Positions 1 through 64,000 of a stretch of 64,000 bases of DNA are shown here, piece after piece. The stretch spans positions 1,184,001-1,248,000 of the forward strand of contig OZ241867.1 of assembly GCA_965203175.1 (NCBI GenBank), in the 5' to 3' direction. A program made the position numbers and the translations under genes. The notes under the pieces were generated by a model. The model ran no database searches and was not told where the DNA came from. It was given only the letters and a program-made list of their open reading frames with translations. Source of the DNA: Candidatus Latescibacterota bacterium (lineage in GTDB: Bacteria > Latescibacterota > UBA2968 > UBA8231). The number at the start of each line of letters is the position of its first letter. Positions within the stretch are counted from its first letter, which is position 1.

Positions 1-2
1 CC

Positions 3-2480
3 TGGGACCCCAATGTTCTCGTAGTTGACGTCGATGTCGATGGCCAGCTCGATATCGTCGTAGCCACCCACTACCGCATCCTCGTCTTCGACGGAGCCAC
101 CGGGGAGACCAAGATGCAGTTGCAGTACCACGGGTACCGCAACTACGGCTGGTTCGGAGCTGCCAACATCGACGACGATCCGTATCCCGAATTCGGCGTG
201 GTGGCCGATTTCAGCATGCACTCCGAGATCATTGACAACGACGGGACAGCGTTGACGCTACGCTGGCTGCGCGACATTCAGCCCGACCCATCGCAATCGA
301 CCAAGGTAGTGCGGCCCAAACCGCAGGCCCTAGTCGATGTGGACGGCGATGGACGCTTCGAGTTGGTGTACAGCATTTACAACGACCAAGGCGACGGCCA
401 GTGGCACATCGTCGGCGTCGATGCGCTCAGCGGCGAGACCAGCTTTGATTTCTCCCAGCACCATTTGCACGGTATGGCCGATGTGGATGGCGACGGGCGC
501 TTGGAACTGTTCGTCTCGGCCACGAGCGGCGAGGCTCTGCCGACTTATGCGCCGCTGGCGGTCTGGTCTTTGGAGGCAGGAGCGGCAACCGTGCGTTGGA
601 GCCACGAGCGGGGGCGCTTCAGTACGGTATTGCTGAATCAATTGCCCTTGACGGTGAGCACCGGGGCGGCCGACGGATTGCGCACAGTCTCGACCGGCGA
701 TGTGGATGGCGATGGGCGGCGCGACTTCTTTGCGCTCGCGCCGGATGGCGCAGGTGAAGTGTTGACCGCTTTGGGCAGCGACGGCGCGGGACGTATTGAA
801 GCGCGGTGGTCTGTGCGCGGTCCCGCCGGGATGGCCCTAGAGACGGCGGCGGTGGCGGACGATGGAGCGGCTTTGCTGTATCTAAAGGGGAGTGGGCTCC
901 CTAATCAAACGCTGATGCTAGAGCGGGCATCGGGAGAACTGCACCAGTGGAGTCGCCAAGCATTTACCCCGGCTGGCGCACCAATAGTGGCCGATCTAGA
1001 AGGCGATGGCCGGGTGGAAGTGGTCGTGCAGACCGCGACTCGGGAAGTGCTGTGCCTGCAAGCTCCAGGGGTGGGCGAGGGCGAGCCCAGACTGCGGTGG
1101 CAGGTGCCGGGCTACGGCCAGACCAATAACGCGCCTTATCACTGGGGACTAGTCGCCGCCGACGTGGATGGCGATGGCCGCCGGGAAGTGCTGGCGGCGC
1201 GCGAGGCGGCCAGCGGCAACGCCAGCTTGGTGGCGCTCGCGACCGATGGCTCCGTCCGCTGGCAGACCGAGTTCGTCGGTTTTGACGGCAGTATGCCTAT
1301 ATGGAACTTCAGCGGTCTGTCCTACTGGGGCGTCGGGTATTTCCGCAGCAACGAGTACCTGGATGTATTCGCCAGCCTGCGGCGCGGCAAGTTGGGCAGC
1401 GAAGTGGGCTTTTTGCTCGACGGGCGCAGCGGCGAAATCGTCTGGGAATCCAAGGGTTTCATCCTGCCCGAGAACGGTAGCGGCCGCAGTCTGGGCGGGC
1501 ATCCCAGCGCTGCGGGGGATGTGGACGGCGACGGTCTGGAGGAAATCGTGGTGATGTGGCCCGACCGGCTGCACATTGTCGATGGAGTCGCGGGCGCGGC
1601 GCAGGTGGTGCGTCAGGCTTATGGCGACGGACTCAATCCGCTGTTTGAGAGCGATTCCTTTGTCGGCTACGCGTTTCCGGCGGTAGTCGATTTGTTCGGC
1701 GACAGCCGGCCGGAACTCCTCTGGGGGCACTGCAGCTATTTGAACGCCGTTCTAAACGGCGACGGCGAGCGCATCTGGCAGACCCCGTACCGCAACAACA
1801 CGGAAGTGCGATCGCTGATGGGAGTGGGCGACAGCGACGGCGACGAGACCTTGGAATTACTGGCTTCCACCGCCGAGGGCGTGCGCCTGTTTCAAGCGGC
1901 GGACGGCGCGATTTTGTTGGAGTTCGACGATGGAGTGCGGGCCCATACGGACGTGGTCTCCGGCGATGTGGACGGCGATGGGCGCGACGAGTTCCTGTTT
2001 GGCAGCGGCACCAAATTGATCTGCGTGGAACAGGAGGAAGGCACCCTGCGCCGGGCCTGGACTCTCGAGGTGGAGGGTCGCAGCAGCGATATCGCCTTGG
2101 CCGATGCGGATAGGGACGGCTTTTTGGATGCGGTGGTGACGACCACGGACGGCTATGTAAAGGCGTATATGGGGGAAACCGCTGCCACTGCCGTACAAGC
2201 TGTGGAGAACACGCCGCAAAAAACGCATCTACTGCTGCCTTATCCCAATCCATTCAACAGCCGGGTGAATATCGATTTCAGCGTGGGGCAGGCCGGCAAG
2301 GTGCGGCTGGAGGTTTTCGGCCCAACTGGACAGCGGGTGAAAACGCTGGTAGAGGCGTGGCGCAAACCAGGGGCTTATCAGGTGCTCTGGGACGCGAGCG
2401 AGCTCGCCAGCGGGGTGTACCTTGTGCGCTTGCAAACGGGCGATATTGCGCAGGAGCGCAAGGTGTCGCTGGTCAAGTGA
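3..2480 (+). CDS. FG-GAP/VCBS (integrin-like) repeat secreted protein with C-terminal FlgD-Ig/T9SS-type sorting tail; 5' end lies outside the window
   Basis: Frame is open from base 3 (WDPNVLVVDVDVDGQLDIVV...). More than 10 DxDGDGxx(D/E) repeats. C-terminal PYPNPFN...WDASELASGVYLVRL tail. Confidence 0.85.
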   Translation, partial: WDPNVLVVDVDVDGQLDIVVATHYRILVFDGATGETKMQLQYHGYRNYGWFGAANIDDDPYPEFGVVADFSMHSEIIDNDGTALTLRWLRDIQPDPSQSTKVVRPKPQALVDVDGDGRFELVYSIYNDQGDGQWHIVGVDALSGETSFDFSQHHLHGMADVDGDGRLELFVSATSGEALPTYAPLAVWSLEAGAATVRWSHERGRFSTVLLNQLPLTVSTGAADGLRTVSTGDVDGDGRRDFFALAPDGAGEVLTALGSDGAGRIEARWSVRGPAGMALETAAVADDGAALLYLKGSGLPNQTLMLERASGELHQWSRQAFTPAGAPIVADLEGDGRVEVVVQTATREVLCLQAPGVGEGEPRLRWQVPGYGQTNNAPYHWGLVAADVDGDGRREVLAAREAASGNASLVALATDGSVRWQTEFVGFDGSMPIWNFSGLSYWGVGYFRSNEYLDVFASLRRGKLGSEVGFLLDGRSGEIVWESKGFILPENGSGRSLGGHPSAAGDVDGDGLEEIVVMWPDRLHIVDGVAGAAQVVRQAYGDGLNPLFESDSFVGYAFPAVVDLFGDSRPELLWGHCSYLNAVLNGDGERIWQTPYRNNTEVRSLMGVGDSDGDETLELLASTAEGVRLFQAADGAILLEFDDGVRAHTDVVSGDVDGDGRDEFLFGSGTKLICVEQEEGTLRRAWTLEVEGRSSDIALADADRDGFLDAVVTTTDGYVKAYMGETAATAVQAVENTPQKTHLLLPYPNPFNSRVNIDFSVGQAGKVRLEVFGPTGQRVKTLVEAWRKPGAYQVLWDASELASGVYLVRLQTGDIAQERKVSLVK

Positions 2481-2516
2481 ACCAAGGCGTGAAGAAACAT
2501 CAAAATCCGTCCGCAA

Positions 2517-3113
2517 CTACTTCAAACAGCCCTGCACGGCCGCCCGGTAGCTCTCCAAGCCCGGCGTCTTTAATCCCTTTTCTTTGGCCAAGTCGTCCCA
2601 TTTGCGCAACTGCACGGCACTTTCCCAATGAGGATTCTGTTCAAACGCCGCCTTTTCTTCGGCCGACATGAAGCCGCCCTGCAACTCAAAACTCCGCTTG
2701 GACGCCCGAGACAAGGTCTGGTAATAGGACCTATCCACCGTGCAGATATAGCGCTTGGCCGGCACGTGCAGCCCGACCGGCTCGGTCACTGCGTCGACGA
2801 AAAAGGGTTCCAGATACTCGGCTCCCACTTCTTCGTGCAGTAAATCCTCGGTGAGGAAATCGGCCTCTTCGCTGTGCTCATCGACTAGGAAGTGACCCAG
2901 ATCGTGCAGCAGAGCTGCCGCCACTTGCACCGAATCGGCCCCGGCCTGTTGGGCTTGGTGGGCGCATTGCAGGGCGTGTTCGAGTTGGGTCACGACTTCG
3001 TCGTAAAAGGACTGGCCCCGCCGCTCCATGTACGCGAATAAAGCATCGACTTTCTGGGCCGGCGTGCCTTGGGCCAGTTCTCTGGCTAGGGAGGGATCTA
3101 CGAGGGTATTCAT
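2517..3113 (-). CDS. HD-domain diiron oxygenase/phosphohydrolase, PhnZ/TmpB-like
   Basis: Motifs EHALQCA, AALLHDLGH, HEEVGA, LHVPAKRY, LRKWDDLAK are typical of the PhnZ/TmpB HD family. Confidence 0.8.
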   Translation of the reverse strand: MNTLVDPSLARELAQGTPAQKVDALFAYMERRGQSFYDEVVTQLEHALQCAHQAQQAGADSVQVAAALLHDLGHFLVDEHSEEADFLTEDLLHEEVGAEYLEPFFVDAVTEPVGLHVPAKRYICTVDRSYYQTLSRASKRSFELQGGFMSAEEKAAFEQNPHWESAVQLRKWDDLAKEKGLKTPGLESYRAAVQGCLK

Positions 3114-3269
3114 GGCGTTGTGGTCTTTCCTTGAAGATGGTCGATTTTGCTAATCAGGTGGAAACGTCGATCCTTAACATTGTTACTAAACTACCTTTAT
3201 TTTTTAGTTCGCTCACTCCTAAGAGAACCGACATCAAGTAGCGCACTAACAACCAACTGGAGGAAATGT

Positions 3270-4223
3270 ATGGCCCGGTATCTTCTGAGTCTATCCCTAA
3301 TCGTCGCGCTGCTAAACGCCGCCAGCGCCCAAAACCCACCCGCCGATGACCCCTTCGCCTTCGCACTGATCGCGGATATGCCATACTCTCCGACCGACAG
3401 CGTCCGCTTTGGGCGGCTCGTCGAGGAAATCAATCGGGCCGAGGACTTGGAATGGGTCATCCACGTGGGCGATATCAAAGGCGGCAGCAGCCCCTGTAGC
3501 GATGGCTTGCTACAAAGCCGCTTCGAGTGGTTCCAACAATTTGAACGCCCTTTTATTCTGGCTCCGGGCGACAACGATTGGACCGACTGCCACCGGAGTG
3601 GATACCAGCCGCTGGACCGGCTGGCGCATGTGCGGGCGCTCTTTTTTCCGCGTCCAGGTTGGACTATAGGCCAGCATCCCATGCGCGTCGGGACCCAAGG
3701 AGGCACCTTCCCCGAGCACGTGCGCTGGACCCACGGGCGGACGAGTTTTGCCGTGCTGCACATCGTCGGCAGTCACAACGCCACCGCCAAGTTTGAAGGC
3801 CGCGCTCAAGCTAACGACGAGGAAGTCAAAAGCCGCACCAACGCCGCCATTGCCTGGATGCGCGAAACATTCGCCGAGGCCGCGGAACAGGACCATCGCG
3901 CCGTTTTCCTCATCATCCACGCCAACCCGCGCTTTGAGAGACGCGAAGACGAGCCGGACGGGCCATACGCGGCTTTTTTGCAGGCCCTAGAGCAAGAAGT
4001 CGTCCGCTTTGGCCGGCCGGTGGCCCTAGCCCACGGCGACTCCCACTATTTCCGCGTGGACAAGCCCCTGCGCCAAGCGGCCACAGGCCAGCGCTTGACG
4101 CGCTTCACGCGCATCGAACCCTTCGGCACGCCTGACATCCACTGGCTACGGGTGATCGTCGATCCAGACGAGACCGAAATTTTCCAAGTCCATATCGAAA
4201 TCGTCGAAGCCAATCTCGACTGA
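3270..4223 (+). CDS. Secreted calcineurin-like metallophosphoesterase
   Basis: Start at ATG 3270 after GGAGG. Signal peptide. Motifs ADMPY, HVGDIK, PGDNDWTDC, HGDSH. Confidence 0.8.
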   Translation: MARYLLSLSLIVALLNAASAQNPPADDPFAFALIADMPYSPTDSVRFGRLVEEINRAEDLEWVIHVGDIKGGSSPCSDGLLQSRFEWFQQFERPFILAPGDNDWTDCHRSGYQPLDRLAHVRALFFPRPGWTIGQHPMRVGTQGGTFPEHVRWTHGRTSFAVLHIVGSHNATAKFEGRAQANDEEVKSRTNAAIAWMRETFAEAAEQDHRAVFLIIHANPRFERREDEPDGPYAAFLQALEQEVVRFGRPVALAHGDSHYFRVDKPLRQAATGQRLTRFTRIEPFGTPDIHWLRVIVDPDETEIFQVHIEIVEANLD

Positions 4224-4291
4224 GCCTAGGTCAGCGGTAAAGCCGCCCCTGTACACGATCATTGGGGCCGTGTTTTCTACCATCCGTTGCG

Positions 4292-4552
4292 CTAAGATCG
4301 ATATGCGTCTCGACGATGAGCGAGGCGAAAGACAGTAACACGCTGATTGGCGTCGTCAATCTCGTAAAGAATGCGATAGTCACCCACTCTAATTCGCCAT
4401 GAGTTTGGGCGGCCAACTAGCTTTTCTACTCCTAAAGGACGTGGTTCTGACTCTAAGTGAAGGAGGTGCTGATTTATGCGTTGACGAATAGGATCTTGTA
4501 GGCGTCGGCGTTCTCGTTCTGCCGCTGAACGCAGATAAACAGCATAAGCCAT
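4292..4552 (-). CDS. Type II toxin, RelE/ParE family
   Basis: 86 aa with PRPLGVEKL...WRIRVGDYRILYEIDD...HRRDAYR signature. Confidence 0.9.
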   Translation of the reverse strand: MAYAVYLRSAAERERRRLQDPIRQRINQHLLHLESEPRPLGVEKLVGRPNSWRIRVGDYRILYEIDDANQRVTVFRLAHRRDAYRS

Positions 4553-4554
4553 TG

Positions 4555-4809
4555 TTAAGGAGCTTCTCCGGTCTCACGAAGAAGATCTCGCAAAGGCCGG
4601 GCTTCGCCATTTTCCTCATTAGCTTCTTCCATTAACAGAGCATCAACCACATTCTGCAGATGCAGAGGGAGCGTCTCCCAATCGGTTTCCCGAGCGATCT
4701 TTTGCAGTAAGGCCTTGAAGTCATCATATCCAAGTATCACTTCAATGATCTCGCCTGAGTCATCATATACCCATTTGGGGAAACGAGATTTTTCGATCAT
4801 GCTCGCCAT
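4555..4809 (-). CDS. Putative cognate antitoxin
   Basis: Small acidic ORF ending 2 nt upstream of the toxin start, same strand. Confidence 0.7.
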   Translation of the reverse strand: MASMIEKSRFPKWVYDDSGEIIEVILGYDDFKALLQKIARETDWETLPLHLQNVVDALLMEEANEENGEARPLRDLLRETGEAP

Positions 4810-4896
4810 AGTATCCTCAATCTGGAGAGAGAAGCGATCCTCCGAAGCAAACGTAAGCTTCTATTTTGAAAATACAATACGAACTCTGTCAAGATT

Positions 4897-6114
4897 TTAC
4901 GCGATGTCGATGATCTCTGGGGGCGTGGCGTAACCACCGGGGATGTGAACGGTGCGCCACTCCGGCGCATCGCGACGCGGCAGCGACAGGGCTGGCTCGC
5001 CCTTGCAGCTCAAGCGGTATAGCAGCCGAGCATCGTCGAGCGAGTTGATATTCGACTTGAGCGGCGGCGAGTTGTGCAGGGTCATGTAGTTGTCCCACAG
5101 CGTTACATCGCCCGGCGCGTGCGGGTGGTCGTAGCGGAACTGCGGCTGCAGCACGTGCGCTTCGAGCCGGTCGAGGAACGCGCGCGATGCTTCCGCGGAC
5201 ATCCCTTCCACCTCGATCGCCGGCCGCACCCGTGGCCGCGACGCCCAGATTGGACTGTGCAGGGACTTGATGCCAGAGCGCGGGTTGGTGCGCACCAGCG
5301 GAGCCAGCCAGCCTTCGTCGCCCTCGTTCAACCGCCGCCGCAACTGAACTTGTTCCAGAGCCGTCTGCTCTGTCGGCGGCAGTGCCGCAAAGGCCCCCGC
5401 AGTGTCGGCAAAGGCCGTCTCGCCGTTCAACGGCAGGCGCTTGCGCAGCCGCATGAGTTCGCGGTCCGAGCCTTCGTAGTACGGATGAGCCTTGCCGTCG
5501 TCGGGTGCCTGCACCCAATTCCCGCCCGGGGCATCGCGCGCCACCGGCGACTTGTGAGCGAGGAACATCGAGACGTAGATTGGCAAAGGCTCGTACTCAA
5601 TGTCCGTGTGCCACGAGCCACCCTGCGTCACCGCGACGGGTGCAGCACTGCGCTCTCCCCGAAAGTTGGCCACTACCAGCACCGCAGGCGACTCGTGCGG
5701 CAGACATTGCAGTTGGCCGGGGAAGGCGGCGTTGACCGCAGCGGCCGTGCGCCGTTCAAAGGGAATCAACTCAAAGGGACCGTCGCTGTCGCCATCTTGC
5801 TGGGCCGGTTTGCCCCCGCGCATGAAGTTGTTGGGATGGGGCACCGGCGCGCCCCAGTGGTTGGCGAAGCGCTCGAAGTGGGCAAGGGAAAAGGCTTCCA
5901 AGTCCTGCCCGGCAATGCTGACGATGCGAAACTGGCTCAGGGCGTCCAGCAGAAAGGCGACTTGCTCGGGATTGAGCGAGCGGCACAGATCGATACCCGT
6001 GAAGCGCCGCCCGGCACCGCTGGCGGCCAGCGGACCCTCGCTGCAGGCATTCGTGCCGAATAACCCGCGCAGCCTTTTATCGAACGGTTCTGTCTTTTGG
6101 CCCATGTGCTCCAT
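4897..6114 (-). CDS. TauD/TfdA family Fe(II)/2-oxoglutarate dioxygenase
   Basis: WHTD (HxD), GETAFAD, PLVRTNPRSG, WDNYMTLH...LYRLS motifs. Confidence 0.85.
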   Translation of the reverse strand: MEHMGQKTEPFDKRLRGLFGTNACSEGPLAASGAGRRFTGIDLCRSLNPEQVAFLLDALSQFRIVSIAGQDLEAFSLAHFERFANHWGAPVPHPNNFMRGGKPAQQDGDSDGPFELIPFERRTAAAVNAAFPGQLQCLPHESPAVLVVANFRGERSAAPVAVTQGGSWHTDIEYEPLPIYVSMFLAHKSPVARDAPGGNWVQAPDDGKAHPYYEGSDRELMRLRKRLPLNGETAFADTAGAFAALPPTEQTALEQVQLRRRLNEGDEGWLAPLVRTNPRSGIKSLHSPIWASRPRVRPAIEVEGMSAEASRAFLDRLEAHVLQPQFRYDHPHAPGDVTLWDNYMTLHNSPPLKSNINSLDDARLLYRLSCKGEPALSLPRRDAPEWRTVHIPGGYATPPEIIDIA

Positions 6115-6156
6115 CTATTGGCGGTAGAGAAGGCCGTACAATGCTTCTCTGCATTT

Positions 6157-9100
6157 TTATCGCGATCCCTCGCGGTTCCCCCGGCGCCTCCGCGGAGGAG
6201 CGGTGCTGGAGTCTGCGTCCGCCTGCCCTGCGGCGGCCTCAGTGTACTCTCTGAGCAATTCGTCGAGAGCCTCGGAGGTATCCAAGTAGTTGGACAATTG
6301 ATAAGGCGTGATGTCATAGCGCCAAACCCTCACCAGCGGGTCCGCCCCCCGTGCCAAAAGCAGGCGTGCCATCTCTAGCTGGTTGGCCATGACGGTTTTG
6401 TGCAAGGGCGTACTACCTCGGTCGAAACGCCTAAACCCACCAGCCAGCCCATTGATATCCACACCGCGATCCAGCAAAAATTCCGCCGCTTCCAACGCGC
6501 CGCTATAGGCCGCAAAATTGAGCGCTTCCACCATAATCTGCTCGGCGGTGAGCACGGTATCTGGGTCGGGATGGTACAGATGGCCGACCCCCTCTTTTAG
6601 CTGGCCCTCGGCGTCGAAGAACTCGGCCATCAGATCGACGCGGTTGACACCAGCAGCAAAGCGCAAATCCACGGCCGCTCCCTCGGCGACCAACATGCGC
6701 GCCAGATCTAACTCCCTCTCCCTAAGCGCGTCCCATAAAATTTGGCCCCGGTTGCGGTTCACATCCACGCCGTTGGTCACTAGGAGCTGGATCATTTCTG
6801 GCTTGCTCTCGGCCCATTCGAGCGGATCGCTTTCTATGAACAGATCCAGCACAAAGATCGAGTCGTACGTAGCGGCGTTCGGGTCGGCACCTGCTGAGAT
6901 CAGAGCCGCGGCTAGTTCAACCGCGTTTTCGGGCAACGGCACTCGTTGCGGCTCGCCGGCTAGATGGTGCAAGAGCGTGGCCCCGCGGAAGAACGGATAT
7001 TCGTAGTACTCGTCGAAATAGCCGCGCGCCATCGCTAGCTCGGGGTACTCAGTGAGCAGCTTCTGTAGCGTCTCGCTGTCGCCGGCGTCCATGGCCTCCA
7101 CGGCCTTGTAAAAGGCTTTGTGGTCGGCGTCGCCGCGATCGCGGCCTTGGGGCGGCAGTTCTTCTCCCTCGTGCGGAATGGCCAACGCCACTAGCTCAGG
7201 CGGACGCCCGGACCGGCCTAGACGGTTGCCCAACGGCACGACTACGTATTGGCGGCCACCGGCCGCATAGCTCATCGGCGCACCGTAGGCATTGCTGGGC
7301 ATCTCGACGCGGCCGATCTCCTCGCCCGACGCCAAATCGTACGCCCGCAGGTACGCGTCGCGATCGACGAAGTAATCCCTATTCCTGCGGGTAGCTCGCG
7401 GGGCTTCCGAAGTGGCCAACAGAAGGTTCGGCGTGGCCAAGACAAAAGTCCGGTTGTCCCAGCCCATATCCGGCAGGTCGAGCCCTTTGAGCGCCGGATG
7501 ATCGACCGGGCCCTTACCTACCGTCGTCCGCCATGTATGCTCGCCGCTGTTGAGGTCAATGGCGGTAATGCTGCCATACGGGGGCTTGACCAGCGGTAGA
7601 CCTCGGGGGCCGATGACATATTCGTCGGCGCGGGCAGAAAACGCCGAATGAGCCTCCGGGTCGTCTACCCGACGCAACTGCACGGTAGTGATGGCCATGT
7701 GCGACGGCACGTACAGCACACCCGTGCGTGGGTCCGCCGCGCCTCCAGCCCAGTCGGCCCCGCCTGCTTGGCCGGGAACCGACAAGACTTCCTTCTCCGT
7801 CGGCGGCGTGTAGAGCGGACCGTAGTCGTATTCGGCGAGAATGGCCTTGGCTTCCTCGCGCAACTCAGGCGTAAAGTCGATCAGGTCGTCCTCGCTGATA
7901 CCCTGGCGCTCAAAGGGTGCCGGCTTGGTCGGAAAAGGCTGCGTCGGCGAGGTCTTTTCCCACGCTACCTGCGACTGCGGCACCGGCTTTTCCTCAATCG
8001 GCCAGATCGGCTCGCCGGTTATGCGGTCAAAGACAAAGCAAAAGGCCTGTTTGGTTAGCTGGGCGACGATCTTGCGCGGTTGGCCATCGACGACCACGTC
8101 CAACAGCAGGGGAACAGCCGGCGGGTCGTAGTCCCACAAGCCGTGATGGACGAGTTGATAGTGCCATACCCGCTCGCCGGTCTCGGCCTTCAGGCAGACG
8201 ACCGACTCGCTGAACAGGTTGTCGCCGGGGCGCTCGCCGCCGTAGTAGTCGTGGCTGGCCGTACTCACCGGCAGGTAGAGGTAGCCCAACTCCTCGTCGG
8301 CCGTCATCGTCGCCCAGACATTGGCCGCGCCGTAGGTCTTCCACGCATCGCTTTCCCACGTCTCGTTGCCGTATTCGCCTTCCTGCGGAATCGTGTGAAA
8401 TTCCCACACTTTCTCGCCGGTGCGCGCGTCGAAGGCCTGCACATCGCCTGGGGGCATGTATTCGGGCGGCGGCCTGAAGCGCACATCCATGATCGCCGAG
8501 CCAACGGCGACCACATCGCGACAGATCACGGGCGGAGCCGTAACTCCGTAGTCCCTGCGCTCCTCTTCACTCAGCGGCCGGCGCAGCAAGGCTCCCAAAT
8601 CGACGCGGCCGTCCTCGCCAAAATTGGGGTCGGGCAGGCCGGTCTTGGCGTCTATGGAGTACAGATAGGCGGTCGAAGTCGCCAAAAACACCCGCTCGAC
8701 CTCGCCATCGGTCCAATAGCTCACCCCGCGCGAATTGCCCGCGAAAGTGGAACTGGCCTTCCAAGATTCTGGGTCGAACGCCCACAGTTCCTCGCCGCTT
8801 TGGCCGTCAATCGCCGAGAGGATGTTGTATGGCGAGCCGTAGTAGAGCACGCCATTAACGGCCAGCGGCGTGCCGCGATTGTTGCTGAAGCCAAGGCGAA
8901 AACCCCCGCGCCGCCGATCACCCCGACCCCGACCTCGGTCCCGGCTTCGGTTAGCTCTCGCCGTCTCGTAGATCTGCTGGTCGCGGGGCCGGTAGCGCCA
9001 GATCACGCGCAACTGATCGAAATTGTCTCGATTGATCTGGTCCGCTGGGGTGTAGCGGGTGCCGCCCTGATCGGCTCCGTAATACGGCCAATCGACCTCG

Positions 9101-9171
9101 TCGGCAAACGCCGCTGTCGCGAGCGACAGCGACAACAAAACCGACAAGGCGCGATAGGCGCGTTTATTCAT
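6157..9171 (-). CDS. PQQ-dependent (Gcd-like) dehydrogenase fused to C-terminal ankyrin repeats, paralog 1
   Basis: Signal peptide. DWPYYG..GGTRY, WHYQLVHHGLWDYD, PTQPFPTKP and KPPYGSITAIDL motifs. C-terminal GATLLHH, GADPN, GSTPLH ankyrin motifs. Confidence 0.85.
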   Translation of the reverse strand: MNKRAYRALSVLLSLSLATAAFADEVDWPYYGADQGGTRYTPADQINRDNFDQLRVIWRYRPRDQQIYETARANRSRDRGRGRGDRRRGGFRLGFSNNRGTPLAVNGVLYYGSPYNILSAIDGQSGEELWAFDPESWKASSTFAGNSRGVSYWTDGEVERVFLATSTAYLYSIDAKTGLPDPNFGEDGRVDLGALLRRPLSEEERRDYGVTAPPVICRDVVAVGSAIMDVRFRPPPEYMPPGDVQAFDARTGEKVWEFHTIPQEGEYGNETWESDAWKTYGAANVWATMTADEELGYLYLPVSTASHDYYGGERPGDNLFSESVVCLKAETGERVWHYQLVHHGLWDYDPPAVPLLLDVVVDGQPRKIVAQLTKQAFCFVFDRITGEPIWPIEEKPVPQSQVAWEKTSPTQPFPTKPAPFERQGISEDDLIDFTPELREEAKAILAEYDYGPLYTPPTEKEVLSVPGQAGGADWAGGAADPRTGVLYVPSHMAITTVQLRRVDDPEAHSAFSARADEYVIGPRGLPLVKPPYGSITAIDLNSGEHTWRTTVGKGPVDHPALKGLDLPDMGWDNRTFVLATPNLLLATSEAPRATRRNRDYFVDRDAYLRAYDLASGEEIGRVEMPSNAYGAPMSYAAGGRQYVVVPLGNRLGRSGRPPELVALAIPHEGEELPPQGRDRGDADHKAFYKAVEAMDAGDSETLQKLLTEYPELAMARGYFDEYYEYPFFRGATLLHHLAGEPQRVPLPENAVELAAALISAGADPNAATYDSIFVLDLFIESDPLEWAESKPEMIQLLVTNGVDVNRNRGQILWDALRERELDLARMLVAEGAAVDLRFAAGVNRVDLMAEFFDAEGQLKEGVGHLYHPDPDTVLTAEQIMVEALNFAAYSGALEAAEFLLDRGVDINGLAGGFRRFDRGSTPLHKTVMANQLEMARLLLARGADPLVRVWRYDITPYQLSNYLDTSEALDELLREYTEAAAGQADADSSTAPPRRRRGNREGSR

Positions 9172-12076
9172 TGGGTTTCTCTTCTTCTGTGTTTGATGCC
9201 GCTTTGAGGACTTCGCGCATGGCGTCGTTTTCGTAGTAGCCCGCCCAGTCGTAGGGCGTCTCGCCCCAGCGGGCGTCGCTAATAGTCGTGTCTGCGCCCT
9301 TTTCTAGCAAATAGCGAATCAGTTCGACATCTTCGGTATCCACGGCCTTGTGCAGGGCCGTGCTGCCCCAATCCCATGGCCAGAAGCCGCCGACTAAAGC
9401 GTCGATATTGGCACCTTTCTCCAGTAGGAAGTCGATGGCCTCTCGGCCGCTGTTGTATACTGCGTAGTGCAGGGCCTCGTCCACGACCTGCTGGTCAGTG
9501 AGGACCGTGTCGGGGTCGGCGCGGTAGAGGCGGTTGGCCTCGGGCGTGGGTGCGCCGTCTTTGAAAAAGCCCGCCATCAGATCGGTGCGATTGAGCGAAG
9601 CGGCGAAGCGCAGGTCAACTGAGGCCCCCGCGTCGAGGAGCACCTCAGCCAGTTCCATTTGGCGGCTGGTCAGCAGGTCGTGCAGCACCTTGCCGTTGTT
9701 GCGGTCTGGATCCGCACCCTGCTCGTAGAGTAGCGCGAGCAGTTGCCCCTTGATCCCGGCCCATTCGAGCTGGGCAGCGGCGACCGCCAACTCCGCCGTC
9801 GTCACCGAATCCAGCGTCGCGGCGTCGGGGTCGGCACCTGCGGCGAGTAAGATAGTGGCCAACTCCACGACGTTTTCGGGCAGCGGCACTCGTTGCGGCT
9901 CGCCAGTCACGTGGTGCAAGAGCGTGGCCCCGCGAAAGTAAGAATATTCGTAGTACTCGTCGGAATAACCGCGCGCCGCCGCTAGCTTGGGATAATCAGA
10001 GAGCAGCTTCCGTAGCGTCTCGCTATCGCCGGCGTCGATGGTTTCTACAGCCTCGTAAAAGGCTTTGTGATCGGCGTCGCTGCGGTCGCGGCCTTGGGGC
10101 GGCAGTTCCTCGCCCTTGTGCGGAATAGCCAGTGCCACTAGCTCGGGCGGACGCTCGGGCTCGACGTGGTCATTACCCACTGGCACGACCACGTATTGGC
10201 GGCCGCCGGCCGTATAGCTCATCGGCGCGCCATAGGCATTGCTGGGCAATTCGACGCAACCGATTTCCTCGCCCGACGCCAAATCGTACGCCCGCAGATA
10301 GGCATCGCGGTCAGCGAAGTAGTCCCCGCCGGCGTCGGCGAGGTCGTGCGGATCCTGCGAAGTAGCCAACAGAAGGTTCGGCGTGGCCAGGACAAAGGTC
10401 CGATTGTCCCAACCCATATCCGGCAAGTCGAGGCCCTTGAGCGCAGGGTGATTGACCGGCCCCTTGCCCACCGTCGTCCGCCATAGATGCTCGCCGCTAT
10501 TGAGGTCAATCGCCGTGATGCTGCCGTACGGCGGCTTGACCAGCGGCAGACCACGCGGGCCGACGACGTGCATGTTGTTGCTAGCAGAAAATTCCGAGTA
10601 CGCCTCCGGGTCATCTACCCGATGCAACTGCACGGTGGTGATGGCCATGTGCGACGGCACGTACAGCACGCCCGTGCGCGGATCCGCCGCGCCGCCGGCC
10701 CAGTCGGCACCGCCCCATTGTCCGGGAACCGACAAAACGCCTTTCTCCGTTGGCGGCGTGTAGAGCGGACCGTAGTCGTATTCGGCTAGAATGGCCTTGG
10801 CTTCCTCGCGCAACTCAGGCGTAAAGTCGATCAGGTCGTCCTCGCTGATGCCTTGGCGCTCAAAGGGAGCCGGCTTGGTCGGAAAAGGCTGCGTCGGCGA
10901 GGTCTGTTCGCCTAGCACCTGCGATTGCGGCACCGGCTTTTCCTCAATCGGCCAGATCGGCTCACCAGCCACGCGGTCAAAGACGAAGCAAAAGGCCTGT
11001 TTCGTAAGCTGAGCGACGATCTTGCGCTGTTGGCCATCCACGACCACGTCCAACAGCAGGGGAGCAACCGGCGGATCGTAGTCCCACAGGCCGTGGTGGA
11101 CTAGTTGATAGTGCCACACCCGCTCGCCGGTCTCGGCCTTTAGACACACGACCGACTCGCTGAACAGGTTGTCGCCGGGGCGCTCGCCGCCGTAGTAGTC
11201 GTGACTGGCTGTGCTCACCGGCAGGTAGAGGTAACCCAACTCCTCGTCGGCTGTCATCGTCGCCCACACATTGGCCGCGCCGTACTTTTTCCACGCATCG
11301 CTTTCCCACGTCTCGTTGCCGTATTCGCCCTCCAACGGGATCGTGTGGAATTCCCACACCTTCTCGCCGGTGCGCGCGTCAAAGGCCTGCACATCGCCAG
11401 GAGGGGTGTACTCGGGCGGCGGCCTGAAGCGCCAGTCGCCCATAGCTGAGCCAACGGCGACCACGTCGCGGCAGACTACAGGATGGGACGTGATTCCGTA
11501 GTTCCAGCGATCCTCTTCGCCCAACGGTCGGCGTAGCGAGGCCCCCAAATCGACGCGCCCGCCTTCGCCAAAGTTCGGGTCGGGCAGGCCGGTCTTGGCG
11601 TCGATGGAATACAAATGGGAAGTCGATGTCGCCATAAATATCCGCTCGACCTCGCCATCGGTCCAATAGCTGACTCCGCGCAAATTGCCCAAGAAGCGGA
11701 AATTCATCCGCCAAGCCTCTGGGTCAAAAGTCCACAGCTCCTCGCCGCTTTGGCCGTCGACAGCCACGAGAATGTTAAAGGGCGAGCCATAGTAGATCAC
11801 GCCATTGACGGCGAGTGGCGTACCGCGGTTGTTGTCGAAACTGAGGCGGCGCCCCGTCGGGTTGGGGCCAGCCGTCTCGTAGATTTGCTGATCGGGGGGG
11901 CGGTAGCGCCAGACCACGCGCAACTGATCGAAATTGTCGCGATTGATCTGGTCGGCGGGGGTATAGCGGGTGCCGCCTTGGTCGGCGGCGTAGTGCGGCC
12001 AATCGACATCGCTGGCAAACGCCGCGAGCGCGAGCGACAACAATGCCAGCAAGGCCCCACAGGCTCGTCTGTTCAT
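9164..12076 (-). CDS. PQQ-dependent (Gcd-like) dehydrogenase fused to C-terminal ankyrin repeats, paralog 2
   Basis: Same architecture as 6157-9171 with long near-identical stretches. Ankyrin motifs GSTALHKAV, GETPYDWA. Overlaps paralog 1 start by 8 nt. Confidence 0.85.
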   Translation of the reverse strand: MNRRACGALLALLSLALAAFASDVDWPHYAADQGGTRYTPADQINRDNFDQLRVVWRYRPPDQQIYETAGPNPTGRRLSFDNNRGTPLAVNGVIYYGSPFNILVAVDGQSGEELWTFDPEAWRMNFRFLGNLRGVSYWTDGEVERIFMATSTSHLYSIDAKTGLPDPNFGEGGRVDLGASLRRPLGEEDRWNYGITSHPVVCRDVVAVGSAMGDWRFRPPPEYTPPGDVQAFDARTGEKVWEFHTIPLEGEYGNETWESDAWKKYGAANVWATMTADEELGYLYLPVSTASHDYYGGERPGDNLFSESVVCLKAETGERVWHYQLVHHGLWDYDPPVAPLLLDVVVDGQQRKIVAQLTKQAFCFVFDRVAGEPIWPIEEKPVPQSQVLGEQTSPTQPFPTKPAPFERQGISEDDLIDFTPELREEAKAILAEYDYGPLYTPPTEKGVLSVPGQWGGADWAGGAADPRTGVLYVPSHMAITTVQLHRVDDPEAYSEFSASNNMHVVGPRGLPLVKPPYGSITAIDLNSGEHLWRTTVGKGPVNHPALKGLDLPDMGWDNRTFVLATPNLLLATSQDPHDLADAGGDYFADRDAYLRAYDLASGEEIGCVELPSNAYGAPMSYTAGGRQYVVVPVGNDHVEPERPPELVALAIPHKGEELPPQGRDRSDADHKAFYEAVETIDAGDSETLRKLLSDYPKLAAARGYSDEYYEYSYFRGATLLHHVTGEPQRVPLPENVVELATILLAAGADPDAATLDSVTTAELAVAAAQLEWAGIKGQLLALLYEQGADPDRNNGKVLHDLLTSRQMELAEVLLDAGASVDLRFAASLNRTDLMAGFFKDGAPTPEANRLYRADPDTVLTDQQVVDEALHYAVYNSGREAIDFLLEKGANIDALVGGFWPWDWGSTALHKAVDTEDVELIRYLLEKGADTTISDARWGETPYDWAGYYENDAMREVLKAASNTEEEKPNE

Positions 12077-12172
12077 GCTTTCTCCTCTCTTCGTAGCAAG
12101 GTCCTCAAGCGAAGGAAGAGTTGGTGTTAAACAGTGTCAACGGAGCCGTTAGTCGCAACGCCCTCGGCAAAT

Positions 12173-12913
12173 TCAGCGGTACTGGTCCAAATTCCCCTTG
12201 TACTCCAAGCCCAGCACTTCCCGACCTCGCGCCGTATTGCAGGTGGCGTCGGCTTCGGGCGTGCCAACCACGTGCAATACGTCAAACTCGACCTCGTCCC
12301 TTTCCAAGGCCAGTCGGCAGGCTTCGGCTAAATCGTGGCGGCAGACGAATCCGTTGCGGATGTTCAATGGCTCCCGATACTTGCCGATCCCCAAGCGCGA
12401 ATCCACAATGTAGTCGGGCCGCAGGACTACGATGGGCAGCCCAAAGGCTTCGTGGAACTGGCGGCACATTTCCTCCTGCAGTCGCTTGCACACCGCGTAC
12501 AAGCTGCCGTCGGGCCGCCGCACCTCAGAGGAGAAGAAAATTCCCTCGGGATGCACGGTCTGACACGAGCCGATGTGTACTACTTTGCGGATGCCCTGCT
12601 CTTGGGCCACTTGCAGGACATTCCACAGGCCCTTGAGGTTGATGAGGAAGGGCTTGTCGTCGGTGGGATCGCCGACGAAGTAAACCGCGGTGTGAATGAC
12701 GCAATCCACGCCGCTGATGGCTTGCTCCACCGCGTGGTAATCGGCTATATCGCCGTGGACCACTTCGCCGCCGTTCCAATCGCCGTCTGTGTCGCGATAC
12801 GCCTCCCAAGCTTGGGGGCCGTACTCAAAAGCGCGGATGTCGTGTTTGCCAGCTAGGTTTTGCAAGACGGCGCGACCCAGCCAACCGGCGGCACCGAAGA
12901 CTACGGTTTTCAT
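12173..12913 (-). CDS. NAD(P)-dependent epimerase/dehydrogenase (extended SDR, uronate dehydrogenase-like)
   Basis: Start MKTVVFGAAGWLG (GxxGxxG). YAVCK catalytic YxxxK motif. Confidence 0.8.
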   Translation of the reverse strand: MKTVVFGAAGWLGRAVLQNLAGKHDIRAFEYGPQAWEAYRDTDGDWNGGEVVHGDIADYHAVEQAISGVDCVIHTAVYFVGDPTDDKPFLINLKGLWNVLQVAQEQGIRKVVHIGSCQTVHPEGIFFSSEVRRPDGSLYAVCKRLQEEMCRQFHEAFGLPIVVLRPDYIVDSRLGIGKYREPLNIRNGFVCRHDLAEACRLALERDEVEFDVLHVVGTPEADATCNTARGREVLGLEYKGNLDQYR

Positions 12914-12941
12914 GGGGGTTCCTTTCTCGAAGTTGCCGAAG

Positions 12942-13697
12942 TCACCGCGGCTCATAGCGGTCGGCGCGGCGGCGACCCAACAGTCCCGGGCATAGGCGGC
13001 GGAAATCCTCGGGCATGCGTTCGTACGTCTCTGGCCACAGAGGCTGGTGGCCGCCTTCAATCCAGTTGTTAAACCAAGGCGGGTAATACGCGATATTCAA
13101 CCCTATCCGCACGTCCTCGCTCTGATTGGCCCGGGCCTGGTGAAAAAGCCCTCCGTGCCACAGCATCACGGAACCTGCGCGGCCTTCCACGGGCTTGATC
13201 AACGGGTTATCAGCACCCATATCGGGTGGCGGAGCGGGCCGCCGCGACCGGTGGCTCATGGGCACGACGCCGGTGGCCCCATTGGCCTCGGTAAAATCCG
13301 TCAGCATCCAGATGCTGTTGATCATCCACGGCACATCGGGCACTTGGGCAAACGAGCCCGCAGAATCCGCGTGTAAATGCTGAGCAGGAGCCCCGGGCCA
13401 CGTGGGCTTGGAGCACGCTTCGACGACGCGGCAGCGCGGCCCCAAAAAGTGCTGCGCAAGGGCCACAGTATCCGAGTGGAAGGCGCAGTTCCAAACCTCG
13501 TCGTCCTGGTTGAGCATGCCGAACAAGGTCTGATAGTACTCGTCGCCCACGATATAGTCCTGGTAGCGCGGATCGCTGTGTAGTGCCAGACAGCGGCGAC
13601 CCAACGCCAAGGCGGCCTCGCGGGGTATGCGATCCTTTAGCACGCAGAACCCATACGCGTCTAGATGCTCGGCGGCGGCCTGCAATTCTTCGTTCAC
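12942..13697 (-). CDS. Phytanoyl-CoA dioxygenase (PhyH) family protein
   Basis: GTG start overlaps the upstream stop (GTGA). Motifs HAD, WMLTDFTEANGAT..VPMSH, LFHQARAN. Confidence 0.85.
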   Translation of the reverse strand: MNEELQAAAEHLDAYGFCVLKDRIPREAALALGRRCLALHSDPRYQDYIVGDEYYQTLFGMLNQDDEVWNCAFHSDTVALAQHFLGPRCRVVEACSKPTWPGAPAQHLHADSAGSFAQVPDVPWMINSIWMLTDFTEANGATGVVPMSHRSRRPAPPPDMGADNPLIKPVEGRAGSVMLWHGGLFHQARANQSEDVRIGLNIAYYPPWFNNWIEGGHQPLWPETYERMPEDFRRLCPGLLGRRRADRYEPR

Positions 13698-14737
13698 GTC
13701 TCTACCTCCACGCCAGCTTCTTGGGCGACCTGCACTAGCTGGCTCCAAACCCCTTCTTCCACCGGGATGCCCTCGCGCCGGTAGCGCGCCTCAGTGACGA
13801 ATTCGCGTTCGCCCGGCACCAGCACCCCGTTGCTGCCACGCGCTGACGCGGACGAGCGCACGTAGGCGATCATGCGGTCCAATTCGGCGCGGAAGCGCTC
13901 GGCATTGACCCTAGCCGCCGCATCCACCGCCAACAGCCACATCGTATTGGCATTGGATTCCAGTCCCTCCTCGCGCCAAGTGGGCTCGCCCAGCAGGCAG
14001 CTAAAAATCTGAACCATGAGACCCAAGCCGAAGCCCTTGTATCCTTGGTCTCCTCCAAAGGGCAGGATCGCCCCGACCTCGTACAGGTCGGCTGGGTCGG
14101 TGGAAGGCGCTCCACTCCGATCTACCAAGGTGTCTTCGGGTAGCGCTTGCCCGGTATCCCGGTATAGGCGCACGCGTCCTTCGGGCAGGGCCGCGGTTGA
14201 GAAATCCATTACTACGGGCTGGTTCAAAGTGGGGGCCGCAAACGCGATGGGGTTGGTGCCCAGCCGTCCTTCGCGCCCGCCAAACGGTGCCACCCAATGC
14301 CCCTCGCCTGACGTGCTGCAGGTAACCAAGGCCACGCACTGGGCTTCTGCGACCTGTTCAGCGTACGCTCCCAAGCGCCCCACGTGACGACAGCGGCGCA
14401 GGCTGGCACTGCCCAAGCCAAACCGCTGGGCGCGCTCAATCGCTAGCTCCGTGGCCCGCTGGGCCCCAATCTGGCCGAAATTCCACTGGCCGTCCACCAG
14501 CGCGGTAGCCGCGGCACCCTCTCGCACCAACACCTCCGCGCCCGGCACGATAGCACCGCGCCGGATGTCTTCTACGTACTGCGATACGCGCAATACTCCG
14601 TGCGACGGCAGACCCATGAGATCGGCCTGCACCAACAGGCGGGCCACAGTCTGCGCCTCTTGAGCCGGAGTGCCGTGGGCCTCAAAAACGCTGGCGGCTA
14701 ACCGCTCCAGCGCGTCGCCTTGGAATCGTCTCGTCAT
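13694..14737 (-). CDS. Ldh_2 family oxidoreductase (malate/L-lactate/sulfolactate dehydrogenase-like)
   Basis: SHGVLR, HVGRLG, GTNPIAFAAP, GYKGFGL, PGERE motifs. Confidence 0.9.
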   Translation of the reverse strand: MTRRFQGDALERLAASVFEAHGTPAQEAQTVARLLVQADLMGLPSHGVLRVSQYVEDIRRGAIVPGAEVLVREGAAATALVDGQWNFGQIGAQRATELAIERAQRFGLGSASLRRCRHVGRLGAYAEQVAEAQCVALVTCSTSGEGHWVAPFGGREGRLGTNPIAFAAPTLNQPVVMDFSTAALPEGRVRLYRDTGQALPEDTLVDRSGAPSTDPADLYEVGAILPFGGDQGYKGFGLGLMVQIFSCLLGEPTWREEGLESNANTMWLLAVDAAARVNAERFRAELDRMIAYVRSSASARGSNGVLVPGEREFVTEARYRREGIPVEEGVWSQLVQVAQEAGVEVET

Positions 14738-14750
14738 ATATCCGCAGATC

Positions 14751-16349
14751 TCACTCTACGACAAAGGTCGCCCGGGTCTCTTGGCTCTCTTCGTACCCAA
14801 TGCGAATTGCCTTGGCCCGCAAGGTGGTCGTCCCAACTTCCATGCGCAACGGCTCGGTGTAGAGGTGCCAGTGCGGATCGTCGTCCACGGCGTACGCCAT
14901 AGAAGCCCCCTGCGTGGCGCAGTGGAGTTGCACCAGCAGCGGTCCCCGGAATGTACCGCCTTCCAGCGCTGGCTCAGTCCCAGGGCCGTCGGCACAGATG
15001 GGCACGCACACCGGCGAGGCCGTCTGCGGCTGTTGGCCATCGGGATACCACTGCCGCACCATTTCGCTTTCCGCCATGCGGCCCATGTCGCCTATTTCTT
15101 CCAGCCATTCGTCCAAGGCACCGCGCAGGCGATCCCGCTCCGGCTGGTACTGGGGATTGGCCGCCAAGTTGTCGATCTCGTGCGGATCGGCTTCGGTGTC
15201 GTACAGCTCTTCGACCGGCCTCGGGTAGCGGAACATGACCGATTGCGTCTCATTCAGTTCGTCGGCCAAGTGCAAGCGCCACATCTCCTGCACAATGGGG
15301 TGCCGATTGCGATAGGGAATCCACGCCAAGTAGGGCAGGTCTGGCCGGCAGTTGCGGATGTACTTAAAGCGGCGGTCGCGCACCGCTCGCACCATGTCGT
15401 ACGCCTCGTCGTGCCGGTCGCGGCTCGCGTATATGTACTCCCTGGGCGGTTGGGCTTGGCGGCCCAGAAACGCGCGGCCCTGCATGTGGGCGGGCACGTC
15501 AATCCCCGCGAGCGAGAGCACCGTAGGGCCTAGATCAACGGTGCTTACCAAGTCCTCGCAGACCTCCCCTGCTTCCATGCCGGGGCCCCGGGCGATCAGG
15601 GGTACGCGAATGCCTGAGTCGTACGGCCAGCGCTTGCCGCGCGGCAGCGGGCCGTGATCGCTCCAGTGAAAGACGTACGTATTCTCGGACAAGCCGTCTT
15701 CGTCGAGTTGTTGCAGGAGTTGGGATAGCTCTTGGTCGCTGTGCGCAATATTTGTGTACATCCGCGCCATGGCTTGGCGTACTGCGGGGGTATCGGGAAA
15801 ATAGGGCGGCAGCGGGATGGCATCCGGGTCGAACTCCGGTTCCGGGCACTTCTCCGGCCACATGCCGCTTTCGTGGGTGCGCGTGGGATTGAAGACCGCG
15901 AAAAACGGCTGGTCTGGATCGGGGCGGTCGCGCCAGTGAGCGTGCGCGCCGAGCGCATCCCAAGCCGTCAGCGGGGGAGTAAACTGGTAGTCGGTCTTGG
16001 CGTTGTTGCTGCAGTAGTAACCAGCCGCCCGCAGGTATTCCGTGAAGCACTTTACGTAGTGCGGCACGACAGCCGAATACGGCGTGGGCATCTCCGGAGT
16101 AGCGCGATTGGCGTGCGTCGTGCGCATGTGGTGGGTGCCCATGGAGATCGCGTACATGCCGGTGATAACGGCCGACCGGGCCGGGGCACAGACGCCGGCC
16201 GTGGAGAAACAGCGCGTCCAGCGGCATCCCTCGGTTGCGAGCCGGTCCAACGTGGGCGTGCGCGCCACCGGGTCGCCGTAGCACCCGTACCGGGGGTTGG
16301 TATCCTCAAATGAAATCCACAGGAAATTGGGTTTGCGATCCTTAGCCAT
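14751..16349 (-). CDS. Sulfatase with C-terminal Fn3-associated/CHB_HEX_C-like domain
   Basis: CAPAR formylglycine motif, SDHG, ELYD..ADPHE..NLA. C-terminal 'HCATQGASMAY...YTEPL...LRAKAIRIGY' domain. Confidence 0.9.
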   Translation of the reverse strand: MAKDRKPNFLWISFEDTNPRYGCYGDPVARTPTLDRLATEGCRWTRCFSTAGVCAPARSAVITGMYAISMGTHHMRTTHANRATPEMPTPYSAVVPHYVKCFTEYLRAAGYYCSNNAKTDYQFTPPLTAWDALGAHAHWRDRPDPDQPFFAVFNPTRTHESGMWPEKCPEPEFDPDAIPLPPYFPDTPAVRQAMARMYTNIAHSDQELSQLLQQLDEDGLSENTYVFHWSDHGPLPRGKRWPYDSGIRVPLIARGPGMEAGEVCEDLVSTVDLGPTVLSLAGIDVPAHMQGRAFLGRQAQPPREYIYASRDRHDEAYDMVRAVRDRRFKYIRNCRPDLPYLAWIPYRNRHPIVQEMWRLHLADELNETQSVMFRYPRPVEELYDTEADPHEIDNLAANPQYQPERDRLRGALDEWLEEIGDMGRMAESEMVRQWYPDGQQPQTASPVCVPICADGPGTEPALEGGTFRGPLLVQLHCATQGASMAYAVDDDPHWHLYTEPLRMEVGTTTLRAKAIRIGYEESQETRATFVVE

Positions 16350-16421
16350 AAACTCCTTGCCTTACTTGTTGCTAACAAAGTAATGGTTCGAACCTCCCGC
16401 GCCTCCCACGCCGCGCCGAAA

Positions 16422-16449
16422 ACTGTAGCGAGACGCGGCGAACTGTCAA
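16422..16449 (-). promoter_or_regulatory. Putative sigma70 promoter for the sulfatase cluster
   Basis: Minus strand TTGACA (16444-16449), 16 nt spacer, TACAGT (16422-16427). Confidence 0.45.
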
Positions 16450-16558
16450 GCGCGTGATTTAACTGCACCTCGACCGTTTGCGCGCCGGGACAGGGTTGTT
16501 TGCCGCATACTCGTTGCGCATACTATGCGCTGCCATTTCTCAAAATAGACGAGCCTCC

Positions 16559-17668
16559 ATGAATCAGCACGCCTATCGCCGCCTAGAAGCACTGCTAAAA
16601 GAGGCCGACGTGCGCATCGGCGGAGATCGGCCTTGGGATGTAGCGGTCCACGACGACCGCTTTTTCGCACACGTGCTAGCCCACGGATCGCTGGGCGCGG
16701 GCGAGGCGTACATGGATGGGTGGTGGGACTGCCCGCAGCTAGACGAACTTTGCGCACGGATTTCGCGCGGCCGGCTGGACCTAAAGTTGCGCGGTCGGCT
16801 TCTGCCTTATCTGAAGTCACGGCTGCTCAACCTGCAAACGCCTGCCCGCTCCTTCCAAGCCGGCCAGTACCACTACGATATAGGGAACGATCTGTACCGG
16901 GCTATGCTCGACCAGCGCATGATCTACAGCTGCGGTTACTGGCGCAATGCCGCCAATTTAGACGAGGCACAAGAGGCCAAGCTCGACTTGTGCTGCCGCA
17001 AGCTAGGGCTAGAACCGGGGATGAGCCTACTCGACATCGGCTGCGGCTGGGGGGGCACCCTGCGGTTTGCGGTCCAGCGCTATGGAGTCAAGGGGGTGGG
17101 CGTCACCGTTTCCAAAGAGCAGGCAAAACTGGCGGAGGAGACGTGCCACGGGCTGCGAGTGGAGATTCGCTTGCAGGACTACCGCGCCTTAGACGAGCGC
17201 TTTGACCGCATCTTGTCGATCGGCATGTTCGAGCACGTGGGCGTCAAGAACTACTCGACCTTCATGCACACGGTCAAACGCTGCCTAGCGCCAGACGGCC
17301 GCTTTTTACTGCACACCATCGGCCGCAACAACTCGGCGGCCAGCAACGATCCTTGGGTTGAGCGCTACATTTTCCCCAACTCCGTGCTGCCTTCCGCCAA
17401 GCAGATTACCAGGGCTGCCGAGGAGCTCTTCGTCTTAGAGGACTGGCACGCCTTCGGCCAGCATTACGACCGGACGCTGATGGCTTGGTACGCCAACTTC
17501 AACGAGGCTTGGAGCGAACTCAAGGCCCACTACGACGAGCGCTTCTACCGGATGTGGACGTTCTACCTGCTGACCAGCGCCGGCTCCTTCCGCGCCCGGT
17601 CCAACCAACTCTGGCAAGTACTCTTCTCATCCAACGGGATTGAAGGGTCCTACGAAGTGCCTCGGTAA
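16559..17668 (+). CDS. cfa: Cyclopropane-fatty-acyl-phospholipid synthase
   Basis: HYDIGNDLY, YSCGYW, LDIGCGWG, SIGMFEHVG, YIFPN motifs. Likely start MNQH at 16559. Confidence 0.92.
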   Translation: MNQHAYRRLEALLKEADVRIGGDRPWDVAVHDDRFFAHVLAHGSLGAGEAYMDGWWDCPQLDELCARISRGRLDLKLRGRLLPYLKSRLLNLQTPARSFQAGQYHYDIGNDLYRAMLDQRMIYSCGYWRNAANLDEAQEAKLDLCCRKLGLEPGMSLLDIGCGWGGTLRFAVQRYGVKGVGVTVSKEQAKLAEETCHGLRVEIRLQDYRALDERFDRILSIGMFEHVGVKNYSTFMHTVKRCLAPDGRFLLHTIGRNNSAASNDPWVERYIFPNSVLPSAKQITRAAEELFVLEDWHAFGQHYDRTLMAWYANFNEAWSELKAHYDERFYRMWTFYLLTSAGSFRARSNQLWQVLFSSNGIEGSYEVPR

Positions 17669-17706
17669 AGAGTAATTGCAAAAATAAAACATTCAGGAGG
17701 TCAATC

Positions 17707-18264
17707 TTGAGCGAAGTGAAACACCTAGCCATGGAAGTGCTGACCGCCGGGCTAGACGATATTCGTCAGTCGCCCAAAGCCACGGGCGCATTGGAACTCA
17801 TCGTGCGGCGGCCGCAGACCGAAGCGCGGGAAGTCTTAGACGTGGGGGAACTCGATTTAGTCGAAGGGCTGGTGGGCGACAATTGGAAACAGCGCGGCAG
17901 TTCGCAAACTGCAGATGGATCGGCGAATCCAGATACGCAACTCACGCTGACTAACGCCCGCTTGATGGCCCTAGTGGCCCAAGAAAAGGAGCGTTGGCCT
18001 TTGGCAGGGGATCAGCTATACGTCGACTTCGACCTAAGCGTGGACAACATACCGCCCGGGACTCGCCTGTCTCTCGGCGCGGCCGTAATCCAAATCACGG
18101 AGCCACCCCACACCGGTTGCAAAAAATACGCCGCGCGCTTTGGGCTGGACGCCCTGAAATTTGTCAATTCCCGGGTGGGCAGACAGCTTCGGCTGCGCGG
18201 CGTCAACGCCAAGGTCATTCGCCCAGGCGCAATACGGGTTGGAGACGCCGTGAAGAAGCTGTGA
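17707..18264 (+). CDS. MOSC domain protein
   Basis: GDQLYVD..LS, PHTGCKK, RLRGVNAKVI..G.IRVGD motifs. Confidence 0.85.
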   Translation: MSEVKHLAMEVLTAGLDDIRQSPKATGALELIVRRPQTEAREVLDVGELDLVEGLVGDNWKQRGSSQTADGSANPDTQLTLTNARLMALVAQEKERWPLAGDQLYVDFDLSVDNIPPGTRLSLGAAVIQITEPPHTGCKKYAARFGLDALKFVNSRVGRQLRLRGVNAKVIRPGAIRVGDAVKKL

Positions 18265-18312
18265 TCCCAGCCTAGCCCCGGCCGACTCTGGCCGAGGACC
18301 GGTCGCGTGGTT

Positions 18313-18774
18313 CTAAAACCCGCCGCCCTGCGGGCCATCTCCACCCCCGCGCGGCCCACCGCGCTGGCGCTGCTGCTGGCGTTGCGCCTGCTGCAGATGC
18401 GCTTTTAGAGCCTCGATCTGCTCGGCGTCTAACGCCGTGGCGAGCGCGGCCATGATCTTCTCGCGCATCTTGCTCTGCTGCTCGCGCATTTTCTCGCGCA
18501 GAGCCCGAAAATCGGTCTCGCCGCGGCCGCCGCTGAACATTTCCGCCATCATCTGCCGTTGCTCAACGAATAGTGGCTTAAGCGCTTGTCGCAGTGCGAT
18601 TAGCTGCTTGTCGGTCACGTTGAACTTCTCATCAAAGGCCAGTAGGCTAAAAATCTGCTCCGGTGCTATGCCGCCGCCCATGCCGCCACGCCTGCCTCCT
18701 GGCTGGGCTTCGAGCGCCACGGCGCTCGACAAACAAACAGCGACAACCCACAGGGATATCTTGCGAATGCACAT
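18313..18774 (-). CDS. Secreted helical protein, Spy/CpxP-like
   Basis: Signal peptide, Gly/Arg-rich termini, 'NVTDKQ' and 'LDAEQ' LTxxQ-like motifs. Confidence 0.5.
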   Translation of the reverse strand: MCIRKISLWVVAVCLSSAVALEAQPGGRRGGMGGGIAPEQIFSLLAFDEKFNVTDKQLIALRQALKPLFVEQRQMMAEMFSGGRGETDFRALREKMREQQSKMREKIMAALATALDAEQIEALKAHLQQAQRQQQRQRGGPRGGGDGPQGGGF

Positions 18775-18896
18775 TATGGTTCTCCTTGTAAAATTTTGAG
18801 GGACACTACAGCGAATTAGACACCCCGTCGCCGCGATTTATTCCCGCGCTTTTGCGGGGGTTGATACAATCGCAGAGGTGGGATACTCCCTAGGGC

Positions 18897-20321
18897 CTAG
18901 TACGTCCACTGTCGCGGCAGCGGTCGCTCGCGCTCTAGCAGCCGCTCTAGTAGCTGCTTGCGGACCGCTTGCAACCGGTTGGCGTATTCGCTCTCACCCG
19001 CCACATCCTCGTAGGCCAGTGGGTCGCGCTCCAAGTCGAAGAGAGCCTCCGCTCCGCTCGCGTCCACCAAGTAGCGCAACCCTTCCACGCGCAACGTCTT
19101 CCAGTTGGATTGCGGTTTCGTCGGCGTCATTTCCGTGATGGCACAGCCGGGGCCAGCGCCCTCCTCGCCGCGCAGATCGGCTAAGAGGGAACTGCCTTGC
19201 AACGCGTCCGGACGCTGAATTGCGGCGGCTTCCAGCAGCGTCGGCACCACGTCCAATGCCTCGACGATGCGAGAGCAACGTCCACCAGCACTTGATCCGG
19301 CAGGCCAGCGCATCAGCAGGGGTACTCGCGAGGCCGCGTCGTGCCCGGGGTAGCCCTTGCCGTAGCGCAGGTGTTCGCCGAGCCATTCGCCGTGGTCGGA
19401 CGTGAAGACGACGATGGTATTGTCCGCAATGCCGAGGGCGTCGAGCCGGTCGAGAATGCGACCGACGTGGTGATCGACCTCGGAGACCATCGCGTAATAG
19501 CCGTGGCGCGCGGAGCGTAACTCATCGTCGGAAAAGTGCTGTGGGCCTCGGCGGGCGTCGAGAGCCGGAGGGAAAGGCGGCAGCGGCAGCGCGGCTGGGT
19601 CGTATAGATCGAGGAACTCCTGGGGAGCCACCCACGGATCGTGCGGCGAATAGAACCCGGCGATGCAGAGAAAAGGGCCGTCCCTGTGGCGCGTCATAAA
19701 CTCCATGGTCTGCTCGGCGACAAACGCCGTGTGGGTCAACTCGCTGCGACAGCGGCTGGCCAAGGCGCGTTTGACAAAGCGCTCTTCTGGATGCGCGATC
19801 CCGTCGCGGACGTTCATGATCCGCTTCCACTCGATTGAACTGGGTGCCTCGCCGAGGCTGACGTGGTCGAGTTGCTCCGGGGCCTGCGCTGCTACCCAAG
19901 CGCGGTAGGCATCGTGGTAGGAACCCGGTTCGTCCGAGATTTCCAAGTGGTCAAAACCGTAGTCGGGATGGGGCTCGCGGTGATCGCGGTTGGCGTGCGG
20001 CAGAAAGTGCAGCTTGCCAATCTGGCCGCTGCAATAGCCGTAGTTGCGCAGCAGGCGCGGCAAGGTCGGCGCGTCCTCGGGCACGGGCACGCCCATGTGC
20101 GAAAGCCCTAGCGTGGCCGGATACTGCCCGGTGAGAAAGCTCACGCGGCTGGGCATGCAGACCGGATTCTGCACAAAGCAGTGGTCGAAGTTTACCCCAG
20201 CGGCAGCGAGCCGGTCCAAGTGCGGCGTGCGGATTTCGGAGTTGCCGTTGGTGCCGAGGGCGTCCCACCGCTGCTGATCCGTGTAGAGTACGAGGATATT
20301 CGGTCGCTGCATGATTGGCAT
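18897..20321 (-). CDS. Sulfatase (choline-sulfatase-like)
   Basis: PNILVLYTDQQRWD, CMPSR, GKLH, TSDHG motifs. Confidence 0.9.
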   Translation of the reverse strand: MPIMQRPNILVLYTDQQRWDALGTNGNSEIRTPHLDRLAAAGVNFDHCFVQNPVCMPSRVSFLTGQYPATLGLSHMGVPVPEDAPTLPRLLRNYGYCSGQIGKLHFLPHANRDHREPHPDYGFDHLEISDEPGSYHDAYRAWVAAQAPEQLDHVSLGEAPSSIEWKRIMNVRDGIAHPEERFVKRALASRCRSELTHTAFVAEQTMEFMTRHRDGPFLCIAGFYSPHDPWVAPQEFLDLYDPAALPLPPFPPALDARRGPQHFSDDELRSARHGYYAMVSEVDHHVGRILDRLDALGIADNTIVVFTSDHGEWLGEHLRYGKGYPGHDAASRVPLLMRWPAGSSAGGRCSRIVEALDVVPTLLEAAAIQRPDALQGSSLLADLRGEEGAGPGCAITEMTPTKPQSNWKTLRVEGLRYLVDASGAEALFDLERDPLAYEDVAGESEYANRLQAVRKQLLERLLERERPLPRQWTY

Positions 20322-20363
20322 GAATTCCTTGGAGATGCTGTGCGGATGAAACCAGAACGCCGA

Positions 20364-20501
20364 TTACGTCTTGGGCTGAGTCGGCTTCTTTCGCCAGCCC
20401 CGAAACAGGCGTTGCGGAAAATCCGGGCCGATGAGCGGACTCAGCGGAAACCAAAGCACCGCGTGGACGACCTTGATAATTTTGTACAAGACGTTTTTCA
20501 T
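20364..20501 (-). CDS. Putative 45-aa small protein coupled to sco
   Basis: ATGA overlap with the SCO stop. Sequence MKNVLYKIIKVVHAVLWFPLSPLIGPDFPQRLFRGWRKKPTQPKT*. Fills the intergenic gap. Confidence 0.5.
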   Translation of the reverse strand: MKNVLYKIIKVVHAVLWFPLSPLIGPDFPQRLFRGWRKKPTQPKT

Positions 20502-21121
20502 GGCTTTTCTTTCTCGGCAAAGAGTTGCTCGGCTACCGCGGCCATCAGCTCTGGGCCGTCGCTCTGGCGGAAGAGGAACCGCACCTTGCCCTGCTGATCG
20601 ATCAGGTAGGTATAGGTCGAGTGATCAACTAAGTACGAGGCCTGCTCCTCTCCGAGGGAATAATGGGCACCATATTGGCGCACCACTTGGTCGATTTCCT
20701 CCTTGTTGCCGCGCAGGCCAATCGCATCAATAGCGAAGTAGTCGAGGTATTCCGCCAGCTTCTCCTGCGTGTCGCGCTTGGGATCCACGGTGACGAAGAG
20801 AGTCGTCAGCTCATGCAGGTCCTCGTCTAAGAGCTGATAGACGCGGCCCATCTTCGACAGGGTCACTGGGCAGATGTCGGGGCAATAGGTGTACCCGAAG
20901 AAGAGCATGGCGGCCTGGCCGCGCAAACTTTGCAACTCAAAGCGCGCGCCGTGCTGATCCACGAGCGCGAAATCGCCGCCAATGCCGCCGAAATCCTGCA
21001 ATGAGGGGACCTCCACAGGGGCGGGGGTTTCGACCGGGACCTTTTGGGCCTCCGGCTGCGCGCCGCAAGCTGCGAGCAGTGCGAAAACCGAGCAACAGAC
21101 CAGCGCGTCAATCGCTTTCAT
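20498..21121 (-). CDS. SCO1/SenC family copper chaperone (lipoprotein)
   Basis: FFGYTYCPDICP (CxxxC), VDPKRD, DHS motifs. Lipobox LAAC. Confidence 0.92.
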   Translation of the reverse strand: MKAIDALVCCSVFALLAACGAQPEAQKVPVETPAPVEVPSLQDFGGIGGDFALVDQHGARFELQSLRGQAAMLFFGYTYCPDICPVTLSKMGRVYQLLDEDLHELTTLFVTVDPKRDTQEKLAEYLDYFAIDAIGLRGNKEEIDQVVRQYGAHYSLGEEQASYLVDHSTYTYLIDQQGKVRFLFRQSDGPELMAAVAEQLFAEKEKP

Positions 21122-21548
21122 AAAGACCTTTCTTCTGCACCGGCATTTGTATGCGCCTTTCCGTTCCATCGCCAAAGCGCAGCACCAACTCCACCTCGTC
21201 GCCGTCCCGTAGTGGCTGGCGCAGTTCCATCAGCATCAGGTGGGTGCCGCCCGGCTTCAGTGCGACCTCTTCGCCTGCTGGGATTTGTAGCTCTGAGACT
21301 TGCCGCATCGTCATCCGGTCGTCTTTGTATTCCATTACGTGTATCTCGGTTTGTCCGGCGGCTTCGGTTGTCGCGGCGACCAATGCGACGGGGGCACCGC
21401 CCCGGTTTTCAATGACCAAATAACCAGCGACCGGGCTGCGCGGCGGTGGTTCCCGGATCCAAGCGTCGCGCACGACGATGGGATCGCCGGAATGCTCTTG
21501 TCCGCATCCGACTACCGTGACCAACAAAAAAGCAACGACAATTTTCAT
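21108..21548 (-). CDS. Copper chaperone PCu(A)C
   Basis: EIHVM...MTMR...LKPGGTHLML motif. Confidence 0.92.
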   Translation of the reverse strand: MKIVVAFLLVTVVGCGQEHSGDPIVVRDAWIREPPPRSPVAGYLVIENRGGAPVALVAATTEAAGQTEIHVMEYKDDRMTMRQVSELQIPAGEEVALKPGGTHLMLMELRQPLRDGDEVELVLRFGDGTERRIQMPVQKKGLYESD

Positions 21549-21578
21549 CGATGTTTTCCTTCGGCCAGCCGTCGACTC

Positions 21579-22391
21579 TCAGCCCTTGACACCAATCGCC
21601 CCAACCATGGGCGGCGATGCAATGCTAGCTTGCGGATCGCGGGCGTTTGCCTGCCACTCTTCCCAGTGCGCCGCGCACTCTTCCTCGCTCAGTACGCCAC
21701 GCACCACAAGGTCGGGCAGATACACGCGCAGGAACTGCTCTATCCAGCACCAGAGACGGTTGCCTGGGCGGGCAATACCGCCGATCGGGACGACCTCCAC
21801 GGCCTCCAAATCACACTGCGCCATTAGCTCCGGCAGCTTCCCACCGATCTCCAATCGATCTCCAAAACTCTCATGGACCGCCTCCAACACGCGCCGCAAG
21901 TGGGGATGCTCAATCCGGGCGACAAACGCCCCATAAGCGCAGTAATCCACAACCACTAAGCGCCCTCCCGGTCTCAGGACCCGTGCTACCCGCTCTATCA
22001 CCCCTTGTGGCTCCTCTATGAAGCAGAACAACCAGCGGGCAAACGCAGTGTCCATAGAAGCGGCAGGCAGGTCGAGAGTGCGGACATCCGCTACGGCGAC
22101 CTCGACTTGCTGCAAGCCGGCTGACGCGGCGCGGTGCCGGAGAAAATCCGCGAACTTCGGCGACCCATCAACTGCCAAGACGCGCCCCTCTGCTCCCACG
22201 CACTCGGCCAGTTCTAAGCTGGTAAAGCCGGGTCCACAGCCTAGATCGAGAATCGCCTGTCCGGTGCTGAACTCGGCACGCTCCCACAAGTCTGCGGTCT
22301 CGGGGTGCCACGTGTTGTGCTGCGCTTGCAGGCGGCGCAGTTCCTCGTCGTCGGTCCCCAACAAGTAATCGCGTTCGGCAGCGGTGTTCAC
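21579..22391 (-). CDS. Class I SAM-dependent methyltransferase
   Basis: YLLG..DEE..RL..QH and LDLGCGPG motifs. Confidence 0.85.
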   Translation of the reverse strand: MNTAAERDYLLGTDDEELRRLQAQHNTWHPETADLWERAEFSTGQAILDLGCGPGFTSLELAECVGAEGRVLAVDGSPKFADFLRHRAASAGLQQVEVAVADVRTLDLPAASMDTAFARWLFCFIEEPQGVIERVARVLRPGGRLVVVDYCAYGAFVARIEHPHLRRVLEAVHESFGDRLEIGGKLPELMAQCDLEAVEVVPIGGIARPGNRLWCWIEQFLRVYLPDLVVRGVLSEEECAAHWEEWQANARDPQASIASPPMVGAIGVKG

Positions 22392-22397
22392 GAATGC

Positions 22398-23618
22398 TTA
22401 CTCCGGCGGCAGCACCAAGTACTCGCCCTCGCGGATCCCATAGCTGTCGCCGAGTTCGGGGTAGTCAATCCCCGCGCGGCCATTCCAATCCCAGACCACT
22501 TCGCCGTCCTTGACCGTCAGTTCGCAAAACAGCCGCTGGTGGCCGTCCAACCGGCCGTCGAACGAATCGGCGTAGCCAAAATTCCCCTCCATCAGCTGCA
22601 AGACTGCCACATCGGCCACGGCACCTACTGACAGGTGGCCCAACTCAGGGTGGCCAATCTCCCGCGCCGGGTTGATGGTTGAGGCGCGGATGACCTCGCC
22701 AAGCGGCATGCCCATCACCAGAAATTTCGACATGGTCGTCGCCATGTCGAGCATACCCATGTTCATGCAGAGGACGTGCAGGTCGGTCGAAATCGAGTCT
22801 GGATAGAAGCCTTGGGCTATGGCTGGGACCGCGTTGCGAAAACAGAAACTGCCGCCACCGTGCCCCACGTCCAAGATGACGCCCCTTGCCCGCGCCTCGT
22901 GCAGATAGGGCAGCACCTTGCCCTCCGCGTCAAACCACGGCGTCGGTCCGCGGAAGATGTGGGTGCTTATGTCGCCCGGGCGCAATCTTTCGCCCAAGAG
23001 CTGGTAGTAGGGCCGCTCCTTTCTGAAGTAGCCAAAGTCGATCATTACCCGCGTCGCGGCCTTTTCGGCTGCCGTGAGCGCGCGATCGACCGAAATCCAT
23101 TCGGGGCCTATGTAGTGCGCCGTCTTGATGCCGACGACTACGTCCTCGTTTTCCCGCGCCACGCCCGCCGTCTTGTCGGGATTCATATCGTACGGATTTT
23201 GCTCGTGGTCGATTGACGTCATTCCGGTACCGGCGATATTGACCAGCGCGAAGAGCCGCGTCTGGCAGCGGTCGATTACCCGATAGCGAAAGTCCTCGAA
23301 GTTACGCCAGCCTGCGCTTCCGGTATCCACCAGCGTCGTCACGCCGGTGCGGAAACTAAAGCCGTCGGGCAGGATGCTGTTGTCGCCAGCCCACGTATCG
23401 CGGTGGCCGGCCGTGGCATAGGCATGGATGTGGATGTCCACTAGCCCCGGCGTCACGTAGAGTCCGCTCACGTCGATGACCTGCCCGGCACCTTCGGTCG
23501 GCAAGTCCGCATCTATGGCCGCGATCACTTTCCCCTGGATGCCGATGTCCCGGGGCGCGTCAATGCCGTTTTGGGGGTCGATCAAATGACCGCCCTTGAG
23601 TATGAGATCAAACTGCAT
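22398..23618 (-). CDS. Amidohydrolase / dihydroorotase-like deacetylase family metallohydrolase
   Basis: PGLVDIHIH, GVTT.VD.GSAG, DVGHGGGSF, ISTDLH motifs. Confidence 0.88.
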   Translation of the reverse strand: MQFDLILKGGHLIDPQNGIDAPRDIGIQGKVIAAIDADLPTEGAGQVIDVSGLYVTPGLVDIHIHAYATAGHRDTWAGDNSILPDGFSFRTGVTTLVDTGSAGWRNFEDFRYRVIDRCQTRLFALVNIAGTGMTSIDHEQNPYDMNPDKTAGVARENEDVVVGIKTAHYIGPEWISVDRALTAAEKAATRVMIDFGYFRKERPYYQLLGERLRPGDISTHIFRGPTPWFDAEGKVLPYLHEARARGVILDVGHGGGSFCFRNAVPAIAQGFYPDSISTDLHVLCMNMGMLDMATTMSKFLVMGMPLGEVIRASTINPAREIGHPELGHLSVGAVADVAVLQLMEGNFGYADSFDGRLDGHQRLFCELTVKDGEVVWDWNGRAGIDYPELGDSYGIREGEYLVLPPE

Positions 23619-23693
23619 AGTGAGACTTCTCCGAGAATTTGATGGAGATTAGAAGATAAAAAACAGCGTCGCTGTCTGCTACGCGCCCAGCAG

Positions 23694-23716
23694 CCGGCCT
23701 CAGCATTGGGGCCGCA
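23694..23716. repeat. 23-bp palindromic REP-like repeat, copy 1
   Basis: CCGGCCTCAGCATTGGGGCCGCA, identical to 29090-29112. Confidence 0.7.
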
Positions 23717-23719
23717 ACT

Positions 23720-24760
23720 TCAGGCCGATGCCTCCACATGCGAGGGCAGCTTGCGCGTAAATCGCGCAAACAGTGCTCTGAGTACTGCGTCGCTGCGCGC
23801 CGCAAGGCTGGTCACGATCACGGTTGCCCAGACGCTGCGCCGCGAAATTTTGACCTGCTGTCCACTGGTAAAATCCGCGTGGGCGTGGATGCGCCGCAAC
23901 GTCAGCACGGCCATGCCCAAGGCCCAAAGGCAGAACCGGCGAATGCCGGTTTCGCGCCCGGGGATGAGCAATGTGAACGCCAGCGCATTGCCGAGGTGCA
24001 TCTGAGCCACGCCGACCAATTGGCTCAGTGCCATGCGGAACGCGGGATTCGTCTGGCCGGCCTCGAGTGAGCGCAGATCAAACCCGGCTTGCTGGAACAC
24101 GTCGCGCGGCAGCCAACACGCGCCGCGCGCCCGGTCGTCCCAGATGTCCTTGAGGATGTTGGTCATCTGCAAGCCTTGGCCGAACGACACGGCGAGTTGC
24201 AACAACTTCTTGCGATGGCGCTCGATTTCCGCCGAATAGTCGCAGAACAGCTCGGTGAGCATCTCGCCGACGACGCCGGCGACGTGGTAGCAATAGCGGT
24301 CGAGATGGGAGAGATCGTCTAGGCCCTTGAGGCCCGGGCTTTGCTGAAATTCGGCCATGCCACGCGACATGATCCGCACGCAGCGCACGAGTGCGGCGCG
24401 CTGCCGCTCGGAAAACCCTTGCGTGATCCGCAGCACCCGAGGAGTGTTGGCCACGAGTTGGCGTTCGGCGGGCAGCATGCTGTCGGACAGGCACGGCGCG
24501 AGTTGCTCGGCGAATGGGGCGGGCGGCTCCTCTCCGGCGACGACCCGGATGAATCGCTCGGAAAACTCGCGTTTCCCATCGGCCGACAGAGTTGGCTCAT
24601 CCTCGATAGTGTCCGCGATGCGGCACAGCAAATACGCGTTGCCGACCACATCGCGCAGGCCCGAGGGAAGCTGCGGAATGGTCAGCGCAAACGTGCGCGA
24701 GACATCTTGCAGGATCTCGCCCTGCCACGCCAGATCAGCGGTATGTTCGTCAGTCGTCAT
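23720..24760 (-). CDS. Squalene/phytoene synthase (single-enzyme squalene synthase-like)
   Basis: VSRTFAL, YLLCRIADTIEDE, YCYHVAGVVG, FGQGLQMTNILKDIWDD motifs. Confidence 0.88.
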   Translation of the reverse strand: MTTDEHTADLAWQGEILQDVSRTFALTIPQLPSGLRDVVGNAYLLCRIADTIEDEPTLSADGKREFSERFIRVVAGEEPPAPFAEQLAPCLSDSMLPAERQLVANTPRVLRITQGFSERQRAALVRCVRIMSRGMAEFQQSPGLKGLDDLSHLDRYCYHVAGVVGEMLTELFCDYSAEIERHRKKLLQLAVSFGQGLQMTNILKDIWDDRARGACWLPRDVFQQAGFDLRSLEAGQTNPAFRMALSQLVGVAQMHLGNALAFTLLIPGRETGIRRFCLWALGMAVLTLRRIHAHADFTSGQQVKISRRSVWATVIVTSLAARSDAVLRALFARFTRKLPSHVEASA

Positions 24761-24854
24761 GGGTAGTCAACCCCAAAGGGCCGGTGAAGCTCGACTTGTT
24801 TTCGTATAATATACTTTGTCCGTTACACAGAACGCACCCTCTACTATAAAAATT

Positions 24855-25484
24855 ATGGAAATAGACCTTAATCACCGATTCAAAGACGTCAACTACATCG
24901 AATCGCCCAACCAAGGCGGCCCCTTTGCCCCAGGGCAGCCGGACACCATCGTCATCCACTATACGGCTGGAGCCAACGCCGAGTCGGCCATTCACACCCT
25001 CTGCGACCGAGAGCGCAAGGTCTCGGCCCACTTGGTCGTCGGTCGCGACGGTGTCGTGACTCAGCTTTTGCCCTTTAACATCGTCGGCTGGCACGCCGGC
25101 CGCAGCCTGTGGCGAGAGCGCACGAGCCTCAACCAGTACTCCATCGGCATCGAGCTCGACAACGCAGGCCAGCTCTCGGAGCGGGATGGCCGCTACGAGT
25201 CGTGGTTCGGGCAGACGTATCCAGCCTCAGAGGTCGTGCGCGGCGCACACCGCAACCAGAGCTTGTCCGGTGCCCATCCGCAAATACGTCAGCCTGTTTG
25301 CTTTTGGCATCGCTATGCGGAAGTGCAATTCGAAGTCGTCGAGACCATTTGCGCCGCGCTGATTGCGGCCTATGGGATATACCACATCCTCGGCCACGAG
25401 GAGATCGCCCCCGACCGCAAGGTCGATCCCGGCCCGGCCTTTCCGCTCGACGAAATGCGCGACCGGCTTTTAACCATCGCCTAG
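24855..25484 (+). CDS. N-acetylmuramoyl-L-alanine amidase (Amidase_2/AmpD-like)
   Basis: IVIHYT, VSAH, WHAG, SIGIEL, GHEEIAP.RK.DPG motifs. Confidence 0.9.
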   Translation: MEIDLNHRFKDVNYIESPNQGGPFAPGQPDTIVIHYTAGANAESAIHTLCDRERKVSAHLVVGRDGVVTQLLPFNIVGWHAGRSLWRERTSLNQYSIGIELDNAGQLSERDGRYESWFGQTYPASEVVRGAHRNQSLSGAHPQIRQPVCFWHRYAEVQFEVVETICAALIAAYGIYHILGHEEIAPDRKVDPGPAFPLDEMRDRLLTIA

Positions 25485-25505
25485 CGCGCAGGAGGCGCGA
25501 AACCT

Positions 25506-26486
25506 TTGGCAGCACAAGCACCCGCCATTGATGTCCGCGAATTGAGCAAGACCTATGCGGTCCCCGTGCGCGAGGGCGGCTTGGCCGCGGCGCTCAAAAG
25601 CCTCGTGCAGCGCCAGACGCGCCACGTCGAGGCGGTTAAGCAGATCAGCTTTGCGGTCGCTCCCGGTGAAATCGTCGGCTTTTTAGGGCCGAATGGCGCG
25701 GGCAAGACCACCAGCCTCAAGATGCTTTCGGGCCTCCTGCACCCTTCCGGTGGGCAAGGTCGCGTCCTCGGTTTTGAGCCGTTCAAGCGGCAGCGCGATT
25801 TCCTCCGCCAGATCACCTTGGTGATGGGCAATCGCAACCAGTTGCTGTGGGATATCCCCGTAATCGACTCCTTTGAGCGCAACCGGGCCATTTACCGCCT
25901 AGAGCGGAGTGCATACCGGCAAACGGTCGAAGAGTTGACCGCGCTGCTCGACTTAGACGCCCTCCTCGACAAGCCCGTGCGCAACCTCTCCTTGGGCGAG
26001 CGCATGAAGTGCGAAATTGCCGCCGCGCTTTTGCACAAGCCGCAAGTCCTCTTCCTCGACGAGCCGACCATCGGCCTCGACGTGACCATGCAGCGGCGGA
26101 TTCGCGCGTTTTTAACCGAGTACAATCAGCGCTACGGCGCCACCGTGCTCCTCACCAGTCACTACATGGCCGACGTCGAGGCGCTGTGTAAACGGGTGGT
26201 GGTCATCCACCACGGGCTGCTGCTCTTCGATGGCCAGCTCACCGAGCTTGTGCAGCGCTTCTCACCGCACAAGACGATCATCGTCGAACTGGAAAACGGG
26301 CACGGCGACCTCGGCAATTATGGAGAGATCGTCGCCAGTAGCGAAGGGCGTGTATCGCTGCGAGTGCCCAAGGCGGAGACAGCGCAGGTGACCGGGCGGC
26401 TCCTCAGCGAGCAACCCGTCCTCGATCTGACGGTGGAGGACCCGCCGATTGAGGACGTGATCGAAGAGGTCTTTGAACGCGCATGA
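25506..26486 (+). CDS. ABC transporter ATP-binding protein
   Basis: GPNGAGKT, LSLGERM, FLDEPT, TSH motifs. Confidence 0.92.
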   Translation: MAAQAPAIDVRELSKTYAVPVREGGLAAALKSLVQRQTRHVEAVKQISFAVAPGEIVGFLGPNGAGKTTSLKMLSGLLHPSGGQGRVLGFEPFKRQRDFLRQITLVMGNRNQLLWDIPVIDSFERNRAIYRLERSAYRQTVEELTALLDLDALLDKPVRNLSLGERMKCEIAAALLHKPQVLFLDEPTIGLDVTMQRRIRAFLTEYNQRYGATVLLTSHYMADVEALCKRVVVIHHGLLLFDGQLTELVQRFSPHKTIIVELENGHGDLGNYGEIVASSEGRVSLRVPKAETAQVTGRLLSEQPVLDLTVEDPPIEDVIEEVFERA

Positions 26487-27286
26487 GGGGGCTAGCCGAC
26501 ATCTACACCACGCTCTTTCGCACCGATCTAGCCGTGCAGTTCCAGTACCGGGCGGCGATGGTGATCTGGCTGATCGGGCGCATCGTCGATACGCTGGTCT
26601 TCCTTTCGGTGTGGACCGCAGTGGCTCGCTCCCAAGGCGGGCAGGTGGGGGATTTCTCCAGCGGGGACTTCGCCGCCTACTACATCATCATGATGATGAT
26701 GGGGCACCTGACTTTCACTTGGTTCATGTTCGAGTTTGAATATCGGGTGCGGTCGGGAGCCTTCTCGCCACTCCTGCTCCAGCCCCTGCACCCGATCCAC
26801 CGCGACATCGCCACGAATATCTCCTACAAGTTCCTGACTTTGGTGGTCATGCTGCCGACGGTGGGTCTAATGGTCTGGATCTTCGATCCGGTCTTCAACC
26901 CGCCGGCTTGGGCCATTTGGGCCGCGATACCCGTCGTTCTGCTGGCGTTCCTGATGCGCTTTTTCGTCGAGTGGGCACTGGCTTTAGTGGCCCTGTGGAC
27001 CACGCGCACGGCCGCGGCCAACCAACTCTACTTTGCGGCCTCGCTTTTCTTTTCGGGCCAGATGGCACCGCTGTCGCTTTTACCCGAGTGGCTCCAGACC
27101 GTGGCCGCGATTTTGCCCTTCCGCTGGATGCTGGCCTTTCCCACCGAACTCCTACTCGGCCGACTCACGCCCACCGAGGTCGTCTGGGGCGCAGCAACGC
27201 AGGTGGCGTGGCTAGGGCTGAGCTGGGTGATTTTGTCCGCGGTCTGGTCGCGCGGCGTGCGCAGATACTCGGCGGTTGGCTCGTGA
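26483..27286 (+). CDS. ABC-2 family permease (DUF990-like)
   Basis: Six TM-like segments. ATGA-coupled to the ATPase. Confidence 0.85.
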   Translation: MRGLADIYTTLFRTDLAVQFQYRAAMVIWLIGRIVDTLVFLSVWTAVARSQGGQVGDFSSGDFAAYYIIMMMMGHLTFTWFMFEFEYRVRSGAFSPLLLQPLHPIHRDIATNISYKFLTLVVMLPTVGLMVWIFDPVFNPPAWAIWAAIPVVLLAFLMRFFVEWALALVALWTTRTAAANQLYFAASLFFSGQMAPLSLLPEWLQTVAAILPFRWMLAFPTELLLGRLTPTEVVWGAATQVAWLGLSWVILSAVWSRGVRRYSAVGS

Positions 27287-28068
27287 ACTATTTGCGGCTC
27301 CTGTGGATCTTCCTGCGCATCGGCGCGATGAACGAACTGGCGTACCAAGCCAACTTCTGGGTGCAGCTAGTACAGAGCTTGCTCAATCTGGGCGTTGCGC
27401 TAGCGGGTTTGGCGGTGATTTTCTCGCATACCGAGGAGCTGGGCGGCTGGCAGCCGGCCGAGCTGGTAGCGCTCTTGGGGGTTTTCTTCCTGATGAGCGG
27501 CCTGATTGGCGCGCTGATCCAGCCGTCAATGCAGCGCTTTATGGAGGACATCCGCCTAGGCACGCTGGACTTTACCCTCACCAAGCCGGAGGATGCACAA
27601 GTGCTAGTGAGTGTCGGCGAGGTGCGGATTTGGAAGTTCTTGGACGTAGTGCAGGGAATGGCACTGATCGCAGTGGCCCTAGTCGAAATCGGGATGCGGA
27701 CGGGCCTTGCACACGCAGCGGGATTTGCCTTGACGCTTGCGGCTGGCGCGGCAATCGTCTACAGTTTTTGGCTAGTGCTAGCAACGACTGCGTTCTGGTT
27801 TATCAGAGCGGAGAACATCCTCGTCATCTTCCAGGCCGTTTACAGCGCTGGCAAGTATCCGGTGGCCATCTACCCGCGCTGGCTCAAGCTGGCGATGACC
27901 TTTCTGGTGCCCGTGGCCTTTGCGGTGACCGTGCCGTCGGAAGCCTTGGTGGGGCGGTTGTCGTCGGAAGTGCTGTGGGGCGCGTTGGCGATGGCGGGGG
28001 GAATGCTGGTGGGAGCACGGGCTTTTTGGTTGTGGGGGGTGCGACACTATTCAGGAGCGTCGGCCTAG
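27283..28068 (+). CDS. ABC-2 family permease (DUF990-like)
   Basis: GTG start overlapping the previous stop. G.LD..LTKP and YP..IYP motifs. Confidence 0.85.
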   Translation: MNYLRLLWIFLRIGAMNELAYQANFWVQLVQSLLNLGVALAGLAVIFSHTEELGGWQPAELVALLGVFFLMSGLIGALIQPSMQRFMEDIRLGTLDFTLTKPEDAQVLVSVGEVRIWKFLDVVQGMALIAVALVEIGMRTGLAHAAGFALTLAAGAAIVYSFWLVLATTAFWFIRAENILVIFQAVYSAGKYPVAIYPRWLKLAMTFLVPVAFAVTVPSEALVGRLSSEVLWGALAMAGGMLVGARAFWLWGVRHYSGASA

Positions 28069-28110
28069 CGATAGTCCATTTTGCCATTTTCTAAGAAAGG
28101 GACAACGGAC

Positions 28111-29127
28111 ATGAGTGACGGACAAAGCGGCATGCACGTCGGAGTGCAGGGGATCGGCACCTCAAAGATGGAATTGGAGTTTCTGGTGCGACACGGGGTG
28201 ACGCACATGGATGCCTCCGTTGAGGACAACGAGGTCGAGACCTTAGTGCGGCACAAGGAAGAAGCGGCCGCCTACGGGGTGAGTATGGAGGCGATCCACA
28301 TCGGCGTGCCCAAAAGCATCACGCTGGCGCAAGACCCGCAGCGAGACCGGGACCTCGACGAGGTCTGCCGCTGGATCGAAAACGCGGGCAAGGCCGGGCT
28401 GCGGGCCTTGCTCTACAACTTCTGCATCCTGCCGCACCAGCGCACCGAGCCCACGCCTGGGCGTGGGGGCGTGACGTATAGCTCATTTGATCTCTCGAAA
28501 TTCGACAACGAAACGCTGAGCGAAGCGGGCGTGGTCAGCCGCGAAGAAGCGTTTGCGCGGGCGGCCTATTGGCTGGAGCGCGTGATTCCGGTAGCCGAGG
28601 CAAACAAGGTGCAGATGGCTTGCCATCTCAACGACCCGCCAGCTCCGGTCCTGCGCGGCGTCGAGCGCTGGAACTGGCCGGTAATGGAGGGACTCAAACG
28701 CTTTTCCGAACTGGTCGATAGCCCGTATCACGGCTTTAACTTTTGCTGTGGTGTGGCATCCGAAGGCTTGGAAAATCCGGCCGAGGAACTCTGCGACATC
28801 GTGCGCTACTTCGGCGAGCGGGGGAAGCTCTTCAACATCCACTACCGCAACATCAAGGGCGGGCTGCACAATTTCCAGGAAGTCTGGCCCGACGAAGGCG
28901 ATGTGGACATGCACGAGGTGGCGCGCACCCTGAGGGACGTAGGCTATCAGTACATGTTGATGCCCGACCACGCGCCGTCCCATCCCGACGACAAGGCTCC
29001 CGAGGGCGTTTCGGGCCGGGTACGCCAAGCTTGGGCCTTTCAGTTCGGGTATATCATCGCCATGATCCAAGCGGTGAATAAAGAGCGGTCCGGCCTCAGC
29101 ATTGGGGCCGCAGCGCAAACTGCCTAG
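28111..29127 (+). CDS. Mannonate dehydratase (UxuA)-like protein
   Basis: IPVAE...V.MACHLNDPP, GFNFCCG, IHYRNIKG, EGDVDM, MPDHAP motifs. Confidence 0.8.
   Translation: MSDGQSGMHVGVQGIGTSKMELEFLVRHGVTHMDASVEDNEVETLVRHKEEAAAYGVSMEAIHIGVPKSITLAQDPQRDRDLDEVCRWIENAGKAGLRALLYNFCILPHQRTEPTPGRGGVTYSSFDLSKFDNETLSEAGVVSREEAFARAAYWLERVIPVAEANKVQMACHLNDPPAPVLRGVERWNWPVMEGLKRFSELVDSPYHGFNFCCGVASEGLENPAEELCDIVRYFGERGKLFNIHYRNIKGGLHNFQEVWPDEGDVDMHEVARTLRDVGYQYMLMPDHAPSHPDDKAPEGVSGRVRQAWAFQFGYIIAMIQAVNKERSGLSIGAAAQTA
29090..29112. repeat. 23-bp palindromic REP-like repeat, copy 2 (inside the 3' end of the uxuA-like gene)
   Basis: Identical to 23694-23716. Confidence 0.7.
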
Positions 29128-29144
29128 AAACGGAAAACTGTGGC

Positions 29145-30044
29145 ATGTCGATCCATTGGCTGAGGGCAGTACTATTGCTGGTCCTGCTCAGCTCGTTTAG
29201 CGGAGCTCAGTCCCGAGCAGAACAGGCGTTGAGGCGGGACTTGCAGGCGTTGGAGGATGTCGTCTCTCTGGTGGGATTGGCCAGTGGAGCGGCCCTGCTG
29301 GTCTCGCTGGGGCTGCTCGTTGCGCGGTGGCGGATGGGGACGGTGCGGGCGCGGCGCTTTGTCTTGCGCGGCGACGGGGGCCAACCAATCGCTCAATTGG
29401 TGCAAGGCCCCAATGGCGGCGAGCTGGAGTTGAGGGATGACAATGGTGAAATCACCGCGGTGCTGAGCCGTGGACTTAAGTTGTGCGACCGATCAGGACA
29501 GGTGCGGGCCGACTTGCGGCTGGAGAACGATAAGGCCCCGCTGCTGGAGCTCTACGATGAGCGAGGCGAAGTGCGGGCGAGCCTTTCGTTGAGTGAAGAC
29601 GGGGCCGGCAGTTTGGCCTTTTACGACGAGACTGGACAGCCTCGCGCCGGCCTAGGTAGCGGCCACGCCGGCGCAATGCGGCTGAGTTTTTTCGACGCCC
29701 AAGGACGATTGCGGCAGCAAAGCGGCATCGAAGACGAAGAAGAGCCTTCGTTCAAGCTCTACGATGCCCAAGGCGAGGTGCGCGGCTCTTTGAGCGTGCG
29801 GGCCAATGGCATGACCTTGCTCGAAATGCGCGACCAAGACGGCCACACGCGCACCATCGTCGGAGTGATGGAAGAGGGGATCGCTTGGCTTGGGGTTCTC
29901 GATGGAGAACAGCGTTTCCGCGCAGGATTAGGCGTGCCGACCGGCGGCAATCCTCGACTGGACTTCTACGACGAAGAAGGGGAGACGCAGGCCTCTCTGC
30001 ACATCGACGACCAAGGCCGCTTTAAGACCGATCCGGACTCTTAG
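29145..30044 (+). CDS. Membrane-anchored protein with ~23-aa tandem beta repeats
   Basis: Signal peptide plus TM helix, then about 9 repeats of L.(F/Y)D..G..R..L. Confidence 0.7.
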   Translation: MSIHWLRAVLLLVLLSSFSGAQSRAEQALRRDLQALEDVVSLVGLASGAALLVSLGLLVARWRMGTVRARRFVLRGDGGQPIAQLVQGPNGGELELRDDNGEITAVLSRGLKLCDRSGQVRADLRLENDKAPLLELYDERGEVRASLSLSEDGAGSLAFYDETGQPRAGLGSGHAGAMRLSFFDAQGRLRQQSGIEDEEEPSFKLYDAQGEVRGSLSVRANGMTLLEMRDQDGHTRTIVGVMEEGIAWLGVLDGEQRFRAGLGVPTGGNPRLDFYDEEGETQASLHIDDQGRFKTDPDS

Positions 30045-30103
30045 CTCTGAGAGAACGACAACCGGCATAGATCTCTGGAGTGCGGAGGCTGGCTAAGAAA
30101 CGT

Positions 30104-30538
30104 TCACAACTCGTCGTAACGCGGCACCTGATCGATGAAGCCGCGATCGGTGACATAGCAGTAGTGGACCAAGCCATTGGTGACCAAAAGACAGCGGGCC
30201 TGAACCACGCGGTTGTACGCGGCAATCTGGTCGAAGGTCTGCTGGCTAATGGAAACGTCCGGCTCTTTGCACTCGGCCATTAGCACGGCACGGCCCGCGC
30301 GGTCGTGGACGACGACATCGACGCGAAACCGCTTGCCGTGGAGATCGATGCCTTTCTCAATGGCGATCAACCCGCGCGGGTAGCCCAAGTCCGATATTAG
30401 ATATTGCACCAAGTGTTGCCGCACCCACTCCTCGGGCGTCAATCGCACGTACTTGCGGCGCAAAGGGTCGAGTATCTCGCGCTTGCCTTCGACTAGGCGA
30501 ATGTCAAAAGCCGCGGCCGGGAGGTTGAGGAGCTGCAT
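30104..30538 (-). CDS. Stand-alone type I restriction enzyme HsdR N-terminal domain protein
   Basis: LTPEEWVRQH, IEK, R.D, AECK, QIAAYN, TNG motifs (PD-(D/E)xK fold). Confidence 0.85.
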   Translation of the reverse strand: MQLLNLPAAAFDIRLVEGKREILDPLRRKYVRLTPEEWVRQHLVQYLISDLGYPRGLIAIEKGIDLHGKRFRVDVVVHDRAGRAVLMAECKEPDVSISQQTFDQIAAYNRVVQARCLLVTNGLVHYCYVTDRGFIDQVPRYDEL

Positions 30539-30539
30539 A

Positions 30540-32903
30540 TTATTTGAGCAACAGCATCTTGCGGACTAATGAGGCGGTGTCCTTCTGTACGCGTGCTAAA
30601 TAAACGCCTGTGGCCACGGGTTTCCCGCTGGCGTCCGTCCCATCCCATTCAACTTGGTAAACGCCCGGCCCTACATAGCCGTCGGCGAGCGTCTTCACCT
30701 TCTGGCCCTGTACGTCGAAAATTTCCAAGCGCACCCGTCCCGGCTCTTGGATGCGGTAGCGGATGGTGGTGGCGCTATTGAACGGGTTGGGATAGTTCGG
30801 GTCTAGGGAAAATTCTCGCGGTACAGCGATTCGGTCGTCCTCTTCCCGCACCGCCGTGACACTTCCAGAGTACTGGGCGGCGACCAAGCGGATTTCGTCG
30901 AGGTAGAAGGTTCCGCGCAGGCTGCCGATTAAGCGCAGCGACTCAATGGGGCCGTCGAGGGCCAGCTCGTCCAAGTTGATCTCGACGGTCTGCCACTGGT
31001 CCAAGTCCAGATCAACTTGGTCAATGAGGCTCAGCGGGCGGGCAGTCTCGCCGTTGACGACAAGGCCAAAGGAGGGCCGGAAGCCGCCGGTGGCCGTGCC
31101 CGGATGCAGGGCCATGCGCAGCCCGACGTAGCCGACTTGAGCGACCGGCGCACGGGGTAGGAACTCAATGGTAAAACCTCGGGCCTCCACCCGCAGTGCC
31201 CGCTGGCCGGCGAAGACGGTATCGGCATGGGTCGGGTCGAGTTGTGCGCTGTAGAGCGCGCCTTGATCCCAAGCGAGCTCGTCGGCAAAGAGGATTTGAT
31301 CCTCTTTGGGCAGCACGACGATGGAATGCACCAGTTTGGTCGCCTCGTCGCCTTGGGCGAGATGCACCACCAGTTTTTTGCGGCCGTTGTGCTCTCCAGT
31401 CGAGAGATCCGCTTCAAGGCGATAGGTATGGTCGTCTATCACTTGCAGGGGCAGGGCCTCGGGACCTTTCAACGCACTCAGATCAGCCGTGAGCTGGGCT
31501 GGTTCTGTGCCCTCCAACTGCCGCCGGAGGCGAATCGTCGAACGCAAAGGCAACGCTGCGCCAGCGAGCAAGGTATCGGGGAGCGGATTTTCCCACATGC
31601 CTTGGAGGGGGCTGGCTTCGATGCGAAAGATCGCCTGCGTGAAGCGATCGCTCGTCAGGTAGAGAACGCCCTGTTCGTCGGTGATCAGCCCGACCGGCGT
31701 CCCCCAGAAGGAATTGCTGTTGGGGTCAGGGCGAAAACCGGTGAGAAAGTCGGCGACGCGAGCGTTGGACCCATCCGGCTCGGCAAAGAGCGCCATGACC
31801 TTGTAGCCGAGATCGTTGCCCAAGACACCCGCGCGGAAGGCGACAAACGCGGCGTGTTTGTACTGGGGCGGGAACTGGTCGTACTTGTAGAAATGCAAAC
31901 CCATCGGTGCCAAGTGGGCGGGGACGAGAGCCGCCGGACGCTCCATGCTGGCAACCAATAGCGAGTCAGCATCGGTCAGCGGGAAAATCGCTCGACGGTA
32001 CGCTCCAATAGAGAAATCCGTCCAGACCTGATAGGCATAAGCCAAGGGCCAGCCATAGAATTGGCCGTCGCGGAGCGGGGTGATCCACTCCGGCGGCAGA
32101 TCCCGTCCCTCGCGGTCGTGCCCATTACCGGCACCCCACAGCTCGCCGGTGACCGGGTGTAAGTCGAGGCCGATGGCATTGCGCAGCCCTGAAGCATAGA
32201 TCCGCCGACCTGTGCCGTCGGTGTTCATCTGGATGACGGTGGCCCGCTCGGGATCGTCTTCGCGGCAGAGGTCGCAACTCGAACCGGCGTGGAAGTAAAG
32301 CTTGTCGTTGGACTCGTCGAAAACCAGCGTATGCGTTACGTGCTCAGAGGCTCGGCCCATGAAACCGGGCACCCTGGCAAAAACGGCGCGCTCCTCGTAA
32401 AAGCCATCTGAATCCCGATCTTCAAGGCGGTAGATCGCATCGTCATCGGCGACGAAGAGAGCCCCCCGGTAGAAGGCGACGCTGTGCGGCCAGTGAAAGT
32501 CATCGGCCGCTTTGTACACGGTGTCGGCGCGGCCGTCGCCGTCTTTGTCGGGCAGGGCCAACACCGTGCTTTGACGGCCGGAGGCCGGGCTCCATTGATT
32601 GCTCCCGCGAGTCTTCATGTTGGCCACATGCAAGACGCCTTGATCGTCCCAGGCCATGAAACGGGCTTTATCTACTTGGTCGGAGAAGAGTTTGACCTTA
32701 AAGCCGGGCGGGAGTTTGAGCGTGCGGTCGGAGAGTCCCTCAACCGGCACTGGTTCGAGGTGGAGGTCGATCTTGGGCGTTAAGCGGATCTGACCGGGGA
32801 GGTATTCGGCGTGGAGGGGGGTACTCGCGAAAAGCACACAGAGCAGGTAGGCGAGAGTGAAACTCTGCCCAGAGACGATGCGTGTGACATGCGGAACGGA
32901 CAT
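30540..32903 (-). CDS. PQQ-dependent sugar/sorbosone dehydrogenase-like beta-propeller with C-terminal FlgD-Ig/T9SS-like tail
   Basis: GSSCDLC.E, ASGLRNAIG, FYGWP, AHLAPMG motifs. Tail NYPNPFN...WDGTD..G..VATGVY. Start uncertain (32903 or 32963). Confidence 0.8.
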   Translation of the reverse strand: MSVPHVTRIVSGQSFTLAYLLCVLFASTPLHAEYLPGQIRLTPKIDLHLEPVPVEGLSDRTLKLPPGFKVKLFSDQVDKARFMAWDDQGVLHVANMKTRGSNQWSPASGRQSTVLALPDKDGDGRADTVYKAADDFHWPHSVAFYRGALFVADDDAIYRLEDRDSDGFYEERAVFARVPGFMGRASEHVTHTLVFDESNDKLYFHAGSSCDLCREDDPERATVIQMNTDGTGRRIYASGLRNAIGLDLHPVTGELWGAGNGHDREGRDLPPEWITPLRDGQFYGWPLAYAYQVWTDFSIGAYRRAIFPLTDADSLLVASMERPAALVPAHLAPMGLHFYKYDQFPPQYKHAAFVAFRAGVLGNDLGYKVMALFAEPDGSNARVADFLTGFRPDPNSNSFWGTPVGLITDEQGVLYLTSDRFTQAIFRIEASPLQGMWENPLPDTLLAGAALPLRSTIRLRRQLEGTEPAQLTADLSALKGPEALPLQVIDDHTYRLEADLSTGEHNGRKKLVVHLAQGDEATKLVHSIVVLPKEDQILFADELAWDQGALYSAQLDPTHADTVFAGQRALRVEARGFTIEFLPRAPVAQVGYVGLRMALHPGTATGGFRPSFGLVVNGETARPLSLIDQVDLDLDQWQTVEINLDELALDGPIESLRLIGSLRGTFYLDEIRLVAAQYSGSVTAVREEDDRIAVPREFSLDPNYPNPFNSATTIRYRIQEPGRVRLEIFDVQGQKVKTLADGYVGPGVYQVEWDGTDASGKPVATGVYLARVQKDTASLVRKMLLLK

Positions 32904-32952
32904 GAGAGCTCCCCGTCGCCAGTATTGGCGACGCAATTCCGATTGTTGATGT

Positions 32953-34077
32953 CTAAAGACCACGACCGGAGTCTAAGAGGATTGCCGAGGTCAGAAAGTG
33001 TTTAGGGGCCGGTGGTCCTGGTGCCGGGCGCTCTCGGCTCTCGGCGATTATGCGCAGACGCACAAAGCCCTGGGCATCGGGCGGGATTTCCAGCGTCCAT
33101 TCGGAACTCCCAGGCGGCCGGGGACCCAGACACTCTAGCACGGCAGGAGCAGCATTCGGCTGCCACAGACCGATCAACTCGGCCCTTTCGACTGCTTCGG
33201 TTGCCTCAAAGGCCACGTGCAAAACACCGGGTCCTCCCGTCCAAGTGTCGCCGATAAAATGGTTGTCGACTGAGAAATCGCCGAGGTCGAGCCAGTGCCC
33301 TTGAGAGGCACAAGTGCGCCCTCGGCGCAGGCTGGCGAAGAGCGCTTCTGAGATGGCTTGGTGGCCCGCCTCCACGCCGACCCGGACGTGATTGAAGACC
33401 CCTAGCGGATAATCGGGCTGCTGCAATTGCTTGTGGACGTGGAAGTCGGAGTTCAATAGCAAGGAGAACGGCCGCTGGCAGGCGTACACTTGGTCGACCA
33501 AGCCGCCGACGGCTCCCCCCGGATAGGCACACGGATCCATCGCAGCGACTCTGGCGTGAGCTTGGTGCCCGTGCAAGGCTTCGATGCCAACGACGAGGCC
33601 AGCCGGATCAGCGGCTAGATAGCGGTTGATGCTCTCTGCGGACCACTGGCCGGCAGCGGGGTGGTTGAAGAAGAGAATGGGGCGCTCTTCCGCCGGCAAT
33701 GCGGTCAGATGCTCCAAGGCCGCTTCTACGCTGACTAGATCCGCAGCCCTCAGCCGGTCGTGGGCAGCGGCGAAAGCATAGGCGTTTTCAGCCTCGCGCT
33801 CGCCTATGGGAAAGACGAGTCCTGCGTGGCCTCCCCTAGGCGCGTTCCACTCTAGCCCGAAGAAGACGGGAAACCCCGGCAGGATGCGGCGCGCTTGCTC
33901 AATCATGCGGTGTTGCTCAAAGAAGACGGGCTTTTGCGCGTGATTGGTCAGCGCGATAAAATCGAGTGCGTCGTCGGCCCCTTGCAAAAGCTCAGCGACC
34001 AAGGCGTGATCTTCGCAGTGGTTGTGTATATCGCCGCGGAGCCACCTCAGAGGCCCGCGCGTTGTCTTATCGGTCAT
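32953..34077 (-). CDS. PHP-domain metallohydrolase (CehA/McbA-like)
   Basis: GDIHNH, DFIALTNH, GLEW, NHP, NSDFH motifs. Confidence 0.7.
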   Translation of the reverse strand: MTDKTTRGPLRWLRGDIHNHCEDHALVAELLQGADDALDFIALTNHAQKPVFFEQHRMIEQARRILPGFPVFFGLEWNAPRGGHAGLVFPIGEREAENAYAFAAAHDRLRAADLVSVEAALEHLTALPAEERPILFFNHPAAGQWSAESINRYLAADPAGLVVGIEALHGHQAHARVAAMDPCAYPGGAVGGLVDQVYACQRPFSLLLNSDFHVHKQLQQPDYPLGVFNHVRVGVEAGHQAISEALFASLRRGRTCASQGHWLDLGDFSVDNHFIGDTWTGGPGVLHVAFEATEAVERAELIGLWQPNAAPAVLECLGPRPPGSSEWTLEIPPDAQGFVRLRIIAESRERPAPGPPAPKHFLTSAILLDSGRGL

Positions 34078-34218
34078 TGCAAAATGGACGGGTACGTATA
34101 TTCTCTAATGTTGCCTATCGGCTTGAGTTTGAGGTCCGAGCCTTATAGATTAAGCGAAAACTTGGACCGCGTAAAAGAGTCGCCGGAAACCTTGGCGACT
34201 GGCTCGAGGAGTAAAACA

Positions 34219-36243
34219 GTGTACAAATGGTCAATTCTCATCGCGCTCGCGCTTCCTACACCACCGGCAGCCGCCCAGATTTCGCTGTGGAAGATGGGCG
34301 GCCAAGGCTTGGCTTGGAGCCGGAGTGACAGCAGCGAAGTCTTTATCGACTTCCAGACCTTTCCCGGCTCAATAGCGCCGACTTACTTCGACGGCGAGGA
34401 AAATATCCTTTCCAAGCTCCCGTTCTGGTCGCCCTTTAAGTTTCCCACTGACTTGGGCTACGAAGACGGCCTCATCCCGCGAGTCTGGCGCGCGGCCAAC
34501 GGCTTCTACTGGTTCACGGCCGGAACCCTGACGACCGAGTGGGTCGATGGCGATAGTTCATCTTACAGTCCACCGGTAGCACGCGGTATCAACTCGGAGT
34601 GGTACACTTTTGACGTGGGGGTTCCAGTGCCAGCCGACGTAGTTGGTTTTTACACGCCTCCACACGGTTTTCGCGCCGACGGTACGCTTCTCCGCGACGA
34701 CATCTTCAAGGCGTTTGAAGTCTCAATCGCCGAAGAGTTTGACCCGGTCCTCAACCTCGAAAACAACGACGACGACTATCACCGCCTAGAGACCTTGATC
34801 GCCGATGTGCCGCTCAATTTCGACGCCAATGTCCAACTCGAATTTCCCAAACAGTACGTGCGTTTCATTCGCCTACGACGCAACCCTTCCATCGACGACA
34901 AAGCCTTTGCCTCCGGCCAAGCCAATGTCCAGCAGGGAACCATCGGCGAGTTTGAGCTCAAGGGCGAAGGGGTGCCCAAGCGGGTATTTTATCTCTCTAA
35001 GATTATCTCCCTAGGCCGCACGGTGAATTTCGGGCGTCTATTTTGGGACGCCACGCCCATGCGAATGGTCAAAGGGGTCCCTACTCCCGTTGACGACGCC
35101 CAAACCCGACTCGCGATCTCCGTGCGCTCTGGCCGCGACGACGACCCCAACGTCTATCACGAATTCACCGACACCGGTGCCGAGCGGACGGTCTCTCGCG
35201 AGCGCTTCGAGAACGAACTCAAGCAACCAGATCAAACTACCCAAGGCCAGATCCAAGAAGGCAAGCCCGGCCTTAGAGCCTCAATCATTTACGACCAAGA
35301 CAACTGGACCTTCTGGTCTTTTCCCATCCCTGAGTCCGGGCAACCCGCTCCACTGGAGCGCGGCAATCACATCCAAGTCAGACTCACTTTCGAAAGCCGT
35401 TCCTTCTTCGACTTCGTGCGGCTAGACTCGCTGTGGATTGAGACTGCACCGCCGTTGGCCTCCCAAGTCATAGGCGAGGTCGCCCGCTTTGACGAGCCGA
35501 CGCCCGACGGCGGTCTAACCGAGGTGTACTTAGGTGAGACGACGGACTTTACCTACGATGTGCTCGCCCAGTTCGACGGGGCGAGCCAGCCGGGCTTTGA
35601 TACGATCCGAATCCGCACGGGTAGCCACCCTCAGTTCAAACGGCTAGAAATGGGCCAACCACTCCAAGCGCTAGAACCGGCCGAGGTGATAGAGGGAGAG
35701 AACGAATTAGTGGTGCGTTTGCCGCAGTCGGTCACCCGCAGCCGCAACGAACCAGTGCGGCTGGTATTCGGCACAGAGGTTTTCATTTTTGCCAACACGT
35801 TCGCCGGCGAGGTTTTAGACACGAGCGGGGAGAGTCTGCCGCAGCAGATTGAGGCTGGCAACGCCACCGACGAGGTCAGCACTAACAGCCTGCGGGTCTT
35901 GGGTGGCGAACAAGAGGCCGAGACACCCATCGAAAACCTAGCTTTTTCGAGCAAGGTATTGACCCCCAACGGGGACGGCACCAACGATGTGCTGGCCATC
36001 AACTACACCTTGTTCCGCCTGCCCGGCCCGGTGCCCGTGGTCCTCAACATCTACGACTTGCGCGGCATCCGGATCCGCACCCTCGACGCCGGAATGCAGG
36101 GGGCCGGGCCGCAAACCGTGCAATGGGACGGACGCGACGCGAGCGGCAAGTTGTTGGTACCAGGTCTATATGTGATGGAGATCGCCCTCAAGGCGGAATT
36201 CAAAACCTTCCGCCACCAGCAACCGCTGGGCTTGGCCTACTAG
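34219..36243 (+). CDS. Secreted hypothetical protein with C-terminal FlgD-Ig / gliding-motility-type tail
   Basis: GTG start after AGGAG. Signal peptide. TPNGDGTND...IYDLRG...WDGRD..G..L.PGLY tail. Confidence 0.75.
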   Translation: MYKWSILIALALPTPPAAAQISLWKMGGQGLAWSRSDSSEVFIDFQTFPGSIAPTYFDGEENILSKLPFWSPFKFPTDLGYEDGLIPRVWRAANGFYWFTAGTLTTEWVDGDSSSYSPPVARGINSEWYTFDVGVPVPADVVGFYTPPHGFRADGTLLRDDIFKAFEVSIAEEFDPVLNLENNDDDYHRLETLIADVPLNFDANVQLEFPKQYVRFIRLRRNPSIDDKAFASGQANVQQGTIGEFELKGEGVPKRVFYLSKIISLGRTVNFGRLFWDATPMRMVKGVPTPVDDAQTRLAISVRSGRDDDPNVYHEFTDTGAERTVSRERFENELKQPDQTTQGQIQEGKPGLRASIIYDQDNWTFWSFPIPESGQPAPLERGNHIQVRLTFESRSFFDFVRLDSLWIETAPPLASQVIGEVARFDEPTPDGGLTEVYLGETTDFTYDVLAQFDGASQPGFDTIRIRTGSHPQFKRLEMGQPLQALEPAEVIEGENELVVRLPQSVTRSRNEPVRLVFGTEVFIFANTFAGEVLDTSGESLPQQIEAGNATDEVSTNSLRVLGGEQEAETPIENLAFSSKVLTPNGDGTNDVLAINYTLFRLPGPVPVVLNIYDLRGIRIRTLDAGMQGAGPQTVQWDGRDASGKLLVPGLYVMEIALKAEFKTFRHQQPLGLAY

Positions 36244-36256
36244 GCTAGCCGCCTCA

Positions 36257-36844
36257 ATGCCTACTAGAGATGTAAGCCGCTTGGGCGAAGACATTGTATT
36301 TGAAGAGACCCTCAGAGGGCGCACCTTTATCTTTCACTCCACTTGGGGGCTTTTCAACCCCAAGCGTATTGACCCCGGTACGCGGCTGCTCATCGACCAT
36401 ATCAAAGCCGGGCCTGCCGACCGCTGTCTCGACTTGGGATGCGGATATGGTCCAATCGGCTTGGCGTTAGGCCATCTCTGCCCCGAGGGCGAGGTCCATC
36501 TAATCGACAAGGACTTCGTCGCCGTCGACTACGCAGCGCAAAACGCCGCACGCAATGGGCTGTCCAATTGTCGCGCCTATTTGAGCAACGCCTTCAGCCA
36601 CGTACCCGCCCACGTGCGCTTTGACACTATTGCCTCCAATTTGCCCGCGAAAACAGGCAACGAACTCCTGACGATCATCATGCACGATGCCTGCGCCCGT
36701 CTCAAGCCGGGCGGGCACCTGTGGGTCGTCACCATTGCCGGGTTAAAGGAGTACATCAAGCGCAACTTCAAGGAAGTCTTCGGCAACTACAAAAAGATCA
36801 AACAGCGGGGGACTTACCTATTATCTCTGGCAGTTAAAGAGTAG
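36257..36844 (+). CDS. Small SAM-dependent methyltransferase (RsmC/MTS family)
   Basis: GLF....ID.GT.LL, LDLGCGYGPIG, SNLP motifs. Confidence 0.85.
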   Translation: MPTRDVSRLGEDIVFEETLRGRTFIFHSTWGLFNPKRIDPGTRLLIDHIKAGPADRCLDLGCGYGPIGLALGHLCPEGEVHLIDKDFVAVDYAAQNAARNGLSNCRAYLSNAFSHVPAHVRFDTIASNLPAKTGNELLTIIMHDACARLKPGGHLWVVTIAGLKEYIKRNFKEVFGNYKKIKQRGTYLLSLAVKE

Positions 36845-36866
36845 AGCTTCGACTACTTACAGAAAC

Positions 36867-37919
36867 TTATAGCAGTTCCCCGTTTACCTTGACGCCGAAT
36901 CCCGGGCCTTCGGGCACTACCAAGTGCCCCCCCTGTGGTTGTGGCTCACCCAGCCATAGTTTGTCGCGCACCTCGCCGCGCCTACCCATGACCATTTCGG
37001 CCAAATTGTCGCCGTAGCCAGCCGCCAAAAAGTGCAGCCCCCAAATCTCGCCGCCGCGGTGAGGCACTAAGGGGACGCCGTGGGCTTGGGCGAGTTCGGC
37101 AATGCGCAGCACCGCCGTCAAGCCACCGCACCAAGTGACATCCGGTTGCCACAAGTCCAGTGCTCGTATCCTGGCGATATGACCGAAATCCCGCGCGGTG
37201 AATTCGTGTTCGCCGCCAGCCAACAAAACGGGGTGAATCTGCGGCCGCAATGCCGCCAAGCCGTCCAAATCGTCGGGGAGTAGCACGTCTTCAAACCAGT
37301 GTATCTTAAACGGCGCGAGTTGCTGCGCTACGGCCACGGCAAAGTCGGGCGACCACGACATGTACGCGTCAATCATCAAAAGCGCATCTTTTCCCAAAGT
37401 CTGACGCGCCTCTTGGGCCCACTCAAGTATGCGCGCCGCGTCAGCGGCTTGGCCTTCTCGCTGCGTCTGCGAAGACTTATGGGCATTAAAGCCCAAGTCG
37501 CGATACCAAGCGCAATCTGGGCCTGTGGCGTAGGCCCGCACCTGGTCCCGCCGCCGACCGCCCAACAAATCGCAGACGGACTTTTCTGCGGCCCGGCCCA
37601 GGACATCCCACAGCGCCAGATCCACACCGCTGATGGCCATGACGGCGACCCCGCTGCGGCCGTAGGGCAGACTGGCCTTGTATTGGTCGTCCCACAGCCG
37701 GGCGACATCTTCAATGCTGTTGATGCTGCGACCCACCAGCAACTCGCGCAGGTGGCGGTTGATCACCTCTACGGCGGCAATCCCGCCGCCACCCGCACCC
37801 CAGCCGCTGATGCCGACATCTGTATCTACCCGCACAACCATCTGCCAGAAGTGCCGGCGCCAAGCAGCGGGCGCGACACGGTAGCGGGGATACATCGACT
37901 GCACTTCGGTTATTTTCAT
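36867..37919 (-). CDS. Enolase superfamily dehydratase (L-rhamnonate dehydratase-like)
   Basis: AISGVDLALWD, MIDAYMSW, WFED, GEHE, QPDVTWCGG, PH motifs. Confidence 0.88.
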   Translation of the reverse strand: MKITEVQSMYPRYRVAPAAWRRHFWQMVVRVDTDVGISGWGAGGGGIAAVEVINRHLRELLVGRSINSIEDVARLWDDQYKASLPYGRSGVAVMAISGVDLALWDVLGRAAEKSVCDLLGGRRRDQVRAYATGPDCAWYRDLGFNAHKSSQTQREGQAADAARILEWAQEARQTLGKDALLMIDAYMSWSPDFAVAVAQQLAPFKIHWFEDVLLPDDLDGLAALRPQIHPVLLAGGEHEFTARDFGHIARIRALDLWQPDVTWCGGLTAVLRIAELAQAHGVPLVPHRGGEIWGLHFLAAGYGDNLAEMVMGRRGEVRDKLWLGEPQPQGGHLVVPEGPGFGVKVNGELL

Positions 37920-38040
37920 GCGTAAACCCTTGTGTACATTTTGTTTTTATCGCCTTCCGTTTTGGTAATAAGCCGCTTCGTGTCGTATTATTTACATATC
38001 AAACACCTTGTATTTTATATCCCCATTATAGGAGCAGTCC

Positions 38041-39126
38041 ATGTCTTTAGGACGCAACCTGAAAGAGCTGCGACAGAAACAATCGCTCAACCAGAAAGAC
38101 CTCTCAGACCGCTCCGGCGTCTCCCAAGCCACCATTTCCCGCATTGAAACTGGCCGAGTGCGCCAGCCAGGCTCGTCGGCTCTAAAAAGTTTAGCTGATG
38201 CCCTCGGCGTCTCGACCGACTCCCTAATGGACGATAAAGCGAGCTTGGCCCGCGTCCACAAAGACCGTTTGCATCAAATCGCCGAGTCCCTCAACGCCTT
38301 TGTCATCCACGAAAACGGACATCTGCTCTTCATCAGCCAGACCTTGGCCGACTTATTGGGTTATCGCGGGGAAGAATTGCTAGCCAAAGACGGCATTGAG
38401 CTACTGTTCGCTCCCGAGGCCCGTCCCACAGCCCGGCACATAGTCGCCAGCGGTTCGTCCAATGCCTATGAGGCACTCATGGTGCGCAGTGACGGCAGCT
38501 TTCTTCCCGTCGAGATCACCAACGTCAATATCAGCGAAAAGGCGCGCTTAGTCATTGCGCGCAACAACACCGCTCACTGCTGTCAGCAAGGGGCCTTCCG
38601 CGTTTTGCAAGCTGGCTGCGAAGCCGAAAAGGCGAGTGACCTAGGCAAGGTCGTGCGCATCCTCGGCGACGAATTAGAGGCTATGGGAGTCCAATTCGAA
38701 GCAGTTAGCCTACAGGTCATTGACGGACAGAGAAACCTCTTGGCTTGCTATCGCGCCTATTCCGCAGCGCGTGGTTACCGCTCCTTACAGAACGTGGTAA
38801 CTCTCCAAGAATCGCTCGGTCACTTTGCCTCTCTGCGGAGGTTGGTCAGCTATTGGAACCGAGACAAGGCCTGGGAGCGCGAGGCCGACGAGAATTACCG
38901 CCAGATGTCCCAAGAAATCTTCTCGGACTCGATGTATCGCCCCGGAGTGCTGATCGACGTGCCTTTTGCACAGGGCATGCTCGGTCTGGGGCTACCCATG
39001 GACGGACCTAGGCACTCCGAACAGTTCCCGAGCATATTGGGCGAGTTCTCCCGCTCTATCTCTTTGGTCGTCAAGCGGCTGTTCGAGCTTCAATCGCTGC
39101 GCGAAAAGCTGGACTCTACTCATTAG
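38041..39126 (+). CDS. XRE-family HTH regulator with PAS domain and C-terminal GAF-like region
   Basis: N-terminal LKELR...QKDLS..SGVSQATISRIETG. PAS motifs LLGY..EEL, RSDGS..PVEI. Confidence 0.8.
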   Translation: MSLGRNLKELRQKQSLNQKDLSDRSGVSQATISRIETGRVRQPGSSALKSLADALGVSTDSLMDDKASLARVHKDRLHQIAESLNAFVIHENGHLLFISQTLADLLGYRGEELLAKDGIELLFAPEARPTARHIVASGSSNAYEALMVRSDGSFLPVEITNVNISEKARLVIARNNTAHCCQQGAFRVLQAGCEAEKASDLGKVVRILGDELEAMGVQFEAVSLQVIDGQRNLLACYRAYSAARGYRSLQNVVTLQESLGHFASLRRLVSYWNRDKAWEREADENYRQMSQEIFSDSMYRPGVLIDVPFAQGMLGLGLPMDGPRHSEQFPSILGEFSRSISLVVKRLFELQSLREKLDSTH

Positions 39127-39161
39127 CCGCAACGACCCCAACAGCAGACCTAAATCGCCAA

Positions 39162-40520
39162 CTAGGAACTCGCTTCCTCAGAGCTGACCTTCCGCTGGCC
39201 AGAGCGGCGCTGCTCGGCCTCTTTGATGTGAGGGCGAGTCTCTCCGGCTTCCTCCATGCGTCTCAAGAGTCGGTCTCGCATTACTTGGGCCACTTCTCGA
39301 TGCGACTCGTGGCCGACTAGGTTGTTCAGTTCGTAGGGGTCTGCCTGTATATCGTAGAGATACTGCTCTTCGTAGAGATCGGCTCCTGCTACATCTCTTC
39401 CTTGCCCATCTGGAACGTCCACCCCGTACTTCCACCGATGTGTGCGAACGGCCCGTCCCACTTGGGCTTCGCTAATCTGCACGAAAACCTCTTCGGGCCA
39501 ATCGGCTACTCCACCGCGCAAAAGCGGCATGAGCGAGCGGCCCTGCATCTGCTCGGGGATTTCCAAGCCGGCCGCATCCAAAAGCGTTGGCGGCAGGTCG
39601 ATCAAGCTAACCAACTCTTGCAATTGGCCGCCGCGAAAACCGGGGCCAGTCAAGACCGTCGGCACCCGGATCGAGCTCTCGTGACAAGAGCGTTTGTACT
39701 CGTTGTTGCGCGTCTTGAAGTGACAGCCGTGATCCGACGTAAAGAGCACGATGGTGTCGTCGGCTAGCTCCAAGCTCTTGAGCGCGTCGTGCAGGCGGCC
39801 ATAGGCTTCATCGAGCCGCTTGACCATCCCGTAATAGCCGCCTAAGTGCTGGTGAGTCGAGCCGCCTAAGGCCGCTAGATCGGGCGGGATCCAGCCTCCG
39901 GTATAGACCTCCCGGTAGCCATCGGGGGGTGGATAGTCGTCCAAGTGGTTCTGGTGATGGGGTTCAATGTAGGAGACGAAGAGAAAAAAGGGGTGATCTT
40001 GGTGCGCGTCCACGTAGCGGATTGCGGCATCCGTGACTGCATCCACGCGATAACCGGGTAGGCGGACGGGTTGTTCGTCATTGTCGTAGAGGACCGTGCT
40101 GTAGGCGTCGGAAGTAAACTCGAGAACATTCGACGCCAACCAGTACTGGTAGCCAAAGCGGTCCGCTGCCGGTACCGGACCGGTGGTCCCTCGCTCGTGT
40201 AGGTGCCACTTGCCTATATATCCAGTGTCGTAGCCAGCCGCGGCAAAGTAGTGGGCGAGGGTCTGGCTGTCTGCTGGTAGGGGAATGCCGTTGCGGTAAC
40301 AGCCTGTAGTCGTGGCATAGAAACCCGTTTGCAAGCAAGAGCGCGCCGGGCCGCAGACGGGTTGGCACGTAAAAGAGTGAGCCGCGTGGGTGTACTCGCG
40401 GGCCAAGCGATCGAGATTCGGCGTAAGGCCCAGCGGGTTGCCGTGTAGCCCTGTTGTGTCCCAGCGCTGTTGGTCTGTAAAAAAGACTATGACGTTTGGT
40501 TTTTTACTGTCTCCGGTCAT
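39162..40520 (-). CDS. Sulfatase
   Basis: PNVIVFFTDQQRWD, CGPAR, GKWH, TSDHG motifs. Confidence 0.92.
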   Translation of the reverse strand: MTGDSKKPNVIVFFTDQQRWDTTGLHGNPLGLTPNLDRLAREYTHAAHSFTCQPVCGPARSCLQTGFYATTTGCYRNGIPLPADSQTLAHYFAAAGYDTGYIGKWHLHERGTTGPVPAADRFGYQYWLASNVLEFTSDAYSTVLYDNDEQPVRLPGYRVDAVTDAAIRYVDAHQDHPFFLFVSYIEPHHQNHLDDYPPPDGYREVYTGGWIPPDLAALGGSTHQHLGGYYGMVKRLDEAYGRLHDALKSLELADDTIVLFTSDHGCHFKTRNNEYKRSCHESSIRVPTVLTGPGFRGGQLQELVSLIDLPPTLLDAAGLEIPEQMQGRSLMPLLRGGVADWPEEVFVQISEAQVGRAVRTHRWKYGVDVPDGQGRDVAGADLYEEQYLYDIQADPYELNNLVGHESHREVAQVMRDRLLRRMEEAGETRPHIKEAEQRRSGQRKVSSEEASS

Positions 40521-40544
40521 TTTGCGCTTGATCTCCTTTTTCGC

Positions 40545-41867
40545 CTATGGCTCAAGTGTCCGATTCGCTGCGCGCTGTAACTCCTCTACCACCTGTTCGA
40601 CGTCCCCGCCTTCAATCGCCTCTATCATCGCCTCTCGAATCAATCGCCGCACCCGTTCATACCCTGCCATCGTCGGCTCTGATTTTCCGTAGTCCAACAT
40701 GCCAAACGCCGCTCCATAGTGCGGGTTTTCCTCAAAGTAGCTTTCTAGCTCGCGCGCCGTACTTTTGCGCACCGGAAAGTAGTTGCTCGCCCGCACCCAT
40801 CGCGCTTGTTGTTCGGGGGCAGTAAACCACTTGAGAAAAAGCCACGCCGCCAGTTGTTTTTCAGGCGTACCGGAGCAGAGCGACACGCTGGCCCCGTACA
40901 CGTCAACAACCGGCCGCGATCCCGTCTGCGGCGGATGGGTCACTCCCCACTCGAAGGCCAGCCCAGAGTCCTCAATGCCGCTCTTGTAAAAGGGCAGGCC
41001 AGAGGAAGAATCCTGCGAGAAGAGGATCTGACCAGTAACGAACTCGTTTACCTCGACATCCCGTTCGCCGGCGATGTCCATCGCGCCGTCTCGCGCTAGT
41101 TCCTGCAACAATTCCAGTACCGCTTTAACTTCTGGCGAGTCCAGCGCATAGGCACTACCGGTCGAATCCACTAGAGCTCCGCCGCGACTGAAGACCATCG
41201 CCGCGAATCGGCTGGCGTCAACATCGAGCAAAAAACCCAAACTGCGCGCTGGGTTTTCGTTTTTGCTAAAGGGTTGGTCTTTGGCCAAGCGGCACATCGC
41301 AGCAAAGTCGTCCCACATCGCCGGTGGCTCGTCGTAGCCCAGCTCGCGCAACCAATCGACATTGTAGTAGAGCAGCTCCATTGAGCGATTCGGCGGGAAG
41401 CCAATCTGCACTCCGCCGAGATTGTCCTGCTCCAAAAATGCTTGGACGTAGTCGCTGCGCGCTGCGGGCGACAAGCCCCATTGGGGCGAATCCATATAGG
41501 GCGTTATATCCACTATGCCGTCGGCTTGGTAGTAGGCGAGGGCTTGGTTTTGGTAGGCTACGACCAAGCTCGCGGCCAGCGAACCGCTCTGGATACCCAC
41601 ATTCACCTTGTTGTAGATGTCCCCATAGCGCCCCATGTACTCGCCGCGCACCTCAATTCCATGGCCGTTGGTCTGGTTAAAGTCGGCAATCAGCTCTTGC
41701 AGGGCATCTTCGCGCTGGCCGGTGTGTTGATACCAAAAGACGATTTTCTGTCCTTGGGGATCAAGGGATTCGAGACTGGTCTGCTGCTCGTAAACGGCCT
41801 CTTGCTGGCCGCCACAAGCCCACAGCAACGTACACCAAACCAATGTAATCGCACATTTTGGTTTCAT
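40545..41867 (-). CDS. Carbohydrate ABC transporter solute-binding lipoprotein (UgpB-like)
   Basis: Start MKPKC at 41867, lipobox LWAC, LLYYNVDWL..LG, QLAAWLFLKW motifs. Confidence 0.88.
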   Translation of the reverse strand: MKPKCAITLVWCTLLWACGGQQEAVYEQQTSLESLDPQGQKIVFWYQHTGQREDALQELIADFNQTNGHGIEVRGEYMGRYGDIYNKVNVGIQSGSLAASLVVAYQNQALAYYQADGIVDITPYMDSPQWGLSPAARSDYVQAFLEQDNLGGVQIGFPPNRSMELLYYNVDWLRELGYDEPPAMWDDFAAMCRLAKDQPFSKNENPARSLGFLLDVDASRFAAMVFSRGGALVDSTGSAYALDSPEVKAVLELLQELARDGAMDIAGERDVEVNEFVTGQILFSQDSSSGLPFYKSGIEDSGLAFEWGVTHPPQTGSRPVVDVYGASVSLCSGTPEKQLAAWLFLKWFTAPEQQARWVRASNYFPVRKSTARELESYFEENPHYGAAFGMLDYGKSEPTMAGYERVRRLIREAMIEAIEGGDVEQVVEELQRAANRTLEP

Positions 41868-43163
41868 CGAAAACCTCTTTAGGATACGGCCGTCTTTAGG
41901 CGGCCGAGGAATAAAGAGCGACCTGAGCGATGGGGCCTTGGGGCCCTGCGCGAAGGCCATAAAGGGCTTGACCCGGTTTCACGGAATGGATGCCTTTAGT
42001 ATGGTGAAGCGCATCATTCAAATCCAACTCCGGCCTACGCCCGAGCAAGCGGCGGCGCTTGAAAAGACGATGTGCCGCTTCCATCTGGCGTGTAATTGGG
42101 TGGCTCAGCGGGCCTTTGAGCGCAAGCTGGCCAACCGTTATGCCTTGCACAAGCTGTACTATTATGACGTGCGCCAGCGGTTTGACCTGCCCGCGCAAAT
42201 GGCCTGTCTGACCTTTGCCCAAGTGGCCGCGGCCTATCAGCGCGACAAGCGCAAAAAGGTGTCGTTTCGCCCGCTGGCGTCGATGCCCTACGACGCGCGT
42301 CTTTTGCATTACCGAGGATTGGACCGGGTGTCACTTTCGACGCTGGCCGGTCGCATCGTCGTGCCAATGGTTATGGGTGCCTACCAAGCCGAGCAGTTTG
42401 GCCACGTCAAGGGATATGCCGAGTTGGTGCGACGGCGCGATGGCAAGTGGTTTTTGATGGCCACCATCGAGTTCGATGACGTGCCCCCGGTTGAGCCCAA
42501 CGACTTCTTCGGCGTGGACCTCGGCGTGGCGAATTTGGCCACCGACTCGGATGGGGCATGCCATTCGGGAAAAGACGTAGAGCGCATCCGCGTAAAGTGT
42601 CAGACGCTCAAGCAGCAGCTTCAGTCGGCGGCTGATAAGGCCAAAAACCACCGTGCGCGCAAACGCATGCGTAAGAAACTGCACCGACGAGCGTGCAAAG
42701 AAGCCAACTTTCGCCGAAATACGAATCACGTCCTCTCCAAGCGTATCGTTGAGAAGGCTAAAGGCACTATCCGAGGTATTGCCCTCGAAGACCTCAAGGG
42801 CATCCGCGATAGACTCCTGTTTCGCAAGCCTCAACGATCCCGCATGGCTGGATGGGGCTTCAACCAACTCAGACAGTTTATCGCCTACAAGGCTCAACAG
42901 GCCGGGGTGAAACTGCTGTTGGTTGATCCCAAGCATACCAGTCAGATGTGCGCTCAGTGTGGCCATGTCCAGCGGGCGAATCGCTCCTGTCAAGCACAGT
43001 TTTGTTGTAAGCAGTGTAGGCATAACGCCCACGCCGATTACAACGCCGCCCGGAACATCCGGGCAAGGGCTCTCGTCAACGAGCCTATAGTTTCAGCCTA
43101 TGCCGCTGCGGCGGCCGGGTAAGGCTAGGGACAAGCCGCCTCCTTGAGGGGGCGGTAGTTGAC
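41868..43163 (+). mobile_element. IS200/IS605-family (IS1341-type, tnpB-only) element
   Basis: Left-end hairpin CGGCCGTC-TTTA-GGCGGCCG (41887-41906) preceded by GATA. Right-end hairpin CCGCCTCC-TTGA-GGGGGCGG (43136-43155) preceded by CAAG and followed by TGAC (43160-43163). No tnpA and no target duplication. Confidence 0.85.
42001..43122 (+). CDS. tnpB: RNA-guided endonuclease TnpB
   Basis: RuvC-I GVDLG, RuvC-II ALEDL, Zn finger CAQC/CKQC, RuvC-III HADYNAARNI; all catalytic residues intact. Start 42001 or 41986. Confidence 0.93.
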   Translation: MVKRIIQIQLRPTPEQAAALEKTMCRFHLACNWVAQRAFERKLANRYALHKLYYYDVRQRFDLPAQMACLTFAQVAAAYQRDKRKKVSFRPLASMPYDARLLHYRGLDRVSLSTLAGRIVVPMVMGAYQAEQFGHVKGYAELVRRRDGKWFLMATIEFDDVPPVEPNDFFGVDLGVANLATDSDGACHSGKDVERIRVKCQTLKQQLQSAADKAKNHRARKRMRKKLHRRACKEANFRRNTNHVLSKRIVEKAKGTIRGIALEDLKGIRDRLLFRKPQRSRMAGWGFNQLRQFIAYKAQQAGVKLLLVDPKHTSQMCAQCGHVQRANRSCQAQFCCKQCRHNAHADYNAARNIRARALVNEPIVSAYAAAAAG

Positions 43164-43183
43164 CGCGTTATCCTTTGAGCCCA
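43000..43183 (+). ncRNA. Predicted TnpB omegaRNA/reRNA (scaffold to 43163, guide about 43164-43183); 5' boundary approximate
   Basis: Established for TnpB: the guide RNA overlaps the tnpB 3' end and right end, and the guide is the flanking sequence (here CGCGTTATCCTTTGAGCCCA). Confidence 0.55.
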
Positions 43184-44004
43184 GATATGGAAATGCCTTC
43201 GGTGAACTCCCGTTGGATGAGAAAATACGCCAAAAGTACGGGAGCGGTCGCAATGACGGCCCCGGCCATTTGCAGGTGAACCTCGGTCCCGGCCTCACTG
43301 GCAAACTGCTGCAATCCCACTGCGATCGGACGCCAATCCGGCGTATTGGTCACTAGTAAAGGCCAAGCCAATGCGTTCCAGGAACCAATAAACGTAAACA
43401 TGCCGACCGTCAAGAGCGGTGCCCGGCACAGGGGGACCGCGATCTGAAACAAAAAGCGCACATGGCCGGCCCCCTCAATCCGGGCCGCATCCCACAGCTC
43501 GTTGGGCAGGCCGCGCATAAACTGGCGCAAGAGAAAGATGCTAAAAGCACTAGCCATAAAGGGAATGGTCAAGGCCGGCCAGCTATTGAGCCAAGCAAAC
43601 GGCGTATTGCGGTGCAGCCACGTCACGACGAGAAAATTCGGCACGATGGTCACGGCCTCGGGAATCATCAGCGTAGCCAAGACGCCGGTAAATACCACAT
43701 CGCGTCCGCGAAACTGCATGCGCGCGAGCGGATAGGCCGCCATCACCGAAAACAACAGGGTCCCGCCGACTTGTAGGACGGCGATGATCAGCGAATTCTC
43801 AAAGTAGAGACCAAAATCCGCCTCTTGCCACGCTTCGATGTAATTGTCCCATTGTACGCGCTCGGGCAGCAAGACCCGCCGCAGCGATTCGCCGCGGCTC
43901 ATAAAAGAAGCCAACAGCATCCACGCGAACGGAAAGCCCGCAGCCAGCCCCCCCAAGCTCAAGCCGCAGTAAATCAGCCTAGCTTTGCCGCCCCTAGTCG
44001 CCAT
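43168..44004 (-). CDS. Carbohydrate ABC transporter permease (MalG-like)
   Basis: ELWDAARIEGA EAA motif, FIGSWN..WPL. Confidence 0.9.
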   Translation of the reverse strand: MATRGGKARLIYCGLSLGGLAAGFPFAWMLLASFMSRGESLRRVLLPERVQWDNYIEAWQEADFGLYFENSLIIAVLQVGGTLLFSVMAAYPLARMQFRGRDVVFTGVLATLMIPEAVTIVPNFLVVTWLHRNTPFAWLNSWPALTIPFMASAFSIFLLRQFMRGLPNELWDAARIEGAGHVRFLFQIAVPLCRAPLLTVGMFTFIGSWNALAWPLLVTNTPDWRPIAVGLQQFASEAGTEVHLQMAGAVIATAPVLLAYFLIQREFTEGISISGLKG

Positions 44005-45133
44005 AAAACACCCGCCTGCCGAGCACCCGGTTTTGCAGCAGCGTCAACGCCAAAATCGCGATGAAGAGCACAAAGGCCATCGCCGAGGCATAGCCGGCGT
44101 TGTGGTACTCAAAAATTTGGTCGAAAATGGCAATACTGAGCACGTCGACCGAGTCGCGGGCACCGGGCGTCCGCAGGATATACACGTGATTAAAAGCTTT
44201 GAAGGTCCCAATGACGGCTACCATCGATAAAAAGAACAGGGTTGGCGACACCAAGGGCAGGGTAACGTGGCGGAAGACTTGCCACTCGCCGGCGCCGTCC
44301 ATCTCCGCGGCCTCGTAGTATTGCTTGGGGATCGCACTGAGGCCAGCCAGTAAAATCACCGTATCGTAGCCGACGTAGACCCAAATGTTGTAGAGGATAA
44401 TCGAGGTCAGAGCCAAGCTCGGGAAGACGCTGTCCACCCACGCGGGGTGCGAAGCAAAACCGGCTCCTTCTAGTAACAGGGCGACGACGGACTTGCTCTC
44501 GTAGAGCCAGCGCTGATTCTCCAGCCCCCAAAAGCTCCAAAAGCGGTTGGCCAACGAGGAGGGGTGCGGGCTAAAGATAGTGCGAAAAACCACGGCTGAG
44601 GCGATAATCGGCGTGACATACGGTAGAAAAAACAGCGTGCGAAACGCGCCTCTGGCCCGCGTGATCTTGAAGAGCAAATACGCCAGTCCAGTGGCCAAGC
44701 CCAGTTGGAACGGGATCGTCCCAACCGCGTAGAAAAATGTGACCTTGAAGCCGTTGTACAGCGCTGGATCACCCGTCTCGACTAGGCCACCCAACCCCCG
44801 AGCCAATCCCACCCAAAGTCCCAACAGTGCGACCGCGCCCCAAGCAATGCGGACATAAAGGGGACGCAGACCGCGCTTGACTAACGAGGCGCGCAGGCGA
44901 TAGGCCGCCCAAACGAGACCGATTCCGGCGACAAAGGGCAACAGATACTGCGGGTCCCCCAAGGCGCGGACATAGTGGTCTAATCCAACCACCGCTTCCT
45001 TTTTGATCCGCCACCTGTGTAGGCTGACGTACAGGGCATAGCCAATAGGGAAGAGTCCAAACGCGCCCAGCACGACAAGTGCCGGCGCGAGGAGGCCCCA
45101 AGCAAGCTGTTGTTCTCTGCTGCGGGTACTCAT
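43994..45133 (-). CDS. Carbohydrate ABC transporter permease (MalF/UgpA-like)
   Basis: YYEAAEMDGA EAA motif, HVTLP..SPT, GYASAMA. Confidence 0.9.
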   Translation of the reverse strand: MSTRSREQQLAWGLLAPALVVLGAFGLFPIGYALYVSLHRWRIKKEAVVGLDHYVRALGDPQYLLPFVAGIGLVWAAYRLRASLVKRGLRPLYVRIAWGAVALLGLWVGLARGLGGLVETGDPALYNGFKVTFFYAVGTIPFQLGLATGLAYLLFKITRARGAFRTLFFLPYVTPIIASAVVFRTIFSPHPSSLANRFWSFWGLENQRWLYESKSVVALLLEGAGFASHPAWVDSVFPSLALTSIILYNIWVYVGYDTVILLAGLSAIPKQYYEAAEMDGAGEWQVFRHVTLPLVSPTLFFLSMVAVIGTFKAFNHVYILRTPGARDSVDVLSIAIFDQIFEYHNAGYASAMAFVLFIAILALTLLQNRVLGRRVFYGD

Positions 45134-45210
45134 CGGCGTGCGATAATGCTGAGGGAGAAGCTAAATGCGGGGAGATTGCGGCCTCGTCCCGATCCTCGAC
45201 AGGATGAGGC

Positions 45211-45249
45211 CAAAATAAGAAGGCTCCTGAAGCGTTCCCTTCAGGAGCC
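45211..45249 (-). terminator. Rho-independent terminator after the tRNA cluster
   Basis: 11-bp stem GGCTCCTGAAG/CTTCAGGAGCC followed on the minus strand by TTCTTATTTT. Confidence 0.8.
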
Positions 45250-45254
45250 GATAT

Positions 45255-45330
45255 TGGCTGCCCCCCTAGGGCTCGAACCTAGAACCTCCTGATCCAGAGT
45301 CAGGCGCACTTCCAATTGTGCTAGAGGGCA
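45255..45330 (-). tRNA. tRNA-Gln(CTG)
   Basis: Cloverleaf. Anticodon arm CCTGA-CTCTGGA-TCAGG, GTTCGAG T-loop, CCA end. Confidence 0.95.
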
Positions 45331-45342
45331 ACTAGCGCAAAT

Positions 45343-45436
<94 letters not shown>

Positions 45437-45513
45437 GCGACCTTCGCAAAATAAACTTTTGACGTGCTCCCATCGCTAAAGAGGATGGGATTGTGGCGGC
45501 ATCAAATGGTAAA

Positions 45514-45600
45514 TGGCGGAGGGTGAGGGACTCGAACCCTCAAGGGCGTGAGCCCGGCGGTTTTCAAGACCGCTGCCTTACCAATTAGGTCTAACCCTCC
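45514..45600 (-). tRNA. tRNA-Ser(TGA)
   Basis: Anticodon arm GCGGT-CTTGAAA-ACCGC, long variable arm, CCA end. Confidence 0.95.
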
Positions 45601-45644
45601 TTTTCTCGGTAAGGAGAAAAATATACGTGAGGCACTATTTTAGG

Positions 45645-48149
45645 TCAACCCGAGGTCTGCTCATCGGCCGCGCCGTTTTCCCGACTGCCCTCGTCTTCGT
45701 CCTCGCTGATGGGCAGGGGGGCCATGTCGATAACGCGGTCGCCCTCGTCCAGATTGATCAACCTGACTCCTTGGGTATTGCGCCCAATGGTGGATACCCC
45801 CTGTACGGGTATGCGGATCATAATACCGTTCTGGGTTATCACCATGACCTCCTCTTCAGATTCGATCTCCCTACAGGCCACTACGGAGCCGTTGCGCGGG
45901 GAGGTCTTGATGTCGATGACGCCTTGGCCGGCGCGGTGCTTGCTGGGGTACTCGGTCTGGCCAGTGCGCTTGCCATAACCGTTTTCGCAGATGGTTAGCA
46001 AGGTGCTGCTCTCGCGCACTACGACCATGTCCACAACCTCGTCCCCTTGGCGCAATTTAATGCCCTTAACGCCCGTGGAAACCCGGCCCATTGACCGGAC
46101 ATCGCTTTCGCCGAAGCGCATGGCTTGGCCGTTGCGCGTCAATAGGGCAATATCCTGCTGTCCGTCGGTGATGGCCGCCCCAATTAGGTCGTCGTCATCC
46201 TGGATCTTCAGGGCGATGATTCCGTCGCGGCGGATGTTCTGGTAGGCCGAAAGCCTAGTTTTCTTGACAATGCCGTTGCGCGTAGCCGTGAACAAGTACC
46301 GATCGTCGGAGAACTCTCGGACTGGTACGATGGCGCATATTTGGTCGTCTTGGTCGAGTGGCAACAGGTTGGCTATCGACCGGCCCTGAGCCGTGCGGTC
46401 GCCTTCGGGTATGCGAAAGACCTTAAGCCAGTAACATTTGCCCTTGGCAGTCAAGAACATGATATAGGAATGGGTCGAAGCCACGAAGAGGTGTTCAACA
46501 AAGTCCTCTTCCTTGGTTTTCATACCCGTCACCCCGCGCCCTCCGCGATTCTGTACTCGGTAGGCCCTAGGAGGCAGGCGCTTGATATAGCCACTGCGCG
46601 AGATGGTGACGACCATGTCCTCTTCGGCAATCAAGTCCTCAATGTCGAATTCCTCGGCTGCATAGACGATCTCGGTGCGGCGCTCGTCGCCGAAGCGCTC
46701 GGTGATCTCATCAATCTCGTCCTTGATGATCTGCATCTGCCGCTCGCGGCTGGCGAGGATCCCCCTCTGGTCCTCTATCGTCGTCATCAACCCCTTGTAT
46801 TCGTCCTCAATTTTATCGCGTTCCAAACCCGTCAAGCGCTGCAACGGCATGCTCAGGATGGCTTGGACCTGCCGCTCGCTTAACTCGATAGTACTGTCTG
46901 CTGTCGGGCGGATGACCGCCAGCCGCTCTTGGGCATCTGCTGGACTCGACGAGCGGCGGATGGTCTCAATCACTAGGTCAATGTGATCTAGGGCGATGCG
47001 CAGGCCTTCTAAGATGTGCGCCCGGGCTTCGGCCCGCTCCAAATCGTATTGCGTGCGGCGCACGATCACGTCATGGCGGTGATCGATGTAGTGCTGCAGC
47101 ATCTGCTTGAGATTGAGCGTCTCAGGACGGCCATTGACAATGGCCAGCATCATTACTCCATAGGTGGTCTGCAACATGCTATGGCTATAGAGCTGGTTGA
47201 GCACGACTTCGGCTTGGGCTTCTCTCTTGCACTCAAATACGATGCGCAGCCCCTTGCGGCCCGACTCGTCGCGAATATTGGCAAGTCCGTCAATGGTCTT
47301 GTCGCGCACCAAATCGGCTATTTTTTCTAATAAGCTGGCCTTGTTTACCAAGAAGGGGATTTCGGTGACGACGATGTTCTCGCGGCCGTTCTTGAGGGTT
47401 TCAATATCCGCCCGAGCTCTGATGTAGATCAGCCCCCTACCCGTTGCGTAGGCCTGCTGTACTCCGCTCATGCCGTAGATGATCCCGCCGGTGGGAAAAT
47501 CTGGAGCTTTGACGTGATCAAGCAGCTCGGCAATGGAAATTTCGGGATGATCGATCAGCGCCTTGAGGCCACTGGCGACTTCCCGCAGGTTGTGCGGCGG
47601 GATCTTGGTGGCCATGCCGACGGCAATGCCCATAGAGCCGTTGCATATCAGGTTGGGGAACCTAGACGGCAACACCAGAGGCTCTTGCTGGGTCTCGTCG
47701 TAGTTGCTGGCGAATTCGACGGTGTTCTTGTCGAGATCCGCTAGCAGTTCCATCGCTGGCCAGCTCAGCCTCGCCTCCGTATAGCGCATGGCCGCCGGAG
47801 GGTAGCCGTCAATTGAACCGAAGTTGCCCTGGCCTTGGACCAGCGGATAGCGCAAGCGAAAGTTCTGTGCCATATGCACTAGCGTCGGATAGACAATATC
47901 TTCGCCATGCGGGTGGTAGTTGCCAGAGGTGTCGCCGGCAATTTTGGCGCATTTGCGGTAACCGCGGTTGGGAAAAAGGCTTAGGTCGTTCATCGCTACC
48001 AAGATGCGGCGCTGGGACGGCTTGAGACCGTCGCGGACATCGGGTAGGGCACGCGACCGTATGAAGCTCATGGAATAGTCGAGGAAGGAGGTTTTGAGCT
48101 CCTCCTCAATCTTGACCCGCAGGACCCGGCTTTCTTGTTGTTCGAGCAT
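45645..48149 (-). CDS. gyrA: DNA gyrase subunit A
   Basis: [21 protein letters not shown] (catalytic Tyr), GyrA-box QNRGGRG, C-terminal pinwheel repeats. Confidence 0.97.
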
Positions 48150-48172
48150 TAATTTAATCCTAGCTTTTTAGT

Positions 48173-50461
<2,289 letters not shown>

Positions 50462-50487
<26 letters not shown>

Positions 50488-51550
50488 AACGAGCTCCCTG
50501 CCTTGCGTTAGGCTCTTGAGGGGTCGTCGCTATGACCTGTTCAAACTCACCTACTATGTCCAATAGCTCTCCTATCCGGCCTGAATCCAACTCAGAAAAA
50601 GCATCATCTAAGAGCAGTACGGGTTGCCGACCTGTTTGCTCCTCCATGTAACGGGCCTCGGCCAGCTTCCACGATATGAGTACGGTTCTTAGCTGGCCCT
50701 CGGAGGCATAGACTTCAGCCGGTTCTTCGTTCAACGTGAATTTCAAATCATCGCGGTGCGGCCCACAGAGCGTATGGCCTATTTGGGTCTCCTGTTCCCT
50801 GCGGCGACTGAGTGCTTCGCTCAATTCGGCTCTAAGGGCCTCTAAGCCCTGTTCCTTGATACCTTGATAGACAACGGCGACCTCTTCGCCAGCTAAGGCG
50901 AAGCGACCGTAATAGTCGAGAAAAGGCGCTCTCAACGCATCCAGCGCCTCCAAGCGGTGTAGCCGAAGTTGGGCACCCAAATCCACCAACTGGGCATTCC
51001 ACGGTTCTATTACCTGACTATCGACAAACCCGCGCCCCGACCTCTTTGCGGCGCGCAATAAGTGGTTTCGCTGGGCCAGCACGCGGTAGTAGCGCTGCAT
51101 ACACCGCAAGTACGCGGCGCTAGACTGCGAGATAAGTATGTCGAGCAGCCGCCTTCGCTGGGCCGGGAAGCGCAGTACCAGCGATACGTCTTCAGGAGAG
51201 AAATGAACTGTGCGGAAGGTGCCGAGCAATTCCGATACTCGGGGCAAGGGACTGGCATCAACAAATGCCTTCTTGCCTTCCTTTTTATTGTAAAAGACGC
51301 GTACTTGCTGGTCGTGGCGACCATCCGTACACAAGGCCCGGATGTCAAAGAAGTCCTCGCCGTGCGGCACGACGTGTTGATCCTTGGCCCCGCGCACTGA
51401 TTTACCGATAGATAGGTAGGAAATAGCTTCTAAGATATTGCTTTTGCCGCGGCCGTTCGGGCCAAAAATCAGCACGTGATCCGCTGCAAAGCTCAAGCGA
51501 ATTGCGGCAAAATTTCGGAAGGGTCTCAGCGTTAATTCACGAATCCGCAC
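50462..51550 (-). CDS. recF: DNA replication/repair protein RecF
   Basis: FRNF, GPNGRGKSNILEAI, GPHRDDL, SEGQ, LLLDD..SELD motifs. Confidence 0.96.
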
Positions 51551-51564
51551 TATTCCTGCTTACC

Positions 51565-52728
51565 TCATCCTGTTGGCCGCAGGGGCATTAGTAAGCAGAA
51601 GTAGTCCTCACCTTCCTTTTGTTCCACCGGCCGCAACAGAGCTGCTGTGACGTGGTCATTGAGCTCAAAACGGACCTCGGACGCGTCCATTCTGCGCAGG
51701 ATATCCATCAGATACTGGGCGTTGTAGCCAACCTCTATCTCTTCAGAGGCGTATTGGGCTGGCACGACCTCCCTCGCCTCGCCACCGATCTCGGGGCTGG
51801 CAGCCGATAGCTCCACCTGGCCGCTATTTAGCTTAAAGCGCACTTGACGCGTATAAGAACTAGAGAGAATGGATACCCGGCGTACGGCCGGCAGAAGATC
51901 TTCGCTAGCTATTCTTAATTCTTTTTTGTTGTTTTGAGGAATAACTTGGGCATAGTTGACATAAGGTCCCTCAATCAGACGCGACAGCAAATGCGTGTGT
52001 CCTATATCAAACAGGACCTGTGTCTCGCCCAGCGTGACATTGACCGGCTCCTTATGGCCACCCAGCAATTTGACGATCTGGTTCAATGCTTGGGGGGGGA
52101 CGATGACCGCGGTCTCTTGGTCGTCTTTTACCTGATCCTGTAGATCTATTTCTAGTCTGCAACAGGCTAAGCGCGACCCATCGGTAGCCACCATCTCCAT
52201 TCCCTGAGTATCGATGCGCCAGAGCACCCCGTTGAACACTGGACGCGTATCATCGCCGGAGACGGCAAAGGCTGTCTTGTTGATCATGTCTATTAGGACA
52301 TTAGTCTCGGCCCCGTCCTCCCCTAAACTCAGGCTTACACCGTCAAGTGCTGCCGGCATACTGGGGAATTCTTCCGCTTCTATTCCCGATAGGCTATACG
52401 CTCCTTCGCTGCTCTCGACGGCCCCGGGCCGCCCTGAGAGCTTGAGTCGCTCGTCTTGGACCTCAATACTCAACTCCGCCTCGGGCCATTCTCGGGTGAT
52501 TTCTGCCAGCTTGCGAGCCGAAACAGTCGTCCTCCCTTCCTCTTCTACTACAGCAGCGACTTGAGTTCGGATGGACAAATCTAAATCCGTCGCAGCTAGG
52601 GATAGGGTGTCCCCATCGGCTTCAAGTAGGATATTAGCCAACACCGGTAGGGAAGGCTTTGAAGACACGGCTTCTAATACAGTATCAATGCCCTGCCACA
52701 ATTCATTGCGATTTACTCTTAACTTCAT
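51565..52728 (-). CDS. dnaN: DNA polymerase III beta sliding clamp
   Basis: ATDL, VATDG.RLA, SRLIEG.Y.NY..VIP, LLMP.R motifs. Confidence 0.96.
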   Translation of the reverse strand: MKLRVNRNELWQGIDTVLEAVSSKPSLPVLANILLEADGDTLSLAATDLDLSIRTQVAAVVEEEGRTTVSARKLAEITREWPEAELSIEVQDERLKLSGRPGAVESSEGAYSLSGIEAEEFPSMPAALDGVSLSLGEDGAETNVLIDMINKTAFAVSGDDTRPVFNGVLWRIDTQGMEMVATDGSRLACCRLEIDLQDQVKDDQETAVIVPPQALNQIVKLLGGHKEPVNVTLGETQVLFDIGHTHLLSRLIEGPYVNYAQVIPQNNKKELRIASEDLLPAVRRVSILSSSYTRQVRFKLNSGQVELSAASPEIGGEAREVVPAQYASEEIEVGYNAQYLMDILRRMDASEVRFELNDHVTAALLRPVEQKEGEDYFCLLMPLRPTG

Positions 52729-53296
52729 ACTGCTTCTCAGATGATCCTTCTGCCTGTTTAAAAAACGTTGTTCTTAAAACACTTACATACAAATTTAGCT
52801 TCTGTACTTATTTATGTCAAGGTTCTATTATATAGTGCCCCATTTTTTGCATAAGAGAGAACATAAGAGCAGGTGTGTATAAAAAAACAGAAAGGTGTGT
52901 AATAAGAGTAGTGGCTTAATCCACATTGGTCTTTTAATAAAACTACACTTTTTTGTGTTCTTTTATTTTTTGAAGTTCTAGTTGTACTGTGGATATGTGG
53001 ATAACAGTATTGGAGATTTATTTATATGCAATAAAAATTGTTGTTAATAAAACACTTAAACAACAAAGGGATAACTGCCGGTGAATGCTGGGTCTGTGGA
53101 TTGTCGAGTGGAAAAGTTGAGTTTTGCACAGGCCAGAGGTTAAAAATGCCTGTTTTCTTTTTTGCACAGATTTATCCACATTGAATCAATACCTGGGCGG
53201 GGATAGATGTTAATAGTTTTCCACTGCCAAATAGGCACTATTGTGGTGAAAAATACAGACAGAGGGGACCTAAGACGGCTAAAGAGATGGGGTGGA
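52729..53296. other. Replication origin oriC (dnaA-dnaN intergenic)
   Basis: AT-rich. DnaA boxes at 52874-82, 52988-96, 52996-53004 (perfect), 53122-30, 53160-68, 53172-80 (perfect). Tandem boxes abut NAN trios. Gene orientation switches near this region. Confidence 0.88.
52792..52820 (-). promoter_or_regulatory. Putative sigma70 promoter for dnaN
   Basis: Minus strand TTGACA (52815-52820), 17 nt spacer, TAAATT (52792-52797). Confidence 0.55.
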
Positions 53297-54691
53297 CTAG
53301 TGGTTTTGCCGGCGGATGGTATTGGACAAATCCTCGACTAGCCTGGCGAAGGTGGGATCGTTTTTGCACTTCTTCTCAACGGTGCTTACAGCGTGGATGA
53401 CCGTGCTGTGGTCGCGGTTGCCGAAGTGCAGGCCAATGGTAGTGAAGTGACTGCCGATGAGACTTCTGACTAAGAACATAGCAATGTGACGTGCCGTTAC
53501 CACTTCTTGCTTGCGTCCTTTTCCAGTAAGTAGCTCCTGAGCCAGATTAAAGTGGTCGGCGACCTGCTGTTGGATGGCCTCAATGCTCATTTCCGATGGG
53601 CTAGGGCCCAATTCATCTAGAATATGCTTGGCCGCCTCAATGTCGAGTTCCTTCTTGTGGATTGAGCAGTAGGCCATCAAGCTAATCAACGTACCTTCGA
53701 GTTCGCGGACATTCGATCGGATGTGGTTACCTAACAAAGCGGCCACATCATCGGGAATCCGTATGCCGTTGCGCTCGGCCTTCTTGTGGAGGATGGCAAT
53801 CCGGGTCTCGAGCTCCGGTGGATTTATTGCGGTGGCCAAACCCCATATGAAGCGGGATTTCAATCGTTCTTCTAACCCATCAAGATGACCGGGAGGACTG
53901 TCACAGGTCATGACAATCTGCTTCTCAGACTGGTGCAGGGCATTAAAGGTGTGAAAAAATTCGTTTTGGGTCCGTTCGCCGTGGAGCAGAAACTGGATAT
54001 CGTCGACAAGGAGGATATCCGCGCTGCGGTAGAAATTCTTAAACTCACTCGTCTTATCGCGGTCTCGGAGCGATTGGACGAAATCGCCCATAAATTTTTC
54101 CGAGGTTACGTAAACGACCTTCTCCGCGAGGTTGAGGCTATGAGCGTGATGCCCAATCGCTTGGAGCAGATGCGTTTTACCTAGCCCAGCGCCGCCATAA
54201 ATCACGAGAGGATTAAATTCCGTCTTACCTGGGGCATTGGCTACGGCTAAGGCCGTTGCAAGGGCAATTTGATTGCTATCGCCAATGATAAATTCTTCAA
54301 AGGTATAGCGCTGGTTGAGCGATATTTGATCGGGCCCGGCTTCTGTTTCTACCTCTTCTTCTCGTTCATCTTCTGTGGATTCTTCTTCGCGAGTGGGGAG
54401 AGGGAGTACTGGGTCGAGAGCGGGCTGGGGTGCTTGGGCAACGGCAAAGGAGATTCTTGGGGCCAGCGTCGTCTCTTCCATTACTACTGCTTGAATCATC
54501 TGCAAGTAGTGTTCCTCTACCCAAGCGGCAGAAAATGCACTGGGAACTTGGATGACCAACAAGTCTTCGTCGAATTGGCTTACGGAAGTCTGTTTAAACC
54601 AATTACTAAAACTCTGGGGACGAACCTGACGCTCTATGTTGAGCAGACATTGGGCCCAAAGTTCTTGGGGATCTTGTATTTCCAGTGCCAT
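53297..54691 (-). CDS. dnaA: Chromosomal replication initiator DnaA
   Basis: NPLVIYGGAGLGKTHL, LLVDDIQF, EFFHTFN, NVRELEG, RDHSTVIHA motifs. Confidence 0.97.
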   Translation of the reverse strand: MALEIQDPQELWAQCLLNIERQVRPQSFSNWFKQTSVSQFDEDLLVIQVPSAFSAAWVEEHYLQMIQAVVMEETTLAPRISFAVAQAPQPALDPVLPLPTREEESTEDEREEEVETEAGPDQISLNQRYTFEEFIIGDSNQIALATALAVANAPGKTEFNPLVIYGGAGLGKTHLLQAIGHHAHSLNLAEKVVYVTSEKFMGDFVQSLRDRDKTSEFKNFYRSADILLVDDIQFLLHGERTQNEFFHTFNALHQSEKQIVMTCDSPPGHLDGLEERLKSRFIWGLATAINPPELETRIAILHKKAERNGIRIPDDVAALLGNHIRSNVRELEGTLISLMAYCSIHKKELDIEAAKHILDELGPSPSEMSIEAIQQQVADHFNLAQELLTGKGRKQEVVTARHIAMFLVRSLIGSHFTTIGLHFGNRDHSTVIHAVSTVEKKCKNDPTFARLVEDLSNTIRRQNH

Positions 54692-54729
54692 TTATTGAGC
54701 GAGTGTCGCAATTTTTAAGGGGGGTTTTC

Positions 54730-54758
54730 AACCTATGAAGAAGGCATATGCCAGTCAA
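54730..54758 (-). promoter_or_regulatory. Putative sigma70 promoter for dnaA
   Basis: Minus strand TTGACT (54753-54758), 17 nt spacer, TAGGTT (54730-54735). Confidence 0.45.
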
Positions 54759-54812
54759 GAGTTTCCACCGAATTTGTTGTTAAAATTTACTAGCGTCCGA
54801 AGAGCTAAAGTA

Positions 54813-54841
54813 TTGACACTAATTGGAATAGCCACTAAATT
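54813..54841 (+). promoter_or_regulatory. Putative sigma70 promoter for the rpmH operon
   Basis: TTGACA (54813-54818), 17 nt spacer, TAAATT (54836-54841). Confidence 0.6.
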
Positions 54842-54889
54842 GAACCGTTTATATGTATGCTGTGCAGAACTAACATGAGGTGAGATTTT

Positions 54890-55024
54890 TTGAAACGCAC
54901 ATTTCAACCCAGCAACAGGCGCCGCCGCAACAAGCATGGCTTTCGCAAGCGCATGAGCACACCGGCCGGTCGCAATATCATCAATCGTCGTCGTCGGAAG
55001 GGCCGCAAGCAGCTAGCAGTCTAG
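54890..55024 (+). CDS. rpmH: 50S ribosomal protein L34 (not in the ORF track)
   Basis: TTG start after [50 protein letters not shown]. Confidence 0.96.
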
Positions 55025-55027
55025 CGT

Positions 55028-55288
55028 TTGATGGCTTGGATTAGGGGCCGCTGCTTTTGGATCCGTTGCGATCGGGAAGATCGCGGTCAAATCTTCGTCG
55101 TCCGACGCAAACTGGGCAATGCTGTAAAGCGCAATCGGCTCAAACGGCGCCTGCGTAGCATTTGCCGAAGCCGCCCGTACTTTCCTCGCAATCTAGTCGT
55201 TTTTTGCCAACCGTCAGCCGTCGAAGCTCCCTTTATTGACTTGGAAAGGGAACTGGATTTCTTGGTACCAAATCTTGTCCCACGATGA
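55028..55288 (+). CDS. rnpA: Ribonuclease P protein component, unusually short
   Basis: RNR motif [16 protein letters not shown]. Position between rpmH and yidD. Confidence 0.75.
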
Positions 55289-55494
55289 AGCAAATCGTCA
55301 TTTTCCTCGTCCGCGCCTATCGTCTTCTCCTGTCTCCATATTTCCCCCCATCCTGTCGTTATCAACCTACTTGTTCCCAATATGCCGAAGAAGCACTAGA
55401 TAAGTACGGGGCACTCAAGGGCGGGATGATTGCGTTAAAGCGGATTAGTCGATGCCATCCTTGGGGAGGGAGCGGATACGATCCTCTACGATAG
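55285..55494 (+). CDS. yidD: Membrane protein insertion efficiency factor
   Basis: [24 protein letters not shown] motifs. Confidence 0.95.
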
Positions 55495-55533
55495 TTTAAT
55501 AACATGTTGTTTATAAAAGGGTAAGTAAAACTT

Positions 55534-57288
55534 ATGGAAGATAAGCGGACTCTGTTGGCCTTTCTTTTCATAGGCCTGATTTTCCTCTTGCTTCCCTTCT
55601 ATAATGAATGGATGGGGCTAAATCCTAAGCCTCAGTCTCCGTCGCAGGAATCGGTGGAACAAAAGCCGGTACCTGAAACAGAACCTGTTGCTGAAGAGCA
55701 ATATGAGGCCGAGAGCATACGAGATCCCGAGTCTGCGAAACAGCTCCTTTCGGAAGGGGAAGGACCAGCACCCGTTGAGTCTCAGGCCATTGAAAGGGTC
55801 GAATCGGCCTTTACCTCAGAAGATAGAGCGGACACAATTGTAGTACAAACACCGCTTCAGAGATTTGAAGTCTCTACAAAGGGCGGTACCATTATATCAT
55901 GTAAACTATTAAAATACAAATACCTATCGAAGGAAAATTCCATTCGGAGGGGCCAGCATCCGGATGGAAGTATTATCGAACTGCTACCTCCAACCGGCAG
56001 CGGCTTGGGCATTCATCTACAGAGAGCAAACTACAGGGAGGATATCTCCTCGGCGGAGTTTGTTGCCAATCAGTCGAGTTTGCAGATAGGACCCGGGGAA
56101 GAGCGCTCCCTAACTATGGTTGCCGAACTCGGGGGAGGCAGGAGACTGGAAAAAGTCTTGACCTTTAATGGGGACCGCTATGGATTCGATCTCCAGGTGC
56201 GCTACGAAGGGTTTGACGACGATACAGAAGCCATACTCACTTGGAAAAACGGCATAGCGTTTACCGAGCGCGAGCCGGAGATTGACCTACCTGAAATGCG
56301 GGCTTTTGCCTATATCAACGAAGAACGGGTTGAACTCAAGGTGGATGATGGGGAATCGGACGAATTGGAGGACAAAGGATTACTGAAATGGGCGGGTATT
56401 CGCAACAAGTACTTCTTGATTTCCTACATCCCCGTCGATAGAGAGCAGCGTTCTCGCGTCGTCCTGCAGGGCGATCACCAAGAGTCGCAATTGTGGCCCG
56501 AGTATTCTTTTCAGCTAGGTCGGCGGCTCGAACGGTCTGGTTCTTGGCACAATACCATTTATCTCGGCCCACTCAATTACGACGAACTCGTCGGCTATGA
56601 GGCTGAATTAGAGCAGGCCATTGATTTCGGTTGGCCGATCGTAAGTCAAATAAGCCGCTTTCTACTTATTCTATTCATAGCGACCCATCAATATGTCCCC
56701 AACTATGGTTGGATCATCGTCCTGTTTGCCGTTGTCATCAAAATTCTCGTCTATCCGCTTACGCACAAAACGTATGAGTCTGCGGCGAAAATGCAGGAAC
56801 TTCAGCCGAAAATTACGGCGCTACGCGAGAAGTACAAAAACGACAATCAACGCCTGAGCCGAGAGACCATGAAGCTCTATAAGGAAGAAGGCGTCAATCC
56901 TCTTAGTGGGTGTCTGCCTCTCTTGTTGCAGATGCCCATTTTCATTGCGCTGTACAATCTTTTTGGCAAAACAATCGAGTTGCGCCAGGCCTCCTTTATT
57001 CTCTGGATACAAGATCTTTCCCTTCCTGACGAGTTGCTTATCGGCGGTTTCGGTCTTCATGTTCTGCCCTTGTTAATGGCGGTCTCCATGTTCATCCAAC
57101 AGAAGATGACGATGAAGGATCCCAAGCAGGCCGTTCTGGTTTACATGATGCCCGTACTGATGATCTTCATCTTTTGGAACATGTCGTCGGGATTAGTGCT
57201 TTACTGGACTATCTTCAATGTTTTGACCATTGGCCAGCAGCTATTGGTCAATCATTTTAAGAAAGAAGCCGCTCCTTCCAGCACTTGA
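55534..57288 (+). CDS. yidC: Membrane protein insertase YidC
   Basis: NYGW.I, GVNPLSGCLP.LLQMP, WIQDLS.PD, SGLVLYW motifs. Confidence 0.95.
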   Translation: MEDKRTLLAFLFIGLIFLLLPFYNEWMGLNPKPQSPSQESVEQKPVPETEPVAEEQYEAESIRDPESAKQLLSEGEGPAPVESQAIERVESAFTSEDRADTIVVQTPLQRFEVSTKGGTIISCKLLKYKYLSKENSIRRGQHPDGSIIELLPPTGSGLGIHLQRANYREDISSAEFVANQSSLQIGPGEERSLTMVAELGGGRRLEKVLTFNGDRYGFDLQVRYEGFDDDTEAILTWKNGIAFTEREPEIDLPEMRAFAYINEERVELKVDDGESDELEDKGLLKWAGIRNKYFLISYIPVDREQRSRVVLQGDHQESQLWPEYSFQLGRRLERSGSWHNTIYLGPLNYDELVGYEAELEQAIDFGWPIVSQISRFLLILFIATHQYVPNYGWIIVLFAVVIKILVYPLTHKTYESAAKMQELQPKITALREKYKNDNQRLSRETMKLYKEEGVNPLSGCLPLLLQMPIFIALYNLFGKTIELRQASFILWIQDLSLPDELLIGGFGLHVLPLLMAVSMFIQQKMTMKDPKQAVLVYMMPVLMIFIFWNMSSGLVLYWTIFNVLTIGQQLLVNHFKKEAAPSST

Positions 57289-58673
57289 AATTTCAGCCGG
57301 ACCGCGAATCCTTGATACAGCCGGATACTGTTGTCGCTATCTCTACGCCACGGGGGGAGGGGGGGATCGGGATCGTGCGTTTGAGTGGACCTGCCGCTCT
57401 ATCTATTAGCCAGCAGATTTTTCGCTCCCATCCACCGCTCGGCAAGCGAGTCCGATACGTCGAATACGGGCGTATATGGGCTGGTGGTCGAGCAATCGAC
57501 ACGGGCGTCGCTTGGGTCTTTGCTGCGCCGCACTCTTATACCTGTGAAGATACCGTCGAGATTAGTTGCCACGGCAGCATGGTCGTATTAGAGTCCGTCG
57601 TCGAGGAAGCGCTTCGCTTAGGGGCCGTCGCCGCCGCTCCAGGAGAGTTTACTCGTCGAGCGTTTCTCAATGGCCGATTGGACTTATTAGAAGCTGAGGC
57701 TGTAATTGACCTCATCCAGGCTAGCTCTAAAGCGCATCTCGATAGTGCCTATGGTTTGGCCAGTGGCCGTCTATCTAAGATGGTAAAAGAGCTTAAGAGT
57801 CAGTTGGTTAAGATGCTATCATTGCTTGAGATAGGGCTCGATTTTTCCGACGAAGACGTCGATAGTATCGGGCGTCAAGAAATACAGACCGCGCTGCGCA
57901 AGGTGGTTGAGTCCTCTTTGCGGCTTGCCGAAACGTTCGAGGGAACAAGGCGTCGTCAAGAGGGATATTTAGTCGTGCTCATCGGGCGTCCCAACGTAGG
58001 TAAGTCCACGTTGCTCAACGTGTTGCTCGGTGAAGATCGGGCGATAGTTACTCCCGTGCCAGGAACGACGCGAGACTTAGTAGAAGGTCGGACTACATGG
58101 GCAGGAGAGACGATTCGGCTAGTCGATACGGCTGGGATTAGGCAAAGCCATAACCTGATCGAAAAAGAGGGAATTGAACGAGCGTCTCAGGCGGTCGGGG
58201 AAGCCGATGTGGTTTTAGCGGTATTCGACAGTTCGACCGAGTCGTGTGATGACGATATAGCTGTGTTAGACCTACTCCCGTCTGACAAGAAGTCAATTGC
58301 TGTCTTCAACAAGATTGATTTGCCGGGTACTAGTACTCGATCTAAGATAGAATCACGGACCTCGGTAACCGTTGAAATATCAGCACTTAGGGAGTTCGGT
58401 ATTGAAAAATTAAAGAGGGAAGTGGCTGCCGAATTGCCCCATAGGGCGGAAATAGACGGAATCGGGATCACCCGTCAACGCCATCAAGATTGCCTCTTGC
58501 GGGTAGCTAAATCCAGTGCTGTAGCAGAGGAGCTAATGAGATCCAGCCAGCTCGATGAGTGCGTCGTGGCCGAGCTTCAAGACGCCTTGAATGCCCTAGG
58601 TGAGATGTTGGGAGAGACGGTAGAAGAGGAAGTGCTTGATTCCATCTTCTCCCAATTTTGTATCGGCAAGTAA
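57285..58673 (+). CDS. mnmE: tRNA modification GTPase MnmE
   Basis: GEFTRRAFLNG, GRPNVGKS, GTTRD, DTAG, NKID, FCIGK C-terminus. Confidence 0.96.
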   Translation: MKFQPDRESLIQPDTVVAISTPRGEGGIGIVRLSGPAALSISQQIFRSHPPLGKRVRYVEYGRIWAGGRAIDTGVAWVFAAPHSYTCEDTVEISCHGSMVVLESVVEEALRLGAVAAAPGEFTRRAFLNGRLDLLEAEAVIDLIQASSKAHLDSAYGLASGRLSKMVKELKSQLVKMLSLLEIGLDFSDEDVDSIGRQEIQTALRKVVESSLRLAETFEGTRRRQEGYLVVLIGRPNVGKSTLLNVLLGEDRAIVTPVPGTTRDLVEGRTTWAGETIRLVDTAGIRQSHNLIEKEGIERASQAVGEADVVLAVFDSSTESCDDDIAVLDLLPSDKKSIAVFNKIDLPGTSTRSKIESRTSVTVEISALREFGIEKLKREVAAELPHRAEIDGIGITRQRHQDCLLRVAKSSAVAEELMRSSQLDECVVAELQDALNALGEMLGETVEEEVLDSIFSQFCIGK

Positions 58674-58689
58674 TGTTCCACGTGGAACA
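58674..58689. promoter_or_regulatory. parS centromere site 1
   Basis: Perfect palindrome TGTTCCACGTGGAACA matching the bacterial parS consensus. Confidence 0.9.
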
Positions 58690-58745
58690 CTTGAGTCGGC
58701 TCGATGCAACTCGGAAAGTTTCGTGGAGCATGTTGATAAGTTCAA

Positions 58746-58761
58746 TGTTCCACGTGGAACA
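58746..58761. promoter_or_regulatory. parS centromere site 2
   Basis: Perfect palindrome TGTTCCACGTGGAACA. Confidence 0.9.
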
Positions 58762-58770
58762 TATTTTGAT

Positions 58771-59376
58771 ATGGTAATTAAACTGCCATCTGATATTCGT
58801 GAAGACTTTGAGCGATTAAAGAGAAAAAGAATGCAATCTCGTTCTTTTGAGGATGTCTGGCCTAAGCTGGAAATATATCTATACCTCTTGAGTCGGTGGT
58901 CGAGAAGAGTCAACCTTGTCTCTCGGCGAGATTTGTCCGTCGTAGCAACTAAGCACTTGAGACAGGCATTGACTATGGTCCCAATTGTAATAAGTATCCC
59001 TCGTCGGCTGGTTATGGATATAGGATCAGGAGCTGGATTTCCAGCCATTCCATTGAAGATCGCTCTTCCCGACTCATACTTTATTCTCGTTGAAGGCAGG
59101 AGGAAGCGGGCGCACTTCCTCAAGGAGGTTGTGCGATCTGTGGGGCTTGATCGCATAGAGGTTGTAAACGACCGGATAGAAAATCTGAGTCCCGTGGGAG
59201 CGGATTTGGTCACTGCGAGGGCGGTGGCGTCTCCAGATAAACTGCTTGATTTAGCACAAAGACATTTATCACCGCATGGTTGGATTCTTTCAACACTGGG
59301 AAAAGATGCTGCCCATTCGGAGTTGTTGGCATGGAAGACAGATCGAGTGGGGAGCACATCAGGGCTATTGCACTAA
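58771..59376 (+). CDS. rsmG: 16S rRNA m7G527 methyltransferase RsmG (GidB)
   Basis: W...VNLVS, DIGSGAGFPAIPL, VTARAV motifs. Start 58771 or 58831. Confidence 0.88.
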   Translation: MVIKLPSDIREDFERLKRKRMQSRSFEDVWPKLEIYLYLLSRWSRRVNLVSRRDLSVVATKHLRQALTMVPIVISIPRRLVMDIGSGAGFPAIPLKIALPDSYFILVEGRRKRAHFLKEVVRSVGLDRIEVVNDRIENLSPVGADLVTARAVASPDKLLDLAQRHLSPHGWILSTLGKDAAHSELLAWKTDRVGSTSGLLH

Positions 59377-59719
59377 TTGCTAGCGTTGATAGGCCAGCAG
59401 GACCTTATAAGCCCAAATAATCGGGCGTTCCGCGTGTAGTTTTACCCATACTTATCCACACTCAAAAGCAAAAGAACTATGGAGTTTAGGCACTTTGGAG
59501 GACTTCTATGTCTAATTTTATCCAATAGATAGGCTGTGATTTAGCGAAGTGTTGAGTAGAGCCGATGAGGTATAGTGTGGAAAACTTGTTCTTAAGAAAG
59601 TGGAAAACTCTACGGTAAATCCTTTGGAAGAAAGGAAAAAAACAAGTATATTTTTAACTTAGTTTCCGAGGACACGGGGTCCCAATGGCCGCCTAAGCGC
59701 CGGCAAAATAGGTTGTTTT

Positions 59720-60337
59720 TTGCTAGATAAATATCTGAAAAAGTGGTGTCTGGTCATTCTTAGACCGTTGGCACATTTGTTTATTCGTTTGGGCTTCAGG
59801 CCCGATTGGCTAACGCTGATGGGACTAGTTTTGAACGTGGGGGCAACCGCGGCTTTTGCCAAGGGTTATTTACAATGGGGAGCTCTCATTATGATGGTTG
59901 CGGGTCTCTGCGACATCCTAGATGGACAAGTTGCAAGAGAAGGCCACAAGGAAACCAAATTTGGAGCCCTATTGGATTCGACTACAGATAGGTACTCTGA
60001 GATATTTATTTATTTTGGAATCGGTGCGTATTTGATTGGCCGCGATGAGTGGATTCCCTCGGGGATTCTCTTTTTTGCAATTACTGGTTCGCTGATGGTT
60101 AGTTATGTAAGGGCTCGTGCAGAGGGGCTGGGCGAGGATTGCAAAGTGGGCTTCATGCAGCGTCCTGAACGTCTAACTGCCTTGGCTGTGGGGTGTCTGA
60201 TAGGCCATCAAGGTTTGGTTTTTGTGCTGGTTTTATTGGCCGTTACGACCAACTATACAGTTGTTGAGCGCCTCGCTCATATCCGCAACAGGCTGAAATC
60301 TGGTCCCAATTCACCCGCCTCAGTCCAGCAGTCCTGA
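59720..60337 (+). CDS. CDP-alcohol phosphatidyltransferase (PgsA/PIP synthase-like)
   Basis: D.LDG.VAR......FGA.LDS..DR motif, SYVRARAE, RPER. Confidence 0.9.
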   Translation: MLDKYLKKWCLVILRPLAHLFIRLGFRPDWLTLMGLVLNVGATAAFAKGYLQWGALIMMVAGLCDILDGQVAREGHKETKFGALLDSTTDRYSEIFIYFGIGAYLIGRDEWIPSGILFFAITGSLMVSYVRARAEGLGEDCKVGFMQRPERLTALAVGCLIGHQGLVFVLVLLAVTTNYTVVERLAHIRNRLKSGPNSPASVQQS

Positions 60338-60377
60338 TAAGGGGCTAATCGGACTTTCTTGCGCTTTTTCTGCCATC

Positions 60378-61019
60378 GTGTCCCGGGGTCATTTCATCGT
60401 TTTTGAAGGAGTCGATGGCAGCGGGACTACAACCCAATCCCGCCTGCTGGCGTCGCATTTAAGGGAAGCAGGCCTTCCGGTCACACTGACCAGAGAACCA
60501 GGCGGAACGCCGATCGCCGAGAAGATTCGCCAGCTCGTCCTCGACCCAAGCATAGAGGGAGTATCCCCAATGTCGGAGCTCTTCCTCTACGCAGCCAGTC
60601 GTTCACAGCACGTAGAAGAGGTGATCGCACCGTCGCTTGATCGGGGAGATGTGGTTATTTGCGATCGCTATATTGCATCGTCGCTGGCGTATCAGGGGTA
60701 TGGGCGTGGTTTAAACTTGGAAGAGATCGAACAAATCAATCGGCTGGCCGTGGGGGAGTGTTTGCCGGACGCGACAATATACTTGATCTTGCCCGTAGAA
60801 GTGGCTTGGCAACGCCTAGGGCGGCGAGACACCGCGGATCGGTTAGAGCAGACGGGAGTGGGATTGCAAGAGAAGGTCTCCCGAGGCTACCAAGAAATCG
60901 CCAAAAGGGATCCAGCAGGCTTGGTTTTTGACGCGCAACTTGAGATAAACCAGCTAGCTGAAAGAATTCGGGACGCGCTACGCCGGCAGTGGTCGTGGTT
61001 TCCCGAGGAGAAAAAGTAA
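60378..61019 (+). CDS. tmk: Thymidylate kinase
   Basis: FEGVDGSGTTTQ, REPGG, DRY..SSLAYQG motifs. Confidence 0.93.
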   Translation: MSRGHFIVFEGVDGSGTTTQSRLLASHLREAGLPVTLTREPGGTPIAEKIRQLVLDPSIEGVSPMSELFLYAASRSQHVEEVIAPSLDRGDVVICDRYIASSLAYQGYGRGLNLEEIEQINRLAVGECLPDATIYLILPVEVAWQRLGRRDTADRLEQTGVGLQEKVSRGYQEIAKRDPAGLVFDAQLEINQLAERIRDALRRQWSWFPEEKK

Positions 61020-61021
61020 TC

Positions 61022-62890
61022 ATGCGACACGTCTTAATGGGATTGATTGGTTTGTTTGCCTGCGCGGGCGCAATCTGCGCAGCCACTACAGAGGATCCAT
61101 ATGCTGAGGTAAATGCCAGTTGGGAGCGTTTCGGGGCCGTGTATTCGCGCATTCTGGAAAATTACTACTCCAGTCTGGACCAAGGGGAAATCATGAGCGC
61201 GGCCATCGAGGGCATGCTCGGCCAACTGGATCCATATAGCGAGTACTACGACGAGGAAGGTTTGCGCCAGTTGCGCCAGGACACGACTGGCAAGTTCACG
61301 GGATTGGGAATTACGGTTGCCATAAAAGATCGTTTTCCCGTGGTAATTTCCCCCATTGAGGATACCCCTGCCTTTCGGGCGGGGCTGAGACCGGGGGATT
61401 TGATTGTCGCCATCGAGGGCAAAAGTACCTTGGATATGCAGCTTGAGTCTGTGGTCAATGAGCTGCGCGGGGCCCCTGGCACCAAGGTCACAATCTCGGT
61501 CGCCACCCACTTGGGAGCAACGCCGCGCGAAGTTGAAATTCAACGGGAAGATATCAGGATCAAGAGTGTTGTGCTGGCAGAGGAGCTCGAAGACAAAATC
61601 GGTTATATAAGCATGCGTCGGACCCGTTTTTCCGAGCATACCTCCAGTGAAGTGGAGGAGGCAATAAAGAGCCTCCCTCAGGTCGAGGGGCTAATTCTAG
61701 ATCTGCGCGGAAATCCAGGTGGCTTGTTTAGTCAAGCTACCCAAGTTGCGGATTTGTTTTTACCTCAAGGGGTGCCGATCGTTTCGATCAAGGAACGCGA
61801 AGGGCGGAGAGAAGAAGTCAAGTATGCCCACCGTCACTCTATTGCGCGCGAGATACCCTTGGTTGTTATGATTGACGAAGGGAGTGCCAGTGCGTCCGAA
61901 ATCGTTGCTGGTGCCATCCAAGACAACGACCGAGGCGTGATTGTCGGAGCGGCATCCTTTGGCAAAGGTTCGGTACAGACCATATTTGACCTACAGACCG
62001 CATTCGATTTGCGCGACGCGACGTCTAGTGCTTTGAAGCTGACGACGGCACTATACTACGCGCCAAGTGGGCGTAGCATCCATCGCGAACAGGAGATAGC
62101 CAAGCCAGTGCATCGCGTCCTGTTCGGCGACAGGGAACTGCCGCATCAGCTGGTGATGGACCTTATTTTGCGTTCAGAGAGTAGGGCTAAGGCCCTTTCT
62201 GCGCTCCAGTCCCATTTTGATATGAATTCTGAGGCCGCAGAGAGCATTCTCTTGATCCGTTTGGGCGATTTGGCGGGTAAATCCAAGATGGGAGTGGCTG
62301 GGTTGCCGGATAGTATTTCAAACCGAACGTATTATACCCAGCGCGGTCGCAAGGTCTTCGGCGGCGGTGGTATTAGGCCAGACATTAGTGTTAAGTCGGA
62401 ACCGTTTCCTCCCTATATACAAGAATTAGAGCGGCGTCGGCTCTTTTTCGACTTTGTCATAGATTATGTATCGGCCGATTCGTCTTGGGCCGAGGAACAT
62501 CCAGACCTGACTGTCAGCGATGAGATGGTCGAGGGCTTTATGGAGTTCGTCCGCACTAAAGACAGAAGTCTGCATCAAGGCCAAGAAGGGTTGAGTCAAA
62601 TAGCAGAACTTGAGGATTTGGCGAAGGAAATGGATTGGGGTGAGACGGCACAGGAGTCGATCCACCAGCTACGAGCAGCGGTAACGCGGGAGTGGGAGCG
62701 GCGGTATAGCAGCAAGTTAGAGCCTTATATAAAGAGTGCCTTACGTCGAGAACTGATCTTGCGCTTCTGGGGGAGGAAGGCCCAACTGCTCGCAGAATTG
62801 CAACGGGATGTACAGCTGGCGAAGGCTATAGAGATCCTCGCGGACCAAGACCAGTATTTGGGGGTGTTGGCTGTGGAGGAAGCTAAGTGA
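61022..62890 (+). CDS. Carboxyl-terminal processing protease, S41 family (PDZ)
   Basis: LDPYS, GLGI, DLRGNPGG, SASASEIVAGAIQD, GKGSVQ motifs. Confidence 0.93.
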   Translation: MRHVLMGLIGLFACAGAICAATTEDPYAEVNASWERFGAVYSRILENYYSSLDQGEIMSAAIEGMLGQLDPYSEYYDEEGLRQLRQDTTGKFTGLGITVAIKDRFPVVISPIEDTPAFRAGLRPGDLIVAIEGKSTLDMQLESVVNELRGAPGTKVTISVATHLGATPREVEIQREDIRIKSVVLAEELEDKIGYISMRRTRFSEHTSSEVEEAIKSLPQVEGLILDLRGNPGGLFSQATQVADLFLPQGVPIVSIKEREGRREEVKYAHRHSIAREIPLVVMIDEGSASASEIVAGAIQDNDRGVIVGAASFGKGSVQTIFDLQTAFDLRDATSSALKLTTALYYAPSGRSIHREQEIAKPVHRVLFGDRELPHQLVMDLILRSESRAKALSALQSHFDMNSEAAESILLIRLGDLAGKSKMGVAGLPDSISNRTYYTQRGRKVFGGGGIRPDISVKSEPFPPYIQELERRRLFFDFVIDYVSADSSWAEEHPDLTVSDEMVEGFMEFVRTKDRSLHQGQEGLSQIAELEDLAKEMDWGETAQESIHQLRAAVTREWERRYSSKLEPYIKSALRRELILRFWGRKAQLLAELQRDVQLAKAIEILADQDQYLGVLAVEEAK

Positions 62891-62959
62891 ACGCGGCTAA
62901 ACAAGGCGTTCAAATCGTTTATACTTTAATATTACGACTACCAAATGTGAGGACAGATC

Positions 62960-64000
62960 GTGCAAACAGAGATTTTTATCAACCAAGGCATTCACGAATC
63001 CCGTATTGCCATCTTGGAAGAGGGACGTCTAGCGGAAGTATGGGTCGAAAGACCTGAAAATGAGCGGACAGTAGGAGACATATACAAAGGAGTTGTATCG
63101 GCCGTTTTGCCCGGGCTACAGGCCGCATTTGTCGAGATTGGCCAAGACCGCACTGCGTTCCTCCAGGTGCGCGATATGATGGAAGCAGACAGAGACGAGA
63201 CCGATGGAGCGCGCAACGGGCGCCGCTCTCGCCATCGCGGTTTTCCTTCTATTCAAGACCTGATCAAGAAGGGCGAAGAGGTGTTGGTGCAGGTCACCAA
63301 AGAGCCCATCGGCACTAAAGGTGCCCGTGTGACAACCCAGTTATCGCTTCCGGGCCGTTTTATGGTGCTGGTTCCGGGAGGCGATTGGGTTGGTGTTTCC
63401 CGCAAGATCACCAGTCGGAACGAACGCAAGAGATTGAGAGATCTGGTATTCAAGATCAAACCCGACGGCTACTCAGTAATCGTGCGCACCGAAGGACAGA
63501 ATCAGAGCGACCGCGAGTTCAAGCGCGATATGAAGCAGTTGGTGAAAAACTACGAGCGCCTGATCAAGACGAGCAGGAAGGTCGAAGCTCCGGCCTTAGT
63601 GTACAAGGAAATGGGCATGACCTCCAGCGTAATACGCGACCTGTTCACCGACAATGTGGAACGGCTGGTCGTCGATAGCAAAGAGTTGTACAAGGAGATC
63701 TCCGCTTATTTGCGCCAAGTTTCACCTGAGTTGCGCCAACGGGTTGAGTTTTACCGGGACCGTCGGCCCATTTTCGATGCCTTCAACATTGAGGAAGATA
63801 TCGAGAAGGCGACCAACCGCACAGTGTGGTTGCGGCGGGGTGGAGCCTTGGTCATCGACTACGCCGAGGCAGGGACTTTTATTGACGTGAATTCAGCCCG
63901 TTACCTCGGCTCAGACGATCAGGAGGAAAACAACCTTAATACCAATCTGAAGGCGGCCCGTGAGATTGCTCGCCAACTCAAGCTCCGCGACATCGGCGGA
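62960..64000 (+). CDS. Ribonuclease G/E family, runs off the window end
   Basis: GTG start. MQTEIFIN...VGDIYKG.V..VLPGLQAAFVEIG, QVTKEPIGTKGARVT, IDVNS, IARQLKLRDIGG. Confidence 0.93.
   Translation, partial: MQTEIFINQGIHESRIAILEEGRLAEVWVERPENERTVGDIYKGVVSAVLPGLQAAFVEIGQDRTAFLQVRDMMEADRDETDGARNGRRSRHRGFPSIQDLIKKGEEVLVQVTKEPIGTKGARVTTQLSLPGRFMVLVPGGDWVGVSRKITSRNERKRLRDLVFKIKPDGYSVIVRTEGQNQSDREFKRDMKQLVKNYERLIKTSRKVEAPALVYKEMGMTSSVIRDLFTDNVERLVVDSKELYKEISAYLRQVSPELRQRVEFYRDRRPIFDAFNIEEDIEKATNRTVWLRRGGALVIDYAEAGTFIDVNSARYLGSDDQEENNLNTNLKAAREIARQLKLRDIGG

What the first reader, a model, noticed from the sequence alone, without database searches (positions are those of the whole stretch)
41864..43177. 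TnpB transposon that targets a start codon (motif TCAT = reverse complement of ATGA) and supplies its own outward-facing Shine-Dalgarno
SEEN: both ends have an 8-bp hairpin with a 4-nt loop; the 4 nt 5' of each hairpin are GATA (41883-86, left) and CAAG (43132-35, right). KNOWN: in IS608/ISDra2 this guide tetranucleotide selects the cleavage site by pairing G1:C2, G2:C1 and G4:C4 (AAAG/TTAC, GAAT/TCAA). Applying the rule, CAAG predicts TGAC, found at 43160-63. GATA predicts TCxT, and TCAT lies at 41864-67, which puts the guide at +16 to +19 as in IS608. TCAT is the complement of the ATG-A start of the solute-binding gene. The reconstructed empty site on the minus strand is permease ...AAA GGA TAA CGCG|ATG AAA, i.e. 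a native SD (AAAGGA) 7 nt before the ATG. The insertion separates that SD from the ATG, but the element's left end reads TAAAGAGGTTTTCG|ATG, placing AGAGG 6 nt upstream. INFERENCE: the element may specialise in inserting antisense immediately before ATGA start codons and restoring translation initiation with a built-in RBS. That would be a harm-avoidance strategy conceptually parallel to IStrons. I do not know of this being described, but I cannot search the literature.
Basis: partly seen in the sequence, partly recalled or inferred. Interest (0 to 1): 0.9.

Follow-up and report, generated by a model that had tools for sequence, protein, structure and literature searches.

The report
TnpB transposon parked on start codons
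A small TnpB-carrying insertion sequence sits backwards exactly against the start codon of a transporter gene, and about half of its relatives sit against other genes' start codons in the same way, with an outward end that looks like a ribosome-binding site, which suggests a way of living inside operons without silencing the gene behind it.

Summary
Window 41868-43163 is a 1,296-bp IS200/IS605-family element carrying tnpB but no tnpA. It is inserted 3' of TCAT, which is the complement of the ATG-A start of a solute-binding-protein gene.

The IS608-type guide rule holds and covaries across copies. GAGA or GATA pairs with TCAT, GGGA with CCAT, GAAG or GATG with TCAC. At the right end, CAAG pairs with TGAC and AAAG with TTAC.

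Of 38 independent insertions in three subfamilies (36-100% TnpB identity), 20 lie flush with an antisense ORF start. Seventeen of these ORFs have a family hit, including single-copy hisD and ddl. Only 2-4% of YCAT sites in the genome are such starts.

Read in antisense, the left end is a purine block at -10..-7 followed by a U-rich spacer. Only 16 of 38 copies carry a core Shine-Dalgarno 4-mer.

Whether the element supplies a working ribosome-binding site, and whether the pattern reflects targeting or survival, is untested.

Separately, tnpB is strongly depleted of codons that would be stops on the antisense strand. The open antisense frame ends in the left-end hairpin loop, 26-28 nt before the host ATG.

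I found no paper describing either feature.

The parts
41864..41867 (+). Target and left cleavage tetranucleotide TCAT (host DNA). It is the complement of the ATG-A start of the solute-binding-protein gene.
   Evidence: Present in the empty alleles of 10 of 10 relatives read. It obeys the guide rule with GATA.
41868..43163 (+). The whole element: 1,296 bp, IS200/IS605 family, tnpB only.
   Evidence: Flanks abut in relatives. Similarity among the 6 genome copies stops at these ends.
41868..41882 (+). Left-end linker. Read on the minus strand it gives AGAGG (complement of 41874-78) plus a 6-nt U-rich spacer before the host ATG.
41883..41886 (+). Left guide tetranucleotide GATA.
   Evidence: Guide and target covary across copies.
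41887..41906 (+). Left subterminal hairpin. Its loop carries, on the minus strand, the TAA (41896-98) that ends the antisense ORF.
42001..43122 (+). tnpB, 373 aa, open, with invariant D173/E263/D346 and CxxC...CxxC.
43132..43135 (+). Right guide tetranucleotide CAAG.
43136..43155 (+). Right subterminal hairpin.
43160..43163 (+). Right cleavage tetranucleotide TGAC, the last bases of the element.
43164..43183 (+). Flank that would serve as the guide of the TnpB RNA. This is inferred only.
   Evidence: Inference from the known TnpB mechanism (recalled, and passages of 10.1101/2023.03.14.532601). Not tested here.
40545..41867 (-). Solute-binding-protein gene, 440 aa, intact. Its ATG abuts the left end.
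43168..44004 (-). ABC permease gene. Its stop lies 4 nt from the right end. The native SD of the SBP gene overlaps its 3' end.
41896..42309 (-). Last piece (137 aa) of the antisense open frame over tnpB. It stops in the hairpin loop, 28 nt before the host ATG.
   Evidence: No Pfam family.

Best explanation
This is a non-autonomous IS200/IS605-family element: tnpB with IS608-type ends and no tnpA. A Y1 transposase supplied in trans pasted it as single-stranded DNA 3' of a TCAT that its left-end guide GATA selects. Two tnpA+tnpB elements with the same type of left end are in this genome. Here the TCAT is the complement of the ATG-A start of the last gene of an ABC-transporter operon, so the element lies antisense between that gene's native SD and its ATG. 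Across the family, copies found today sit flush with antisense start codons far more often than YCAT sites do. I read this mainly as retention of harmless insertions. In a genome that is about 90% coding, start codons are the commonest YCAT positions that truncate no gene. An insertion there is tolerable because the outer 12-16 nt of the left end, read in antisense, form a purine block plus a U-rich spacer at SD distance. The host gene can then still be translated from its own ATG on a transcript that reads through the element from the operon promoter. Shown: anatomy, boundaries, empty sites, guide-target covariation, enrichment, the RBS-like profile, and intact single-copy housekeeping genes behind such insertions. 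Inferred: mobilisation in trans, read-through transcription, and function of the left end as a ribosome-binding site.
For: Boundaries and empty sites were read for three insertions. These are the SBP site, hisD in G012 and the mcsA-like gene in this genome. In each the CAT is host DNA and nothing is duplicated.

The guide rule holds. The left cleavage site ends 19 nt 5' of the hairpin, as stated for IS608 in PMC3201880 (passages). GAGA, GATA or GAAA pairs with TCAT, GGGA with CCAT, GGGA or GGTA with CCCT, and GAAG or GATG with TCAC. At the right end CAAG pairs with TGAC and AAAG with TTAC.

Two tnpA genes (NCBIfam transpos_IS200) lie in elements with the same left-end type and a CCAT target.

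On enrichment, 20 of 38 independent insertions have an antisense ORF starting at the junction ATG. Seventeen have a Pfam or NCBIfam hit. The model start aligns at the N-terminus for ddl (residue 1 to model 1), LL-DAP aminotransferase (3 to 2), amidohydrolase (3 to 1), McsA (1 to 1) and STAS (7 to 4). In 10 cases the junction ATG is the first start codon of the reconstructed frame. The genome background is 1,814 of 87,592 YCAT sites (2.1%), with a generous bound of 3.9%. For 19 of 39, P is about 5e-17.

G110 has one strong ddl and G012 one hisD. Both are the flush ones and both are intact.

The antisense profile of the left end shows purines at -9, -8 and -7 in 34 of 38 copies each and at -10 in 26 of 38. 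Positions -6..-1 are 83% A/T against 41% in the genome. GAG, GGA or AGG occurs at -16..-5 in 30 of 38 copies against 31% background. The 16S rRNA ends in CCUCC, and 47% of first-start ATG ORFs have a core SD 4-mer against 12% background.

The pattern extends further. The rule finds 18 TCAT-target relatives among 80 metagenome loci. Seven have stop-delimited antisense ORFs of at least 114 aa from the junction ATG. Eight are open to the contig end. One ends after 13 codons and one after 70.
Against: There is no expression evidence for the occupied allele. RNA-library contigs (X21, X22) covered only empty alleles of relatives and not the element.

No sigma-70-like promoter was found on either strand in 41700-43400, so transcription of the SBP gene rests on unproven read-through of 1.3 kb of antisense DNA.

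A core SD 4-mer is present in only 16 of 38 left ends and is not commoner in flush copies (9 of 20) than in non-flush copies (7 of 18; Fisher P = 0.75). Some flush copies have none (L005). The purine block could be conserved for transposition: in many copies it is the complement of a pyrimidine run that can pair with the guide.

The three flush insertions whose sites I checked across the genus are species-specific. I saw no flush site shared between the genomes sampled. Long-term tolerance is therefore not shown.

Eighteen of 38 insertions are not flush. One (c5) lies inside a DNA methylase gene, and up to 6 have a long frame across the site.

Copies share ancestry, gene calls are my own crude ORF set, and 20 junctions were placed by eye as numeric offsets.
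Confidence: 0.6

Rival explanations
1. Pure survivorship with no adaptation. The guide happens to specify YCAT. Start codons are simply the most frequent YCAT positions that cut no reading frame. The left-end purine block and A-run serve transposition only. Genes behind the element are weakly expressed, rescued by coupling, or dispensable.
For: Among non-disruptive YCAT sites in this genome, starts make up 25-38%, so a high share is expected from selection alone. Twelve of 18 non-flush copies are also in places with no long frame across the site. SD 4-mers are no commoner in flush than in non-flush copies. The three flush insertions whose sites were checked across the genus are species-specific, so they may be young.
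Against: Observed flush copies are 19 of 31-33 non-disruptive insertions, still above 25-38% (P = 2e-5 to 0.02). Single-copy ddl and hisD sit behind such insertions with intact frames. The RBS-like profile is kept across subfamilies with only 36% TnpB identity.
Confidence: 0.25
2. Active targeting. The transposase complex prefers targets that resemble the element's own left junction (YCAT, an A/T-rich spacer, then a pyrimidine run). That pattern is the complement of an SD-spacer-ATG module, so start codons are hit preferentially before any selection.
For: There is an excess over the survivorship expectation. The left-end linker and the complement of a ribosome-binding site look alike. In IS608 non-canonical contacts beyond the tetranucleotide tune target choice (PMC3201880, passage).
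Against: A core SD 4-mer on the native side is present in only 6 of 20 flush sites and 5 of 18 non-flush sites. No structural or biochemical evidence exists. Known IS608 target recognition uses only the tetranucleotide.
Confidence: 0.15
3. At this particular locus the insertion simply knocked out or crippled the solute-binding-protein gene. That gene is dispensable, and the flush position here is chance.
For: The insertion is found only in this genome. There is no RNA evidence. The native SD is displaced by 1.3 kb. The antisense frame is broken by 2 stops in this copy.
Against: The 440-aa ORF is intact. The family-wide pattern makes chance unlikely.
Confidence: 0.2

Closest known systems
IS608 / ISDra2 (IS200/IS605 family, 'peel and paste' single-strand transposition)
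   Same: It has subterminal imperfect hairpins and guide tetranucleotides 5' of each hairpin that pair with the cleavage sites. The left site lies 19 nt 5' of the hairpin and outside the element. The right site lies inside the element a few nt 3' of the hairpin. There is no target duplication. The right ends of subfamily C use the IS608 left-end pair AAAG/TTAC.
   Different: There is no tnpA in cis. The target is YCAT. Copies are concentrated at antisense start codons, and the left end reads as a ribosome-binding site. Neither is mentioned in the passages I read.
ISGst5 of Geobacillus stearothermophilus (IscB element with TTCAT as target-adjacent motif)
   Same: The pentanucleotide 5' of the left end is the same, TTCAT (passages of 10.1101/2023.03.14.532601).
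   Different: That element carries IscB, not TnpB. The passages report an orientation bias relative to the upstream gene but nothing about start codons or an outward ribosome-binding site.
IStrons (IS605/IS607 elements fused to a group I intron)
   Same: The logic is the same: a TnpB-bearing element that limits the harm of inserting into expressed DNA. This comparison is recalled, not read here.
   Different: No intron is present. Rfam gave no match at gathering level and only one chance-level hit. Harm would be avoided at translation initiation, not by RNA splicing.
Insertion sequences with outward promoters (for example ISEcp1 and ISAba1 upstream of resistance genes; recalled)
   Same: The end of the element supplies expression signals to the adjacent host gene.
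   Different: Those supply promoters and insert at variable distances. Here the junction is at the first base of the start codon, the candidate signal is a ribosome-binding site, and no promoter-like site was found.

Membership tests
IS200/IS605 family insertion sequence | Subterminal imperfect hairpins at both ends, no terminal inverted repeats | tested here: met
   Hairpins at 41887-41906 and 43136-43155. They are conserved in the copies.
IS200/IS605 family insertion sequence | Guide tetranucleotide 5' of each hairpin pairs with the cleavage tetranucleotide. The left site lies outside the element and the right site inside it. | tested here: met
   GATA pairs with TCAT and CAAG with TGAC. Covariation across subfamilies. 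Two exceptions at guide position 4 (c4, L030). The geometry matches PMC3201880.
IS200/IS605 family insertion sequence | Insertion 3' of a specific tetra- or pentanucleotide without target-site duplication | tested here: met
   Empty against occupied alleles at three sites.
IS200/IS605 family insertion sequence | Y1 (HUH) transposase TnpA | tested here: not met
   There is no tnpA inside 41868-43163. Two tnpA genes lie elsewhere in the genome, in elements with the same left-end type. The element is therefore a non-autonomous, tnpB-only member. Mobilisation in trans is inferred.
IS200/IS605 family insertion sequence | Preference for the lagging-strand template | tested here: inconclusive
   In 6 of 8 elements in this genome tnpB is co-directional with the fork as placed by GC skew (P = 0.14).
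TnpB RNA-guided nuclease | RuvC-like D-E-D residues and a zinc-finger CxxC...CxxC | tested here: met
   Invariant D173, E263, D346 and C317/C320/C336/C339 in 13 sequences. Aligns to Cas12f and TnpB structures. NCBIfam guided_TnpB is above its cut-off. Assigning these residues to catalysis is recalled, not tested.
TnpB RNA-guided nuclease | Guide RNA from the 3' end of tnpB and the right end; target-adjacent motif equal to the transposon target | not testable with these tools
   No Rfam family matched. No RNA reads lie on the element.
IStron | Group I intron at the 5' end of the element | tested here: not met
   No intron family in 41000-44000 at E <= 1.
TldR (nuclease-dead TnpB-derived repressor) | Loss of RuvC catalytic residues, loss of transposon ends | tested here: not met
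   The D-E-D residues are kept and both ends are intact.

The most novel reading that the evidence does not exclude
A widespread clade of tnpB-only IS605 elements is adapted to live inside operons. The guide picks the complement of a start codon (ATG for YCAT, GTG for TCAC). The element lands antisense exactly at the first base of a gene. Its left end acts as a portable ribosome-binding site. In addition, tnpB is kept free of codons that would be stops on the antisense strand, so that ribosomes can travel through the element and terminate in the left-end hairpin loop, 26-28 nt before the host ATG. Translation would then be coupled to the host gene and polarity avoided.
Probability: 0.35. Interest if true: 0.9.

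Novelty: new variant of a known kind. Interest (0 to 1): 0.8.

Why it matters
IS200/IS605 elements and their TnpB nucleases are heavily studied as ancestors of Cas12 and as genome editors. How they coexist with gene-dense hosts is mostly discussed through homing and IStron splicing.

A lineage whose copies sit on start codons, including those of single-copy housekeeping genes, would be a new harm-limiting strategy acting at translation initiation. That holds only if its outward end really works as a ribosome-binding site.

It would also matter for annotation, because genes behind such elements are not pseudogenes. It would offer a natural compact 'RBS-at-the-junction' insertion cassette.

The depletion of antisense stops in tnpB is seen in several TnpB clades and even at low GC3. 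It points to an unrecognised constraint on a very common gene family and can be tested directly.

Tried and rejected
Rfam scan of 41000-44000: the only hit was a chance-level HEARO match on the wrong strand (E = 0.55, 19 bits against a gathering score of 83).

Promoter scan: 0 sites, against 0.9 expected. Terminator-like sites: 4, against 1.7 +/- 1.4 in shuffles, all weak stems.

RNA evidence: the three RNA runs held 5-6% of the sampled words. The two that I laid (X21, X22) covered only relatives' flanks and the empty joint, not the element. Nothing can be said about expression of the occupied allele.

The idea that the CAT belongs to the element was rejected by three empty sites.

The idea that SD 4-mers mark flush copies was rejected (9 of 20 against 7 of 18).

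Lagging-strand bias: 6 of 8, not significant.

Pfam on two antisense ORFs gave no family.

Automatic junction finding failed for about 20 of 56 loci with imperfect hairpins. Those were placed by numeric offsets after listing every CAT, which may lean towards CAT.

Rows dropped before counting:
- L047, L006, L029, L050, L027 and L020: no recognisable or intact left end.
- L044 and L045: Actinomadura, distant, not analysed.
- L051, L015 and L013: unresolved or another target.
- L012, L014, L021, L065 and L016: TCAC-target copies kept apart. Four of the 5 have only a short ORF (2-17 codons) from the junction GTG. L016 has a 222-codon frame that was not tested.
- L025 and L011: orthologous duplicates of L007 and L010.

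In the metagenome set, 52 of 80 loci were not classified: the rule gave no TCAT or TCAC target, or there was too little upstream sequence.

Literature: 7 searches found no description of start-codon-flush IS605 insertions, of an outward ribosome-binding site, or of an antisense frame in tnpB. The library lacks most subscription journals, and supplements were closed, so TAM tables or insertion-site lists there could bear on this. I saw passages only of 10.1101/2023.03.14.532601, PMC3201880, PMC5027513 and 10.64898/2026.09.24.754181.

Full report
WHAT IS THERE. Window 41868-43163 (+) is a 1,296-bp element. It contains one gene, tnpB (42001-43122, 373 aa). Pfam finds OrfB_IS605 and Cas12f1-like_TNB. 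NCBIfam guided_TnpB scores 188 bits against a cut-off of 100. The protein aligns to solved Cas12f and TnpB structures. D173, E263, D346 and two CxxC pairs are invariant in 13 relatives. On the minus strand the element is flanked by an ABC permease gene (43168-44004) and a solute-binding-protein gene (40545-41867). The window lies in a 6.58-Mb single-contig genome. Close relatives are labelled Candidatus Latescibacterota MAGs, and some are labelled Gemmatimonadota.

CHECK OF THE OBSERVATION. Both hairpins fold as single-stranded DNA.

The decisive test was the empty allele. A DNA search of the 31 genomes of the genus found both flanks in relatives, and in many of them the two flank matches abut or overlap by 2 nt. 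In all 10 of 10 loci I read, the sequence runs from the permease stop through 4 nt into the ATG of the binding-protein gene. Five of the 10 have exactly the predicted string. There is no target duplication.

The 2-nt CG ambiguity is settled by the family. The 6 copies in this genome (71-74% nucleotide identity to each other's closest) all end in TTGAC and diverge immediately after it.

An independent contig set bridges both junctions without mismatch.

THE ENDS WORK LIKE IS608. For IS608, the left cleavage site lies 19 nt 5' of the hairpin and outside the element. The guide lies 5' of the hairpin foot. The right site lies inside the element 10 nt 3' of its hairpin. Changing the left guide changes the target predictably (PMC3201880, passages).

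Here the TCAT ends 19 nt before the left hairpin, and TGAC starts 4 nt after the right hairpin.
- GAGA, GATA or GAAA with TCAT
- GGGA with CCAT
- GGGA or GGTA with CCCT
- GAAG or GATG with TCAC
- at the right end, CAAG with TGAC and AAAG with TTAC

Two copies (c4, L030) break the rule at position 4.

The element has no tnpA. The genome has two tnpA genes (transpos_IS200), each next to a distant tnpB. Both lie in elements whose left end is of the same type with a CCAT target, and whose right end is of the subfamily-C type. Mobilisation in trans is therefore plausible but not shown.

One copy (c4) is 98% identical to a copy at a different site in another species, whose flanks are only 86-90% identical. 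The family has therefore moved recently.

IS THE START-CODON POSITION MORE THAN CHANCE? I collected relatives from 168 genomes of the phylum and from named contigs.

After removing duplicates and loci without an intact left end (listed under Tried and rejected), 38 independent insertions with a YCAT or CCCT target remained. They fall in three subfamilies:
- A: TnpB identity 67% or more, 23 insertions
- B: about 55%, 6 insertions
- C: about 36%, 9 insertions

Junctions were placed by the hairpin and guide rule, or, where hairpins are imperfect, by numeric offsets after listing every CAT.

In 20 of 38 the junction CAT is the start of an antisense ORF of at least 82 codons. Seventeen of these have a Pfam or NCBIfam hit:
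- solute-binding proteins
- amidohydrolase
- HlyD-type adaptor
- PhyH
- histidinol dehydrogenase
- ankyrin and LRR proteins
- McsA-like protein
- LL-diaminopimelate aminotransferase
- D-Ala-D-Ala ligase
- STAS
- HTH
- PD40
- PcfJ
- an AgmX/PglI-tail protein

The remaining three are less certain. L062 is ambiguous, because a second ATG 5 codons on has its own SD. L030 and L061 have no family hit.

Several lines show that the ATG is the native start:
- Full-length models align from their first positions: ddl 1 to 1, aminotransferase 3 to 2, amidohydrolase 3 to 1, McsA 1 to 1.
- In 10 cases the junction ATG is the first start codon of the reconstructed frame.
- Two further empty sites were read. 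At hisD the native arrangement is a stop/start overlap with the upstream gene. At the mcsA-like gene it is an ATGA overlap with an upstream ABC ATPase gene.

G012 has a single hisD and G110 a single strong ddl, and these are the flush ones.

The two autonomous elements are not flush.

EXPECTATION. In this genome 87,592 YCAT sites exist. Of these, 1,814 (2.1%) are the first ATG-purine of an ORF of at least 100 aa in my own ORF set. A generous bound is 3.9%.

A fairer null is that only harmless insertions survive. Strictly intergenic YCAT sites number 5,519, so starts would make up 25-38% of harmless sites.

Of the 18 non-flush copies, 12 have no long frame across the site. One (c5) is inside a methylase gene. 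Flush copies are thus 19 of 31-33 harmless ones, P = 2e-5 to 0.02.

So selection alone explains much of the pattern but probably not all of it. Selection can only do so if flush insertions are tolerated.

These tests assume independent events and rest on crude gene calls.

THE OUTWARD END. Read in antisense, the last 20 nt of the left end show purines at -9, -8 and -7 in 34 of 38 copies each and at -10 in 26 of 38. A/T makes up 83% of -6..-1, against 41% in the genome. GAG, GGA or AGG occurs at -16..-5 in 30 of 38 copies against 31% background.

The organism's 16S rRNA ends in CCUCC, and 47% of its first-start ATG ORFs carry a core SD 4-mer against 12% background.

However, only 16 of 38 left ends carry a core 4-mer: 9 of 20 flush and 7 of 18 non-flush. 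The block may equally serve transposition.

No promoter-like site was found. RNA-library contigs showed only that, in relatives, permease and binding-protein genes lie on one contig across the empty joint.

BEYOND THE PHYLUM. A profile of 13 TnpBs retrieved 80 metagenome loci at 35-52% identity. The rule found a TCAT target in 18 and TCAC in 10.

Of the 18 TCAT-target loci:
- Seven have stop-delimited antisense ORFs of 114-536 aa from the junction ATG.
- Eight are open to the contig end.
- One ends after 13 codons and one after 70.

Pfam places the start at the N-terminus for a CYTH-CHAD protein and finds a thioredoxin-like family in a second ORF. One (L138) is inside a methylase gene, and four have no family.

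In L113, L114 and L119 a stop lies 1-8 codons upstream in the reconstructed site.

Three of the 10 TCAC-target elements abut long ORFs that begin with GTG. This set is less well verified than the phylum set.

AN UNEXPECTED SECOND FEATURE. Many copies have an antisense open frame of 360-431 codons. It runs from 13-76 nt inside the right end, across tnpB and the non-coding part of the left end, to a TAA in the left hairpin loop, 26-28 nt before the junction.

Host genes of 330-450 codons (n = 1,189) have on average 6.6 stops in the codon-aligned antisense frame, and 0.67% have none. Among 31 copies of subfamilies A and C, 9 have none. In those copies TTA, CTA and TCA codons number 44 against 165 expected from host usage. 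CTA is at 0.18x, TTA at 0.10x and TCA at 0.69x, while other A-ending codons are at 0.95x.

Subfamily B is not depleted when measured against G000's codon usage, which is not its own host's. Among the 80 metagenome relatives, 32 have no antisense stop, some at GC3 of 0.33-0.49. Four of 6 other tnpB genes in this genome have 2 or fewer.

In the window's own copy the frame is broken by two stops. The last piece is the 137-aa ORF at 41896-42309 (-).

This could mean translation through the element coupled to the host ATG, or an overprinted gene. I did not test either. Pfam finds nothing.

COMPARISON AND NOVELTY. By its ends and mechanism the element is a tnpB-only member of IS200/IS605. A TTCAT motif is already known for ISGst5. 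Three things I did not find in seven literature searches: the concentration at antisense start codons, the RBS-like outward end, and the stop-free antisense frame. The library is partial and supplements were closed.

VERDICT. I rate it a new variant of a known kind, of high interest, and directly testable.

Noticed in passing
window 41896-43124 (-) and loci: tnpB is strongly depleted of TTA and CTA codons, and less so of TCA, so its codon-aligned antisense frame is open. There are 44 such codons against 165 expected in 31 copies. Nine of 31 copies have no antisense stop, against 0.67% of host genes. Thirty-two of 80 metagenome relatives also have none. The frame ends at a TAA in the left hairpin loop.
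   Followed up: partly
G012:C1:4780300-4780494 and G141:C551:2708-2903: A solo fragment of about 190 bp resembling the 3' end of tnpB plus the right end (80-86% identity) lies just downstream of hisD in two species. In G012 hisD therefore has a full element at its start and a right-end remnant at its end.
   Followed up: no
L084 (G000 353773-354891 copy, c5) and L138: Two unrelated copies lie inside N6_N4 DNA methylase genes at in-frame Met codons (Pfam profile positions 162-217 and 130-217).
   Followed up: no
L082 (G000 5981003-5982121 copy, c3): This copy has lost about 90 nt of its left end, including the hairpin (junction only 41 nt before tnpB). It still sits flush with a 562-aa PcfJ-like ORF and is probably immobile.
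   Followed up: no
G000 330594 (L080) and L055 (G006:C239): The same chromosomal site holds an autonomous tnpA+tnpB element in one species and a tnpB-only subfamily-A element in another. In the latter the target reads CCTAT instead of CCCAT.
   Followed up: partly
L083 right junction (G000 near 318220): At the mcsA-like site the insertion removes the upstream ABC ATPase gene's overlapping TGA. That gene now reads 6 codons into the right end and stops at a TAA in the right-end hairpin loop.
   Followed up: partly
whole genome G000: Cumulative GC skew puts the origin near 6.56 Mb and the terminus near 4.49 Mb, which gives very unequal replichores. Only 51.5% of my ORF calls are co-oriented with replication.
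   Followed up: no
window 39162-40520 (-): A 452-aa ORF whose translation looks sulfatase-like by eye (not run against any family library) lies next to the transporter operon. A gyrA-like ORF is at 45645-48149 (-). Neither was examined.
   Followed up: no
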